This document shows positions 1-64,000 of a stretch of DNA of 64,000 nt, piece after piece. How positions within the stretch are numbered: position 1 is the first letter of the stretch; every line of letters begins with the position of its first letter. A program made the position numbers and the translations under genes. The stretch is from assembly GCA_977018835.1 (NCBI GenBank), contig OZ361261.1, forward strand, positions 1,984,001 through 2,048,000. The letters are read 5' to 3'. Source of the stretch: Minutocellus sp. GHC0000111. Lineage: Eukaryota. The notes under the pieces are model-generated. The model did no database searches. It saw nothing but the letters and a program-made list of their open reading frames with translations, and was not told where the DNA came from.

Positions 1-188
1 GCCGCCGCCACGACCGCCGCGGTTTCCGCCGCCGAGGCCGCGTCGGCCACGACGCCACCAGCGGCAGCAGCCGCCTCCGGAGCAGCCGATGCCACGGCGG
101 TGCCCTCAATGAACTTCCGGCCAGAGTTGGCACGGAACCCACCGGCCTTGTGGACCGGACGGTTCCTGGAACCCCTGGGACGGCCCAT
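1..188 (-). CDS. 5' end of a gene running off the window; AT-hook-like N-terminus followed by an Ala-rich tract
   Basis: ATG at 188 (minus) reads MGRPRGSRNRPVHKAGGFRANSGRK then an Ala-rich stretch, open to position 1; GRP core of an AT-hook. Confidence 0.5.
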   Translation of the reverse strand, partial: MGRPRGSRNRPVHKAGGFRANSGRKFIEGTAVASAAPEAAAAAGGVVADAASAAETAAVVAA

Positions 189-703
189 TTTGATTTCTTT
201 CTCGTGTCTTGCAAGAAGTTACCGTTGAAATTCAAGGGACTCTTCGCCCCAAATCGGCACAAATGCGATGCAGATTGATGTGATAGATTGGGTTTGGTGG
301 TGCGGTGGAGGGATATCGATGGAATTTGGGACCGGAAGGCAACGTATCCCGGTCGTATCCTGGGGACGGCACAAGATGTGTTGGTGCGTTGGTTTTTGAC
401 TGTTTGTGTTTTGAGTGAGTTTGGAATTGAGGGGCAGGAGATCTCCCTGAATTTAAACCGAACAACAACCAGGAGTCAGTTGAGAGCGGCAACCACCGAA
501 CATCATGGAGAGATACTCCACAGCGCATCCATGAGGATATGCGGAATCGAACGATGAAGGCAGCACATCAGAATAGTCGGCTTTCTTGCCGCCCCGTATT
601 TCGCATTTGCACCTCAAATATCACCACCCTCTCGATCGATCTCTCAGTTTGTTCTTCTCACCACATCAAGCAATATTAGACTCTACTTAGATTTACTTTT
701 TAC

Positions 704-1522
704 TTAGACGATATAATACTTTGTCCCGTGGATGAGCGTGTGTGGTAGGCTCTCTTGTTTTGGAGGGGCTGCCACCTTGGACTTCTTTTTGGCGGGAGAA
801 TGAGATTCGCCAATGCTGCTGCTGCTGTCATTATTCTCGGCAGCACTTCTCTTCCCATTCGGCGATACAAGAGGAGACGTCTTTACCGCGGCACCATCCT
901 GTTGCGCATTCAGTGGATCAGTAGAAGTACCCGCTGATTCCTTTTGACTTGAAGCTGCGGTGGATTCTTCAGTACCGGTACCGACTGTCTTGCTACCTGC
1001 ATGCGCACTTGGATCAATCGTCGGATGAGATACCGGCGTCGGTGCATCGCCCACCCACTTTAGTTCGCCCTTGCCGGTCCAGTAGACCAGATCGAACCAC
1101 CTCACATCTCCATCATCAAAGGTCACCTGGTGCGTCGCTTTGAGCTTTATGGTGCCATTAGTACTGCTCTCGTCGGACTTGCTCTTGGCACCCCGCCTCC
1201 CTCCGCGCTTTCCACCGCCTCCAGCACCGGCGTTGGCTTTGGCATTGGCCGGCTCCAATTGCACAGCGGTTATGGTCCCCTCGTACCACTGATGGGCCAT
1301 CGGCTCGTCGTCCTTGCCAGTGTCAACATCAAACAAAACCTGAACGCGGCGGTTCAGCACCTCCTCTTTGAATATCAGGCCATTGGCACCGCTGGCATTC
1401 GTGGTGTTTTTGCCGTTGGTGGTGGCCGCTTGTTCGTCCTCCTCGGGATCGGCCTTGATGGCCGCGGCGCCACTGCTTGAGGAGCTCTCGCGACGCTTTC
1501 TCCCGGAGGGTGGTTTTGCCAT
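704..1522 (-). CDS. Hypothetical nuclear protein with a Tudor-like domain
   Basis: 272-aa ORF; RRVQVLF...WYEGTIT...HQVTFDDGD resembles a Tudor fold; basic NLS-like patches. Confidence 0.55.
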   Translation of the reverse strand: MAKPPSGRKRRESSSSSGAAAIKADPEEDEQAATTNGKNTTNASGANGLIFKEEVLNRRVQVLFDVDTGKDDEPMAHQWYEGTITAVQLEPANAKANAGAGGGGKRGGRRGAKSKSDESSTNGTIKLKATHQVTFDDGDVRWFDLVYWTGKGELKWVGDAPTPVSHPTIDPSAHAGSKTVGTGTEESTAASSQKESAGTSTDPLNAQQDGAAVKTSPLVSPNGKRSAAENNDSSSSIGESHSPAKKKSKVAAPPKQESLPHTLIHGTKYYIV

Positions 1523-1801
1523 CTTTGCTGGTGGGAATTCCTACTCTAGCCAACAATGCTGCTGCGAGAACAGATGAGCAAGTCAATACTAGCTAGTACC
1601 GCGAAAAAACGATGGCATCAGTGAATTCGCCAGCGGCCAGCGGCCAGCGCATTGCGTAGAGGGGCAGGGACTCTCCCTGGATTCAAACCATAGAACCGCG
1701 ATGATCTGCGATCTGACTTGTGAAACAGAACCCGAAGTTGCAAAGAAGCGACGGCGGTGAATCAGCCATAAATTCTAAGTAATACAATACAATTGACGAC
1801 C

Positions 1802-2911
1802 ATGACGACCCCAATGCTAGCGAAGAAGCTGTCCGAGTCGTTCATCACGACGAAGAGAGACCAGACGCTGCCCAGCCTGCAGCCCCTGCCGGCGTCGGAG
1901 AGCGCAGGATCCATCACAAGCGGTAGCGATGAAGATGATGCCGCCCCGTCTCCCTTCCCAAGCGGTTCGATTCCTCCTCCCGATGGATCACTCAATGATC
2001 TATCTGCCTTCGAGGCTGCCGCCGAAGACATTCGAACGGTGCTGTCAACCAAGGGCCAAATCTCGGCTGCCGGAATCTCCAATATCATCAACAGATCGAA
2101 CAATGTTGTCGCACTAACACGAAAGCACTTCCCCGCCGCCATGGGATCCAAAGAAGTACTTGCCAAGGTCAAGACAACACTTCGATCTTTTGGTGCCAAT
2201 CCCTCCAACATGCTGAGCACGTACTCCGTCTGTCCCGATGAGATTAATCATCGTGATGGTCATATCGTAGATCAATTTACAAAGGAGTTTGGCGGTGGAA
2301 AAGTGTTCGACCTTGGAGGATTGGCTGGTGTGCCGTTCACAGGCCAAACAGGTTGGTCCGCCTTCTCTCATCACATTCCTGATGGAGGCCACGCGTTCGT
2401 CTTCCACGCCTCGCATATTGGCATCAGCAACTCGCTGGTGCTGGGGGAGTACACTAGAGAAGGTCAAAAGAAGGATAACAGCGCCTGCGGTGCGGCCGTT
2501 GGTGCGCTCTGCCACTGTGTGGCTGACAAGCCCCTCCCAAACCTAGCCGATTCACCGTACGATTACCAGCAAAACTACCTCATCAATGAAGTACACAAAT
2601 GCATGGGAGCCATCGAAGACAGCTATGTCGCGAGTGGCGAGGATGGAAATGCCAAGCAGGCCGCTTTAGCGCGTCAGACGCATCGCATCGACAAGGACAT
2701 GCTGGACGAGATTGTAACGACGGACTTTGGTTGTGATAAGTCCATGCTGTTCGTCCTCTCTGGCATCCAGCTCAATATGCCTTTCGATTTCGAAGATTTT
2801 TTCGAGCCACTCATCTTTGAGGTGAGAAAGGCAGATGGGACGGTGATTGATCTGTATGAACAGACGTTTGGCTGTGCCAGAACGCTGAGAGAGCAGCACA
2901 GCATGGCTTGA
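1802..2911 (+). CDS. LCIB/LCIC-family (theta-class) carbonic anhydrase
   Basis: Motifs SVCPDEIN, LGGLAGVPFTGQTGWSAFSHHIP, SHIG, ACGA with the Cys/His/Cys metal ligands; no signal peptide. Confidence 0.9.
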   Translation: MTTPMLAKKLSESFITTKRDQTLPSLQPLPASESAGSITSGSDEDDAAPSPFPSGSIPPPDGSLNDLSAFEAAAEDIRTVLSTKGQISAAGISNIINRSNNVVALTRKHFPAAMGSKEVLAKVKTTLRSFGANPSNMLSTYSVCPDEINHRDGHIVDQFTKEFGGGKVFDLGGLAGVPFTGQTGWSAFSHHIPDGGHAFVFHASHIGISNSLVLGEYTREGQKKDNSACGAAVGALCHCVADKPLPNLADSPYDYQQNYLINEVHKCMGAIEDSYVASGEDGNAKQAALARQTHRIDKDMLDEIVTTDFGCDKSMLFVLSGIQLNMPFDFEDFFEPLIFEVRKADGTVIDLYEQTFGCARTLREQHSMA

Positions 2912-3155
2912 AATGCATACTACGGAGCTAGTGTATCCCACCTGACGACGAAGCATGCTATGTATGGTTTGTAAATGGAGGAAAGGAAAATATATACCTT
3001 TACCCTCCCATTGATCCTACTTCATACTAGCAACTTATATATAAATCTATGTGCATACATGTATGTACAAAGAAAGATCACGGTCTGGCACGTGGCATCC
3101 ACAATTAATTGGGTGAACTTCAAACGGTAGCAAGTCATTCTTCAAATGGCCCATG

Positions 3156-3689
3156 TCATTTTACTTGCGAGATGCCTCGATGGCATCCTTTGCAGCAATG
3201 TCGAGGGCATTGCGCGCAGATGTTACTGTAAATTTCGATGAAAGATGCGCGATATCTTTTGGAGAGGCCAGCGCTCTGTGCCTGAATGATGAGGGAAATG
3301 TGTCGCTTCATGTCGCTCTTGTGCTGGTCGAGGATGCGCTTGGTACGACAGTGTTCGATGCCTCGCATGGTTTGGCTCGTGGTGTCGACCTTCTTCTTGT
3401 GAATGTTGGTCTTGATGGTGGCAGTAACGTCGGCCATGATTTCTGCGTAGTCCTTCTCGGAATAGTAGGCGTTGTCGATTAGCTCGTCGGACATATCATC
3501 GAGATGCTGAATCTCGAGGAGCTTGACGGTCGGAGCAAATCGAACACGTCGAAATGATGGGGTCGATTTGGATCGATTTGCTCTTAGTTTGCTCCTGGTG
3601 TTGGCGGCGTTGGTGGTTGAAAGTAGCTCGCTTTCAAAGGCGGTGTTGATGGTGTTGGCGATGAGGGACGGCAAAGCTTGGGCGGGCAT
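3156..3689 (-). CDS. Diatom-type hypothetical protein (VRF...RGIEH family), frameshifted near 3255-3268
   Basis: RRVRFAPTVK..YYSEKDY..RGIEH; the shifted frame continues KDIAHLSSKF..ALDIAAKDAIEA, matching the paralog at 4573. Confidence 0.7.
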   Translation of the reverse strand: MPAQALPSLIANTINTAFESELLSTTNAANTRSKLRANRSKSTPSFRRVRFAPTVKLLEIQHLDDMSDELIDNAYYSEKDYAEIMADVTATIKTNIHKKKVDTTSQTMRGIEHCRTKRILDQHKSDMKRHISLIIQAQSAGLSKRYRASFIEIYSNICAQCPRHCCKGCHRGISQVK

Positions 3690-3972
3690 GATTAGTAGTA
3701 GTTTGGGAGATGTAGCGTTCGTCGACAGTGAGAGAGCAAATGGCAGTTGCTATTAAAAGTGATGTTGTTGCTGAATTGTGTTGGCGGTGATGAGATATTG
3801 TAGGATTATGCGGGTGTAAATAAGTTCGCGTTATGATGCCGGCAAGATTACTGCTTGGGGAAAGACAGTTAAAAAGGCCTCGACGCACAGTCATTTTCGA
3901 TGGCGGCATTCATCAACTGACTGATCATAGGTGACGGGCTGTAATTGAGCAACTTGCGACGGAAACAACGGG

Positions 3973-4049
3973 ATCTTGCAAGTGAAATTGTGACACGGAA
4001 AGAACGAGTTATCTTGCGAAGTGAAATTGTGACACGGAAAGAATGAGTT
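3973..4049. repeat. Tandem duplication, 2 x ~38 bp
   Basis: atcttgc(g)aagtgaaattgtgacacggaaagaa(c/t)gagtt at 3973 and 4011. Confidence 0.9.
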
Positions 4050-4143
4050 TATGCAGTCTTGGACTCTTGGAGCTCTTTTAGCCTGGTCCGGCTGTTCCGA
4101 TGACGTATTTGTGCTAAATTCGAAGGCTTCCCTTTTCCCTTTT

Positions 4144-4250
4144 TTGGAAAGCCGATCAAAGAACAGGACCGACCGTCGGATTGTTCGAAGATTGGAAAGC
4201 CGATCAAAGAACGGGACCGTCGGATTTTTTTATTGGAAAGCCGATAAAAC
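4144..4250. repeat. Three spaced copies of ttggaaagccgat(c)aaa
   Basis: Copies at 4144, 4192, 4233; the first two continue agaac..gaccgtcggatt. Confidence 0.85.
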
Positions 4251-4572
4251 AATGGGAACGCCCATTGCTTTCTCGTCCATTTCAAGATCAAAATTCCTAC
4301 TCAGAAACCATTGTTTACCTATTTTGAACTGGCAAACCCGTGTCGAGGATCCGATGTCCGCTGTAGGTCTACTGGGAAACCATGCAGCCATGCCGATTGC
4401 AACAAAGCACAGTTACTGTCCCCGCGCGCTCCCATACTAGTAGACAGTCCAGATGAGCGGAAAGCACGAGGAACAGTCATTCCACACAACACTGTCCCAC
4501 ACCTAAAATGCTGAGAGTAATGCGTACTTTTTCTACATAACTTTCATTCCATTGCTTGTTCCTTCCATAAAA

Positions 4573-5253
4573 ATGCCGCCCCAAGTCAACGATGCGTTAG
4601 AGATGGTCGCTTCATCATCCTTGTCACCATCGGCATCTTCGCTGTCACCGCCCTTCGGCTTCGGTGGACACGCCGATCCTGTCGACACCGTTACCGGAAA
4701 TTCACTGCAGCCACGTCGCCGTCGTTCGGCACCACCAAAGCAGACGGTCCGGTTCTTTCCCAAGGCCAAGGTCGTCGAGATTCGTCCCCTGTCCGAAATG
4801 ACCAAGGACGAGCTCAGCAACTCCTTCTATTCTGATGCGGACTACAATGCGAGTCACAGTGAGATTCGATCGACAACCTTGGCCATGCGCCGGGGCAAGT
4901 CCCTTGATCTGTCCTGCCAGACGGACAGAGGCATCGAGCACCTCCGAAGTGCCCAAAAGTTCCAATACTTTCAAGATGCCCAGGAGCGGCACATCGTCCA
5001 CGTCCTCCGCGCTCACAACAATGGCGCCACACCTCAAGACATTGCCAACCTCTCGTCGAAGCTATCTACAAATTCGTCCCGAGTGGCTCTCCGACGGGCC
5101 ATGAAAGACGTCGCCGAGGCGGCCGACATTCATGAGGAGGAATGCGTCGACTTCGACCTTATGTCTGCCCTGACTTCCAAGATGCAGCGACAGCTCTCTG
5201 TCGAGGACAGCGGAGCCACCAATGGTACCGATGATTTTCCCAAGAATTTGTAG
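4573..5253 (+). CDS. Diatom-type hypothetical protein (VRF...RGIEH family), paralog of 3156-3689
   Basis: TVRFFPKAKV..FYSDADY..RGIEH..DIANLSSKL..ALRRAMKDVAEA. Confidence 0.75.
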   Translation: MPPQVNDALEMVASSSLSPSASSLSPPFGFGGHADPVDTVTGNSLQPRRRRSAPPKQTVRFFPKAKVVEIRPLSEMTKDELSNSFYSDADYNASHSEIRSTTLAMRRGKSLDLSCQTDRGIEHLRSAQKFQYFQDAQERHIVHVLRAHNNGATPQDIANLSSKLSTNSSRVALRRAMKDVAEAADIHEEECVDFDLMSALTSKMQRQLSVEDSGATNGTDDFPKNL

Positions 5254-5609
5254 GGAAATTTTCATTCTTGATTATGTACATATTGAAGGACGTGCCAATG
5301 GCACAATTTTGTCACACGTACACCCATTGATTATTAATACACAATAACTTTAAGTAAAAAAGAAATCAAATTCATTCATTTATCAAATTTTTTCGATGCC
5401 AGTAGGATCGTACCCTCTTATACCAATGGTAGAAGATCTAACGTGCTGCTCCCCTCAAACATGCCCCAAAGCATCGAGTGAGCTAAATGTGCTGCCCATG
5501 ACATGCATTGTAATAATGTAGATACTACTAGCTAGTAAGTCTAACTCACATTAACTAAGATCTTGTTACCTACCAGCATTTCACTAACTGTTCGCAAAAG
5601 CAGTAAGTC

Positions 5610-7082
5610 TCACGTCGTCATGGTTCGATCTTTGCCTTGCGTTTCTCTCTGGACATTCCTGGCTTTCAATACCAGCCACTCAAAGGCGGACCTCACTCCC
5701 TCGCCCGTCCTTGCTGATCCAGCCGTCATTACAATCTTATCATCGCCTCCCATGACATTACCACCGCCCGACGATAAATCAAAGGCATTGGAAAGAACGT
5801 CCAAATCGACCCTGGAGGGAACGAATTTGTCGTCGTCAACACCATTGCCATCTCCATCGCCGTGATGCTTGCCGTGGTAATCTCCGTCGTCATCTTCTGG
5901 CACTAGACGTCCACCCTCCCCCCTATCGACCTTGTTCACGAATACCATTAGAGGTTTGCCATCCAACAGGGGCTGGCGTCTCACGGCATCGAACGATTCC
6001 ACCGTCTCCTGCAGCCTACTTAACCCACCCGACCCCCCGGCACCGCCCACCGTCCGGGAATCGACGACAAACACCACGGCATCGGCATCGGCGTAGTATC
6101 GATCCCACAATGGCCTCATCTTGGGCACACCGCCGAGGTCATATATGTTCAGCCGACAACCACATGCGTCGATCTTGGCCAGATTCTGCCCAATCGTCGG
6201 CCGTATGAGGTGCAGGGGCAGCATTCGTGCGGCTGGCTTGACATCGTGCTCGTGCTCGGGTTCATCATCATTGTCACGATATACATCATGTGCTGTGGAG
6301 TCAGTGGTTGGCGCGGCCGTCGCTGCTGCTGCTGCCGTGGCATTGACTCCGCTGGTGCCCTCCCCGTCATGCTGACTCTCCATCCCCAGCAGATCATCCA
6401 AATCGGCATCGGGATTATCCTCGCTTTCCTCTGGACCACTCTTGCCATCATGGTCAGTACCCGACAACTGCACCTCGTCGAATATCTCCTCTTCGTCATC
6501 ATCGCCATCTTCCATGGCCTCCCGAGAGTACATCCGGGGTGCTGGGCAGATGAGGAACCGTCTCCGAAAGCCACTTGATGTGGATGCTCCCGAGGCGTTG
6601 GAGTCCTGCCGCCGAGTGGACTTACTATCGGCAGCACCACCAGCCGACGACGGTGCCTTGGGAGGCATCTGGTTGGCGTTGCTGATAGTATCTCTGGTCT
6701 GTGGCTCCTTTGTTGGGGTTTGTGCAGCGGTCGATGGCGTTGCCGCTGCTGCTGCTGCCGCCGCCGCCGCATTGTCACCGCTGTCCGTCCCGTTCAGCAT
6801 TTCCGGCGCCGAGCTGTGCCTCTTGTGATGGTGCTGACCATTCTCGTTCCTGGACGCATCATCGCCACCATCCCGAATTTTTCCCGACGGAGTTCGCGGG
6901 AGCGGTACCGTCCCGCCGTTGCTCGCCGCCAGGTTGCGCAGCTGCCGGGCCGTGGAGAATTGCGTCACCTTGAGCCGTTCCAGGAGGGCCGTCTTGCCGG
7001 CGCAGTCCGGACCGATAATGAGGATGGACAGCGTGGCCGGGCTGAAGTACGTCTTGTACAGACCGGTGGCCAGACCGAACAT
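5610..7082 (-). CDS. ARF-related GTPase (ARFRP1/Arl3p-like) with a long low-complexity insert
   Basis: N-terminus MFGLATGLYK, G1 GPDCAGKT, PTIGQN, G3 DLGG, G4 NKVD, SARTGEGV. Confidence 0.85.
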   Translation of the reverse strand: MFGLATGLYKTYFSPATLSILIIGPDCAGKTALLERLKVTQFSTARQLRNLAASNGGTVPLPRTPSGKIRDGGDDASRNENGQHHHKRHSSAPEMLNGTDSGDNAAAAAAAAAATPSTAAQTPTKEPQTRDTISNANQMPPKAPSSAGGAADSKSTRRQDSNASGASTSSGFRRRFLICPAPRMYSREAMEDGDDDEEEIFDEVQLSGTDHDGKSGPEESEDNPDADLDDLLGMESQHDGEGTSGVNATAAAAATAAPTTDSTAHDVYRDNDDEPEHEHDVKPAARMLPLHLIRPTIGQNLAKIDACGCRLNIYDLGGVPKMRPLWDRYYADADAVVFVVDSRTVGGAGGSGGLSRLQETVESFDAVRRQPLLDGKPLMVFVNKVDRGEGGRLVPEDDDGDYHGKHHGDGDGNGVDDDKFVPSRVDLDVLSNAFDLSSGGGNVMGGDDKIVMTAGSARTGEGVRSAFEWLVLKARNVQRETQGKDRTMTT

Positions 7083-7847
7083 GGTTGTGCAGTGTTTGAT
7101 TTATCTGGTGTATAAGAGCAAGGGGTTGGCAGGGGCGGTTGCGGCTTGGCGAATGACGAAAGCAAATCTTCCAACGCAACACGTGCTGAAATTGCAATAC
7201 GTTTTGTGTTTGTTATGTGCTTGGTAGGAGGCTTTCAGTTTACTGCAATGGCTCGAGACAGGTGAGAGGTATACAGCTGGAGGGGTTCTTCAGACGAGGA
7301 ACGTTAGTATCCTGCTCCTGCTGCTCTTCTTCGAACGATGATGCCCATCCAGCAAGATGCTTGCTCTTCTCTCGGCCGCCCGGCGGCAATTGAATTGACT
7401 GAATCTCTAAATCGCCCCCTTTTCCCCCTTTTTATTTTGGACAACAAAAAGGGGCTCTCAAAAATTATGGTCCACTCGTGACTTTTTTTGGGGATCGATC
7501 GAAGATTTTGGTTGATAAAATTGATGTTCTCCTGGATATTGGAGCGGATCCTGCCCTGCCTTTACCTGGAGATGAGAATAAGTTTGGCATTGTGAATAGT
7601 GTTCTGCAACTCTCAGCGAAAGTGGTACGAGTTGCCGAGAGAAGGAGGGGTGATGATGGCGAGATGGGAGTGAATGTTATCAAGGTCGAGGATGAAGAAG
7701 AAAGGACAAATCTACGACAGGGGTGGGGTGCTGTTGTTGAAAAGCTAAAAGCTCAGGGTTGACCAAATTTTCTTAGAGGGACGTACCACAAATTTATCTG
7801 AAAAGTACGATCGTAATTTAAATCAGACACATATCTATCTATCAAGC

Positions 7848-10397
7848 TCAACCTGACAGTGCAAGCTTGGCTTTCATAATTTTCTTTGGTGTGCATTTCT
7901 TGCCCACAAATTCACACACAAATTGCCCACTGGTGCTCGAACTGATACCCGATAATTCGGCGTTATCGCCAACTTCGACTGCACCAGACTCTTTTGGTAC
8001 GGAATGCCAAGCCATGCAGCTTTCGCACTGCTTCCAAGCCGTTGCGCTGTCCTTGCAGCTCTCTCCCACCTCGCTGCAATAAAAGGGTAGTTCGTTGGCG
8101 GTATTACCCCCCGCTTGAAGTTGCTCAATTTTCGCCTGGCGGCTCTCTTCCACTTCTTTCGGCACCTCCCTCCATTCATCGCAACCATCACATTGAGCCC
8201 AGGCCACTTCTTCGTATTCCTTTTCTAAGTTCTTACGCCGTTCTTCTACCTTCGCTGCTTTCTTCATCTCCCGCTCCACACGCTTTCGTTCGGCTTCTTC
8301 TTTTCGGGCCTGAATTTGTTTCTGCCGTTCCATTTGCCGCTCCGCCTTCTTGGCCTCCGCCTCAGCCTTGGCGATCTGCCGTTCCGCCCTCTTTGCTTCC
8401 GCTTGGGCTTTTGCAAGGGCGCGCTCTTCCTTCTTCTTTTCTCTATCTTGCGAGTACCTCTCCTTTCTTAATTTTTCACTTGCCTTGTTATCAAGATAGG
8501 TAAGGCACTCGGCCATCATTTCACTGAGTTGATTCGCAATAACGACAACATCCATACCCGGAGGATATTGTTCGGCGTGCTGCTTGTTCTTTGATCCGGC
8601 CCAACGTTGAAGCTCCTTTCCAAGAGCACAGTATCCCCGTAGAATATGAAGTGGGTATTTGGTACAGAGTTTTTGAGTTCGGCGTTGAGTCATCTTGGCC
8701 TCTGCATCTAGCACTGGCGTGGAATCTTGCATTTGGTCCCCGCCATCGCTCTCGGTAGATGCCGGTGAAGTCGGCGAGACACTCTTGGTATGCTTGTCAC
8801 ATTCCTCTAGGAAGTCCCGACCAACGTACCACAAAAGACGCTGATAGTTGGGGAAACGATATTCTTTGCCAACCTTCATCTGCTTTTCCAAGCGATAGAT
8901 AGTTAGCTGCATCTCGAGGGAATGTTTGTGAATAAAGTTTCCGCCAAAAACAAGGCTATCGTGCGGAGTGTACACAGCGTGAATCCACCCGCTGGGAATC
9001 AAAAGCGTCTGTCCCTGCTGAATGACAACTTCATACACAGAGCCGCCGGCGGCATTAATGAGATCGGGTAGAAAAGCCGACTTTTTGGCTGCCTTGGTCT
9101 TGCCTCCTGCCTGCTTGCTACTTCCTCCACCAGAGGTACTGGTCGCCCATTCACTATATATCTTGAGGTTTTTCGTCGTTGGTTCGATAAAGTAAAAAAT
9201 CTTCGTTCCGCGGAAAAAATGGTACCAAACAGCCGTACCTCCAAAGTCGACGTGGAAGTCGCTCCAGGAACCAGCAGCCGTCATCAAACAATACTTGGAT
9301 ACCTTTGGCCTTGCATCCTCCAACTCTTCCAGTTGTTCCATAATATCAGCAGCTTGGGCGGCCGATGCCGGTGCATTCATACCCCGACCGACAGTCTCCT
9401 CGCCCGTAACAGCAGTCTTCTTAGCCACCTGTGCCAAGGTCTGAGGCCAATGAAGATGGACAAAGTCCACATCACGAGCAAACTGAGGCTCGGTGACCAG
9501 CTCGGTGAGCGGAGTCTGGCTGAACTCGAGTGTGATGACATTCAGCGTCCTGGTACGATCCTTTCGACGAGTTTCCAGATACTCCACATACTCCTGCAGC
9601 GTATACGTCGTGGTAAGCTGGGTAGCCGAATCAATAACCTGAATGGGCCGGTACGGTCCGACCAGCCTGGCCACATCGGCAAAGGTGAAGGGATCGCCGG
9701 TCTCGTCATTGGGCGGGGGGACCTTGAGACCGAGTTGTTCGGGTGACAGGTCGACGAATAGGACGGGACGGGTGAAGCCATGTCGATTGGCATAGTCGGT
9801 ATTGAACATAACTTTGCTTCCACTGTTGTCGCCTGCTGACGCGCTGCCACCACTACCACCGGCATTACTGCAAGTACCAATACCAGCAGACGTTATGGTC
9901 AAAAGACAACCGCCGATGCCCGATTGGAATATGCCTCTCTTCTGCCTCTGCCGGATCATGTTCTTGAAATCCACCTCCTGAACGTCTCCGGCCGCGACGC
10001 CAATGTGAGCCGAATTCTCATCTTCCAATACGCTGGCGGGATCGTTGAGCTTGACAAAGTCGATGCGACGGCGCTTGCGCAGTCCAGAGCGAGAGCGCTT
10101 GTGCTGCGACGGACCGTGGTACGGGACGCAGTCGTCGCAGTGCCAGCCTTCGTAGGAGGATGCCTCGGCCGGGGACATGCCGAGGTCGTAGGCATCGAAC
10201 CAGGTTTCGCACGCGTCGCAGGCGATGTGGAAGGCCTCGTGGGTGGGATTGTCCACGAGGACTTCGCCCTTTCCGAGGTCTTCCGTAGAGGTGGCGGCGT
10301 GTTCTTTGGCGGGGGCGGGACTTTCAGAAGCGGTTGCGTTGGGTTTCTGATCAGGGAGTACCGGCCCGCCGTCAGTTGGCACCGTCGTCTCCTCCAT
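7848..10397 (-). CDS. JmjC histone demethylase (KDM2/KDM7/Jhd1-like) with a degenerate PHD and two C-terminal CW-type zinc fingers
   Basis: LNVITLEFS, PKVSKYCLM, DFHVDFGGTAVWYH, IPSGWIHAVYTP..SLVFGGNF; WAQCDGCDEWR and WKQCESCMAWH. Confidence 0.9.
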   Translation of the reverse strand: MEETTVPTDGGPVLPDQKPNATASESPAPAKEHAATSTEDLGKGEVLVDNPTHEAFHIACDACETWFDAYDLGMSPAEASSYEGWHCDDCVPYHGPSQHKRSRSGLRKRRRIDFVKLNDPASVLEDENSAHIGVAAGDVQEVDFKNMIRQRQKRGIFQSGIGGCLLTITSAGIGTCSNAGGSGGSASAGDNSGSKVMFNTDYANRHGFTRPVLFVDLSPEQLGLKVPPPNDETGDPFTFADVARLVGPYRPIQVIDSATQLTTTYTLQEYVEYLETRRKDRTRTLNVITLEFSQTPLTELVTEPQFARDVDFVHLHWPQTLAQVAKKTAVTGEETVGRGMNAPASAAQAADIMEQLEELEDARPKVSKYCLMTAAGSWSDFHVDFGGTAVWYHFFRGTKIFYFIEPTTKNLKIYSEWATSTSGGGSSKQAGGKTKAAKKSAFLPDLINAAGGSVYEVVIQQGQTLLIPSGWIHAVYTPHDSLVFGGNFIHKHSLEMQLTIYRLEKQMKVGKEYRFPNYQRLLWYVGRDFLEECDKHTKSVSPTSPASTESDGGDQMQDSTPVLDAEAKMTQRRTQKLCTKYPLHILRGYCALGKELQRWAGSKNKQHAEQYPPGMDVVVIANQLSEMMAECLTYLDNKASEKLRKERYSQDREKKKEERALAKAQAEAKRAERQIAKAEAEAKKAERQMERQKQIQARKEEAERKRVEREMKKAAKVEERRKNLEKEYEEVAWAQCDGCDEWREVPKEVEESRQAKIEQLQAGGNTANELPFYCSEVGESCKDSATAWKQCESCMAWHSVPKESGAVEVGDNAELSGISSSTSGQFVCEFVGKKCTPKKIMKAKLALSG

Positions 10398-10701
10398 GGT
10401 TGACGCTCTCGTTGTGTTCTTTGTTCTTTTTGGGATCGAGGCGTGAGGCGTGAGGTTCACGTGCCTCCACGTGTAGGGATCCCTAATGCTCGAAATCGAA
10501 AATCGAAAGTCGCGTCGCGTCGGCCGAGCGAAGCAAAGTTCAAGAGTTCATGCCGACCGATCACAATGCTGCTCGTATGTGCCTGCTGTTCTTCTGAAGT
10601 TGGTAGCAAAATACGATGGCGACATTGACATCGGCATCCCCTGATGCGACGAATCTTCGCGGTGCCGCCGTTGGACCATTTCCAATTATGCAATCGATGG
10701 C

Positions 10702-10829
10702 CAATTCACCAAACTGATGGAGGCTCATTGGAGGAAGCAGTCTAAACATAGATCTGCTAACGCGTGCCGACAATTCACCAAACTGGTGGAGGCTCATTGG
10801 AGGAAGTAAACATAGATCTGCTAACGCGT
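10702..10829. repeat. Direct repeat, 2 x ~60 bp
   Basis: caattcaccaaactg(a/g)tggaggctcattggaggaag...aaacatagatctgctaacgcgt at 10702 and 10771. Confidence 0.9.
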
Positions 10830-11803
10830 CTATTTTTCTGTCCAACCTCAGAGGATAAGCACATCCATTCTGGGGCTGAGGTCTCGACATGCTTTTTCAT
10901 TTCACGGTGCATGTGCCGGTCGACAGAGGCCCCACTATTTGCGGGAACTGTCGATGCATGGGGTGCCTTGGCCCGCCGTGCCTCTCCCCTCTCAGTCGAC
11001 CTCCCTTCTGCAATGGCTGTGAATTTCGCCATGGTCCAACACACACCCAGTGCTCCCTCTCATCACTGACTGCCAACGACGACGACACCGTCATCACAGA
11101 GCCGTTTGCTGCTGATGACATAGAAGTAGCCGTCAACGAATTGTCTCCCCGTTCGACTCAGAGTATCAGCCGCGCTACCACGTCTCCGATGATAAATGCT
11201 CTTACTAATGCTACAGTGGCTGCAGCAGTAGCATCCGTCGAAGAAGACACACAGAAGTGCCCGCACCAAGAAGAACTGCCAGGAGCCAATCAGCCAGACT
11301 TAATCTGGCAGCTACCTTCGAAGGCTTCGTACCGGTGAACAATCCCAACGCTTGGAGAGACCGTGACCTCGAGTAGATCTACACATGTGCTGACCCTTGC
11401 CTTACCCTTACCCAATCAATTTCATCCCACAATGATGTGTGTGTTTCATTTCACAATTGCGAACCGACTTTGTTTTTTTATGTTGTCAACATTCGTTCTT
11501 ACTGATGCAAACGTGGCTACCTATCCAATTGGATTTGGTTCTAACTTTTCATTATGATAGATAGATTTAAGCTATTTAGCGGGACGACACCACCACACCA
11601 CATGTACCGGCACGACGGAACGAGGACGGTCGCCAATATTTCGGATCGTCGTCATCTGATATCATTTCGAATCCGAGACAGTCGTTTGCTCGCACTTACT
11701 TTTTTCGCTGTTTTTGGCAAAGCACCTTGCCTTGCCATGGCAGCAGTTCATTTCACTGTGCCGCCGTGCCGTCATTGCACAGTTAGTTGGTGTTTGTTGA
11801 AGC

Positions 11804-13623
11804 ATGCCTCGACTTTTGGTTCGCCCCCCTCGCCCGGCCGGCCTCGCGCCGCAATGGTGCCCTCCGTCAGGAGCACATTGAGCTGAATGCTTCACGAAAC
11901 GGTCACGGAGCTGGCTTCTTCTCCCGACAGACCGCCCTCACCCTCATGTGCGGCGTTGCCCTGGGATACCTCGTCCTGCCTCTTCTGGTGGTGAACAAAA
12001 TCGGCCTGGACGACGCCCTGGATCGCCTGGAGTATGCCCGAAATGACCGTGCATCTGGCTCTAGTCCCAGCGGACCCAGATCGGCCAAGACTCAGGAATT
12101 TCGCCGCGGTGGCGCCGTCGATGCCGATGCATTAATGTCGTCCAGACTCGTGGTCTGGCCGGAGATGACGATGCAGACGAGGAGGACGCATCTCTTCGTG
12201 GCAACAAGAAGACTGCCATCAAGAAGGATGATTATGATCGTGGAGATGACAAGGATACCGGTGATCTGGTTGGAGAGCTGGAGAAGATGGAATCGGGATT
12301 GGACCCCGATGAGGAATTTGTCGACGGCAAGAAGGCGGTTGTCGACGACAGTGGAGCCACGATCGATCAGCATTCTGTCGTCGGCCTCAAGACGCATCAG
12401 GAACCCGTGTCGGAGGCCGAGCAACGCTTCCTGGAAAATCAGCAAATTTTGGCCAGTCAGAGCGTCCCCACAGGCACCACCCCCTACGTTATGAAGACTC
12501 GAAAGATTCCTGATGCACAGCGGATGAAGATTCTTATTACCGGTGGTGCCGGATTTGTTGGTAGTCATTTGGTCGATAAGCTTATGATGGAAGGCCACGA
12601 AGTTGTTGTGATTGATAACATGTTCAGTAAGTCGGTGACAAAGAAATGCGTTGGAATTGTTGATATGCTCGCATTTATGTACTTGCATTCTTACATACAA
12701 AATTTTCTGCTTATTTCTCATTATCACTCACAGCCGGCAGCAAGAAGAACATTGAGCACTGGCTCCACCATCCCAATTTTAGTCTTCGCATTCACGACGT
12801 TACTGAGCCCATCATGCTTGAGGTTGACCAGATTTACCATCTGGCCTGCCCTGCCTCTCCTCCGCACTACCAGTACAATCCTGTCAAGACCATCAAGACT
12901 AGTACCATGGGTACCATCAACATGCTTGGTCTTGCCAAGCGTGTCAAGGCCAGGATGCTTCTGACTTCGACATCTGAAATCTACGGTGATCCGAAGGTCC
13001 ATCCTCAGCCAGAATCGTACTGGGGCAATGTCAACACGATTTGACCGCGATCGTGCTACGATGAGGGCAAGCGCGTCGCCGAGACGATGATGTACAGCTA
13101 CTGCAACCAGAACAATGTGGAGGTCCGTGTAGCTCGTATTTTCAACACATTCGGACCGAGGATGCACCCCAATGATGGCCGAGTTGTCTCCAACTTCATC
13201 ATCCAGGCTCTGCAGGACAAGGACATCACCATCTATGGCGATGGAAAGCAGACTCGTTCGTTCCAGTATGTTTCGGACCTCGTCGATGGTCTCCACAAGC
13301 TCATGAACGGTGATTACGACGGCCCAGTTAACCTCGGCAACCCAGACGAATACACAGTCAAGGACTTCCCAACCTACATTAAGGATATGACCAAGTCCAA
13401 CAGTGAAATCAAGCTACTTCCCAAGTCGACCGACGATCCCTCGCAGCGCAAGCCAGACATTAGTCTGGCCAAGGAGAAGATCGACTGGGCCCCCAAGGTC
13501 AAGGTTCGCGATGGACTTAAGGAGGCCATTCGGTATTTCAAGAGCGTCCTGGATGAGTCTGGCGAAATTGTCCCCACAGGTCCGGGAGCTGCCAAGCCCA
13601 AAAAGATCCAAGAGGAGGCATAA
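11804..13623 (+). CDS. UXS1: UDP-glucuronic acid decarboxylase (UDP-xylose synthase), membrane-anchored; disrupted in this sequence
   Basis: [47 protein letters not shown]; intron 12627-12733; in-frame TGA at 13042-13044 where the family has G of IGPRS; frameshifts near 11825 and 12130. Confidence 0.9.
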
Positions 13624-13709
13624 ATCTGTGCATAGGATCCCTATAGGCCGATTACTAGTAAGACCCTGGATCTACATACTTTCAAAATATGTAATCAAAT
13701 TGATTTTCT

Positions 13710-14540
13710 TTACTTGGCTCCCTTTTCTTTCTTAGCTTTTGGTAGACGAACGCACTCCACCTTTTCGTTTTTGATTTTGCTTATTCTTCCCTTTTGATTG
13801 ATGACTGTGTGTTCGTCGTTCTTCTCGACGAGCAGTCCCTCCTTCACCTTTTTCTTGCCTTTCTTGTTGGTCTCGGTCGTCTCGACAAGGACCTCAAATC
13901 CCTTGTAGGCCTCAAACATCACGTCGCCCTGCAACACATCACTGGCACCTGGCGTTGTAACCTCAATGGAATGTGTCTGTGCGATAATGTCCCCGACGCT
14001 TCCTTCTCCCAATTCCGCCAGAGCTCGGTTAATGGCCCGGGCAATCCCTGTGATGGATGGTTCATCCTCGTCCTCGTCATCTTCTCCCTCCAATTCATCT
14101 TCGACATAATCGCCAATATCAACGTCACCAAATATACCTGCCTCATCGGCCGCACTCTGGTCCAGCTCATCGGCATCAAAGTACATGTCCAGCTCCTCAG
14201 CGAGTTCCTCATCGTCCAGGCCTTCCAGGGACGGCCCACCCAACTTGACCAGTTCGCCGGATATGGTGACGATGATTTGGTCGCCCTTCCAGTCAATATC
14301 AATGTTATCTGGCTGTGCACCTGCCTCGATGGCCGCCTTGCGGATATTGTCGTTGCCCTGGACTTGCATCTCACTCTCCGAGACGGAGCCGGCCATTGGC
14401 ATGACAAGTTGACTGGCGATGGCGGTGGCTCGGCCACATGTGCTCGAAACGCAACGTGAGGACGAATGCGGTGCAAAACCCGCCGAGGGATCGCATGCCG
14501 CGAAAAGCCCTATGATAATGAATAACGATCTCGTCAACAT
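13710..14540 (-). CDS. rimP: Plastid-targeted ribosome maturation factor RimP-like protein
   Basis: Signal peptide + SAG|FAP; IEVTTPGASDVL..FEAYKGFEVLV..EGLLV corresponds to the RimP LEVSSPG motif and C-terminal domain. Confidence 0.75.
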   Translation of the reverse strand: MLTRSLFIIIGLFAACDPSAGFAPHSSSRCVSSTCGRATAIASQLVMPMAGSVSESEMQVQGNDNIRKAAIEAGAQPDNIDIDWKGDQIIVTISGELVKLGGPSLEGLDDEELAEELDMYFDADELDQSAADEAGIFGDVDIGDYVEDELEGEDDEDEDEPSITGIARAINRALAELGEGSVGDIIAQTHSIEVTTPGASDVLQGDVMFEAYKGFEVLVETTETNKKGKKKVKEGLLVEKNDEHTVINQKGRISKIKNEKVECVRLPKAKKEKGAK

Positions 14541-14999
14541 TATGGTTGATGAGCAAGCAAGGGTGGCTGCTGCTGGATAGGATGCAAAGCAACGCTGGAT
14601 GCTGACGAGTGATGATGAGGCCGGCCGCGAGAACGACAGGCGGACGGTCTCATTTTTATTTTTCCTCCTTTTTATCCTCTAATCCCTTTTTCGTTTTTCA
14701 TGCGTCAGTCAACGAGCGACGTGCCACAGCACCATCTGCCAGCCGGATGACTCGCATACTTTTGGTCGCATTTTCGGTGGCCGGCCGGCGCGCGAAGCAA
14801 CCGACCGGCGCGCCCAACGCGAGCCACCATGGCGGCAAAAATTCAAATTGCCGCCGCTACGTGCAGAACGAAGGCGATATCTCGCGCTGGTGTGGGAGAA
14901 TTACGGCACGAGACCAACCAGGTACTCCCGACATCCTGGTGATATTCCCGTTGGTCTCGATCCATAATTCTCCATGAGCAAAAAAAATAACGGCCGCAA

Positions 15000-16628
15000 C
15001 AATCCCGCGGTCAACACCGCAGACAGAGTTGCGGTGCAGGACGCCCTCTGGCTGAACTACTCGTCCGTCTTCGCAGAAAGGAACTTCATTACTACAATTT
15101 CATCGGCAACAACAACGACTTCTTGATGAATGTGTTGGGATGCAGTCCCATCATGTGCGGCGCCGTCATGCACACTGCGGGCATCTTGGGTTTGAAAAGA
15201 AGAAGAAACACGAAGACTGCGATGTGTTTTTTGTGAGGACAGACAACCAGAATGGATGGGATGAAATGGTGTCAAGACACTGCCTTGCCGACGACGTTCA
15301 GCGAACCCCACACAAAAAGAGCATGTTTGTTCGCCTCGGCTCTGTCAATCCTCGTGCAGCCGACGCTCTCCATGATGATGGATGGATGGCTTTCGACATG
15401 GTCACACGGTCGAGCAACAACTTCGCCTCGAAATGCCGCCGCCGCGGCTCAATTTGACGAAGGCATGTAATGCATTCCTCAAGTCGGTCGCACCACATGC
15501 ATCGGTGGGACATGCGGCGATGGACTACGAAATCAACAGGCAGATGTTGCTCGAGGCCCAGAAGTTCCCTGGTGGGTGTAATGGCCAGGACGATGGGTGG
15601 GACAATGACGACGATGATGTTAGGACGGTGGGCACCCTGACCACGACGGAGGCCGGCGAGATCAGTGAGGACGATGACGACGAAGACGAGGACTATGTGC
15701 CCTGTTGTGAGGACGAAGCTGATATTGCAAGAGAGGACGCTGCACATGAAGCACACATGCAGCAGTGCTTTGTGAGAAGAATCGTCAGAAGCACGGTGAT
15801 GGCGAGCCAGAGATGGGAGCTGTCGATGATGCCGAGGATGACGATGCCCCTCACTTCCATTTCCTGAAAAAGGCCGGCATTGAGGCGGCCGACTCAGGTA
15901 AAATAAGGGCAGTGCTGGCAGAATGCTGGAGAGCTTTATCTGTTAACATTTCTGATGATGGCAACAACAAGAAGAAACCAAGGACAATGGAGTTCATCCA
16001 CCATGACACCTCCACCAAAGGAACTCTCCTAGAGCACAATCGCGAGGAAGATGGCATGACGGATGACGACATCAAAGAGCTCTGCAAAGCTTGCTCTAAT
16101 TTGCTCCATCCACACTCTTGACGCAACACATTCCAGGTTTCTGAAATGGCACATGAAATGGGATGATGAGGCAAAGAAGGCTGTGAGAGAGCTTGAAGCA
16201 TTGATTGCAAGTGCCCTCAAGCAAGCACGGGCAATCGGCATTAGCATGACGCCCAAGTGGCACTTGCTCGAAGATCACATCTTGGACCAACACATTTGGC
16301 TAGCAGTGAAGAATGGACATGGGGCGGCATCTATTGGCTCGACGAATCGTTTGTAGAGCGAGCCCACCAAGAGGGCGTTAAGGAAGATCGTCGGACTCAG
16401 GGCGTCAAGGGACATGAGGCCCAACAGACGGCGCAGTTCAAGGCTGAGGAGAGGGCATCCAATCCAAAGGTCGAGGAGAGGCGGGAGCGAAACTCTCGGG
16501 TGGCAAGAACAAGGAAAAGGACAAGGACCGAAGCTGTTAAAGCAGAAACTGATGACAAGCGCCAACAAATGATCATGATGGCCACCGATGGAGATGAGGA
16601 TGTAGAGATGGGAGCAGGGCATGCATAA
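15000..16628 (+). mobile_element. Decayed DNA-transposon remnant with a RAG1/Transib-like transposase C-terminus
   Basis: Across frameshifts: ELCKACSNLL..TLDA..ARAIGISMTPKWHLLEDHILDQH..WGGIYWLDESFVERAHQEG; left boundary uncertain; no TIR found. Confidence 0.55.
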
Positions 16629-17384
16629 AATTAGAAAATGAAATTACACTGCTGCTGCACAACAGCAAATGAATTGCATGGTCCAACTTTTACAAACAGC
16701 ATCGCGATTGAGCAAAAAAGTAAATAGTGCACCCAAACAAACACATCACGTCCTTCTTAACTCACCCATTTATCTCCCAGACCAAAAAGTCCCTTTGTCG
16801 GGTTGATTGTTGCATAAACTTATCCCAATGCTATCTGTCTCTCCTCGGGCGCAAAATTGTTGTCGGAATTCCGCGGGAGGTCGAGTGGGGATGCGATCGG
16901 TCGGGATCAGCGAGAGTCGGTCATACGGGGGGTGCGGCGCAATCCCGGCAGTTTATCATCAACAACAACGTGGGAAAGTACCAGAGGGTCTGGGGCATCA
17001 CAACGGGAGCACGACGAGCACAAAGACGGAGCAATGGTGCCACCCCAGAGAGAAACGAACGGCCGGCCGACAGATGGAGGAAAAGCAGGCCGATGGTTCG
17101 TGGCGTTGATACGCAGCGGAGGCCAATCTGAGGATACAGTAAGCTTCAACTATATCCAAACATGATAATGAATGCGTATTTGGTACGAAAATATAGTTAT
17201 ACGCCGGCGCAACGCCGACGGACCACCATGGTGTTGGACGGTCAAAGAATGGGTGACGAACGAGATTGGGTTTTGGTGGGTTTCTTCGTGACGTGTTCGT
17301 CTTCTGCCGAAAAACGCTTCATCCTACGGGCGAAACAAGACGAGATGGGGCTGTGGTGCATGCACTCATTTCCAGAGCAGCAAA

Positions 17385-19000
17385 ATGGCGGTCAAGATGA
17401 GCGCTCCACGGGGATCTCCAGCATCCATTCACCTCTTGGCGGCGGCAGTATCCTTGGCAGTGGCCCTTCTCGCTGCGCCATGTGCCGCCTTTGTACCGCA
17501 GTCCAGCACCGCCGGCGCTGAACTTCGATCTGACTCCCGCCCATCAGCATTGCATTCGTCGTCCACCGATGGCGCCGATCCTGGTCTCTCCCGTCGACAG
17601 GTCGGCGAGCTAGCGTAAGTTCTGCTGCAATACATGCGGCTTAAAGCATGTGAATATTTGATTGCCCTTCCGCCTCACGTTCATCACAATGTATCGTTCT
17701 ATTCCACAGCTTCGCCTCCTTGGGCTTGGGCGTTTCCTTTTTCGGCAGCTTGGAGACCAAGCCAACCGATTATGGACTGTGGGGCATCCTTCCCGTTGGT
17801 CCATACAAACGCAAAAAGACCATCATGGAGACCATCGTTCCTGATAAGGTTTGGACGTGCGATCAAAAGTTTGGTATTCTCAATGTCCAGGTGCCGTTGC
17901 GCTGTACCATCATCAAGCTCAGTGGCGGTGGCCTTTTTGTTTACAATCCCATCGCTGCGACCAAGGAATTCGTGAGCATGGTGAAGGAATTGGAAAAGCA
18001 GCACGGCCCAGTCAAACACATTGCCCTGGGAAGTGTTGCTATTGAGCACAAGGTGTACAGCGGAGTTTTCGCTCAAAAGTTTGCCAAGGCCAAGGTTTGG
18101 CTCCAGCCAGGGCAGTATTCATTCCCGAGCAATCTACCGGATTCTTTCCTGGGTTTTCCTCCGGGAAGAACTTTTGCCATGCCTCAAAACTTGGACTCTG
18201 CGCCTGAGGAATGGAAGACTGACTTTGACTTCTTGACCCTGGGACCCATCATCAGTCGAGATGGTGCATTTGGCGAGACCGTATTTTATCACAAGGCCAC
18301 CAAGACGTTGCTCTGCACGGATACTGTTGTTGAAGTGACAGAGGAGGTTCCTCCCATCTTCGAGGATGATCCCAAGCCTCTCTTGTATCACGCCCGTGAT
18401 ACCATTACGGATGTGTTAGAGGATACTCCTGAGGTCCGAGCTATCGGCTGGAGACGAGTCCAGTTGTTTGGACTCTTTTTCCAGCCTGGAGCAATCAAAA
18501 TCAAGGATGCGGATGTTGCCTATGCCGAGCGGCGCCCTGATATCAACTCGGACTTTATCGGGATCTATCCATGGGACTGGGTGGGAGATGATAAGGCGAG
18601 TTTCAATGCCATTAGCGGGGGACTTCTCGTAGCACCAATCTTGCAGAAATTGATTCTGAACCGCAACCCAGTGGAAGTACTTGATTTTGCTGATAAGGTT
18701 TCAAAGTGGGACATTCAAAGGATAATACCGGCACATCTCAAGAATAATCTCAAGTATACCGGCAATGACTACAGGGCCGCATTTTCCTTCTTGGAGGCCA
18801 AGGGTGTTCCCAAGGGTCTTCCAAAGCCATTGGACATTGACTTCCAAACTCTCAACGACGCCGAGGCGAATCTATTGGAGACTGGTGCCATCGCTGTGTG
18901 TCCTCCCCTGCCCGGCGGCGATGTATCAAGAGCTGAATTCATTGCCAAGACGGCATACAGTTGCCGCTCAGGAACGTGCACTCCACGGGCTGAGGCTTAA
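17385..19000 (+). CDS. Plastid-targeted DUF4336 protein (metallo-beta-lactamase-like fold)
   Basis: join(17385..17614,17710..19000); signal + CAA|FVP; YNPIAATKE, GPVKHIAL, EHKVY, IIPAH. Confidence 0.85.
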
Positions 19001-19216
19001 ATCCACTCAGAGTTGGTTTTGTGCTTCTTTCTCGTGATCATTTTCATTATTTATTGAAATATAAGTCAATTAGATATTTTTATGCGTCGAATCATTTCTA
19101 TCCGCGTACCTAGGTATCGTAGATGATGTTATGCGTCGATTTGTGCGTCGATTAGTTGCTATCAGCGTTCCATCGAGCACAGGTATGCCTTGCTCTTCAA
19201 GTCTTCTATTGTGTGT

Positions 19217-19773
19217 CTATTTCAGCAGCTCACTGAATGCCGCGGTAACTTCTTCAGCACTGTGCTCCTTCTTGGCTTCCTCCAAGAATTTAGCCACCTC
19301 GGGAGGAATGTGCAGGCTGGTCTCCTTCATCGGCTCGTCCCCGCCGCCATCCTCGGGTTGTGTTGGTACCGCCACATCATTCTTGTCGAGCCATTTTTAA
19401 TAGATTTGGGAATTATATCCTCCTCGGCCACATCATTCTTCTTTGCTTTGGATTCCGCCTTCTTCTTGGCGGCCATCATACTGGCAATGCCGCCACCGTA
19501 CATGGCATTGGTCATTGTTTCGCCTGCTTCTTCCTCCCACTTGGTAGCACTTTGGTTGGCCTCGATCCAGGTTTTGACTCCAGGAGGGAGGGAGTATACC
19601 TTCTCCTTCTCAGTTTTCGATTTGCCTTCGGTACTAGTAGAGCCAATGACTCCTGCCGACTCCTCGATGGGTGGCTTTGATTGCTGCTTGGTCGCCATCG
19701 TCTTTGTTGTATCCTTGGGCATGGCCGCCGATAGGCCACCACGAAGGGCTGCTTGGTATGCGTCGTCCAACAT
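19217..19773 (-). CDS. Small hypothetical protein, frameshift near 19395
   Basis: MLDDAYQ.. ORF switches frame in an A-run and continues KWLDKNDV..IPPEVAKFLEEAK..ELLK*. Confidence 0.45.
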
Positions 19774-20212
19774 GGCGTTGGGAAGTATTGTATCGAAAAG
19801 TAAGTCAAGCAATGATCGAAAGTAGCTTGGCAGCAACAGGATTGCAATGCAAGCAACAGCAAAGTGCCTTCGTGAGGGAAGATCGGCCGGGCGTGAGTGA
19901 CGCACTGGTGAGCGATGCGATGACGTGCTGCTGCTGCGCGGCCGCTCTGCTCGCTTATGCTTGGACACACGATGCCAGCCGAAGGCATTTTGCACGTACT
20001 CGTAGGCGAACCCGAACCCCAGCCTGATGCTTCAGAGGCGCTCGAAGACAGAAAAGGTATCACAAGCAAGCCATAAATGCAATTGAAGTATAATTTCCCT
20101 CATAACAGAGCTCCGCCGATCATTCCATCTTCCAACTGAAGAAGAATCTTCTGCGCGTTTCTAATTCACATATTGCAACAACCAACGAAAGACAACCAAA
20201 CAAAACGAAACG

Positions 20213-22671
20213 ATGAACGTCGAACCCACATCCCCCAAAAGATCCGGTGACGACAAGGATTCGGATCCCACGTCCAGTCCCAGTCCACCGCCGAAAAAGG
20301 TAATCAAGCAACGAGCGTCAGAATCACCTCTGTCTGGCGCCGACAATGATGACGACGACGACGATCCGCTTACCACCATTGCCATCGAAGAGCCAGATGC
20401 GGCCATGCAAGGCGTCATGCAAACCATCGAGGTGCCAGATCGCGGCCCAGCCCTCGTCTTCGGTGCGTCCGGTCCGCAGGGACGGGCCGTCATCGAAGGT
20501 CTGCAGGAGCACGGATACGGCCCGCTGTACGGTGCCACCCGCGACGTCCACTCTCCCGACGCCCGATATGCCCAAGATGTGCTGGACGTCACCCTCCTAC
20601 AGGTCGATCTGGCCGACGTGCGGGCCCTCGAGAAAGTCCTGACGGAAACGCAGGCCACCTCCATCTTCCTTGTGACGACGACCGATATGCCCACCGGAAA
20701 CGGTGATCGGGCCGATTATGGCTTTCAATCGGCCGAGGATACCGAGTGTGACACCATCAAGTCCTTCTTCGACACTCTGGTCAAGGTTCACAATGCCGAT
20801 GGGCTAGCTCGTCACGTCGTCTTCTCCACCCTGGACAATGTCAAGCGCATCTGTACCGAGAGTGGTGGTGGCGGAGGTGGCGGTGAGCCATGGATCGAAC
20901 CCCTGGAAGATGGCAGTATCTGCCCTCACTTCACCGGCAAGGGCCGAGCTGGGGAGTATGCCATGAAGCTTCTGGAAAATGTCGACGGCCTGACGCTGAC
21001 GCTGCTGACATTGCCCTTCCTGCATTCTAACTTCTTGGGCTTCTGCACTCCTTTGCCCAATGAGGGAGGGACGCAATGGTCCATCAATGCCTGCTTCGCG
21101 GAGGACAGTGCAATTGATATGCTGTCCGTCTCGGATCTGTCGTACATTGTCCGTGAGTGTATGGTTATTAGTATGCAACCGATGTCGCCATTCGTTTCTC
21201 TTTGTCTTATATATATTCTACAGTGAATTCAGCCTGCTCACCTTGGCCTTTTTCATTTATATTGTTTTTATCTCTCGATCCTATCCCAACAGCCGAGTTA
21301 TTCGATGAACGTGCCGTCTACGTTGGGCGTAACATTCGTGCCTCAGCCGAGCGCATTACCCTGCATCAAGTAGCCGCCATGTTTTCGGACCTATTCGGAA
21401 AGGACGTTATATTCAACCCCCTCACGCCTCAGGAGATGGCCGCCCTACCGATCCCTGCAGCAGGATGCATGAGTCAAATGTGTCAGTTCCTCGGCGATCC
21501 TCGCTCGGCGCATGACATCGACACTACTTCTGCCGTCGTGTTCCCTCGTAAGCCCCAGCTCTTCAAGGACTGGCTACTCATCCATTCCGAAAACCTGGCC
21601 TTCGAGGAGGTCGGCCTCCTGGCTGATCCGCAGGAGATTACCACCGTCACCGTCTTCGGTGCAACCGGCATGCAGGGGGCATCCGTCGTCAAGGGACTGC
21701 TGACAGACACGAGGAAGCGTTACCAAGTCCGAGCGACTACACGTCATATCGACTCGGTGCCAGCCAGGGCCTTGTATGAGATGGACCCAGAACGTGTGAC
21801 GCTCATCGAGGCTGTTTTTTATGTTCTGGACTCATGTGCCGTGGCAGTCGATGGGGCCGATGGGGCCTTCCTGGCCGTAGACTTTTTCGAGGGAGCGTCT
21901 GAGCATGTAGTCGATGAAAGGATGGCAAAGAACATCATTGATGCATGCGAAGCGTCCCACTCCGTGAGGCATTTGGTATTCTCGACAATGGAATACGTCG
22001 AAGAAGTGAACAGGAAACTCGTCCCCGATGAAGGTGAGGAAAGGAAGGAGGAAAAGGCCGGTGAGTCTTCGGATCAGCTAAGTCTTCGAGCCCAAGCCGC
22101 AGCTTATGCAAGAACCAAGAAGCTGAGCTGCACATTTGTGCTGATGCCTTGCTATAGCGAAATGTTCTACAAGCTTCTTATGCCCCAACTTGTTGTCGAT
22201 GAAGGAACTGGTGAGGAGCGAGCTATCATGACTGTTCCTACCAAGGGCGACGCCAAGGTCATGTGCATGAGCGTTGATGATCTAGGCCCGGCTGTAGCAA
22301 ATATTTTTGATAGCTACCAGGTCTACGCTGGCCATGAAATTGGGCTAGTTACTGAGTTCGTAAGTGTGAAGGATATGTCGGAAATCATGGCCGAAGCCTA
22401 CATCTCCAAGAAGAACGAGGCAGGAGACGGCAAACAGACGGCCTCGGTGGAGAGGAAGGAGATTCCAATGGAGCGGTGGATCGAACAGAAGGATACCTTC
22501 ATGAAAGATCTTGGCGGTGTGTTCGAATACATGAGCCACACCGGTGCCGTCAGGAAGAGACATTCAGTTGCAAAAACACTTCATTTGGTGCCTGAGACCA
22601 AGCCCTTCAAGCAGTGGGTCGATAGTCATAAAAACTCTGCTGCCTTCCGCCAGTCGCTTGGTTTACGATAG
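20213..22671 (+). CDS. Protein with two tandem NmrA-like (atypical SDR) domains
   Basis: join(20213..21152,21293..22671); two Rossmann motifs LVFGASGPQG and TVFGATGMQG; HVVFSTL/HLVFSTM. Confidence 0.85.
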
Positions 22672-22865
22672 CTCTCTAAGTTGACGCTTGTTGGTTGGGG
22701 GCTACACTAGGATTTTCATTGGAATTCGTCTATATCAGTAGGTGACCTAAATAAGCAAAAGCATTCCTTCTAAAATATATAGATTATAACAGCTTGCATA
22801 CAATGTACGTAGAGATGCATAGCAAGAAAAAGAAACCCCCAGGATAATAAGCAACCAATGATGGC

Positions 22866-25800
22866 TTAGCTGTCCAGCAATTCAACCGGAGTTTTTCCGC
22901 TCTTGTCCTTATCCTGGATCGGAACACCATGCTTCATCAACAACTTCACAATTTCTTGGTTCCTGCTCTCAAACGCCCACCACATCGGGCCCCGACCATC
23001 GGAGCTTCGAAGGTACGCCATGATTGGCTCCCGTTCGAGCCAGGCTGTCAACTCGGCGATGTTATTTTGCGACACCAACTGCCACATGGCAGTGCTCTCG
23101 TCAGAGTCTTCGAGCTTATTGTAAACGGCGTCGATCTCTGTCTGCGTTGGCTTGGGCGCACTGGCCCCCGACGCTGAAGATGCCGCTGCAGCAGCTCCCT
23201 CCTTGGCAGCCTGCTCGGCGGCTCTCTTGGCCTTTTGAGGATTGTTGAGGTTCTCAAAGTACTTCTTCGTGTACTCCTCATCTTTCTCATTCTTGTTGAA
23301 GTCTTCGAGCTGGGCGAAATCCTTCTTTCGGCTCAGAACCTCCTTAAGCGCCGGAGGGTACTGGCCGGGGCAGAACCAGGAGCCCGGTACATCGCATCTT
23401 CGATTCTTCTGGTCGGCGACCCAACGCTTCGATTCCTCTGAAACGCCCTTGAGCTTGTAGATGCGAACCTTGCCATATTTGGACCGATAGACCTCCTCGA
23501 ATTTGTCCTCGGGGGCAGTCACTCCAGGTCGAATTTTGTGAGAATGAAGTTTGTATAAGAAGGACTGGGCCATCATAGGAGAGGGCATGCCCTGGCGGGA
23601 CATGCCAAAGGCACGACAGGTGGGGTCGTCAGGGCAGTGCTCCCGGTACACACTATTGGCAATACGGGCAAGATGCGGACTCTTGGCCAAATCATCACCG
23701 CCGCCTCCGCCCCAAACCAGAACGTAGTCCGCCAAGTGCCGGGCAATCTCGTAACTCTCCTCCATATCTCCAGTCAAAATCTTCCCCAAAAGGGCAATAT
23801 GCTCGTGATTCCAAGTGTTGCCGTCGGCAATAGTCGTGCGGTTGGAAATGCCGGTGATCTGATATCCATAATCCCACCAAGCCATGACGCGTGCGTCGGC
23901 AGGGGTATTGTCGCGCAACCACCAGTATGCCTCGCGGTAATCATCAACATACACGACCTCACCACTCTTCAGCTGACCCTTGAGAATGATTGTGGGGTTC
24001 GAAAGCGAAGCCGAAATGGCCCACGAGTAATCCTTGAACTGAGTGCAAGCCAAGAACAGCACGATGAAGAGAGTGGCAGCCACCATCTTCTTTACGGTCT
24101 TGCCATCCTTGGAGTTGGAAAACTCATTCATTCCGTCCGAAAGGGCGTCAAAACCGGCAAAGCTGCTGTCTTTCTTCTCGATCTTGGCCTTCTTGCCTCT
24201 CTTGGAGGGGGTAGTGCCTCCGCTCTGACCCTTTCCGCTAGTTGAGGCATCACCTTCTTCGTCATCCCAAATCTGCTGGACTCCCCAGGCAACAATCCGC
24301 CCTGCGACAATGCCACCCAATGCGGCAGCAATTGGCCCCGTCAAGAGAATCAATCGGACCATCTTGTGGCTGAAGAAGTAGGCCGCAGTGGCATACACCA
24401 CCAAGAATGATGGGCCGTCGCCGAAATTCAAAGTCACCAGCAAGAGACCGATGGGAGCCAACGTACAAAGGTGGTGCAAGTACTGAAAGTACGCCTTGTT
24501 GTTGGCCGGTTGATGCTCAGCGACGGAATCCACCAAGGGATTGCCCGTCTTGGTATGCTTGACGAACAGTCCGCGGACACGAGAGGAAATGGGGCCAAAG
24601 TATCCCTTGGGTGTGAGAAGGATGAGCAAGATGATGCCAACGACCGCGCACACGGAAATGACCTTGAAGCGGAGCTTCCATGCATCGGCCCGTCCCAGCT
24701 TCTTCTTGAGGCGGACAACCTCGCAGTAGTACAGGACTTGGTATCCGACAAAGACCAGGGCAGGACCGAGCTGTTCCAATGATTTGAGCGGGGTCCATCC
24801 GACGACGGGCACTTGGATGGCCAGGGCCGTGCCGACCGCGTAAAACAGACTGTACGACAGATACACCTTGCGAGAGAATCGTCCCATGAGGACCAGGACG
24901 GCGGCGTGGCAGCCCACCAGGTTCAAAACAAAGACATATCCACCCCAGGCAGCGACCATGTAAAAGTAGGCCAGGCCAGCCAGGGCACCGAAGAAATGGC
25001 TGTAGTTGTCGTCACCGGCACGGAGACTGCGGACCCAAAGCAGAAAGGTGAGGCTCATGGCACTGATGGCGACGGATTCGTTGTCGAAGCCACCACCGAC
25101 GGATCGCATGAGATGGGCAGGAACGACCGCCATGAAGCCCATGGCAAACACGGCACATTCCAGGGCGGGGGTGGACAGACCAAAGAGGACACGGCGGGAC
25201 GCCTGACCGGCGGGGTCGATGGTCGACGTGTCGGTCCGACGGCCCTTGAGCGCATCCACGAGGACACCGACGAGGGTGGTGCCGGTATTCTCGGGGAGGG
25301 AGCATTCGTAGGCCAGACAGCCGATGAGGAAGGTGGCGAGAGCGCCGAACCAGGCGGGCATGTAGCAGCAGACGTCGTTCAGGGACATGCGATCGCCGGT
25401 GAGGTAGTTCTTGATGTAGACAGCCGTGAATTGCATTCCGGGGTAGATGGTGGTTCCGACGGGCCGCCCGAGCGGATACCATGACTGATAATCGAACCAT
25501 TGGAAGAATTTCTTGGCGCCGTTCAGGTAGAGATACTGCGCAAAGGAGTGAGTGGGTGGAGAGCAGAAAGAGAAGGAAATATATGTGGTGAGACGCATTG
25601 GCTGGCTCCGTCCGATAAATTTGCTTTCTGGTGTGCCGGAAATGAATTATTGCTATTATTATTACAAAGATACGCAAAGAGACTACCCAACCCAGCATAT
25701 TCTGTATACTAGAGCAAGGCAATCGCTCCATGTTATCTGCGTTGGTATCAGCCTCTTTGTGCAACCAAATGCAAACATCAAGCACAAAGAATGCCTAAAA

Positions 25801-26116
25801 GCACATTATGACATACCTCGGTGGCGCGATAATTGAACCACGGGTCGAACTCATGGATGACCGGGCCGTACTCCTCGATGGCCTGCAGGCGGATCTTGTA
25901 GGCCCACCGGACGCAGAAGTATACGCCATACAAGAGGGCCGAGATCCACGTGAGGGAGAACAGGGCGGAGGACGCACCCGACGAGGCCGAGGATGATGAG
26001 GTGGAACCTGCTGCTGCCTTCTTGGCCTTGCCCTCGGTTGTGGGGGGTTTGCGGGAGGCTGAGGAGGCCGACGCCGCGGCGTCCGACCCGGAGGCCTTGG
26101 ACGACTTGGGCGGCAT
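22866..26116 (-). CDS. STT3: Oligosaccharyltransferase catalytic subunit STT3 with C-terminal ankyrin repeats
   Basis: Exons 26116-25817 and 25535-22866; IHEFDPWFNYRATE, DNES, SVAEHQP, WWDYG, DLAKSPH; tail DGRGPMWWA..DKSGKTPVEL. Confidence 0.95.
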
Positions 26117-26515
26117 TGCTTCGTGGCCGTCTTCTCTTTGGGGCGAAGAGCAAGCAGCCAAGTCAGCAGTCAATAGCAGTTGGACTGACTGGTGGTGTGG
26201 TTGCCTCCGCCGAATGCAAGAGCAACACACGATAATGCGATGGTAGGGGATCCCCGGGAAGGTCAGGGCGCCCCCTTAGGTCTGTCTGTCCGTCGACCCA
26301 GCCGGCTCGCTCTCGCCCACAGAAATCGAAAAGTCATGAGGCCGGCAGGCGCTAAGTTCTGGTCCATTTGAATTCCTGCTGCTGCATTGACTGCATTGTA
26401 TTGAGTAATTGAACCAAGAAGTCCTTGTGTTTCAATCCCCGCACGAATTTGCACTTCTTAATTCGCATCAAAATTCCGCATTCATTTCCAGCACATAACA
26501 CACCATAACAAAAAT

Positions 26516-28361
26516 ATGGCAGAAAGCAAGGAGTACCTCAAGCAGTCGTCCCAGCTGGGCAACCTCGGCCGTCCTCAGGTGGCCATCCTCGACTTTGGCA
26601 GTCAGTACTCGCACCTCATCGCTCGCCGGGTCCGCGAGCTCCACGTTTACTGCGAGCTGTACTCCTGCCTCGTTTCCGCCGAGGAGCTCGGCGCCCACGA
26701 CCTCACGGCCATCATCCTCAGCGGTGGACCCTCGTCGGTCTACGAGGAGGGCGCCCCCCACGTGTCGCAGGAGATCTGGGACCTCATCGCCGCCCGCAAC
26801 ATCCCCGTTCTGGGCATCTGCTACGGCATGCAGGAGCTGGCCCACACCTACGGCGGCAAGGTCGCTCCCGGCCAGAAGCGCGAGTTCGGCAAGGCCATGG
26901 TCAGCCGCGTCGAGGGCTGCGACTGCGGCCTGTTCGCTGGCATGCCCGCCGAGTTCCAGGTTTGGATGTCCCACGCCGACAAGCTCCATGAGCTTCCCGA
27001 GGGATTCAAGTATGTTGGTGAGTCTTTGTTTGTTTTCTGTGTTTTTTGGTATTCTGTAGCAGTATATACATGACGTGCAGTATATACATGACGTAGAGGA
27101 TGCTCGCGGATTGGAGAAGACCGGGTTTCCCTGCCTGTATCTACACCCATGACATGTGGTTTGGCATTTCGTTCTTATTTCTTGTGCAAATTCTCATCAT
27201 CTTTCGCCCTGAAATGAAATCAATCGACGCCCTTGCGCAGCCGGTACCGAGAATGCCGAATTCGTTGCCATGGAAAATCTTGAGAAGAAGATGTGGGGCC
27301 TGCAGTTCCATCCCGAGGTGACGCACTCCCCCCTTGGTAAGGACATCCTCAAGAACTTCGTCGTCAACATTTCCGGTGCCAAGCAGGATTGGGTCATGAC
27401 CGACTACGCCGAGGAGTTCATCCAGCAGGTGAGGGAGAAGGTCGGTCCCAACGGCAATGTTATCGGTGCCGTCAGCGGTGGAGTTGACTCCACCGTTGCC
27501 GCCGTCCTCATGAACAAGGCCATCGGTGATCGTTTCCATGCCGTCCTGGTCGACAATGGATGCCTTCGCAAGGATGAGGCCGTCAATGTCCTCAAGCGTC
27601 TCCGTGGTGACTGCGGCATCAACCTCAAGTGCATTGATGCCAAGGATCGATTCCTCAACCTACTCAAGGACGTCGAAGACCCTGAGAAGAAGCGCAAAAT
27701 CATCGGTACCACCTTCATCGAGGTCTTCCAGGAGGAGGCCGCACGTATCGTCGAGGAGACCGGACCCTGCGACTTTCTCCTCCAGGGCACGCTGTATCCC
27801 GATGTGATTGAGTCCATCTCGTACAAGGGACCCAGTGCTACCATCAAGACGCACCACAATGTCGGCGGTCTACCTGCTACCATGAAGCTGAAGCTTATTG
27901 AGCCTCTCCGTGAGCTGTTCAAGGATGAGGTCCGTGAGCTTGGAATTGCCCTCGGTATCGACGAAGTGAGTGTTTGGCGCCATCCCTTCCCCGGACCCGG
28001 CCTTGCCATCCGCATCCTGGGTAGTGTCACGGCCGAGCGTGTCAAGACCCTTCAGGAGGCCGATGCCATCATGATCGAGGAGCTGTACAAGTCTGGGCAG
28101 TACCGTGCCATCGGTCAGGCCTTCGTTGTTCTCCTCCCCGGTGTGAAGAGTGTTGGCGTGATGGGTGATGGCCGAACTTATGAGAACGTTTGCTGCATCC
28201 GCTGCGTGGAGACGACGCATTACATGACGGCCGACTTCTACCACCTTCCATACGAGGTCATGGGCAATATGTCGAGTAGAATTATCAATGAGGTTCGGGG
28301 CATCAATCGGGTCTGCTATGACATCAGCTCCAAGCCTCCCGCCACCATTGAGTGGGAGTAA
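26516..28361 (+). CDS. guaA: GMP synthase (glutamine-hydrolysing)
   Basis: join(26516..27017,27241..28361); [48 protein letters not shown]. Confidence 0.97.
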
Positions 28362-28674
28362 AGGTCAGAGTAATGCGCCAATGAAAGCAACAAAAATCGG
28401 AGATACTGTGAGAAAGATGAAATAGCAAAAGCACTCACACATAAGGCACCGTCTAATCTATCTAGTGTAGTAATCGTAAAAGGATAATACTGCTACTAAT
28501 ACTTGAGATTATTTGTAGTACCAGTCCTAAGCTAGACTAGATTTCCTTGTAAGCTTTCAGCCTCTTCCCGTACTTCCATGCACTTACGCAGAGCTCCCCA
28601 CTTCATGTACGCATTGTAGGCTTTGTCGTATTGAACTCTCGCGGGTGCTTCATTCCCAGACACTCGAAGGAGTG

Positions 28675-30760
28675 CCTCCGAACCCCTCCAAAGCATCTCA
28701 TCCTCGTCCCCGTATCCGTATCCGATATCCCTACTAATGCACTTGCAATAATGCGCCTCCTTCGACCCTAACTCTACATCTATTCATGATTTCGAGCACG
28801 CTCGATGAGATCTCACTAGTTGAAATTTTCCGACACCTGAAGCTAGTAAATGGCATAGATCTACAGAGTGATTTCACGAGAGAGCAGACACCCCCTCCGC
28901 GATGTTTCGTAAACATTGTACCAACTTCCTTTTATTGATGATCCTTACTCAGAAGGGTATTGTAGACCATAATCAACAATAAAAGGAAGTTGGTACAATG
29001 ATCTTGGTGCTCTTTTAGCACATGATATAGATACGGTATTAGAGTGTTTCTTTTGGTACACTATTGTTTGAAAATTTATTTTTATGTCGTAGAATACACT
29101 TGTGCTGTTTCAAGAAAGAAAAAGAAAAAATACATCAAACTTTATAACGAAACAAAACCCATTTCGTTCAACGAATGGGGCCACAACATGTGTCGCCGAC
29201 GTGCCTCCCATTGAGAACAATCAAGACTACGGGGCACCATACCCTTGTAATAGCCTTTCACAACACTGTGGTGCAGCAGGAGACTTGCAATTACTTTTTT
29301 GAGCCTTGAAAAATTCGTTCGAGTTAGACCCGATTTTTTCGACAGTTTCCGACGGGTGCGTCGGTGCGTGCCTGTACCGCGAAATGTGGCCCAGCGCCAT
29401 TACACCACCCATCCGAAAGTTGGTCCGGATGCTTTTATGCGGTCCATGCACCACTTCCGTTGCACTGAGCCGTCGACGCTTCACCCATATATATACCAAG
29501 CGCATTTGAGTGGGGGGTGGTGGCATTTCTTGACAATTCATAGAGAAAACTATTCCCAAAGTCCCGTGTCTGATGTCGGCACCAGATTTCACCTTCATTG
29601 CTTCTGCCGCCCGAGAGGAACGAAACCGGAGAAAGCGGCCAAACCAACACGTGAGATCGATGGATGTAATATAGAATGAGCATCGTGCGTGCTGATATTG
29701 CGTGAAGGAACAGTGGTTGAGGCTTGAAGGGGGTTGTAGTTGGGGATTTGCTACTTTCAGATGTTTTTGCTTTCCATGGTGACGGCCACAATGATACAAA
29801 GATGGGGCCCAATATCGACCCTCTGGCGCAAACTTGCTCCCAATATTACCCAAGTGAAAGTAATGCCGGTCAGGGAGGATTGAAATGGATGTAGACAAGC
29901 ATCAGCCATCATTCTTTGCCATTTTGAGGGTAAAAAAATATTGAAAATTTCTGGGCATGAGGAGATGTTGCTAAAATAGCACATGATGTACGAATGAGTT
30001 TGCTTTCAAGTATGCAATACTCACCTAACGCATGTAGTTGGCGTATACATCGGTTGGCTTGGAGTTATTTATCGTTATACCATCATTTGGTGGCCTTCTT
30101 GTGGATATGAATTCTCCTTGCTTTCGCCGTGTTGAGAGAGGCCATTTAGTGGGTTCATTTTTGCGCTGCATAAAGTATCGCAGAAAAAAATTCCTAGTGC
30201 CTTACTATTTACGGCGATTTTGTCGGCGGTCTCGTGGAATCACTCTATACACCTAAACGACCTCCGAACCCCCTCCAAAGCATCTCATCCTCGTCCCCGT
30301 ATCCGTATCCGATATCCCTACTAATGCACTTGCAATAATGCGCCTCCTTCGACCCTAACTCTACATCTATTCATGATTTCGAGCACGCTCGATGAGATCT
30401 CAGTTGAAATTTTCCGACACTTGAAGCTAGTAAATGGCATAGATCTACACCTAAACGACCTCCGAACCCCCTCCAAAGCATCTCATCCTCGTCCCCGTAT
30501 CCGTATCCGATATCCCTACTAATGCACTTGCAATAATGCGCCTCCTTCAACCCTAACTCTACATCTATTTCAATTTTCAACTCAATTTTTTGATGTTTAC
30601 AGCACTGTTTCAGTAAGTATGTAAATTGTCATAGATCTACACCTAAACGACCTCCGAACCCCCTCCAAAGCATCCCATCCTTGTCCGCACATCCGCATCA
30701 AATTTCCTGGCCAATGCACTCGTGATATCCCGTCTGCATCAGCCCTAACCCTGCATCTTC
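28675..30760. repeat. ~195-bp repeat family: one detached copy plus three tandem copies
   Basis: cctccgaaccc(c)ctccaaagcatctcatcctcgtccccgtatccgtatcc... at 28675; tandem units start at 30248, 30446 and 30638 (last one diverged). Confidence 0.9.
28914..29000. repeat. Inverted repeat, 29-bp arms (28/29 match), 29-nt loop
   Basis: cattgtaccaacttccttttattgatgat (28914-28942) vs atcaacaataaaaggaagttggtacaatg (28972-29000). Confidence 0.9.
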
Positions 30761-31193
30761 ACCTGTTCGTGGCCGAAAAAGTCTCTCGCCTCAAAACCAC
30801 TCTAAACCTAGCTACATGCGTAAAAGTCAACTCCTGCACCTGAACTTCACAAAGTCAATTCTTGCACCTTTAATTTTACGTAAAGTGCTGCCATTAACCA
30901 TGTGTACAAGATCGACTGGATTCCTATTGCGATCGTGTAAATGTCTACGCTACGTAGAGAGGAAAAATTGTCATCATAGAGGAAAAATTGTCATCATGCG
31001 CCAGATGCGTGCTGCAGAATAGCACTACGTACGTACATGTAGTAGGTCTGCTTGCATGATGTCATCTCGAAGCTAATGGCTCCTCAAAACATCACTTTCT
31101 GTCGATTGGCGCCCCCAACGCGCCATCGCAACACAACCACAGAGAAGATACGCCAGGTGCACGGACGGTACCGTTTCCTTTTATTACGCAGCC

Positions 31194-34100
31194 ATGGGTA
31201 ATTGTCTTTCATCTGGTGGTTCGGGTGCCGCGTCGGTGAGTTTTGTTGGATTTCAATGTAGTTTTCATCCCTTACCCGTTGTTCTGCCTGCTCCCACAAC
31301 AATTGAGCATCAGCTGACTGTTCGAACGATTTATTATGTATGTGTGTGATGACCAATCGTCATGCGCGGGTGCAGATCTGATTGATCTGTATGCAATGTG
31401 GGACTTCTCGTTCGTTGAGCCACGCTGGCACCACCCTCAGGTACTTTGTTTTCATTATACATCCTTTCATACTTTCGCCCCGTCGCCAACTGACAACATT
31501 GCATCATTCCAAACTTTCGCACTTATTATGCCGGTTCTCCACCTCCGTCGGACGCTTATTGTTCCTCACCCTCCCCGCCCCTGCGCATGGACAACAGAAG
31601 TCGGCCGCGACTCCACAGGCCGGTTCCGCTGGTGGTTCCAGTAAGGGAAAGAAGTTTGCCGACTGCTACAAGACTGGCAAGACTGTAAGTATTATTGTTG
31701 CCTTCTCGCCGGTCACAAGTCAAGTCATTCCAGCACTAATGTCGGCATTGGATCAATCATACATGTACCAACACAACAATTGGCCTCACACTGTCGTCGC
31801 CACTCATCTATTCTTTCCCCACACACTCACAGCTTGGCGAGGGTGCGTTTGCCGTTGTGAAGCAGGGCACCAAGAAGGGCACTTCCGAGTCATATGCCAT
31901 CAAGATTGTGACCAAGGCCAAGCTGACCGAGGAGGATGATTAGGCGCTGCAGGATGAGATTAGCATCCTCATGGAAATGCGTCATCCGCACATCATTCGG
32001 CTGTACGAAACGTTTGAGGATCCTAAGTTTTATTATCTGGTGACCGAGGCGATGTACGGCGGAGAGCTGTTCGATCGCGTCGTGGCCAAGTCGTACTACA
32101 ACGAGAAGGAGGCTCGCGATGTGACCAAGATTCTGCTCGAGGCGCTCAAGTATTGCCATTCGCAGCAGGTTGCGCACCGTGATCTCAAGCCCGAGAATTT
32201 GCTTTTGCAATCTCCCGATGATGATTCGCAGCTCAAGATTGCCGACTTTGGATTCGCCAAGAGATGTACCGGCGGTGACGAGTGCTTGACCACTCAGTGC
32301 GGTACTCCTGGGTATGTTGCTCCCGAGATTTTGGAGGGAGTGCCGTACGGTACCCAGAGTGATATGTGGTCGATCGGTGTTATTGTCTACATTCTGCTTG
32401 GCGGATATCCTCCGTTCATCGAGCAAGATCAGAAGCGTCTCTTCTACCGTATCCGCAAGGGACAGTACGAGGTGAGTTTGCTTGTGACTGTATATAGGAA
32501 TTCATGCTTTGATATGTGTTTTGTGCCACAAACATATTTCGACTAATGATTGTGATACATGATGAAATTTCACAGTTCCACGAGGAGTACTGGGACAGCG
32601 TCTCCAAAGATGCCAAGGATTTGATCTCGTCGATGCTCACGGTCGATCCAAGGAAGCGCATTACTGCCAAGCAGGCTCTTAGCAACTCGTGGATTACCGG
32701 ATCGGATGCCAAGCTTGCGGCGATGGATTTGGGCAAGAATCTAGAGGAGTTCAAGAAATTCAACGCCAAGCGCAAGTTCAAGGCTGCCGTCAAGGGTGTG
32801 ACGGCAGCCAATATGATGAAGAAGTTCATCGGCGGTGCCAAGGGTACCAGCCTTGAGCGGAAATTGACCGAGGATGATGTCGCCGATCTCAAGGAGACAT
32901 TTGACATGTTTGACAAAGATGGAGGCGGATCGATATCTCAATCAGAGCTCAAGTCTGTGTTCGACCGTTTGGGCATGAAGGTATCAGATGACGAAGTGAT
33001 GGAAGTTATCAAGTCTGTTGATGAGAACTTCGACGGCGAAGTGGATTTCAACGAGGGTGAGAAATAATTGTTTCGAGAATTTTGTTGTGAATTCCTTCCT
33101 GTGTGTTATGCCTCGCTTTGACTCATCATTGCTCTATTTCGTATTTCGTATATCTCTGCAATTGCAGTGAGTCTTTTAATTTGGGGTTTGGCTATGGCTA
33201 TGGCTTAGAGGTATTGTTTTGCAACGAGTTGTGTTTATTCCGGCCATTCGATTTTGTGCTACTGGCGGTTGATACCGTCCGACAAGTCCCGATAGCAGCA
33301 ATCTTTTGGCAATGTGATTGGACTTGGTATGTGAGTACCCCTGTACAGTATGATTACATGATCGCACAGAATGCATTCTATTGTTTGGTTACAACTGATC
33401 TTCTCGTTGCCACTACCTCACCTCCGATCCCTCCGCGTACCACTGTTCTCAGTCGGTCTTGGCCTTTGGCTTCTTGTCCAAGTCACCTCCGTCACCAGCG
33501 GCACCACACTCACCAGCGGCGGAGGCAGCAGCATTCTTTTTCTTGAGGCGATGGCCTTGCAGATACTTGAGCTTTCTGATGTGAGCGTCGAAAGCTGGCT
33601 GCACCCAGCAATAGGCAAATTCTGGCTTTCTGAGCCACGGATGGTCCTTGATCAGCCGCTTCTTGGTGTATGGGCTCGTGTCACTACGGAGGGCGACCTT
33701 GCGGTCGCGGACCAGATCGAGGGCGCCTTCATACTCGACCAACGCGCAGGAGAATATTCCACCACGACCACGGCTGGTATGCTCGCCCGCACCGATTCTC
33801 TGCCAGAGGCGACGTTTGTCGAACCGGTACTCGTATTGGGCGAGCTCCTCGGCATCGAACGCCAGCTGCTCGCGACCTACCCCCGTGTGCAGCATACGAA
33901 TGGAAATGATACCACCACTACCGAAATCGTCCACAGAAAGAGGCGTTCCATCGATTTTGAGGACGAGCGGCCCGCGATGGGCTCGGAGCATGTGAGCAAT
34001 GTGCTCATTGCCTCTTTGGCCTAGGCCCGGACCCATGTACCCACCCTTCGAGGCCATGACCAACGAGGTGGGCTGAGCTCTCTCCATAAAGGCCTTGGTC

Positions 34101-35360
34101 TCTGCGGCGATCTGCGTAAGCTCGTGAGACGTCGCCTTTGGCTGGACCAAGACTCTGGTAGCAGCGACCTCCTCCCGCCGACGTCGATGGTGTGCGGCTG
34201 TTGCGATGGTGACTCCAGCCCTCACCTTCTGCCAGAAAGCCTTCCTGCTCTCCCAGTTCTCTTTCGCGACGTGGCCGTGGGCGAGGCAGCCGAAGGGGAT
34301 GGACTGGCGTTGACCGTTGAGGTAATCAACTTCGACCACCTCGTTCTGCTCGGGATCAAAGATGGCGAGGATCTTTCCCGAAGCATCAAACTCTTCCCCA
34401 TACATCTCAATGGCGCAATCAGTGCAGGTGATACCACCGACACTAGAATGAGAGCGATTGTAGCAGCCGAGATTGGCGCACTCTTTCTTGCCATCCTCTC
34501 TTGGCGGAGCATCGGCGGGACGGTTGCGCTTCGATGCCGGGGCATCGGGCTTGTTCGCCTTGCGAGCCTTGGAAGCCTTTTGGGAATCGCGTTTGCCCTG
34601 CTTGTTCTTCTCCCACTGGGCCTTGACCTTCTCGACGTCCTCATCGGCCACGTTCTTGGAGACCATGGACCACGTCAGGATCGGATGTAGACCATTTGGG
34701 GAGTACTCGAGGGTCTTAATCTTGCCGCCATCCAAGCGGTCGCGATACTCGGTGAATTTGCCTTTCGAATTCTTGGTATCCTCGACGCCATACTCGTCGA
34801 GAGAGCATTGGGTGCAAAGCAGGCCAGCGGTGTTCTTGTGAGCCCTGTTCGTACAGCCGGTCTCGGCGTTGTCGCTGCACAAGACCTTGCTTCCAGCCAT
34901 TGTTCTTCAGCGATGATGGTACTCGAAGCGGTGGCGGTGGAGCTTGAGACTGTGATAGTGCTCTGGCCTTGACCGTTGCTTTTTCAAATCAGATCTGTTT
35001 CAAATTTTTGAAAAAAAAAATGAACATGTGCTGCATTTTTCGGAATATGTGCTGCAGTTTTCGTTATATCCTTTCAAATAGTATCTCCTTGTTCTCACCC
35101 CCTTTCTTCTTGCTATGTCCCTACAGTTCCTGGCAATGATGAAGAAGATGCCCGATTCGGAGAATGAATTGAAAGAGGCATTCAAGGCCTTCGATGCCGA
35201 TGGTGACGGCACGACGTCGAAGGATGAGCTGAAGAAGATCTTGGCTAAATTCGGCCAAACTCTCACAGATGCCGAGCTCGATGCGGTTATGGCCGAGGTC
35301 GATACCGATGGAGATGGAGAGATTGACTACGAGGAATTCAAACGTGCGATGGAAGCTTAA
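31194..35360 (+). CDS. Calcium-dependent protein kinase (CAMK kinase domain + 4 EF-hands), predicted N-acylated
   Basis: join(31194..31235,31598..31684,31833..32471,32576..33055,35127..35360); MGNC start, LGEGAF, AIK, HRDLKPEN, DFG, APE; four EF loops; in-frame TAG at 31941-31943. Confidence 0.9.
33056..35126 (+). other. Candidate [D1,2] spliceosomal twin intron: internal intron 33057-33167 lies within the donor of the external intron
   Basis: GAG|G[GTGAGA...TTGCAG]TGAGTC...CTCAC...CTACAG|TTC; two-step excision restores DFNE-FLAMM in frame. Confidence 0.7.
33449..34900 (-). CDS. Nested intronless gene of unknown function with two Cys4/His repeats
   Basis: Uninterrupted 483-aa ORF lying entirely inside the CDPK intron; repeats C..GCTNRAH..CTQC..YG and C..GCYNRSH..CTDC..YG. 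Confidence 0.8.
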   Translation of the reverse strand: MAGSKVLCSDNAETGCTNRAHKNTAGLLCTQCSLDEYGVEDTKNSKGKFTEYRDRLDGGKIKTLEYSPNGLHPILTWSMVSKNVADEDVEKVKAQWEKNKQGKRDSQKASKARKANKPDAPASKRNRPADAPPREDGKKECANLGCYNRSHSSVGGITCTDCAIEMYGEEFDASGKILAIFDPEQNEVVEVDYLNGQRQSIPFGCLAHGHVAKENWESRKAFWQKVRAGVTIATAAHHRRRREEVAATRVLVQPKATSHELTQIAAETKAFMERAQPTSLVMASKGGYMGPGLGQRGNEHIAHMLRAHRGPLVLKIDGTPLSVDDFGSGGIISIRMLHTGVGREQLAFDAEELAQYEYRFDKRRLWQRIGAGEHTSRGRGGIFSCALVEYEGALDLVRDRKVALRSDTSPYTKKRLIKDHPWLRKPEFAYCWVQPAFDAHIRKLKYLQGHRLKKKNAAASAAGECGAAGDGGDLDKKPKAKTD

Positions 35361-35740
35361 ACAATTTTTTTGATGCCGGTAAAGGGATGTGTTCATTTGA
35401 GATTTCATAGTGCTACACGCCCGTGGCGAGTCGTTTGGCCTGTATACTATTGCTCAAGAATAGTATTCCTGATAGACTCATTAATGTCAGTGAAAGGATT
35501 ATTTGTTAGGATTAGTTTGCGTATAGGTATCCGGCCGTGCTGGCTGAATCATTGCTGCCTGGCCTGCTGACTTCGATTTTCCCCGCTTTTTTCTCAAAAA
35601 GGGAATGCCCCCGTCTGGTCCATTCCATTTGCTCGTCGCCGCCGACCTGTTGACTGCCTGGGTCTCTGGGTCTTTCTGCATGCCCTCTGCCCGGATGCCT
35701 TGCCTGGATCAATCAAGCAGAGCACTCATTCGTACCCAGT

Positions 35741-37792
35741 ATGCTTTTTTGGCGTTTGCTGGGTCCACTTTGCGCGTATCTGTTTAGCCTCACATCTGTA
35801 AGCGCATTCTTTATGTCATCCGGCCTGACGCATACGCACGACGAAAATTTGAATAACGCCAAGTCGGCAAAACGTCAGAAATTGCAAGCATCTATTGAAG
35901 AAGCAATGTCTGATGCAAAAGCACACACTGACGATGTTGTTTTGCGTGCTGTCGAGTTAGTTTGCAAAAATACCGGCGCTACCGTTGGAGATAGAGATAT
36001 CGAGGAGACCTTCGGGCTGCTGAGAAAGCTTGAGAATTCGGCATTTGAGTATTATTTGTCGACGGATGAGATACCAGTAGCAACCAAAACTGAAGCCAAT
36101 GGCCGCCCAACGACAGAAGAATTAGCACACCAAGCCCATGCAGCGGCAGATGCACTTCGCAGGCTGATGCTACATTACGGCACATCCGGCGGGAAAGGCC
36201 GCAAGGCAATCAAAGATGTAGCAAATGGTCTTGCATCCTACTCGAATGATTCAACCAAAGTCCCAAAAGCACTTGCCTCGGTCTTGGTTGTTTCAGCTCT
36301 TGCAATCGGCGATCAAAATTGTGACGACCATAGGGGTTTAGCGCGGGCGGCTGCGAGCGGTGTGCTGCCAAACAAACCAATCAGTGATGACACATACAGC
36401 ATATTGGCCGTACAAGCAGTCAAACAACTTCTTGGCATTGCATTGGGACATGAAACATATATTGTTGATATTCACATCGTTACATCCATCTGCCGATCAT
36501 TTGTTCAAAATGCAACTGAGCTGCAATTGGAATGCTCCAAAGTCGTTAGTTCAATATTTTGCCTTCCCAAGGATGAAAACATCGACGAAAATACGAAATT
36601 ACCGGAAGTTGGAAAGATCGAGACCGCTGCTGCTCTTGCTCTGTCGGCTCAGATTGGTCCGTGGAAACATATCAAGCCCGCCGTATTGGTTGAGATTGCT
36701 ACAGACATGAACTTGTGGTCGGCTGCAGAACGCATATGTTCATCGGCAATAAAGACGGCTTCAAAAGCAGATTGCGAAGATGCAGTTCTGGTTCTCATCG
36801 AGAGCGCAGGCGCAGCCGCGCAATATCGGCAAATGGATTCCTTTGCTACTGAATTTTATGATCATGGTGGTCGCTTGAAATTTGCCGAGGCCAGACTTCT
36901 GCACGCGTACGACACAATCACGAAAGTTGCTGCACGACGAAAATTTCCCATAATCGAGAAACAAATTGAGAGGGTGGACCGTGCCTTCGAAAGGGTCAAG
37001 ATTGACCTACAGGACGGAGAAAACTACGATGATGCCGGGCCTATCGAGGCTCGCGATTTTGCAATTACGAAACTTGTCGAGCTTGGTGAGATTGAGGCGG
37101 CCCATCGTCTTGCAAAATTGTGGGGGCGAGATTTCGCATACGATGACAAAGAGTTGGAGCGCATGGCAAAGGCCCGAAAAGAAAAGTATCTCCAATGGGA
37201 GGAAACGGATGTAGGAAGAAGTAGTATGATTCAAAATGTATTGTCGGACCCTTCCTTATTTCTTGCAGAGTACGACGAAATGATATCGGACCTTGGCAAT
37301 TGTGTCGGCATGGATTGCGAGTTTTTAGACGAGCAAACGAAAGGGGTGGCGTTGTTGCAACTCTCAACCATATCAAAGGCTCTTCTTGTCGATATACCGG
37401 CCCTTTCGGCGACTGAAGAGGGTTGCAAAGCGCTGCAGTCTACCATTGGGGTTTTATTTGCTGGTGATTCCCCCGTCGTAGGATTTGCCTGCGGTGAAGA
37501 CGTGCGGAGGCTGCGAGCATCGCCATCTGTCCTTGACACGCACTGGCTCGGTAGCTCACGCGCAGTGGTCGATATCAAACCACTCATTGCGCATCATTCA
37601 TCCGAATTGCGGCACACAGGCTTATCGCGAGCGTGCGAAAAATACCTCAAGAAGCCACTGGACAAGTCCGAACAGTGCAGTTTGTGGATGAACAGGCCCT
37701 TATCGCTTAATCAACGAAAGTATGCTGCTCTTGATTCTTTCACTTGCGCTGCTATTTATGATATATTGCCAGATGATATTAAAAATAAATAA
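35741..37792 (+). CDS. DEDDy 3'-5' exonuclease, MUT-7/EXD3-like
   Basis: VGMDCEF, LLQLS, GLSRACEKYLKKPLDKSEQCSLWMNRPLS..YAALDS; long helical N-terminal region. Confidence 0.85.
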   Translation: MLFWRLLGPLCAYLFSLTSVSAFFMSSGLTHTHDENLNNAKSAKRQKLQASIEEAMSDAKAHTDDVVLRAVELVCKNTGATVGDRDIEETFGLLRKLENSAFEYYLSTDEIPVATKTEANGRPTTEELAHQAHAAADALRRLMLHYGTSGGKGRKAIKDVANGLASYSNDSTKVPKALASVLVVSALAIGDQNCDDHRGLARAAASGVLPNKPISDDTYSILAVQAVKQLLGIALGHETYIVDIHIVTSICRSFVQNATELQLECSKVVSSIFCLPKDENIDENTKLPEVGKIETAAALALSAQIGPWKHIKPAVLVEIATDMNLWSAAERICSSAIKTASKADCEDAVLVLIESAGAAAQYRQMDSFATEFYDHGGRLKFAEARLLHAYDTITKVAARRKFPIIEKQIERVDRAFERVKIDLQDGENYDDAGPIEARDFAITKLVELGEIEAAHRLAKLWGRDFAYDDKELERMAKARKEKYLQWEETDVGRSSMIQNVLSDPSLFLAEYDEMISDLGNCVGMDCEFLDEQTKGVALLQLSTISKALLVDIPALSATEEGCKALQSTIGVLFAGDSPVVGFACGEDVRRLRASPSVLDTHWLGSSRAVVDIKPLIAHHSSELRHTGLSRACEKYLKKPLDKSEQCSLWMNRPLSLNQRKYAALDSFTCAAIYDILPDDIKNK

Positions 37793-38064
37793 GAGTTGAT
37801 GGGACAGCTTATATCCTGCATTTCCTCTTCATGCGGTCGATTACTGCATGTTTTCTCGTTCATGTAGAAACTCCTGCCGCAGATGATATCATATCTCGCC
37901 ACAAAGTAATACCCTCGAGCCTTCCGACTCAGCCATCGCTTGTAGTAGCTTCGACCCGCAGATGAGCATGCATTTTATCTCGCCACAGCCTCATGACCTC
38001 AACGCATACGCATTGCAACCCAGCCATGCCCTATCCGCCCAGCTTGATCACTTCCAAAGTGCAT

Positions 38065-38376
38065 TTACTGCGCCTTGTATCCAATGGGAGTATTACCAGG
38101 CTTGTCAGTGTATGGATGAGGCCTCATCCATCCCACCGGCGGTACGAGGAAGGCCAACACCATCGATCCGGCGACGTATTGGCAATACTTGATTCCATTC
38201 TCGCGATCAAAGTAGGCCAGGAATGGCAACACGAAAAGAAACATTGTCGCAAGATTGATCACTATTGACTTGGGGTCCAAGCCTGGATTTAGGGAGGATA
38301 AAGAGAAGACGGGATAGTGAGTGAAAAGCGTGGCGGGCAGGAGGACTGGCTGACCACATAAATATGAGAACATCAC
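38065..38376 (-). CDS. Possible small membrane protein, 5' end unresolved
   Basis: 103-aa ORF with two hydrophobic segments; no family recognised. Confidence 0.3.
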   Translation of the reverse strand: MMFSYLCGQPVLLPATLFTHYPVFSLSSLNPGLDPKSIVINLATMFLFVLPFLAYFDRENGIKYCQYVAGSMVLAFLVPPVGWMRPHPYTDKPGNTPIGYKAQ

Positions 38377-38970
38377 ATGAAATAAACAGCGCCAGCCCGA
38401 ACATTATCTATGCGGCATGACTGATTAAGCGGGGTTGATTGTCCTAGATCGCAATGCCGCCGGCCACACTTCTTCTCCATTCCAACGACAGAGGCTCGAC
38501 TGCGCACGATGACGTGCTCGGTTTTGTGCTCGTTTTCCGAACGTCTCAGCAAACTTTCAGATCTCAAAAAGAGAAAAATACCACGCCAGCACAAATCGAG
38601 ACAACACACCTCTGTCCTTCTTTTGCGCCATGGTTAGGGAATGTATATTGCGTCCAAAATGTTGCAGCAACGGTACTCTGGTCTCCTCTCGGTTCAGACC
38701 GATGACGGATGAAATTTGAGGTCCGAACGTCAAGAATGCCTGCGTACTTTTAGTCAAATCCGCAAAAAGACAGCGCCTTGGAATTCTAGTGCTCACATGA
38801 TAAGTTTAGTGTTTTATCTTTGTCGACCTTGTGACGCAATCGTGACAGCTCTAGCTTGCTGACCGCGCCGCTGCGCTTTGCTTTTGCTGAAGCAGCGGCA
38901 AGATGGTGTGAATGTTCGGCAGCACCTGCTCTCACCACTTATTCATTAATCATTTCCCATTCCGACCAGT

Positions 38971-40326
38971 ATGTCTTCCAAACGACCCAATAATGCGCTT
39001 CCCGAAGCCGAAGGAACTGCTGATAGTCAGCTCAAAAAGTTGAAAACCGGCACAAATAATAATCACAAGCGAAAAGAACCGCCTTCGACATCTGCTGCAG
39101 CTGTTCGAGCCGGAAGTAAAAACGAGCAGTGCATGTTCCAATCTCTCGGAGATGATGAGATAAGTCACATCTTGAGCTTTCTCTTGTGTCTGCCAAAACC
39201 AGTGAAGGCGCCCAAAATGCCATCCCCTGCCTTTGTTTATCACCAAAAAAGCATCTTCGGTGATGACGGAGTGGAACTTAGCACCCTGGGCGTGCCTGTC
39301 CGTGGTATGGCCGACAAACTCGCCGCTTTCCGGCAGTTGCCGGATGAAGAACGACGGAAATTTTACAACATGGCGGGCGCGGACTGGGCGGCATTTAACG
39401 CGCAAAGGGCAAGATTCAAGCACTATCTCAAGAAACGATTCTTTTTTCCCGGGGAACTGGCCGAATCCACCCGAACATTGAAGTTGGTCTGCAAGCGAAT
39501 GCATCGGGTCGTGAGCAAGTTTACAAATCACAGTGCACCTTAAGAAATCATTTCGCCCGAACGTTTAGCTTCGATCAAGGCACGCGTAGGCCGGCTCAAT
39601 TTGGTTTCAGTGTGCAAATCTTTTATCAAGCTGTGCGATGATCTCTATTGTGACCGCAAGTTTCTCCCCTCGGACCTCTACCATCAGCACGGCGACGATG
39701 GCATGGATCATTGTCCGCTGGAGTATCTTACAAGGCATTACGCCAGCAGTGATTTTGAGTCGCTAGCGAAACTGATATCTGTCGAATACCGCAAGTTTCT
39801 AGTCGCAAAAGCGGTAGAACTCGAAGCACAGAGAAAGAAGAAGAGGGGAGCAGGAGAAGAGAGTTCGGCATCCTCCTCATTTTCATCTCTCTCCACTTGG
39901 ACCAAAACCTCGATGCCCGGGCAGCTCGTTCATACATTTTGGCAGGCACATATGCTTTCTCCGCGGAAATATTACGAAGATTGTATATCCGTCGTAGAGG
40001 AAATCATAGATTGCGAAGATTCGTCCTATTCAGACGTTGATCCCAAGATTGTATTTGAGTATTACCAAAAGAGAAAGAAATTGTTTGCATTCGAGCACCA
40101 ACTCACCAAGGAACACTTTCACACTGGACGCCAGCCTGCTCTATACATGATTGAAAATGTGATTGAAACAGCCTCAATGCTGAGGGAAGAAGAAGCCATG
40201 GAGGAGCATGACGACACTGACGACGACAGCAGCGGCGACGACAATGGAGAGGACGAGCATACCGATAACGAAGCCGACGCAAATGGGCATGAAGATGCAC
40301 AAGAGGCGGAGCATAACGATGGCTGA
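38971..40326 (+). CDS. F-box-like/HMG-box/GRDP-like multidomain protein with an in-frame TAA at 39541
   Basis: Two ORFs in the same frame; APKMPSPAF..FRQLPDEERRKF (HMG-like); EYRKFL..P..VHTFWQAHMLSPRKYYEDC (GRDP-like). Confidence 0.6.
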
Positions 40327-40427
40327 TCAAATAAAAGCATTCTCTCTACTATGTAAAATTTACCTAGATATTTTAACCGGAATAAACACGATCAGCTCTA
40401 AGTATCCTTCTCGCTGCGTACAGAATG

Positions 40428-41120
40428 TTATTGAACCAACTGTCCTTCGCTCACCCTCATACTTTCAATAGCCTTCATTGCCGAGGTAGCATCTGCGTTC
40501 CCGATTTCGAAATGTTTGACGATGCATCCCTCCACATACATGACAAAGGGCTGTGATCGTCCCAGTATTCCTCGTTGCTCCCATTGGGCATCAAATGTCT
40601 TCGTACCTAGTGCATCCATCAATTCGGCATGTGGATCAGCCAAGAACGTCAGCAACGATCCTTGCGTTTCCATTTTCTGATTCCATACACCAGTCACGCC
40701 TCCGTCATTTACAGTTGTAATGATCACTTCCTCAACGCCCATGGACGTGAGAGCTTCGGTATTCTGTAGATAGGTTGCCACGATGTCGTTCGATTCCTGC
40801 ATGAAGGCCCCACGAACACCAACGATAAGCACGTTCTTCGTATTGCAATAGATTGGCAGATCAACGAACGTTGGTGGATTGAATCCCCAATGCAGCGTGA
40901 CCATCGGTAGCTTGTCGCCTGGTTGGATCTTGAGGTCGGCTGATAAAGAAGACGAAGGTTCGGTATGGTCGAGAGTGTCAAGATACGATAAGGTCAAAGG
41001 AGAAGAAGACGAAATTTCGGCTACTGCCGGTGAGAGCGGCGGCACAACAAAGGCATCCGATGCAACAAAGCATGCCGACACCAGCAACAGAAGAGCAAAG
41101 GAAAAGCGAATGGGCGTCAT
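40428..41120 (-). CDS. Plastid-targeted peroxiredoxin-5-like protein lacking the peroxidatic Cys
   Basis: Signal + SDA|FVV; GDKLP..LHWGF, GVRGAFMQES, VNDGGV, FLADP. Confidence 0.8.
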   Translation of the reverse strand: MTPIRFSFALLLLVSACFVASDAFVVPPLSPAVAEISSSSPLTLSYLDTLDHTEPSSSLSADLKIQPGDKLPMVTLHWGFNPPTFVDLPIYCNTKNVLIVGVRGAFMQESNDIVATYLQNTEALTSMGVEEVIITTVNDGGVTGVWNQKMETQGSLLTFLADPHAELMDALGTKTFDAQWEQRGILGRSQPFVMYVEGCIVKHFEIGNADATSAMKAIESMRVSEGQLVQ

Positions 41121-41451
41121 CTTGGCGGATAAAGAATGAAAGTGAAAGTGACCTGCCTGACTTGCAACACAGCAAGCCGAACGATTTCGATCGATGACGG
41201 ATGACGAACGTACGTACAGTAGGTACTGATTTTTTGTACTCTTCACACCACTGGATGCTCCCCTCATTCAAGCGAGACCTCGCCTTCAATACCGTTAGAT
41301 CTACCACCTTGGATCAACATTGAATACCAATGGCTGGGTGTGGTGACTTGCATTATCACAGAGTTATTTCTAGATATATGCGTATATGTACCGGTACCGG
41401 TACTACGTTTGTTTAACAGCTAGCGAGAAGCAATCTCTCCTCTGTCTCATG

Positions 41452-43116
41452 TTATAATTTCTGCCGCTCTCCGACATGCTCTATCGCAGCCGCCGTATGA
41501 GCATCCTCCTTATATTCTCCAACATTTTTCAGGACCAGAAGCAACGGATAATGAATGTCGGCATCGTAAATGCCATCGTCTCCCTTGGCCAGCTCCTTCT
41601 GATGCAGATCCCACAGCCGTTGGTTGTATCGATCATATAAATTCAACTCGAATACTGCAGATGCATCAGCAGCACCACATGTATTCACGGCATCCACCAC
41701 CTTCATAAAGTTCTCCAGACTATCGGCACGTCGAGGTTGACACAGCAAGCAAACGCCGCCCACATCCAACAACCGGCCGATTGTAGCGAGGAGCGCTGCA
41801 TGAAATTCTTGGAAATGAACACAGTCGCTCGACAGACACAGCTGGTATCGATCTTGGCCATTCTTGGTCAATGCACGACAATCCTCCACGCCGTCATCGC
41901 CGTCGTTCCAGAGCAGTCGTTGGCAGGAGATGTGACTTCGGTTGGGGGCATCGCCATTGGAACTTGCATTTGTATACAACTCCGTGGTAAGGGCAGCACA
42001 CATGCGATTGCTTCGGACGGCGTCGGGATGTCCATCGGTCAGAGTGAGTTGAATATCAACGTCGACGCCAGAAGAAGAAGAAGTTGTGCAGTCGTTGCTT
42101 TGATACGACATCATTCCAAATGCCGCCAGAGAAAGCCCACACAGACCAGCCATGCCAGCCCCCAACTCTACCACTCTGAGCTTCTTTTTTGTATTCTGTT
42201 GACATGTGATTGCTTTCTCCGATGGTGCCGATACCGCCAGCGACAGAACATTGTCAATGCCGAGGGGGAATGGTGGCGGGCGACAATCATCGTTGGCATC
42301 ATTCTTGCGGCTTTGCGAACCTACAGGATCCAACAGACAGTACGTCAGGGTCGATTCGCTGTCCCAAACGCAGGACTGTCCGGTGTTGTCCACCCCGTGC
42401 AGCCGATGGCTGAGCAGCCCCCTCATCACTTGGTACATCCGCTTCTTCTTGCTGCCGTCATCGTCTGTTTTTGAATTGGCATCTTGGTCCTTTTGAGCTT
42501 GAGCTTGCGTGCGCCGCCGCCGCTCTCTGGTCCGAACTCGGATCGGGGTATTGGAAGGCACTGGTATGGCGTACTCGGCATACTCGTACTCGTGATCGTT
42601 CTCTTGCGCTTGTTCATCTTCAACGTTGTCATCAATTTTGCCTCCGCTCAATAAATCTTTTGCGATGCGTGCGCATTTCTCGGCATCCTCTGAAGGCAGC
42701 AACTTGCGATCGAGGAGCTGAAACCCCTCGAAGCGGTGGATCGATGCGCTGTTGACGACTGTCGATGTATTTGCATTGGCATTTTTACTGTTATCACCAT
42801 CGTCGTTTGTATTGGCATTTGTACCATTATCACAACCATTGCTGTCATCAATCTTGCCAAGTAAGGCCGCGCGGAGGATGGCCCACCGCTGTCTGGCCCG
42901 CTCGCTTTTGTTCTTACTTCGCTGCTCGCTCCTGTTGTTTTTGTTGTCTTCGGCGGTGTTTGCGTCGTTGGCGGCACATGTGTCGTTTGTTCCTGTTGTG
43001 CCGATTTTTGCCGAGGATGCATCGCTACTAGCACCGTCGTCAGCATCCGCCTTGGCAGCAGAAGGCGCGGATGGTACACCGATCGTCATGCTGCTGCTGT
43101 CGCTGCTGCTGCTCAT
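41452..43116 (-). CDS. CAMKMT: Calmodulin-lysine N-methyltransferase-like protein
   Basis: ARQRWAILR, DNTGQSCVWDSE, VVELGAGMAGLCGL, LTDGH, SDCVHFQEFH. Confidence 0.85.
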   Translation of the reverse strand: MSSSSDSSSMTIGVPSAPSAAKADADDGASSDASSAKIGTTGTNDTCAANDANTAEDNKNNRSEQRSKNKSERARQRWAILRAALLGKIDDSNGCDNGTNANTNDDGDNSKNANANTSTVVNSASIHRFEGFQLLDRKLLPSEDAEKCARIAKDLLSGGKIDDNVEDEQAQENDHEYEYAEYAIPVPSNTPIRVRTRERRRRTQAQAQKDQDANSKTDDDGSKKKRMYQVMRGLLSHRLHGVDNTGQSCVWDSESTLTYCLLDPVGSQSRKNDANDDCRPPPFPLGIDNVLSLAVSAPSEKAITCQQNTKKKLRVVELGAGMAGLCGLSLAAFGMMSYQSNDCTTSSSSGVDVDIQLTLTDGHPDAVRSNRMCAALTTELYTNASSNGDAPNRSHISCQRLLWNDGDDGVEDCRALTKNGQDRYQLCLSSDCVHFQEFHAALLATIGRLLDVGGVCLLCQPRRADSLENFMKVVDAVNTCGAADASAVFELNLYDRYNQRLWDLHQKELAKGDDGIYDADIHYPLLLVLKNVGEYKEDAHTAAAIEHVGERQKL

Positions 43117-43899
43117 TGTGCACTTGTTTGGCAAAATAAGCAGCAACACACGGCAATTCGGCTCCAGCTCCTCCCTCGCCTTTGCTTGTGTCGGTTGTTC
43201 ACCATTGCATCGTCCTTGCTTTGCGGACGGCGCCTCGCCAGCAAAAGCACAACTTTGCCGGATCCTGTGAGTTCAAACGAAATCGCAAATGTGCGAGCCG
43301 GCCGGGCTTTCGTGTCGGTGGCGATGCCGGCTCGGAACATTGATAGGTTGGTGAAGTGAGAAAAAAGAGAAACACCAGATTCAAAAATCATTACAGTTAT
43401 GTAACTGTATTCAAACCAACTCGGACATTCTTTACAAGTTCAACCACACTCTCAATCTGAAAGTTCGTTTGGTTTTGGCCGCTTTGCCCGCCAACTTTTT
43501 GAAAGTGAGTGATTTTTGGCTTTGATTTTTGGCTTTCCCTCCACCCGCGCTTGCTTGTTTGGAGCGAGATGCCTACGCCTACGTTGACCTGCATTTGACC
43601 GATATTGATCAATAAATAAATGCACCGCAGCTCAGGAGTGAAGCAAAGCAAGCAGTTCGTCTTCGCTTCGCTCTACCCGCGTCTACGCCCAAGCCACAAA
43701 TTGAAAAAATCAGGTCAAGTCCATCGCATCACATCACACCCTCCGGCAGGCAGGCAGGAGCCAGACAAAAAATAAGTACCCAAAGGTGCCGGCTGCGCTG
43801 ATAATTGCCCTGCCTTCCTTCCTTCAACTTCCCTACTAGTACACCTGACCGACCGAATCTGCAATTGTCATACAATCCATCACGACCATACAAACAAAG

Positions 43900-46768
43900 A
43901 TGACGACGACGGATAATGTCGGCACCTCCCGTTCCTCGTCGTCGCGCTCTTCCGGCCGGACGGTCCGCATGTCGTACAAGGCCAAGGCGGCGGCGGGCCT
44001 GCTGATGGCCTCGCCTTCTCCGTCTCCCCAGGCGGGCAAGACGAATAATACAAATACTAGTAGGGCAATCAGCAAGCCCGGCAAGGGAAGCAAGGCAGCA
44101 GGCAACGGGCGGACAGATCTAGATGCAAGCACAAATGCAAACCAAACGGCGGTGGGTGATGATATCATCAGCGACAATAATAACAGCAGCATCGACAATC
44201 ACAGTGGAGGAAGAAACGGAGAAGGGGGGGCTGCCTGCAGTACTAGTGCGAGTGTTCAGGTCGACCCGTCCTTTTTCGTCAACAACGATGGCAGTGGCAG
44301 TACCAACAAGAACGGCAGCAATAACAGCAGCGAGGACGTCGACGTGGCGGTTTCGGCCCTGCTCGGTCTGCTCGGTCCAACCCCAACGACTACTGCGACA
44401 AGCACAGCAGCTACGACAACTACTTCAAACGCAGCGACTACCGCCACCAACGCAACTACCACTGCAACCACTACTGCCATGGGAGACGCCGACCATGACA
44501 ATTTCAACAACAAGAACAGCAGCAGCATGAAGGCATGTGTGCGCACTCCAGCTCCAGCCTCAGCCTCATCCGCGGCATCGTCCTACATTAATACCTTGGC
44601 CTCGAACCCGTCGCCGTCCTTTTCATCATCATCATGCACACCGTTTGCTATGGCCACGCCCACGCCGCCTTCGTCATCATCTACAACCATGAGTCCCTCA
44701 TCTTCTACAACCTTCGGCACCGACGGCAGCACCACCGACAGCACTTCCACCACCGACAGCAGCACTGGCAAAAAGAAGGCCAAGCGCAAGTACGTCAAAC
44801 GCTCCTCGTCCTACTGGAACAATCGATCCGGTCCCAATTCGGCATGGGCCAAATCCAAGGCCGGGAAGGAACGACGGGCGGCCCAGCTGGCCATGACGGC
44901 GGCCGGTATGCCGGAGGCGGAAGCGAAACAAAGGGTCGTGGAACAACTTCCCAGGGTTCCCAGGGAAGCGATGGAGAGGCACAAGTTGGACGAGGAGGCG
45001 GCACGAATTGCGAGGGAGGCGTACGACAAGATGAACAATGACGGTGGCAGCAGCAAGGACAAGAATTATGACAATATCACCACTACCAATTCCACTACGC
45101 CAACTCCAAGGGAGCGATGCAGCGATACCCACGCCAGATATCTGTCCGATAAACTCGACGAGTCGCGCCACGAGGCGTTGAAATGGGCCGCCCAGCAGGG
45201 TACCCCGAGTCCCTATAGTTATGCCACCATCAGCGGCAGCAGTAACGGCGGCTTCTCCTCGTCGTCGGAAAAGAAGAAGCGCAAGTACGGTAAGTCAAGT
45301 CTCGTATGAATGAATCTTTCATATTTTCTCACTTAATTCCACATATACTCACCAACTTTTCTTTCTATCCAACCCAATCTCCCTTCTCCAACACACAACA
45401 GTCAAGAAGTCCAATTACTGGGCCAAGAAGAGCGCCCGGGCCGCGGAATCGGCCGCAAAGGCCAGGGAGGAGGCCAACCGGCAGATGGCCTTGGGTTTGA
45501 CGCCATGGGCGTCGTCATCTACCAAGAAAAAGAAGAACCAGACAAATGCACGGTACTATCCCATGGTGGAATCGGCACCTTTGGCGGCGGTAACTGTTGG
45601 AAGTGGTGGAGCTCATGCTGAGAGTTGTGCTCATGAGGATGCCACGGCAGTCGCAGTTTCCTTTGCCGCTAACGAGGATGAGACGGCGACACGTAGAGCA
45701 ACCGGGGCTGTTGTTGGTTTGAACGAGAAACTGGCGGCGGCGGCGGACACCGTTTCCCCAGGCAATACTGGTCATACAAACGAGGTTATTTCCAAAAGTA
45801 TTCCAAAGGAGAATAAATGTGCCGCCATGATTGCCGCCGAGGCCATGTCGGCATTGTTTGCCGGGCGGCAGGGTACTGCCCAAGCTCCTACCGCCGACGG
45901 CACTATCAAGCCTGACGAGGCCAAGGATCAGTCCAAGGAGCAGCCATTGCCCAAGCCGAAAGATACTCTGGCGGTGGCCGCATCGGCTCCATCGGCCCCT
46001 TCCACGCCGAACAGGAAGAAGGGATTGTCGTATGCATCGACCAATTCACCCTCGAGGCAGAGCAAGAAGCAAAAGACTGGCGGTGGGGCTATTCAAGGAG
46101 GAGTCAAGGGTACCGCCGACCCTCCCAAGAAGGGCCGAGTCGTCGTCCGCGGTAGCGGTAGGGCCGGGCCGAAGACTACTGCTGCAGCCAACCCCATTCC
46201 GCCTCATGCTGGGCATTACAATTGGACCGGTGCTGGAAATCCCTACCATCCGCACCACCATCAGCATCATCCTCACCATCATCACGCTGGATATGCTCAT
46301 GCTCATGCCGCGTATTCGCAATACCCTCCGCCAGCACCACCACCGACGGACAGTCATTACACCGCAACATCATCTAACAATGCCAATGCAAATACCGATA
46401 CTACCGCGGCCCCAACTGCGGGAGCTCCCTACCCTTATTCCTACTCCTTCTACTATCCTCCCCAAGGTAGTAGGGCGCCAGTTCCAGCTACGTCCCCTGC
46501 TTCCGAGAGCAACCCTTCCAAGCCCAACGATCAGAAAGAAACAGGCGTTGCATCTACGGCCAAGCCTCAAGCGACCGCTGCTTCTGCGTATCAATCGCAT
46601 CATTACCACCAGCACCAGCAATATCCTCCTTCGCATGCCTATTACTACCATCATCACCCATCGAATGCCCAGCATCATCATCATTATACCGCCCCTGCCG
46701 CTCATCATCAGCACTATCATCAACATCATCAGCACTGGACATCGGCCCAGCCTCCTCGTTGTGGTTGA
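43900..46768 (+). CDS. Low-complexity hypothetical nuclear protein
   Basis: join(43900..45289,45402..46768); motif KRKYVK(R/K)S..YW twice, the second spanning the intron; His/Tyr/Pro-rich tail. Confidence 0.7.
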
Positions 46769-47189
46769 AAGGATTTTATCATGCCCGCTATCTAATGGAA
46801 CTGTTGGAGGAAAAAGAAGGTTGATGTCCGTTGTCGGTCGGTACCCAAGTACCAACCAAAACGATATTCATGTGACACAATTTTGATTCTAGATCTACTT
46901 TAGATCTACTAGACGAACAATAGATAAACTAATACAAACTTTCAAATAAGATCCGATGCAGCTACCTCTTGTACCGGTGTCATAGATCTAATTGTACGGT
47001 TGGTGCTCTTGCCTCTCGGTCCCAAGAAGACATGACAAACTCGACTGAAAGCAGACCTCCATAGTCCCGCCATTTTTGTGGAGAGACCAGCATTGGCACA
47101 AAATTTCAGATTGAGAGGCTGAGACCCAGGAGGTACAAACACCCCAAACCATCTTCAATCAGCATCGCGCTCGCCTTCATTTCATCACC

Positions 47190-48684
47190 ATGGATCCGTT
47201 GGGATACTATTTGGTCTCACGCGAGGAGCCGATCGGCTCTCAAGCACAAGATGCGCTCGCCTCCAGAAAGCAGGATGTGAGCACGACTTTTGCCTTCCCG
47301 CCGTCATCATCCTCCGATGCTTTGGCCACGGCCTCGGCCATTGCTGGCATCCTCCAAGGCCACTACAATGCCGACGGAACGCGTCGCTCAAATAAAGGAG
47401 ATATCGAACAAATATATCCTTCTTCTTCTTCCGGTCTGAAAATTCAGCAGCAGCTAAATGGCAGCTATGTAGCCGGCGTATCTTCTCGTGCCGTTCGTGC
47501 CGATAATGTTCTCAGCAGTACTGGTAGTAGCGGCCACGTCATGCGCATACCTTCAAAACCCACCGCCTCCGCCCCACCAGCCCAGGTAGATGAATTTAGT
47601 ATTCTGCGCAGTTTGATGAAATCAAGCGTTTCGTCATCGAAAATTACCTCCCGTCTCCATCGGGGCCTCATTCTCGAGAAGGAGCAGCTCGACGTGCCTA
47701 CTTTGCCCTCGTCCGCTAATGACCAGCACAATCGTATTAGTGAGGTGATCGAAGCGCCGGGACATGCCGCTTCCTTCCCCTGGGATATCAGTGCTGGCAT
47801 TGGGAATCACCAGCACCACAAGCCGGCAAAGGTACTGCCGGCCAAGGGACCAGCTACCGTCCAAAAGTCCAAGCTGCTCAAGCTCAGGCTCAGTGACATC
47901 GCCGCCTTGTCTTCCGTCTCGGGTGTTCTCCTGGAATCCGATGTCAGCAGTGGCATCGGCGAACTCTTTGGACAAATCAATGGTCACTCGAACGTGTCGG
48001 TGCCCAAGGCCAAAGCTCCCACCAAGAAAAAGGCAGCTTGGACAGATGAGGAGAATGAGATATTCCTAACTGCCGTCAAGCTTCATGGCAATAACTGGTC
48101 CAAGGTGGCGGAGCTCATCAGCTCCAAGTAAGTGCGATATATTTCATGTAGACATATCATATTGAATATTTGCTATTGGATTGCCACAACTTGCATAATT
48201 TCATCTGACTCGCTCATGGAACCATTCATTCATTCGTCGTCATCTTATAAAAAGGAGCGCTAAGCAGGTGAAAAATCACGCCAAATGCTACGGCAAGGCC
48301 AACGCCAAGATCGTAGCCCCATCGCCGCTTGTCACGGCATCGGATTACTTCGCAAGAGAGGACAGCCACAACGTCAAAAAGCTATTCCCGACCGCAACAA
48401 CTGCTGGTTTGCAGTATATGGTCAACTCCAAATGGGCAACTCTCAAGCCCAAGCTCCAGGAACGATACGTCAAAATGGCGAAGAAGGACTTCGATCGGTA
48501 CAGTTGGGAAATGCAGGTCTTCAGCGCTTTAAAGGAACATCAACGCAATGTTGGCCCCGTCTATGGCCAATCGATCAAGGAACTGCGTGCAGAGATTCGC
48601 TCGGCATTTCCCAATATCAAGAAGGAAGGCGAAGAGCGTCTCCTCAACGAACGTGTTCGTCATATGAAGAAGTTCAGCTTCTGA
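47190..48684 (+). CDS. Myb/SANT + HMG-box protein
   Basis: join(47190..48127,48255..48684); WTDEENEIF..HGNNWSKVA..KSAKQVKNHA; SKWATL..QERYVKMAKKDFDRY. Confidence 0.8.
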
Positions 48685-48792
48685 TTCAATGTTTGAATGA
48701 AACCAGTACAAATAGAGCATGTCGATATGGATGTAAAGCAACGGGGCATTTCCAAACTCATCATACGGTAAATCGTAAGCTCAATGTGCAAT

Positions 48793-49824
48793 CTAGCTAG
48801 TCACACGAATATTTTGCATCCTCCGGGAAGTCTTCATTTCATTACGACGTGATCTCGAATTTACCAGTCCTTTCCAAAAATACATGTATGCAGATAAAAA
48901 TATAGCCATCATGCCGCAACAAATCTCATATGAGAACGAACAGAGCAAAGACTGCAACAAGTACGTGGTCAATAAAGAATGGCGATGAGATGACAAATGT
49001 CTTAGTTGATTGATCAGACGGTCAGGATTCACCAATATCATCAAAAGAGTAAGCAAAAAGCGCCTCCTCATTGAACAGCTTTGTACATGGAGCAATGTAT
49101 CTGATCCGTCGTGCGGCGTTAAATCCATAGATGAATGTAGCAGTTGGAATGAAACGAACGCAATGGGGCGTTCATGTATCCAGCAGCAGCATTTCGTTGA
49201 ATTTTCTAATATGTATCCATCGGAAAGAATAATTCTCAACATAAGTACATCGATTTCAGGAGCTCAATATTCATTCCGTACCATTTTCACATTTCGCAAC
49301 ATCGCATTCGCCAGTGCCACCCATATGCAAAGAACGCCCAGATAAAGTATGCACAGCTCTATGGCTCCCAAACTGATGGTATTGGCAATGAGTTCTTTCC
49401 ATATCAAATAGTCTGCAAAGCCAAATAAAATGAGCAAGACCGCCGAACATTTTACTCCAAGTATCAGCCAAAGAATCACGAAGAAAAGAAAGACAAAAGG
49501 TCTAATGAGAGGCCGTCGTAGATCGTCTTCCAAGTCAACAGAAAGCGACAGCTGCGCCACAGCTGCAATATCAGCAAAAAGCCAAGTATAAGAACTCATG
49601 CTCCTGATCCGTAGCGAATGCTTTACGACGAGGACAGTCACGAGGGCTAGGACTGCGTTCGGTACTGATACCTCGATCCCCAATGTGGCAGCCAGGAATG
49701 TTATCGGTAAGATCACTGGATTGAAAACCACGATGATGCATGAGCAAATAGCGATTCGACAGGCCCATCTAGCGAGGAAAACGAGCGATGTCGCCGCTCT
49801 CCTTCGCTCTCCAAGCGCTGCCAT
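48793..49824 (-). CDS. Multi-pass membrane protein of unknown function, in-frame TGA at 49264-49266
   Basis: Two same-frame ORFs with several hydrophobic segments. Confidence 0.45.
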
Positions 49825-50288
49825 ATTATTGCGAGTCGGTAATCTTCGTGATGTCTCTTACTTTGCAGAAAGAATTCCGAATGTGATCGTGTTATACCTG
49901 CCGGAAAAAGGCCGCAGAATATTGAGTCAAGATCGCTTTGTAAGAGACAGATATATGCAACATGTTTTTTATCGCATTCTCCTCCTCCGAGGTGATGAAC
50001 CCTTCGCCTCTGCCTTCGCCCACCCCATATCTCGGTTCGCCGTTCAAAGATTCCTGCAAAGATCTTGGTGTCGAGCCAGGGTACTGCCGCTCGAAATGCC
50101 TGCATACTTTGTGTTCCGCTCAAAATCAGTCTGCTTCCCGCAAACCGCCAAGCAGCAAGATGTGAGCTGGCGTCTGCTCAAAGAACCGCCCGACCTCTTG
50201 CCCTGCCCAGAAGCCACACCCTTGGCTGCGCGATATCAAATTTATCCCTTACCGCGCCTAAAGCATAATATAAACTTCACAGTGAATC

Positions 50289-50621
50289 ATGGCTCCTCCC
50301 GGCTCGGCGCATCCCGTATTCTCACTCGGCGCTCTGACAATCATCGGCGGCAGCATCGGTTACTTCAAAAAGGGATCAAAAGCTTCCCTCATTGCTGGCG
50401 TCGGATTCGGCGGTCTGCTGATTGGCAGCGGCGTGCTTATCAGTGGCGAAAACCAATTTGAGGGCCATGCCTTGGCGAGTGTGACCAGTGGTGCCATGGC
50501 GCTGGGCATGGGCCGGCGATTCCTCAAGAGCGGCAAATTTATGCCCAGCGGCTTGGTTGCCGTGGTGGGTGCCGGCAGCTGTGCGTTCAATGTGATGAAA
50601 GCCATCGAGTGGAAGCCGTAG
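50289..50621 (+). CDS. TMEM14/FAX family membrane protein
   Basis: GGSIGYFKKGSKASLIAG, RFLKSGKFMPSG. Confidence 0.9.
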   Translation: MAPPGSAHPVFSLGALTIIGGSIGYFKKGSKASLIAGVGFGGLLIGSGVLISGENQFEGHALASVTSGAMALGMGRRFLKSGKFMPSGLVAVVGAGSCAFNVMKAIEWKP

Positions 50622-50964
50622 AGTGCAAAGATATGATATGTGCTTGGATATTTGGATTGGGGGTTTGGATTGGCGGTTGGACTTACGGTATGATGTATAT
50701 TCCATCATGCAGCACAAATGAATGTTTGTGTGTGTTTTGTTTCGGTTTGGGAGATTCCACATCAAATTCAATCGTATATGCGCAGAAGTTGACATTCAGA
50801 TATGAACAATTGATGAGCTATTATAGCTTGGAAGAAATCGTTTTTTTCTCTTTCGTAAAGATATATTTGTACACTACGATGCTTATAAATTTCTTTATTC
50901 GCCATGCACTTGCACATATCTTCATACTTCATACTAGATGTATCTCTTTGCTGTGCATGCATTT

Positions 50965-51586
50965 CTATTTTCCCAGCTCCACGGCACGATCGGTCATTTG
51001 GTCGACAGTGCAATCGACATCAGGACATGGAATGGTAATGCTATGAAAGCAGCCATCTCTTACGATTCCATCTGCATCAGCTGGACAACCATCACTGTCG
51101 CAATCCAATGGTTGGGGACAGAAGCAGCATATCTGCTCATACGAAAGCCCGCAGAAGGATCCCGTGACGAAATCGACGCCCGGTGGACAGGCACGGTAGA
51201 GAGTTCGTTCGGTTGCATCGGCGTCAATTTCGGCATTTTCTTCTAAAGGCCTTCCACTCATGACCTGCCGCAACGTGCTGTTTGTTTTGAATGTTATGGA
51301 TATTTTGTGTTTTGGCAGATGATGTGGAGCTGGTGCCCGACTTTCCATTGACCCCTTTCATCTCTCGCGTTCGTGCGGCACTGTCCGCATTGATACTGTT
51401 GTGATTGTTGTTGCCTGTATTGCTCAGTAGACTTCGTCGGTCAGTCATCGCCGTGGTGCCATTCTCGGCAATACCAAGGAAGGCAAATGAAACGATCAAC
51501 AACAATAAGCTCGCTGCAAATATTCCGACTTTTTGCTTACTCCTACCTTTGTTCAAACCGCCGATTATCTTATCATAATTTGCCAT
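50965..51586 (-). CDS. Putative type II membrane protein with a Cys-rich C-terminus, frameshift near 51350
   Basis: N-terminal TM segment in ORF 51224-51586; Cys-rich segment in overlapping ORF 50965-51348. Confidence 0.4.
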
Positions 51587-52239
51587 TATTTGGAGTGATC
51601 GGAAAGACCGTCGCCAAGATCAAAAGTAGGCCAGTCACTTTTGTTTCTTCTGCGTGCGAAGCGACGATGTGCGAAATGAAATGAACGAACGAAGATACCG
51701 CTGGTTGCAGATATCAAACTGCTTGCCTATCACCGGTAGGTTTGGAAAGCATACTCCTGGCGAACTCTACTCTCTTTGGTTTGGTTGGAGGTAGCGTACG
51801 CACCGAGTCGAGTCTTTGAGTTGGTCATTCTCCAATCTGCTGATGACGGGACCAGATGGATTTTCTACGGGATCAGCCAGCTGATGACCCCAAAATCGGA
51901 CGGCGAAGATGCATGACCAGATCCCAAACAGCCCATTTATTTGTGCCGCCGCTAGCTGGCTGCTTCATATCATCTGCCCTGCCCTTGCAGCCAAATGAAT
52001 GCCTCATCAAAAGACCTTGGTGAGGTCATAAGTGAGGGTTGGCTGATCAGGAATCCTGATCTTTGGCTGGACTCTGGCGCATCTTTTATCAGCATAAAAC
52101 GAGCACATCTCGTGCCTGGTTGTTTCTTTTCGTCGTTCGCGTCCGCTGGAGACATCCATCGCTCTGCGACATACACATATTCATTTGATATTGGAGTGAC
52201 TGCAGCAGCCAATTGCAGGATCCCATAGCACGGCCCAAT

Positions 52240-55200
52240 ATGAATGCTTCTGCTGCTACTACCAGCTCGTCCGATGACGAGCTCATCGCCGCCATGACCG
52301 ATGCACTTACCGTCGATTCGGCCAGCGCTGACAATGGCGGCCATAATGGCAAGAACGACAGGAGCAGCGAGAAAGCAAACAATACATGTAATGGGAACGC
52401 CTCGCCATCCGCGTCATCCGAGCATCGACGGGCGTCGGAGACCAGTCTGCTAACTTCGGCTACCTCGAATTGGTTTACGAATGCGGGAAGTTCCATCTTG
52501 GCCAGCGCGGTGGATTCGGTTGTGTTGGGCGGCGGTTCCGGCGGTTCAAACGGCAACAAGAAAAAGGCATTAGTTGTCGGCGGGGGGCAGGGCCTGTTCC
52601 CACCTGCTGCTGTACAATTGCAATCTCAAAGTCAATCTCGGGAGATGCAGACGACTGCCGATGCCAGTGATGTGCCGACGGCCAAGCAGATACTGGAGCA
52701 GGCGAATGCATGCGAAGATGGGAATGACGATGAAGCTGACACTGCTGAGAATCCTCCTGAGGATGATGGACCAAATGTTGCCGACGATTCGTTTGCCACT
52801 GCCCACACCTCAACATCACAGTCATCTCCGCGCCGAAGACGTGGCAGGAGCCAAAGTCGCAAGTCTGACGTAGAACGCAAAGTCAAGGGTATGCCGCGAC
52901 GTCGATCGTCACCGGTCGAAACCTTTTGCGCCAACGATCTGCCGACGGCGATGGAGGCCGAGGTGGCGGCACAGGCAAGGAAGGAGGATAGTGGCAAGAA
53001 GGCTCCCATCGAAGAGATTGATCCCGCCAGGATCAAGATTGGCAAGCATGCGGACGTAAAGAAGGCACCGTCGGCAGCACCAAGCGTCGTGAGTACCAAC
53101 TGCGCCGACAGCGGAAGTACCGAAGCTAGTCCCACCGATACCTTCCAAGGAAATCTCAAAGATTCCAATGGTGGTGACTGCAGAAGAAAATCGCAGAGGA
53201 AAAAATCCCTCACCGACTCAGCCTCAACCGTGGCTGTGTCCAACGTTCATGAGCTGGCAGATTTTTTGGCCGATGCCGAGGAGGCATACGATGCCGAGCA
53301 GGAGCGCAAGAGCATAATGGCGGCCGCGATTACGCCTACTGACCAAGCTAAAACTATTGGTGACGAAGATGATGAGCAATCATTGGACCTTGCCGAGATC
53401 ACAGCTGGTAAAACCAACAGTCCCGAATCAGCCCGAAGCACTCCGAAGAGACGGGGCTCAAAGTCGGATTTGTCCCAAACGCCGCAACGATCCTATCCCA
53501 GCGTTACTCGGCATCAGTACAACTCACGGAAGCACCAAGATTCCTCCGGCAGTTTGGGCGCAACCAATAATGACTCCCAACAGACATTTTCATCTCTCAA
53601 GAAGGGGCACTCATCCTCCTCCTCCTCCAACAAGTCATCTTCTCTTCTGAAACGCCAGACGTCGGTGCAATCCAATCATTCGTCAAGTCGAAGCGTCCAA
53701 TTCAAGGATGATGTAGCTGGCGCATCACCAAAGTGCAAGAACAAATCCAAATCCAAGAAGCCAGCGCCGCCGTCTCGCCCGTCGTCCTTCGAGGCAACGG
53801 CCGAAATGTACAGGGAGAAATACGCCCGATGCAAAAATAAATCGCTATGGGCAAACCTGGACCGGTCGATCGATACCAACGTGACTGCTTCTGCACCATC
53901 AACGGCGGGGGGTAAAGAGCGGTCTATTGACCAGCAAGAGAAGGCGAACCAACTACTCCGCCGGCGAGTCCGAATGTGTTTCGCAGCCATGACGGTGGTC
54001 TTCGGGGGTGGCATTGAGGATGATCCTGCCGAATCGGAGGCCAATCCCAGTGTTGATTTGAACGAGTCATTGACGTCCCTTGCCGGGGAAGATGCCAGCG
54101 TTCGTTCTGGTATGAGCGGGATTACTCAACTCACGTCCCGGTCAACAGCATCCAAAATGAACCGTAGAGGTAGGCACATGCGCCACCCATCTGGATCTTC
54201 TCAGTCCACTATTGAGAGCAAGAAGGCCGGTAGCAATATTCCCTCGAAAAGACGTCCGTCGATACCTGTAGGCGTAGTTCGATTGCTATTTTCCATACTC
54301 ATTCGGCGTCGCGGTGGTCTCGATCTTGATGATGACTTTACCCAAGCAGTTGAGGCCGACAATGCGTCCGCCATTGACTCGGAGAAGAGGGCTGAGCTAG
54401 CGGAAGCTCGAATCGATGCCATTGTTGAGGATGTGATCGAGGCCATGACGTCTACACTGGGTTTGGTGGATTCGATATCTAGCTACGATGCTGATGATCA
54501 GACCGCAAGCGGCGGAAGCTCCGAGGGCTCTGGCAGACGGAGGAAAAGGCGCGGTTCATTGGCTACCGATTGTGCTGCTATTGCTTCCAGAGCCTCGAGT
54601 TTGGCCAGCGAGGATTCGGCCTCTCTCTTCATCAATCACAATGTGCACATGCTGTATGGTCAGGCGACTGCGTCCTATCGGCCTGAAATCTTTTTCGCTG
54701 ATACCGCGGCGTTTCATCGGTTCCTCTACAAGAATCACACAACAGGGAACAACGAGTGGGATCCGGAAATTGAGTTAAACTATGAAATGGCCGACGCGTG
54801 CCTTGGTTGTGTCCGCCGGAAACATACGGCCGACCCCATTGGTGGACCACCGAATGATTTGGAGTATGTCTATTCATTGGAGGCGGTTCCTCTCCATCTC
54901 CTGCGCTGTGGGCGATACCACGAACTGGAAATTTTGCTTTCCAAAGAGTCATACGTTCGTCGTAAGTTGAGGAAGCTCGGGTCCATCGAAGGGGTCAAAG
55001 CTCACATCGCTGATGTTTCAGATATGAACGAGGTGATGGCAAATGTTGGGAACAACAACATCGACATGAGCGCAATCTTTGTTGCGGCAATGTATGAAGT
55101 GATTAAAACAGCTACCGACCAAGCCAAAATGAAAGCTTCAAAGTCCAAGTCTCCAAAATACGAAGATCGTAGCCATTCCCTGAAAATCCAGTCGGCGGAA

Positions 55201-58200
55201 GCTTTTCATGCCATGGGAGTTTCTCTGCAGGAGCACGGGTTTGAAGATGACGCAGTCGATGCGTATTCCCATGCGATGGACAAATTCGATAATGTTGAGA
55301 TCATGGTAATGAAGCGTGGAATTGGCAGTTACGGATGTTTGCTCCGTCGATCAAGCTCAGACGAGAGTCTCTATCTTCCGTCAATTGACCACGTGCAGTT
55401 TGTGAGTCTCTATTCAACTTTGGTTCATTTTGCACCGCATCTATTAAACCTCACACATTCATTGTCGTCGCTCTTTTTTCGCTCGGACTGAAATAATCAG
55501 ATCATGGCGGAAACTCTTGTTGGGATGGCTCGAGTCTACGACGAAGCTGGAAACCTTGATGCTGCCATGGAGAGTCTCGAAAAGGCCTTGTCATTGTACA
55601 GCAAGCAGCGCTCATTGCTGCATCGGAGCGGCGTGGCATCGACACTGACAACCATGGGAGTGCTGAATTTTCGCAAGAAGGATTGGAATGTGGCCATGGC
55701 CTGCTTCGACGAGGCTCTCGTCATATTACAATCACTGGAAGTCGATGGGAATAGAGGCGAGGAGATCGGCGACATTAATCAGTGGCAAGGAAACATCAAG
55801 AGAGAAACCGGGGACTACCAAAGCGCCCTTGCACTCTTTACGGAAGCATTTTACACCACCACGCTCAAGTACGGCAAGATGCACCCTCGTGTTGGACGGA
55901 TCCATCAGAGTATGGCCATTATCCATGACGATCTTGGCGATTTTAGGGAATCGATGGAACATTATCAAACGGCACTCAAGATCCGAAAGCGTGCGGTCTC
56001 TAAAGCGACTAAGTCGGACGATATCAAGGCCTTTGAAGTCGCTACATTTGAAGAGCTTGCAGTTGCCGAAACCCTTATGTGTATGGGAAATGTTTATCGC
56101 GTAATGGATGAATTTTCCAAGGCATATGATTGTTACCTCGAGAATTCACTGATTATGCGATTGGATGTGACGGCACTTCTGGGTAGCGCATTTTTATCGA
56201 CAAATGGGATTCTTGGACTACTTATTAGTGATGAAGGAAGTGTGGTTTCTGTCAACATTCTTTATAACAGACATATGATGACGCTCGACATGGCAAGGCG
56301 TGTCGAACTCCAAGGAAAGGAGAGTCTCATCTCAGGCAACGAAAGTGATGCTTCGTGGAACGACAACGAGCAAAATTTCCACCGCTCGGAGCAGGTTGCC
56401 GATTGCCTTTACGATGTCGGTGTCATATCTGCCTCCCGTTATTTGAAGCAGCTCGACAACGACATAAGTATTCGCACTGACCAGATCGTCCAGAGACGAG
56501 AAGAGGCCCTATCGTGTTTCGAGGAGGTTATTACCATTCGACAGGAGGTGAGCACGTTGCTCTGTACTGTTTGCACCATATTGGTTTCCATCTTTCTGGA
56601 TATTTATCATATTTATCTCACTAACTCCTCCTTTCTGCACCTACTTCGCATGCATCAATTCCAGCGCGTCAACGCACTCGATAAATTGGTTCGATATGAT
56701 GGTGCAAGCGATCGAGGACAGGTTGATGAGAAGATAATCATCGCCTATTCCCTTTACGAGGTCGCCCACCTGCTCAGTTGCACATTCTTTTCTCTTCAGC
56801 AGCGCGATCCATCTGAACCAATTGATAATGATTTGGTCTCGCGTGATATTTCCGCCGCCCTGAGCGCATTCGCTGATTCCAAGAGGATGTTCGAAGAGAT
56901 GAACCTTCCGAATGTTGGTGAAGATGACGCTCAGGAGCATGTGAGCGACCCTTCGCTTGCCAGAGCAAAGCGCGTTCCCGAGATTATTGAGGAAATGACA
57001 CAGACAATGGCCGTTCTGTATCGCGAAACAGGTCAGTTGTCGAAGGCTTTGGAAATGTATACCGAGCAACTGAATCTGCATGCGAATGGCTCTGCAGATA
57101 GTAGTGACGCACGAGACGACGCGTCCTATTTTAGTATTGAAAGTAGCAAAGTCTCTCGCGAGGAAAAGGTTGCCCAAGCAATCGAAGACATTGGTGACTT
57201 ACTGCGAGACCAAGGAGATACGCAACGAGCACTTGAACATTACTCGGAGGCACTCGAGATACGCTCATCTTGTGACGAGGCTGGGCTTTCTGTTGCAAAG
57301 ACACTTCGTTTGATAGGCCGGCTTCATCTCCAGAGAAAAGAGTTCGATCTTGCCGTCGTTCGGTTTGAAGAGGAACTAAAGATTCTCATTGATCTGCTGG
57401 ATGAAAATTCGTCGTCCATAGCCTACTGTTTTCATAGCATTGGCAAGGCGTACGAAGGCAAGGATGATTTCGGCAAGGCACTGGACTATTTCCAGCGTGC
57501 TCGGAGAACAATTGGAGACTCTGCGTCAGCCCAATCAGACATTCAATACACGCATGTAATGTTTGATACCGGGAATGTGCTTCTTCAAATGGCCAAGGCG
57601 ACGAATCTCGAAAATAACGAGCATGAATTGGCACTGAAATGCCTGCGAGGCGCGTTCGAGGGATATAAGGCGTTTTATGGCGAGACTTGTGTCGAGGCTG
57701 CAAACTCTCTCTTCCTCCAGGGCGAACTCTTTTATTCCAACGAAGAGTATGAAACCGGGATCAGTTGTTTCGAAGAGGCTCTTCGAATCTATCGCATTTC
57801 TCTGGGCGAAGAAAACATTAAGGTTGCGAGAACCCTCAATCTGATTGGTTTGTGTCATCTCGAGAGCGGATCTGATGAAGATTATGCAATGGAATGCTTT
57901 GATGCCTGGTAAGTTTTGCTGTCGCTACAACAAAAGATATGCATTCCGCCTTGAAGATTTTCTCGTGCTCACTCGCCCTTCTTCTTTGATTCACTTTGTC
58001 CTCCTTTTTAATTTCAGCCTTGCAATACTTCAAAGCAATGGCCACGAAGGGAGCGAGGACCATGCCTGCGTACTTTTCTACAAGCCGGCTACTCATGAAA
58101 AGAACGAACAGCTTGATTTGGCCATCGTGTGCTACGAGGGTAGTGTTGGTTATTACCGCAAGCTGCTTGGTTCGGACGCAATGAAAATTGCTGTGGTTCT

Positions 58201-58663
58201 AGAGAAATTGGGCACTTGTCTTCTCAACTTTCATGAGCCAGAGAAGGCGAAAGACAAACTTGAAGAAGCGCTGAGGATTCGCAAGAAGCATCGCTCCGAT
58301 AATGATCAGGAGACGGCCGAGATATATTATGGACTTGGAATTGCCTACTGCGAGGGGAAAGAATTCAACAAAAGCCTTGACGCGTACGAAAAATGCTTCC
58401 TTCTTCGCCAAGAACTGTATGGTGAATCTCATGTCGAGGTGGCGCAAGTGCTGAACAATGTCGGAAGTGTCTTTGCGAGAGCTGGCGAGTATGAGCGAGC
58501 TCTTGCGCCGTGGAATGATGCGCTTGCCATGTATAGAGACGCGGGTCTGAAGGAGGACAACGAACGCATCGTTACTACTTTGAGCAACATTGCCTTGTCA
58601 AGGAATCTGATATCGGTTCACAAAGAGGGGGATAGTATCATACGAACTTTCCTAATTTACTAA
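52240..58663 (+). CDS. Large TPR protein (nephrocystin-3/kinesin-light-chain-type repeats) with a disordered N-terminal half
   Basis: Introns 55402-55500, 56548-56664, 57909-58017; many VA.TL..MG..Y....A...Y..AL repeats. Confidence 0.85.
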
Positions 58664-58710
58664 CTAGCTTGCTTACTATAAGGATATGAGCGTTGCCTTA
58701 TACTTGCTGT

Positions 58711-61092
58711 TTATTCTTGAGATTCGTTGTCCCTGTCGCCGTCGCCTTCGTCGATATTCTTCTCGTCATCCTCGTTTGCCTCAACCTCTGTTTCATCCCC
58801 ATCCCCATTCTCATCCTCATCTTCACCATCACCCTCGGACTCTATGCAATCGTCAATTGCCAGCTCAAAATCCTGTTGAGTTACAAGGCAATCGGATATT
58901 GATCCCCCGTCTTGAATTTCCATGACAGCGCGCTCAAGTGCGTGGGAGGCGGCGGCTCTCGCCACGGCAGCGAGACTGGCGCCAGTGAAGCCATCACTCT
59001 CGACGGCCAGCAAATCCACAAGCTGCTCAAAACTCAATAACCGCCCTCGTTCTTCATGGCTCAAAGCCCCACTTTCCAACACACGAGCGGCAGCCGTCGA
59101 TGGCGGAGGATCATTGACGAGAAGCCTTCCACTTTCCATCATTGAATTGAGATGAACCTTGAGGATGGATATCCTTGCCTCCTTGGTCTTTGGCTTGGTA
59201 ACTTCTATGTGCACTTCGAACCGACCCGGCCGAAGTAGTGCGGGGTCAATGAGGGATCTCTTATTCGTCAACCCAATAACGAGCGTCGGAACGGGCAAAG
59301 GGTCGACACCGTCCATCTTTGCGAGCATCTGGTTGACAACCGAATCCCTTTTACATGTAATTGAAGATGCAATGGGAAGAATATGTAAGTTAAGGCTGCA
59401 AGTAAATCATGAGAACTAGCTAGCTAGCTAGAGCCAATATTACACTCACCTGGCGACACCGGCATCGCCCTGGCTTCCCTTGCCATCACCGCCGCCTCTT
59501 GATCTTGCAATACTATCGAATTCGTCCATGATCACCACATGCAGTGCATTCTTCTCCAGTGCGGCACCCATGTCGGGATATTGGACTCGGTAGCTGTCAA
59601 CAATCGGCGGCGGAGAATCGAAAATCTCGCGAAGATTACTTTCTGAGCTACCAACGAACCGATCCATAATCTCTGGACCACTCACAACAGTGATTGGCCT
59701 GGCGGGCGATAGGATTTTGCCAATACTTCGTGCCAAGAGCGTCTTTCCACATCCCGGCAACCCGTACAACAGCAGGCCCCGCACCGGACTGATCCCAAGC
59801 TCTGCCAGCAATGATGGTGGGGCCGCCAACGGTACCCAAACTCGTCTCTTGATTTGATTCAACACATCATCCAGGCCACCGATACCAAGCGATGATCCCT
59901 CAAATGCATTGCCGGCTCCAGCGAGGGCCACCAGTTCCGATGCCTGCTCTTCACCGGTCCGAGAAATGGGAACAGCATTTTCTTTTGAACCGTCATCTGA
60001 TGATGCAGACGATGATGACGAGGATGCCATACTCTCGCGAAATTCTTGAATATCATTTGTTGTTTCTGCAGGGTTCGTCGTTCCTGGTGTTGGAGACGAT
60101 GCCTTGCCACCTGTCGCCACTACATTGCCCGGAAAGCTCTTCTTGTTATCCGAGGCCAATCGTTCGTCCATCCCTGACAAAAATGCCGTATCGGTGGCAC
60201 TTCTTGTGGATAGAATCGATCTCGCTTGCGATTGTGATTGTGCCCTTCTATCTCGACTTGCACCCATCGGACTTTCCAATGGCGTCATCGGTTGCTGATT
60301 GATACCACTCTTGACTCCCTCGGCCATACTGCTTCCAGTATTGCCATTGCTATTGCTCTTTTGCATCCGGTTAGTTGTAGTGTACTCACCCGGATGGATG
60401 GTGTTCATCCCCGGCGATATCCCGCCTGGTCTCGCTGCTTCCCACCTCCTCCTTTCTTCCGCCTCGGCCTTGCGTTTCGTCGAGTCGGAATCAATATGCA
60501 CGTCGCCATCATCACTTTTACTCTCATTGTCATTTTCTTCATCAGAAGCAGCCTCTTCCTCCAGCTTGTTCAAATCCAATCCAGCCAACTGGCACATGCG
60601 CTTGGCATCATCAACGCAGTCGGCATTTTGGGGTAAAATCACCTCCCGTTCCATCTGCTTTAAAATGTTGATGGCACGGCGCATATCTCCTTCCCGAAAG
60701 GTATCCTTGTAGGATTGCAGGGCCGAGGCCAGATTGAGAGACAGTGTCGAGAGATATTGTCGATTCCGCCGTGCTTGGTTGAGGGCGGCCTCTTCGGCTT
60801 GCTGGTCCTCATCACTTTGTTTTTCGTCGCTATTGCTCTTGACTGCTAAATCACTACCAACACTGTTGGGCGAAGGGGATGCAGCAGCTCTCAAGGCAGT
60901 GGCAAGCTTCCGCTCATATTCCGCCCAGCTGGTTCGTCTGCCAAAGTTCGGCCGACGAATGGGATGACGATTCTCGGCGGTGCTGGCGGATGCCCCAGAG
61001 AGAAACGCTGGAGGAGAAGTAGATGATGATACGACACATGATGTGCTAGTCAGTGCAGCGCTGATCACAAGTAAAGACGCCGATAACCGCAT
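58711..61092 (-). CDS. NSF-like single-module AAA+ ATPase with an N-terminal presequence
   Basis: Intron 59348-59449; GIGGLD, GLLLYGLPGCGKT, IMDEFD, DSVVNQMLAKMDG, ALLRPGRFE. Confidence 0.85.
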
Positions 61093-61337
61093 CTTTCAAC
61101 TATACACACAAGGTATTGATCAAAGTAGTGCCGCTTCTTGCAGGGAGAACATGCATGACGAGAGAGAAGCATGAGAGGATGAGTGATGTTCCACTGACGC
61201 CATCAGGTAATGAGCCCTAAGAAACATCGTAAAAAACTCAAAAACCACGTTTGATGATCCTCCCGCCGAAAAACTGGCACAGACTTCCTTCTCTCCTCAT
61301 CTTGAATTCACCACAGTTTGGAAAGGAGGTGAGCGCA

Positions 61338-62400
61338 ATGGCGACCTCCTCCCTCCGCCGTGCGTGCCTAACGACGCTCATGTGCCCCAGCAGTGCCAAT
61401 TTGATGGGAAATGTGCAGTGAGATGGATCAGATTGTTTTGATGGTGGTTGTGTTGTAAATGTGAGCAAATTCTTGACGCTACAATTCTCAAATGTTTTCT
61501 CATCCTTACTCTAGCGGCGGAACTATACTACGACTTTGCGAGGAGGCTGGTAGAATAGCCGGCACGAAATGGTCTCTTGGACCAGTTGCACTGGTTGGTG
61601 CGTCCAAGACACAATTCCGCCAGCCGATACACGTCGGTGAGGTGGCCACCGTCGACGCATCGGTCGATTATGTCAGTCGACATGCAATTCGCGTTGGCAT
61701 GACGGTCCAGGCAGAAAACATGGAGACCGGTCACAAACGCTTGACGAATACTGCCAGCATGTGGTACTCGACGGTAGACATCGATTCTGATAGTTACACC
61801 ATGACTGTCAGTTCGCGGGACTTGCATCCTCTCCATCCGGCACAAGTTGCGCCCGACGCGGCGGAAGAGCATGCCTACTTTGCCTCGGCCAGGGCCAAGA
61901 TACCACTGGATGCACGTGAATTAGAAGAATTTCCGGTAGTTTTGGCCGATCTGCCCGGGCCAGATGCCATTGCCAACCATGTATTCTTGTCGGCGGGATA
62001 CATACTGAAGCTGATGGACAGCGGAGCTGCGTTGGCGGCGGTGTCTTTTGCTCGGAATGAATGCGTAACCGTTCTGCTGGATAAGGTCTGCTTTCATACG
62101 CCGATCACTGTTGGGGATTTGTGCACTGTACGAGCGGGAGTTACCTACACTTCCGAGAGGAGCCTAGAAGTGGTGGCTCAAGTATGGAAATCTTCCTCCG
62201 GCATTGTCGGTGGGCTGTGCATGGGGGATGATGTCGCACCAATATGTGCCGTCGAGGCTAGATTCGTCTTTGTTGCTCTGGGAGCGGATGGAAAAGTATC
62301 AGAGGTACCAGAAGTACCAAAGGAAATGAGAACGAAACGTTGGGAGGTTGGAGCAGCAAAGCACGCCGAGCGTCGATTCGAGAAGCAGAGAGAGAACTGA
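61338..62400 (+). CDS. Acyl-CoA thioesterase, double hotdog fold (ACOT7/YciA-like)
   Basis: join(61338..61417,61515..62400); ANLMGNVHGGTIL formed across the intron; second repeat AGYILKLMD..FHTPITVGD. Confidence 0.85.
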
Positions 62401-62467
62401 GAATGCTATTTTTCTTGTTTATGTTCGTATGTATCGACCTCCTTCCGCTTCCTCCGTCCGCCAAGGC

Positions 62468-63907
62468 TTATGTCGTCGAATTGGAAAACAAGCGCTGCCT
62501 TGCCCGTCTCGCAGAGTCTAGGATGAAGGCATCAGTATATCCCGTTGCCTCCACTGCCTTTGCAAGCTGCATTGCGTCAACTGTACCACGACGAATAAAG
62601 GTTTGGAACAATGCACGAAGAGCAGCTTTGCCCTCAGCGCTCAAATCATTCGTCATGACGCCCATGGTAGAGGGCGAGAGCATTCCGTCGGATGCCTTCT
62701 CTTTATCGGACATTGAATCATGTTTCCCTTGCAAGGGGCTGAGGCTGGGTGATGAAGAAGATGTGGCAATGCGTCTGTTCTGATCTTCGATTTGCCTTCT
62801 GTAGTACATGCGGAGGCGATGGCGAACAAAAGCAAAGCCAGTCCTTGTCGATATCATGCCCGTATCTCCTTCGTCACTATCGTCCATGCACTGAAAACGA
62901 TAGCCATTCTTTTTGGCCAACTGAAGCAGTGCTTCTGTGATTTTATCGTTGTACTTTGTCTGCTTGGGGTTACCAGCGTGCCTTGTGTTGTTATGTACAA
63001 AGTCATTTTTATTCTGCGTTAGGAATTCCCGGAAGCAACGGTACTGATTCCATTTCCAAGAGCGAGGGATGATTCTTGATGGCATCGCGGCGGTTGTAGC
63101 ATCAAGCTTCCATTATCAGCTACTACTACTTTTGGTACTTTCGGATCCATGGTATCATCATTATCTCCGATGATATTATCCTTTTGCGTTTCTGGTGATG
63201 GGCTATCGGTCCCTGTAGAAACATGATCCTCTTTCCCATTTTCCTCGTTCCATCGGCCGGCACAGGATCACTGCCATTTGGAATCGAGGAAGAACTATCT
63301 TTGCTTTTAAGTCGTTGGTAGAAACTGCGAACCTTGTCTCGAATCTGTTTGAAGGCAGGTAGTTGCTTGGCGCCAGTGGGTAGATCATCACAGAAAATAC
63401 CATCATTATGAAAGGATTGGAATTGGTAGCCTTTGTTATCGGCAAAGCGAAGGAGTCGAACAGTCAGATCATTGTTGAAGTCATGGGCCTTGTTCGAGCT
63501 TGAGTCCAAATGAATGATCTTTAAGTAATTATTAATGATAGTATTTCGAAGACACATGTAGGATACTAATTTCATTGGGAAAACATGGCACGAAATTGTA
63601 TACCTTCTTTGGCCCAGCGCCTCAACTTTTCCGGCTGCGCCTTGTGTTTCCTCCACCATCTCCCGAGTTTCTCATCGGTGTAACCGTCGATGTTTTCATC
63701 TGACTCCATGAGCTTCTTCAATCCTTCCTCACCAATCGCTCTTTTCAATGTGGCGATGTCACACGTGTACTCTGCATCAGCCATTCTAAGCAAGGCATAA
63801 CACAACTCTGGACTTGCCCGGGTCCACCTATTGCTGCACCTCTCGGACTGTGATTTCTTGTGCAAAATGTCAGCAGCGGCACCAGACATTTTCCCCTGCT
63901 CGTCCAA
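62468..63907 (-). CDS. Hypothetical protein with a repeated helical domain, broken into three frames; may start further upstream
   Basis: FNNDLTVRLLRFADNKGYQF..IRDKVRSFYQR and YNDKITEALLQLAKKNGYRF..VRHRLRMYYRR. Confidence 0.55.
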
Positions 63908-64000
63908 GACAGTCGAATGCTCATGACATCCCGCAAGATTGCGCGGCGTTATCTGATAAATCCCCTCTACGTTGAGTCGTTGAAACCAAGTATGTTTAAT

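Follow-up and report, generated by a model that had tools for sequence, protein, structure and literature searches.

Spliceosomal twin introns (stwintrons) of the [D1,2] type have been described in Pezizomycotina, where an inner U2 intron parts the donor of an outer intron between its first two bases (G1/U2) and the gap opens with GG. Examples are the 99-nt lipS stwintron of Aspergillus nidulans (PMC5639578) and the set from Hypoxylon sp. CO27-5 (PMC9024468). In the accessible text of both reports these stwintrons have a detectable splicing intermediate, and they are conserved within a clade and absent from other orthologues. The alternatively spliced [D1,2]/[A2,3] stwintron of Trichoderma reesei DHA1, as far as the accessible description goes, consists of GT-AG units overlapping by one G, and the downstream exon of this class starts with G (PMC5587772). 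Stwintrons sensu lato, nested introns, recursive splicing and intrasplicing leave the donor unsplit in the portions of the sources available to us (PMC7138796, PMC5587772). Fungal stwintrons have served both to argue that splice sites pair across the intron and to model how introns are gained, lost or shifted by one base (PMC5639578, PMC5587772). A literature search, which took in few of the subscription journals and no supplements, returned no published stwintron outside fungi; within that scope, queries for GG-AG, nested, recursive or twin introns in diatoms, algae and stramenopiles likewise gave no non-fungal stwintron, and the words 'diatom', 'algae' and 'non-fungal' have 0 occurrences in the accessible text of PMC12403724.

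Here we present the analysis of a CDPK-like kinase gene of the diatom Minutocellus sp. GHC0000111, located in a window of 64,000 nucleotides (the whole stretch of DNA that was analysed), in which a gap of 2071 nt separates exon 4 from exon 5. The GMP synthase of the window also points to a diatom: among its best 120 hits, the named relatives with a legible species are diatoms, at 82-86% identity. We are highly confident that the gap is a [D1,2] stwintron, the removal of which likely takes two ordered steps, first the inner intron and then the outer one from a rebuilt donor, in an order that would be obligatory. The locus agrees with each testable defining feature of the [D1,2] type; its kingdom, its size and what it carries are new, and it has RNA support.

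The gene lies on the plus strand, and its five exons add up to 493 codons, encoding a kinase domain plus four EF-hands (translation, Pfam). Exon 1 (31194..31235), placed by translation from its ATG, is followed by an RNA joint at 31234>31597 with GT..AG borders in runs X6 and X7, and exon 2 (31598..31684) is flanked by RNA joints at both ends. The bulk of the kinase domain falls in exon 3 (31833..32471; Pkinase E 1.9e-68 with the stop written as X), also delimited by RNA joints, while exon 4 (32576..33055; Pfam, RNA) holds the kinase-domain end, the junction region and EF-hands 1-2. EF-hands 3-4 and the stop codon are in exon 5 (35127..35360), which is supported by Pfam, by an X8 contig and by 87% identity to the transcript-derived relative P0126. 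Each of introns 1-3 appears as an RNA joint and is of the ordinary GT-AG kind. A kinase domain followed by EF-hands is also the layout of diatom CDPKs such as PtCDPK2 of Phaeodactylum in the accessible part of its description (PMC13187674), the likeness being one of domain order; the frame of P0126 is open, whereas the window allele carries a TAG at codon 80.

The borders that the initial annotation had assigned to the gap, with exon 4 ending at 33055, a GT at 33057 and exon 5 starting at 35127, were all verified. G33056 is the first base of the split outer donor. It is followed by the internal intron of 111 nt (33057..33167, GTGAGA...TTGCAG), which has a branch-like site TGACTCAT at 33119-33126 and a T-rich tract. 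The remainder of the external intron (33168..35126) comes to 1960 nt counting G33056; TGAGT at 33168-33172 completes its donor, and a branch-like TCTCAC at 35093-35098 and a pyrimidine tract precede CTACAG at 35126. The two GT-AG units share one G, 33167, similarly to the overlap in DHA1. Removal of the inner intron rebuilds GTGAGT, with a 10-nt identity to the site at 27018, as had been proposed, and the result is identical to the lipS outer donor G/UGAGU in the available text on that gene (PMC5639578). The initial annotation regarded GTGAGT as the commonest donor of the window; this holds for four of the six RNA-supported donors at this locus, which was the sole place checked. By motif, the splice signals of both units resemble those of the ordinary introns of the gene, as would fit two cuts by the U2 spliceosome.

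In translation, a single cut from 33057 to 35126 retains the G and shifts the frame, and use of the donor at 33167 first leads to a stop. Base 35127 is T, so exon 5, in contrast to the downstream exon of the [D1,2]/[A2,3] class (PMC5587772, in its accessible part), has no initial G and the [A2,3] route is closed; together with the stop reached from 33167 this leaves a single workable order. The final joint can be written in three equivalent registers, AG..AC, GG..CA and GG..AG, none of which is canonical, and it reads as the non-canonical GG-AG intron that had been predicted for aligners; since no canonical one-step register exists, we infer that the order is obligatory. No Rfam match was found within 31100-35500.

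The motif by itself proves little, as a loose scan for G-GTRAG...YAG-TRAG gave 4 matches in the window, compared with 1.25 on average over 100 simulations, which is near chance level; the case for a stwintron is built on RNA joints and conservation, beyond the motif. Other hits of the window were rejected as stwintrons: the one at 61329-61418 corresponds to the 5' leader and an apparently ordinary intron of a thioesterase gene, and two minus-strand hits ending at 11205 have no evident coding boundary there. The propagating 'sister' stwintrons of Hypoxylaceae have terminal inverted repeats, internal symmetry and multiple similar copies, while here a single locus was viewed and the terminal duplex is at background: the intron does have a 14-nt end-to-end complement, yet its duplex ranks 60th among 92 windows. 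Shuffled sequences resemble the ends of the outer intron at least as closely as the inner intron does. Origin by duplication or by a terminal hairpin is unsupported, with the duplex at background and inner/outer similarity at shuffle level.

RNA evidence was taken from assembled contigs, which show presence, neither absence nor level, and whose strand is not given. From 24 matched runs, 8 of them recorded as RNA, six RNA runs from two studies were used, plus X1, from which the assembly may derive, and X5, which is probably DNA; X9 and X19 (RNA), and also X13-X20 with small shares, remained outside the RNA set used. All runs may come from one strain. Both junctions that the initial annotation proposed to look for were found. 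The intermediate lacking only 33057-33167 is present in X7 and X12, one run per study (joint 33055>33167, skip 111, short sides of 235 and 127 nt, respectively), so acceptor 33167 is in use in a normal-sized intron, and G33056 is retained with the rebuilt donor next to exon 4. Translation of this half-spliced RNA runs as predicted to a stop codon at 33206..33208, 13 codons past EF-hand 2. The final junction 33055/35127, skipping 2071 nt and G33056 with them, was seen in one of the six RNA runs, X8, where a contig of 572 nt spans it without any other letter (depth 9.25, short side 255 nt); it restores the frame and equals mature P0126. Unspliced RNA with the GGG read through and 0 gaps was found in X10 and X11 (2/6). 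Among the pieces listed, contigs of the six RNA runs gave no instance of one-step mis-splicing and none of direct use of the 33167 donor.

A wrong or meaningless third G at 33055-33057 would mimic a twin intron, either as an assembly error turning GG into GGG or as a G gained by a pseudogene in decay. The gene does contain a nonsense codon, and X5 shows homopolymer indels elsewhere in the intron. Against this, GGG stands in RNA contigs of both studies: X10 and X11 span it unspliced, and X7, X8 and X12 fit around the joints, all of them free of other letters and of gaps. X1 agrees as well, although the assembly may have been built from it. Moreover, exactly that G is missing from the final junction, and relatives with an intact kinase frame have GE(K/R) at the site. 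We regard this explanation, including the homopolymer error about which the initial annotation had warned, as having practically no chance of being right. Treating X5 as a separate strain was also rejected, as 4 of its 5 indels sit in homopolymer runs; they were therefore taken neither as a distinct haplotype nor as breakage of the nested ORF.

The contigs do not directly link the final RNA to the intermediate, and both products could arise as independent events, the 111-nt intron giving a short isoform with two EF-hands and the full message being made in one step from a GG donor at 33056. Both products do exist with no link between them, and exon 5 is well covered in just one of the six RNA runs, the thin cover in the other five carrying no evidential weight. 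The short isoform could also own, as its tail, the splicing at 33331-33452 that is described below for X6. However, of the 9 donor consensus positions the rebuilt donor matches 7 and the direct GG cut 3, and such an account leaves unexplained why TRAG comes after the inner acceptor here and, as back-translation indicates, in 4 of 4 relatives. We consider two unconnected events very unlikely.

In the two-step scheme that we prefer, the inner intron, bounded by GTGAGA at 33057 and TTGCAG at 33167, would leave first and place G33056 directly before TGAGT; the product of this step is observed. The rebuilt GAG/GTGAGT would then pair with the acceptor at 35126, 1960 nt away, and EF-hand 2 would be fused in frame to EF-hands 3-4, a product that is also observed although its route is deduced. 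Intron definition would lead one to expect a much shorter outer intron, and an acceptor at 33452, the nearest rival to 35126, is closer. This rival belongs to a candidate third intron of 122 nt on the plus strand (33331..33452, GTGAGT...TCTCAG), indicated by motifs and, weakly, by one X6 contig (depth 3.35, 30 nt short side). The segment is probably a third intron inside the external one and, judging from this contig, its excision would probably take out the rival acceptor en route; it may serve as a third cut that opens the path to 35126, or else belong to a short isoform's tail. It is similar to the nested introns and stwintrons sensu lato of Lipomyces in the accessible text (PMC7138796) in that no signal is split by it, in contrast to the main unit here, which splits the donor.

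The outer intron also overlaps an intronless minus-strand ORF of 483 aa (33449..34900), and the acceptor at 33452 overlaps its stop codon. The region is covered by RNA contigs, the strand of which is not given. The encoded protein belongs to no known family; its three homologues share 55-74% identity with it, two of them coming from MMETSP transcripts; two Cys-rich motifs were noticed by eye. Searches for it gave nothing in Pfam, phage records or viral contigs and no convincing match in PDB; there was one weak PHROG match (E 0.002), and the predicted fold, with pLDDT of 39, was too poor for structure search. No transposon ends were seen. The antisense ORF and the probable further intron distinguish the diatom case from the fungal ones, as does the size, 2071 nt compared with the 114-313 nt range given in the accessible part of the CO27-5 survey (PMC9024468). 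Neither the ORF (33449-34900) nor the additional intron (33331-33452) had been noted in the initial annotation, and the same applies to the TAG at 31941-31943.

Relatives were gathered by a search with exon 4 and by cluster look-up, and have 84-87% identity over exon 4. Nine close relatives end in intron-like read-through tails, which are presumably gene calls made on genomic DNA. Conservation was deduced from these protein sequences, not from DNA. At the protein level, tails of 8 out of 9 start with GE(K/R), fitting G-GTGAG; the exception, P0125, lies inside the same clade and has a tail starting with ASC. By back-translation all four tails longer than 90 nt fit GCAATNNCAG followed by TRA, with inner-intron lengths of 93, 97, 103 and 116 nt and all three frames represented. 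Shuffles gave such a fit in 4, 4, 15 and 2 of 2000, a motif that had been picked after two tails had been viewed beside the window; when the motif was set in advance (YAG followed by TRAG, 70-140 nt), three tails show it and shuffles match in 300, 115 and 271 of 2000. The four long tails are kin, representing about two lineages. P0126, being transcript-derived, has the mature junction.

In a tree of 31 rows, built without P0130, P0132, P0133, P0014, P0020 and other cluster members, these relatives and the window form one clade (100/99) in which the window branches first. Six orthologous loci with DNA were available among the metagenome matches listed from 49 of 64 parts, all of them more distant orthologues. 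At five of the loci, all genomic and apparently from two organisms (L001/L002 and L004-L006), the site lacks an intron, and L003 is a match without any introns and hence uninformative. The clade support and these intronless loci indicate that the structure predates the split of the clade and is not general in diatoms. The comparison of orthologous introns suggested in the initial annotation thus points to a layout that is likely common to a clade of close diatom relatives and missing in distant orthologues. Such a clade-limited distribution makes an origin in diatoms independent of fungi probable.

The TAG at codon 80 of 493 (31941..31943) is an in-frame stop with 0 other letters in the listed contigs of 8 out of 8 runs. 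Among the nine closest relatives covering the site, codon 80 is Lys in eight and Thr in one; Lys in most of them makes a one-base nonsense change likely, and, given that exon 3 retains 94% identity to P0126, this change is probably recent. No alternative letter that would point to RNA editing or a second allele was present in the listed contigs, from which rare variants drop out. Recoding of TAG as a sense codon was rejected, since the window-wide list of stops, inspected by eye, has no other in-frame TAG within recognisable genes; Pfam-confirmed frames of 712-926 codons contain 0 TAG, and 1 of 14 gene frames ends in TAG. The position precedes the catalytic core of a kinase, and without read-through no active kinase is made. 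Judging from the reading frame, the strain probably makes no full kinase.

The proposal that ordered splicing decides whether the kinase obtains its C-lobe EF-hands goes beyond the contigs, which carry neither levels nor conditions, and the kinase frame is already broken in all 8 runs. Such control could concern only relatives with a sense codon 80, or stop read-through. As a supplement to the two-step reading, the half-spliced RNA of a real stwintron might also be a stable end product, either of a regulated switch between two and four EF-hands or as RNA bound for decay, and the antisense gene could influence the second cut. The outer intron, 2 kb long and overlapping the antisense ORF, is indeed retained in four of the six RNA runs (X7, X10, X11, X12), compared with the final form in one. 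Nevertheless, levels are unreadable from contigs, total-RNA libraries include pre-mRNA and DNA (the X11 piece is also unspliced over intron 3), the TAG abolishes any protein outcome in the strain, and the tails past the rebuilt donor are, by eye, without similarity among relatives. This supplement seems to us rather doubtful. It is also a matter of speculation that decay of the TAG-bearing mature message lies behind the ease with which intermediates are seen.

A wider picture may be drawn tentatively, although we would not expect all of it to hold: a three-layer diatom intron independent of fungi, made up of an intron splitting the donor, an intron removing the decoy acceptor and a 2-kb outer intron with an antisense gene, in which a slow last cut serves as a checkpoint between two and four EF-hands and introns that look like GG..AG constitute a hidden diatom-wide class. 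On the scale of the locus itself, the rebuilt donor reaches an acceptor 2 kb off, across an antisense gene and well past fungal sizes. Gene finders and aligners would label such genes as frameshifted or as having GG..AG introns, and more of them are probably hidden in algal genomes. An RNA-supported and clade-conserved case in diatoms means that the arrangement is no fungal peculiarity, and it offers an independent test of its origin.

In the contigs of all eight sequencing runs compared with the kinase locus, six of them RNA, the kinase domain of the CDPK-like gene is interrupted by an in-frame TAG (31941-31943), and the gene is nonetheless transcribed and spliced. The stop codon would represent either a recent null allele or an unrecognised read-through.

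The gene is flanked upstream by three copies of a repeat of about 195 nt (about 30246-30760, with starts at 30246, 30444 and 30636) and by a 20-nt tandem pair (30958-30997). The outer intron of its twin intron (stwintron) harbours, on the reverse strand, a gene for a conserved protein of 483 amino acids (33449-34900), which carries two Cys-rich motifs, belongs to no known family and for which only three homologues were found. One RNA contig points to a probable extra GT-AG intron on the forward strand (33331-33452), with an acceptor that shares bases with the antisense gene's stop codon, and a 21-nt tandem duplication (35022-35063) lies between the antisense-gene start and the outer acceptor.

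A scan of the window for the loose motif G-GTRAG...AG-TRAG gave further matches at 61329-61418 (forward strand), which looks like an ordinary thioesterase intron, and at 11411-11205 (reverse strand), which is probably due to chance. Elsewhere, the C-terminal end of the STT3 oligosaccharyltransferase frame (22866-25646, reverse strand) gave a weak ankyrin-repeat match, below the curated cut-off. Two long forward-strand ORFs sharing one frame (52189-57912; 1100 and 806 codons) have a single TGA between them, situated in intron-like sequence. The first has no match in Pfam, and the second contains many TPR repeats.

Among the relatives of the kinase, the more distant orthologues P0017, P0139, P0141, P0146 and P0147 stop directly after the same glutamate of EF-hand 2, as would be expected of an intron displaced upstream by a single base, and in P0138, from the same cluster, an intron is absent at this site. 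In P0009 an intron appears to lie two codons earlier. Judged from these protein sequences, the EF-hand-2 glutamate site is possibly a hotspot of intron shift. P0125 has 'ASC' after the glutamate, though it is placed within the stwintron clade; a plain GC-AG donor at unchanged position might account for this.

Follow-up and report, generated by a model that had tools for sequence, protein, structure and literature searches.

How does a complete protein-coding gene come to lie antisense within a spliceosomal intron of a diatom gene, and did it make the intron that carries it? In the window, meaning the whole 64-kb stretch of DNA analysed here, this question is raised by the last intron of a CDPK gene from a Cymatosiraceae-like diatom, a spliceosomal twin intron (stwintron) of the [D1,2] type. 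The host gene and this intron comprise:

31194..35360, forward strand: host CDPK gene of 493 codons, kinase plus four EF hands (Pfam Pkinase, EF-hand)
31194-31235, 31598-31684, 31833-32471, 32576-33055 and 35127-35360, forward strand: host exons, all four joints seen in RNA
31941..31943, forward strand: in-frame TAG at host codon 80 (unchanged in same-species runs), a position at which cluster members have Lys
33056..35126, forward strand: [D1,2] stwintron of 2,071 nt, genomic ends GG..AG, removed whole in RNA run X8
33057..33167, forward strand: internal intron of 111 nt, GTGAGA..TTGCAG, which interrupts the donor G|TGAGT; an X7 RNA contig lacks just this intron
33331..33452, forward strand: further canonical 122-nt intron within the external intron (X6 joint 33330-33453, GT..AG)
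35081..35126, forward strand: 3′ end of the external intron, common to intron-bearing relatives (read-ins in P0035 and P0039)

The [D1,2] layout consists of G33056, the internal intron (33057-33167) and TGAGT, with an external intron of 1,960 nt. As the preliminary description of this DNA had remarked, the size is out of line with the neighbouring introns of the host gene, which have RNA support and measure 362, 148, 104 and 111 nt. Both splice products are present in RNA. The intermediate, lacking the internal intron only, is represented by one X7 contig whose joint skips 111 nt (depth 5.7), a form that could equally be a stable alternative isoform; the mature join skipping 2,071 nt, found in at least one of the four RNA runs, is represented by one X8 contig (255-nt side, depth 9.25). 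Only this full join keeps the host frame, other splice orders leading to a stop or a frameshift. From the frames we infer that the inner intron leaves first, because its removal rebuilds G|TGAGT, and that the outer intron, nested gene included, would leave second. The joint of the 122-nt intron comes from one X6 contig with a 30-nt side, and its acceptor overlaps the stop codon of the nested gene. Rfam returned 0 matches over 33000-35200, and the 9-mer junction was found in 0 of 144 loci.

The [D1,2] stwintrons of ascomycete fungi (Aspergillus lipS; Hypoxylaceae; PMC5639578, PMC9024468, PMC12403724) likewise start with GG and have an internal U2 intron that separates G1 from U2 in the external donor; for these too, intermediate and mature RNA were both detected, and gain and loss occurred at single positions. 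In contrast, the present host is a diatom, the external intron holds a whole protein gene and a further intron, the total is 2,071 nt whereas the longest case from one length-limited search in Hypoxylon had 313 nt, and no [A2,3] route exists because the next exon starts with T. The stwintron literature found concerns fungi, with no diatom case by title or abstract start, and twintron work on diatoms is organellar among the matches listed.

The opposite strand of the external intron encodes the nested gene:

33449..34900, reverse strand: nested intronless gene, 483 aa (ORF list; relatives P0002-P0004; RNA contigs X6, X7, X8 and X10)
34901..35042, reverse strand: 5′ leader and promoter side of the nested gene, common to a relative of 74% identity
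35022..35063, forward strand: tandem duplication of 21 nt at 90% identity, close to where the cassette likely ends (repeat family D11)

An intact, intronless antisense reading frame had been described here, and its coordinates, a shuffle test and relatives all bear it out. The frame ends in TGA and fills 74% of the external intron; the longest ATG-initiated frame in 2000 base shuffles of 33168-35126 had a median of 100 aa and a maximum of 254 aa. RNA contigs lie over it in all four RNA runs (X6, X7, X8, X10), and, these being unstranded, such cover could stem from unspliced host RNA. Among the matches listed, X6 leaves 33096-33259 and X8 leaves 33063-33515 without cover while the ORF is covered, and one X6 contig ends at 34989, within the leader. 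A 45-codon read-in of P0006 aligns to 35042-34915 with 59 bits, a score matched by 0 of 300 shuffles. By their names, two full-length relatives out of three are complete ORFs from transcriptomes. The nested gene is likely transcribed from its own promoter. With two out-of-frame rows set aside, its GC3 of 0.69 is close to that of the CDPK gene (0.65) and of GMP synthase (0.72) and thus gives no sign of foreign origin.

Did the gene make the intron? The preliminary description raised this possibility, and the intron-bearing relatives argue against it. X15, a run under another species label that is DNA-like because it has no spliced joint at three ordinary introns, matches the window across the inner intron and as far as 33176, and then continues for ~231 nt unlike the window. 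The nested ORF has no X15 match at 82% among the matches listed, though introns 1-3 match, and P0030 ends at the same inner-intron stop. Since the inner intron and the rebuilt donor persist in a relative whose outer intron departs from the window after 9 nt, the nested gene looks like an insertion later than the twin intron. In addition, an X15 paralogue seems to carry this extra-G junction too, at the end of an EF hand. At the other end of the intron, the P0035 and P0039 read-ins align at 35081-35126 (0 of 300 shuffles as good for each), the stretch ahead of these last 46 nt being not significant alone (77 and 152 of 300). We rejected the idea that these read-ins are a short empty outer intron, because their distal part scored against the 5′ flank of the window as shuffles do (101 and 245 of 300). 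Since the shared leader reaches the 3′ region of the intron, the relative of 74% identity may occupy this intron too, and the insertion would then be older.

The account that we favour, at roughly an even chance of being correct, is that a lineage-restricted cassette of ~1.9 kb entered, in antisense orientation, the outer intron of a two-step twin intron that was there before it; the cassette would be transcribed on its own and spliced away with the intron when the kinase message matures. This nested cassette is likely young and selfish, with a possible nuclease activity, and it would persist as a passenger that the intron hides from selection. The intron site also looks young, given the intron-free relatives described below. 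The selfish reading proposed earlier is consistent with the patchy presence at the site and the fragmentary relatives, which would fit a dispensable insert equally. As for the host, the TAG at codon 80 is unchanged in 7 of 7 same-species runs compared, from four studies (eight of the 24 runs listed were compared with the window, X15 among them), and Lys80 is present in all 13 cluster members that cover the position. Recoding of TAG was rejected as an explanation, given that, on inspection of the frames listed, it breaks no recognisable conserved frame other than that of the CDPK gene, and that relatives have Lys. The host CDPK in this lineage is likely decaying. Both the length of the intron and transcription head-on to the host may have interfered with host splicing; the insert and the nonsense codon gained by the host are correlated in one lineage only.

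The encoded protein is composed of two repeated modules and a basic C-terminal domain:

34559..34888, reverse strand: module 1, residues ~5-114, C-x7-C-x12-C-x2-C followed by a predicted hairpin and helix (alignment)
34166..34489, reverse strand: module 2, residues ~138-245, C-x4-C-x12-C-x2-C (alignment)
33536..34099, reverse strand: conserved basic C-terminal domain, residues 268-455 (alignment of relatives)
33800-34039, reverse strand: GIY-YIG-like core Y288..R296-x3-H300..E351..W366-Q367 (pattern written after seeing the sequences)

The doubled cysteine pattern noted earlier recurs in both modules (C8, C16, C29 and C32; C141, C146, C159 and C162), which align over ~103 residues at 28% identity (E 2.7e-12, pairwise test). 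Across eight modules from four proteins the four cysteines are invariant, but the His of the motif as first written is present in six of eight and its NR is not conserved, indicating C4-type rather than C3H-type modules. The basic linker between them was also correctly recognised, with 15 K/R and a pI of 10.6 in residues 98-140. Module 1 is the sole part of the AF2 model at pLDDT 50-70, and the 64-kb window holds no other module copy. The protein is probably nuclear and would bind nucleic acid via the two C4 zinc modules and the linker.

For the C-terminal domain, a likeness to GIY-YIG nucleases had been suggested, and it survives as a lead only. The GIY-YIG-like residue order, a post hoc pattern, occurs in all 5 members tested and in 19 of the 25 proteins of the I-TevI family; it did not turn up once in 20,000 column shuffles or in 17,976 other ORF residues. 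In four proteins the YIG motif reads YMG, YIG, YIG and FIA (Gly to Ala in one of the four), the arginine-helix position is R in two and K in two with an invariant His four residues further, and E351 is invariant (4/4), with I-TevI-like spacing and in a predicted low-confidence helix. In the Atlas listing for the protein, no family other than GIY-YIG is named (score 0.85, again a lead only); a second Atlas query, confined to named clusters, gave no usable match. On the other side, the GIY tyrosine, the general base, is missing, with V/I/F/W at the nearest position in 4/4 proteins, and profile comparison with three phage GIY-YIG families stayed at shuffle level (hhalign 12.0-13.1 against medians of 11-11.6), in a weak test that only TevI/EndoII passed of three control pairs. 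The fold check proposed earlier yielded neither a housekeeping nor a GIY-YIG fold, AlphaFold with four sequences giving uninformative models (pLDDT 34-39) and Foldseek no match at E 0.001. Nothing exceeded the cut-off in Pfam, PHROGs, NCBIfam, PADLOC or PDB sequences, transposases and nucleases included; the weakest Pfam leads below it were DUF4085 (E 0.002) and the Rhp7 treble clef (E 0.045). With I-TevI, T4 endonuclease II and SegG (motif roles: PMC3045582), the domain has in common a YIG-like motif, R/K-x3-H, E ~60 residues on, an aromatic-N/Q pair ~15 further and a Cys-rich module in the same protein. It differs in lacking the GIY tyrosine, in its short hairpin spacing and null profile scores, and in lying C-terminal to two 110-residue repeats. 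The domain has an even chance of being a divergent GIY-YIG-like nuclease, with a putative activity.

An alternative to the selfish cassette, possible if rather doubtful, is an ordinary taxon-restricted cellular gene, for instance for a DNA-repair or RNA-binding zinc-finger protein, that moved once into the intron and was kept by selection. The host-like GC3 agrees with this, as do the 232 invariant columns among four full-length relatives and a relative's cluster of six near-identical records, four of them named transcriptome ORFs. The gene is moreover single-copy: among the matches listed, no second copy of at least 88% identity occurs in the X1 or X3 contigs (the second record of each consists of 18-nt pieces), which speaks against a multi-copy element, and no further copy lies elsewhere in the 64-kb window. 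Mobility marks are absent, since neither TIR nor TSD could be found, as the preliminary description had stated, and candidate ends match over 6 nt at best. That description held that a single-copy gene at conserved synteny with a housekeeping fold would speak against a selfish element; single copy was found, a housekeeping fold was not. Selection for a cellular role is harder to reconcile with the divergence of the protein, which is 55-79% identical overall to its relatives (74/59/55% for P0002-P0004) and at most 79%, whereas its neighbours reach 96-99.7% (GMP synthase) and 91-99% (host exon 4). Word-seeded searches of 5.8 billion proteins returned just five clusters of relatives, X15 gave no match to the nested gene among those listed, and two records are fragmentary (in P0009 the similarity stops after residue 425 of the nested protein, and P0010 covers a C-terminal portion). 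Searches sensitive to close relatives only found none in metagenome contigs, viral contigs, prokaryote genomes, phages or plasmids. The C-terminal extension of P0004 failed to match the 3′ flank, 58 of 300 shuffles being as good. Opposite-strand nested intronic genes are known from animals. Such genes are similarly intronless and antisense with their own promoter side, whereas here the host is a compact diatom gene with other introns of 100-360 nt and a donor that must first be rebuilt.

Could the insert instead be a homing endonuclease gene? In this unlikely scenario, a divergent GIY-YIG-like endonuclease gene colonised the spliceosomal twin intron, and its putative cleavage of an intron-free CDPK allele near the EF-hand 2 junction would let repair copy intron and gene into that nuclear protein gene, as group I intron endonucleases do. 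The residue order given above would suit such a role, and close relatives seem to differ at the CDPK site, which is found with the nested gene, with an intron or with no intron. Relatives' proteins read through the site or stop at it: six of seven cluster members read through, two of them (P0029/P0031) with an intron-3 read-in, and genomic L001 has no intron there. X15 appears to hold both intron states, one side of its second, intron-free join spanning just 29 nt at a likeness of 82%. Together, these point to an intron-free cognate state, a candidate that may reflect alleles or paralogues, and P0029/P0031 could be partly spliced RNA. Intron state does not track the flanks, the window differing from the read-through P0029/P0031 at 1 of 141 aa and from the intron-bearing P0030 at 7, but 4 of 6 inner branches of the exon-4 tree are unresolved, and precise intron loss by cDNA recombination gives the same pattern (PMC5639578). 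The leader common to the 74% relative runs into the intron end, which favours homing, but X15 has an intron-bearing copy without the nested gene at 82% among the matches listed. The nuclease would also be C-terminal, as opposed to N-terminal in I-TevI, and without the catalytic tyrosine (role: PMC3045582). Antisense homing endonuclease genes do exist in nuclear group I introns (Didymium L2066, I-DsqI; PMC9548176). The present locus resembles them in having an antisense protein gene in a nuclear-gene intron and, apparently, intron-free alleles; in contrast, the intron here is spliceosomal, lies in a protein gene, and has no Rfam and no His-Cys family match.

Very improbably, the insertion of the gene itself created the twin intron, the gene then being an autonomous, introner-like element that provided the splice sites. 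Intron creation by transposons is known in algae (PMC9860276), and the present position is young, L001 lacking the intron, much like recent introner gains where the site is empty in relatives. However, the inner intron, the rebuilt donor and the 3′ end are common to relatives in which the gene was not seen, the X15 paralogue seems to have the extra-G junction as well, and the locus lacks a repeated family, TIR and TSD, carries an ORF and far exceeds the introner family medians of 30-654 nt (PMC9860276). An assembly artefact or chance reading frame has a negligible probability: X5 has single-contig indels in the ORF at 33604, 34262 and 34707 (depth ~5), but X6 RNA covers these positions without them, full-length relatives exist, the frame exceeds every shuffle, X1 and X3 carry 30800-35700 in one piece with 0 differences (and may be the window's own source), the left intron end is bridged independently by RNA X7 record 19 and X5 record 10 and the right by X5 record 12 (34578-35599), and the X8 join spans exactly the stwintron, which refutes the misassembly that the preliminary description had considered.

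The locus is a diatom stwintron with RNA for intermediate and product that carries a gene and is ~7x the largest in one fungal survey. With three apparent site states among close relatives, whether the intron or the inserted gene came first can be tested directly, as can homing. If the protein does not cut, the locus remains an instructive case of a nested gene whose host gene is dying. If it cuts the empty site, this would be an endonuclease-driven spliceosomal intron, a combination for which the literature found concerns group I/II introns by title, and it would offer a direct mechanism for intron gain and for the spread of stwintrons.

The 483-aa frame lies within the last intron of a plus-strand calcium-dependent protein kinase (CDPK) gene, whose product comprises a kinase domain and four EF hands and is encoded by five exons and 493 codons.

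33055, plus strand: end of exon 4 of the host CDPK gene
33056-35126, plus strand: twin intron
33057-33167, plus strand: internal intron, which interrupts the external intron's donor
33449-34900, minus strand: intronless nested gene
35127, plus strand: start of exon 5 of the host CDPK gene

As the preliminary description had it, the antisense ORF is intact, and it is far longer than chance allows (longest ORF in 2000 shuffles: median 100, maximum 254 aa). With the region in one piece in the sequencing-run contigs X1 and X3 (0 differences from the window, of which they may be the source), independent runs bridging both its ends and no misassembly at the intron ends, a possibility raised at the outset, an assembly artefact or chance frame can be set aside. 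Among 7,990 scored candidates, the nested protein has three full-length relatives (74, 59 and 55% identity), two of which are named complete transcriptome ORFs; C-terminal profile searches added one fragment only. Unstranded RNA contigs cover parts of the nested ORF in all four RNA runs, from two studies. In RNA run X6, cover stops at 34989, 89 nt above the nested gene's ATG; none falls in the bin that spans the inner intron. A 45-codon upstream read-in of one relative matches 35042-34915 (59 bits; 0/300 shuffles), and the leader therefore belongs with the nested gene. This 5′ end (34975-35063) holds an AT-rich near-palindrome and, next to it, a tandem duplication of 21 nt; the 74% relative has the same near-palindrome and at least one unit of the duplication.

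The 2,071 nt between exons 4 and 5 begin with GG, and the first G is followed by a 111-nt GT..AG intron and then TGAGT. One RNA contig (X7) lacks only the 111 nt and another (X8) lacks all 2,071 nt. This sequence fits the definition of a [D1,2] stwintron in PMC5639578. With a one-step cut starting at the inner donor, a G stays behind and the frame is shifted; if the outer donor is used before the inner one, the inner acceptor is lost and a stop results, so the inner intron would be removed first and then the outer. Joints of introns 1 and 2 are present in 4/4 RNA runs, and the full 2,071-nt join in one of the four. RNA run X10 retains the inner intron, and X6 has spliced out a further canonical 122-nt plus-strand intron (33331-33452), whose acceptor CAG overlaps the nested gene's minus-strand stop codon; together these contigs, which carry no proportions, hint at mixed processing. 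The 33331-33452 intron may add a third splicing step, or it may lie in the 3′ UTR of a truncated kinase isoform that has its stop ~40 nt past the rebuilt donor. A second match to a loose twin-intron pattern, at 38141 on the plus strand (176 nt, poor motifs), is probably chance.

The host CDPK is damaged and likely decaying. Its codon 80 (31941-31943) is TAG in all seven same-species runs, from four studies and including spliced RNA. Among the 14 of 15 non-window cluster members listed, all 13 that cover these positions have Lys at codon 80 and Glu in place of the window's Ala116, and distant kinases have a sense codon at the TAG position in all 57 aligned stretches. No other recognisable gene of the window is TAG-broken, and no second kinase copy at 88% occurs in the X1 or X3 contigs. 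The transcribed, spliced CDPK is likely a young pseudogene; alternatively, there may be readthrough or a restart at Met 31971. The neighbouring GMP synthase is 97% identical to a record named Minutocellus polymorphus, a Cymatosiraceae diatom, in the same 90% cluster. Immediately 3′ of the kinase is an intronless-looking gene (35741-37792, plus strand) with a C-terminal 3′-5′ exonuclease domain (PF01612, E 1e-10).

The nested protein has the tandem cysteine modules and basic linker first described, with ~110 residues per module, all four cysteines invariant in 8/8 module copies, and a basic C-terminal domain; it would bind zinc and be nuclear. The suggestion of a GIY-YIG-like nuclease domain is no more than a lead. 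A relaxed GIY-YIG pattern, composed after viewing both sequence sets and hence with inflated odds, occurs in 19/25 I-TevI-family proteins, at the same place in all five nested-protein family members, in 0/20,000 column shuffles of all four rows, and in none of the window's other long frames. Against this, the family libraries gave no match, profile scores were at shuffle level (in a test recovering only one of three true pairs), and the protein lacks the tyrosine identified as general base in PMC3045582. The protein-cluster Atlas returned a GIY-YIG cluster at a score of 0.85, under its reliable range, and a second query was blank. The protein should not be classed as GIY-YIG; the chances that it works like such a nuclease are roughly even.

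The proposal of a selfish element in a spliceosomal intron draws support from the patchy site, from two fragmentary records among the relatives, and from divergence, the nested protein being at most 79% identical to its relatives versus 91-99.7% for neighbours. Weighed against these are host-like GC3, the lack of any TIR or TSD, as originally observed, and a single copy at ≥88% in the X1 and X3 contigs. A selfish passenger cassette is thus an evenly balanced proposition. The evidence against mobility would suit a resident orphan gene, a possible but lesser candidate. A homing endonuclease is unlikely.

At the twin-intron site, no intron is present in genomic locus L001 (~75% identical). Of 61 loci the closest is L002, which also reads through, though its sequence may be cDNA. 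In the exon-4 90% cluster, 6/7 other members read through, two with intron-3 read-in and a 1/141-aa difference, and four whose sequence gives no sign whether they are DNA. A related protein record, P0030, ends at the position at which, in the window, the inner intron closes the reading frame. All five other exon-5 cluster members start in intron sequence, and in both tested the last 46 nt of the intron are homologous to the window's (0/300 shuffles). Run X15, labelled as another species, behaves as DNA because three ordinary introns show no spliced joint. One X15 copy is joined across the site without the intron, to be taken with caution as one side is just 29 nt. Another stays similar to the window across the inner intron, as far as 33176, followed by ~231 nt more (by record orientation) unlike the window, and the nested ORF has no X15 match at 82%. 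We infer that the twin intron is older and the cassette (~33177-35042) later, or that X15 holds a much diverged relative. The suspected link between the nested gene and the twin intron's origin was not borne out: with the X15 copy keeping the inner intron without an ORF match, the gene is very improbable as the twin intron's maker. The extra-G junction of a paralogous EF-hand gene, described below, is a second hint in this direction. Over 31236-33176, X15 has introns 2 and 3 in two versions, one close to the window and one replaced, suggesting that its organism has a pair of diverged alleles or paralogues, which differ at the twin-intron site too.

The arrangement is real and unusual, and stwintrons and nested genes are each already known kinds. 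Among the papers that the literature search listed, with most subscription papers outside its coverage, there was no diatom stwintron and no gene within one; the papers drawn on for stwintrons and related matters were PMC5639578, PMC12403724, PMC9024468, PMC3045582, PMC9860276 and PMC9548176. L001, with no intron at this EF-hand 2 site, does carry one of ordinary phase-1 type within EF-hand 4 (L001:1912-2036), which shows intron turnover within the CDPK family. A paralogous EF-hand gene, a loose end behind 35323, is spliced in X7, X8 and X10, and its X15 counterpart seems to have, in 30 letters only, an extra G plus GTGAGT at the same EF-hand position, after the loop; it is possibly a second [D1,2] stwintron in the lineage.
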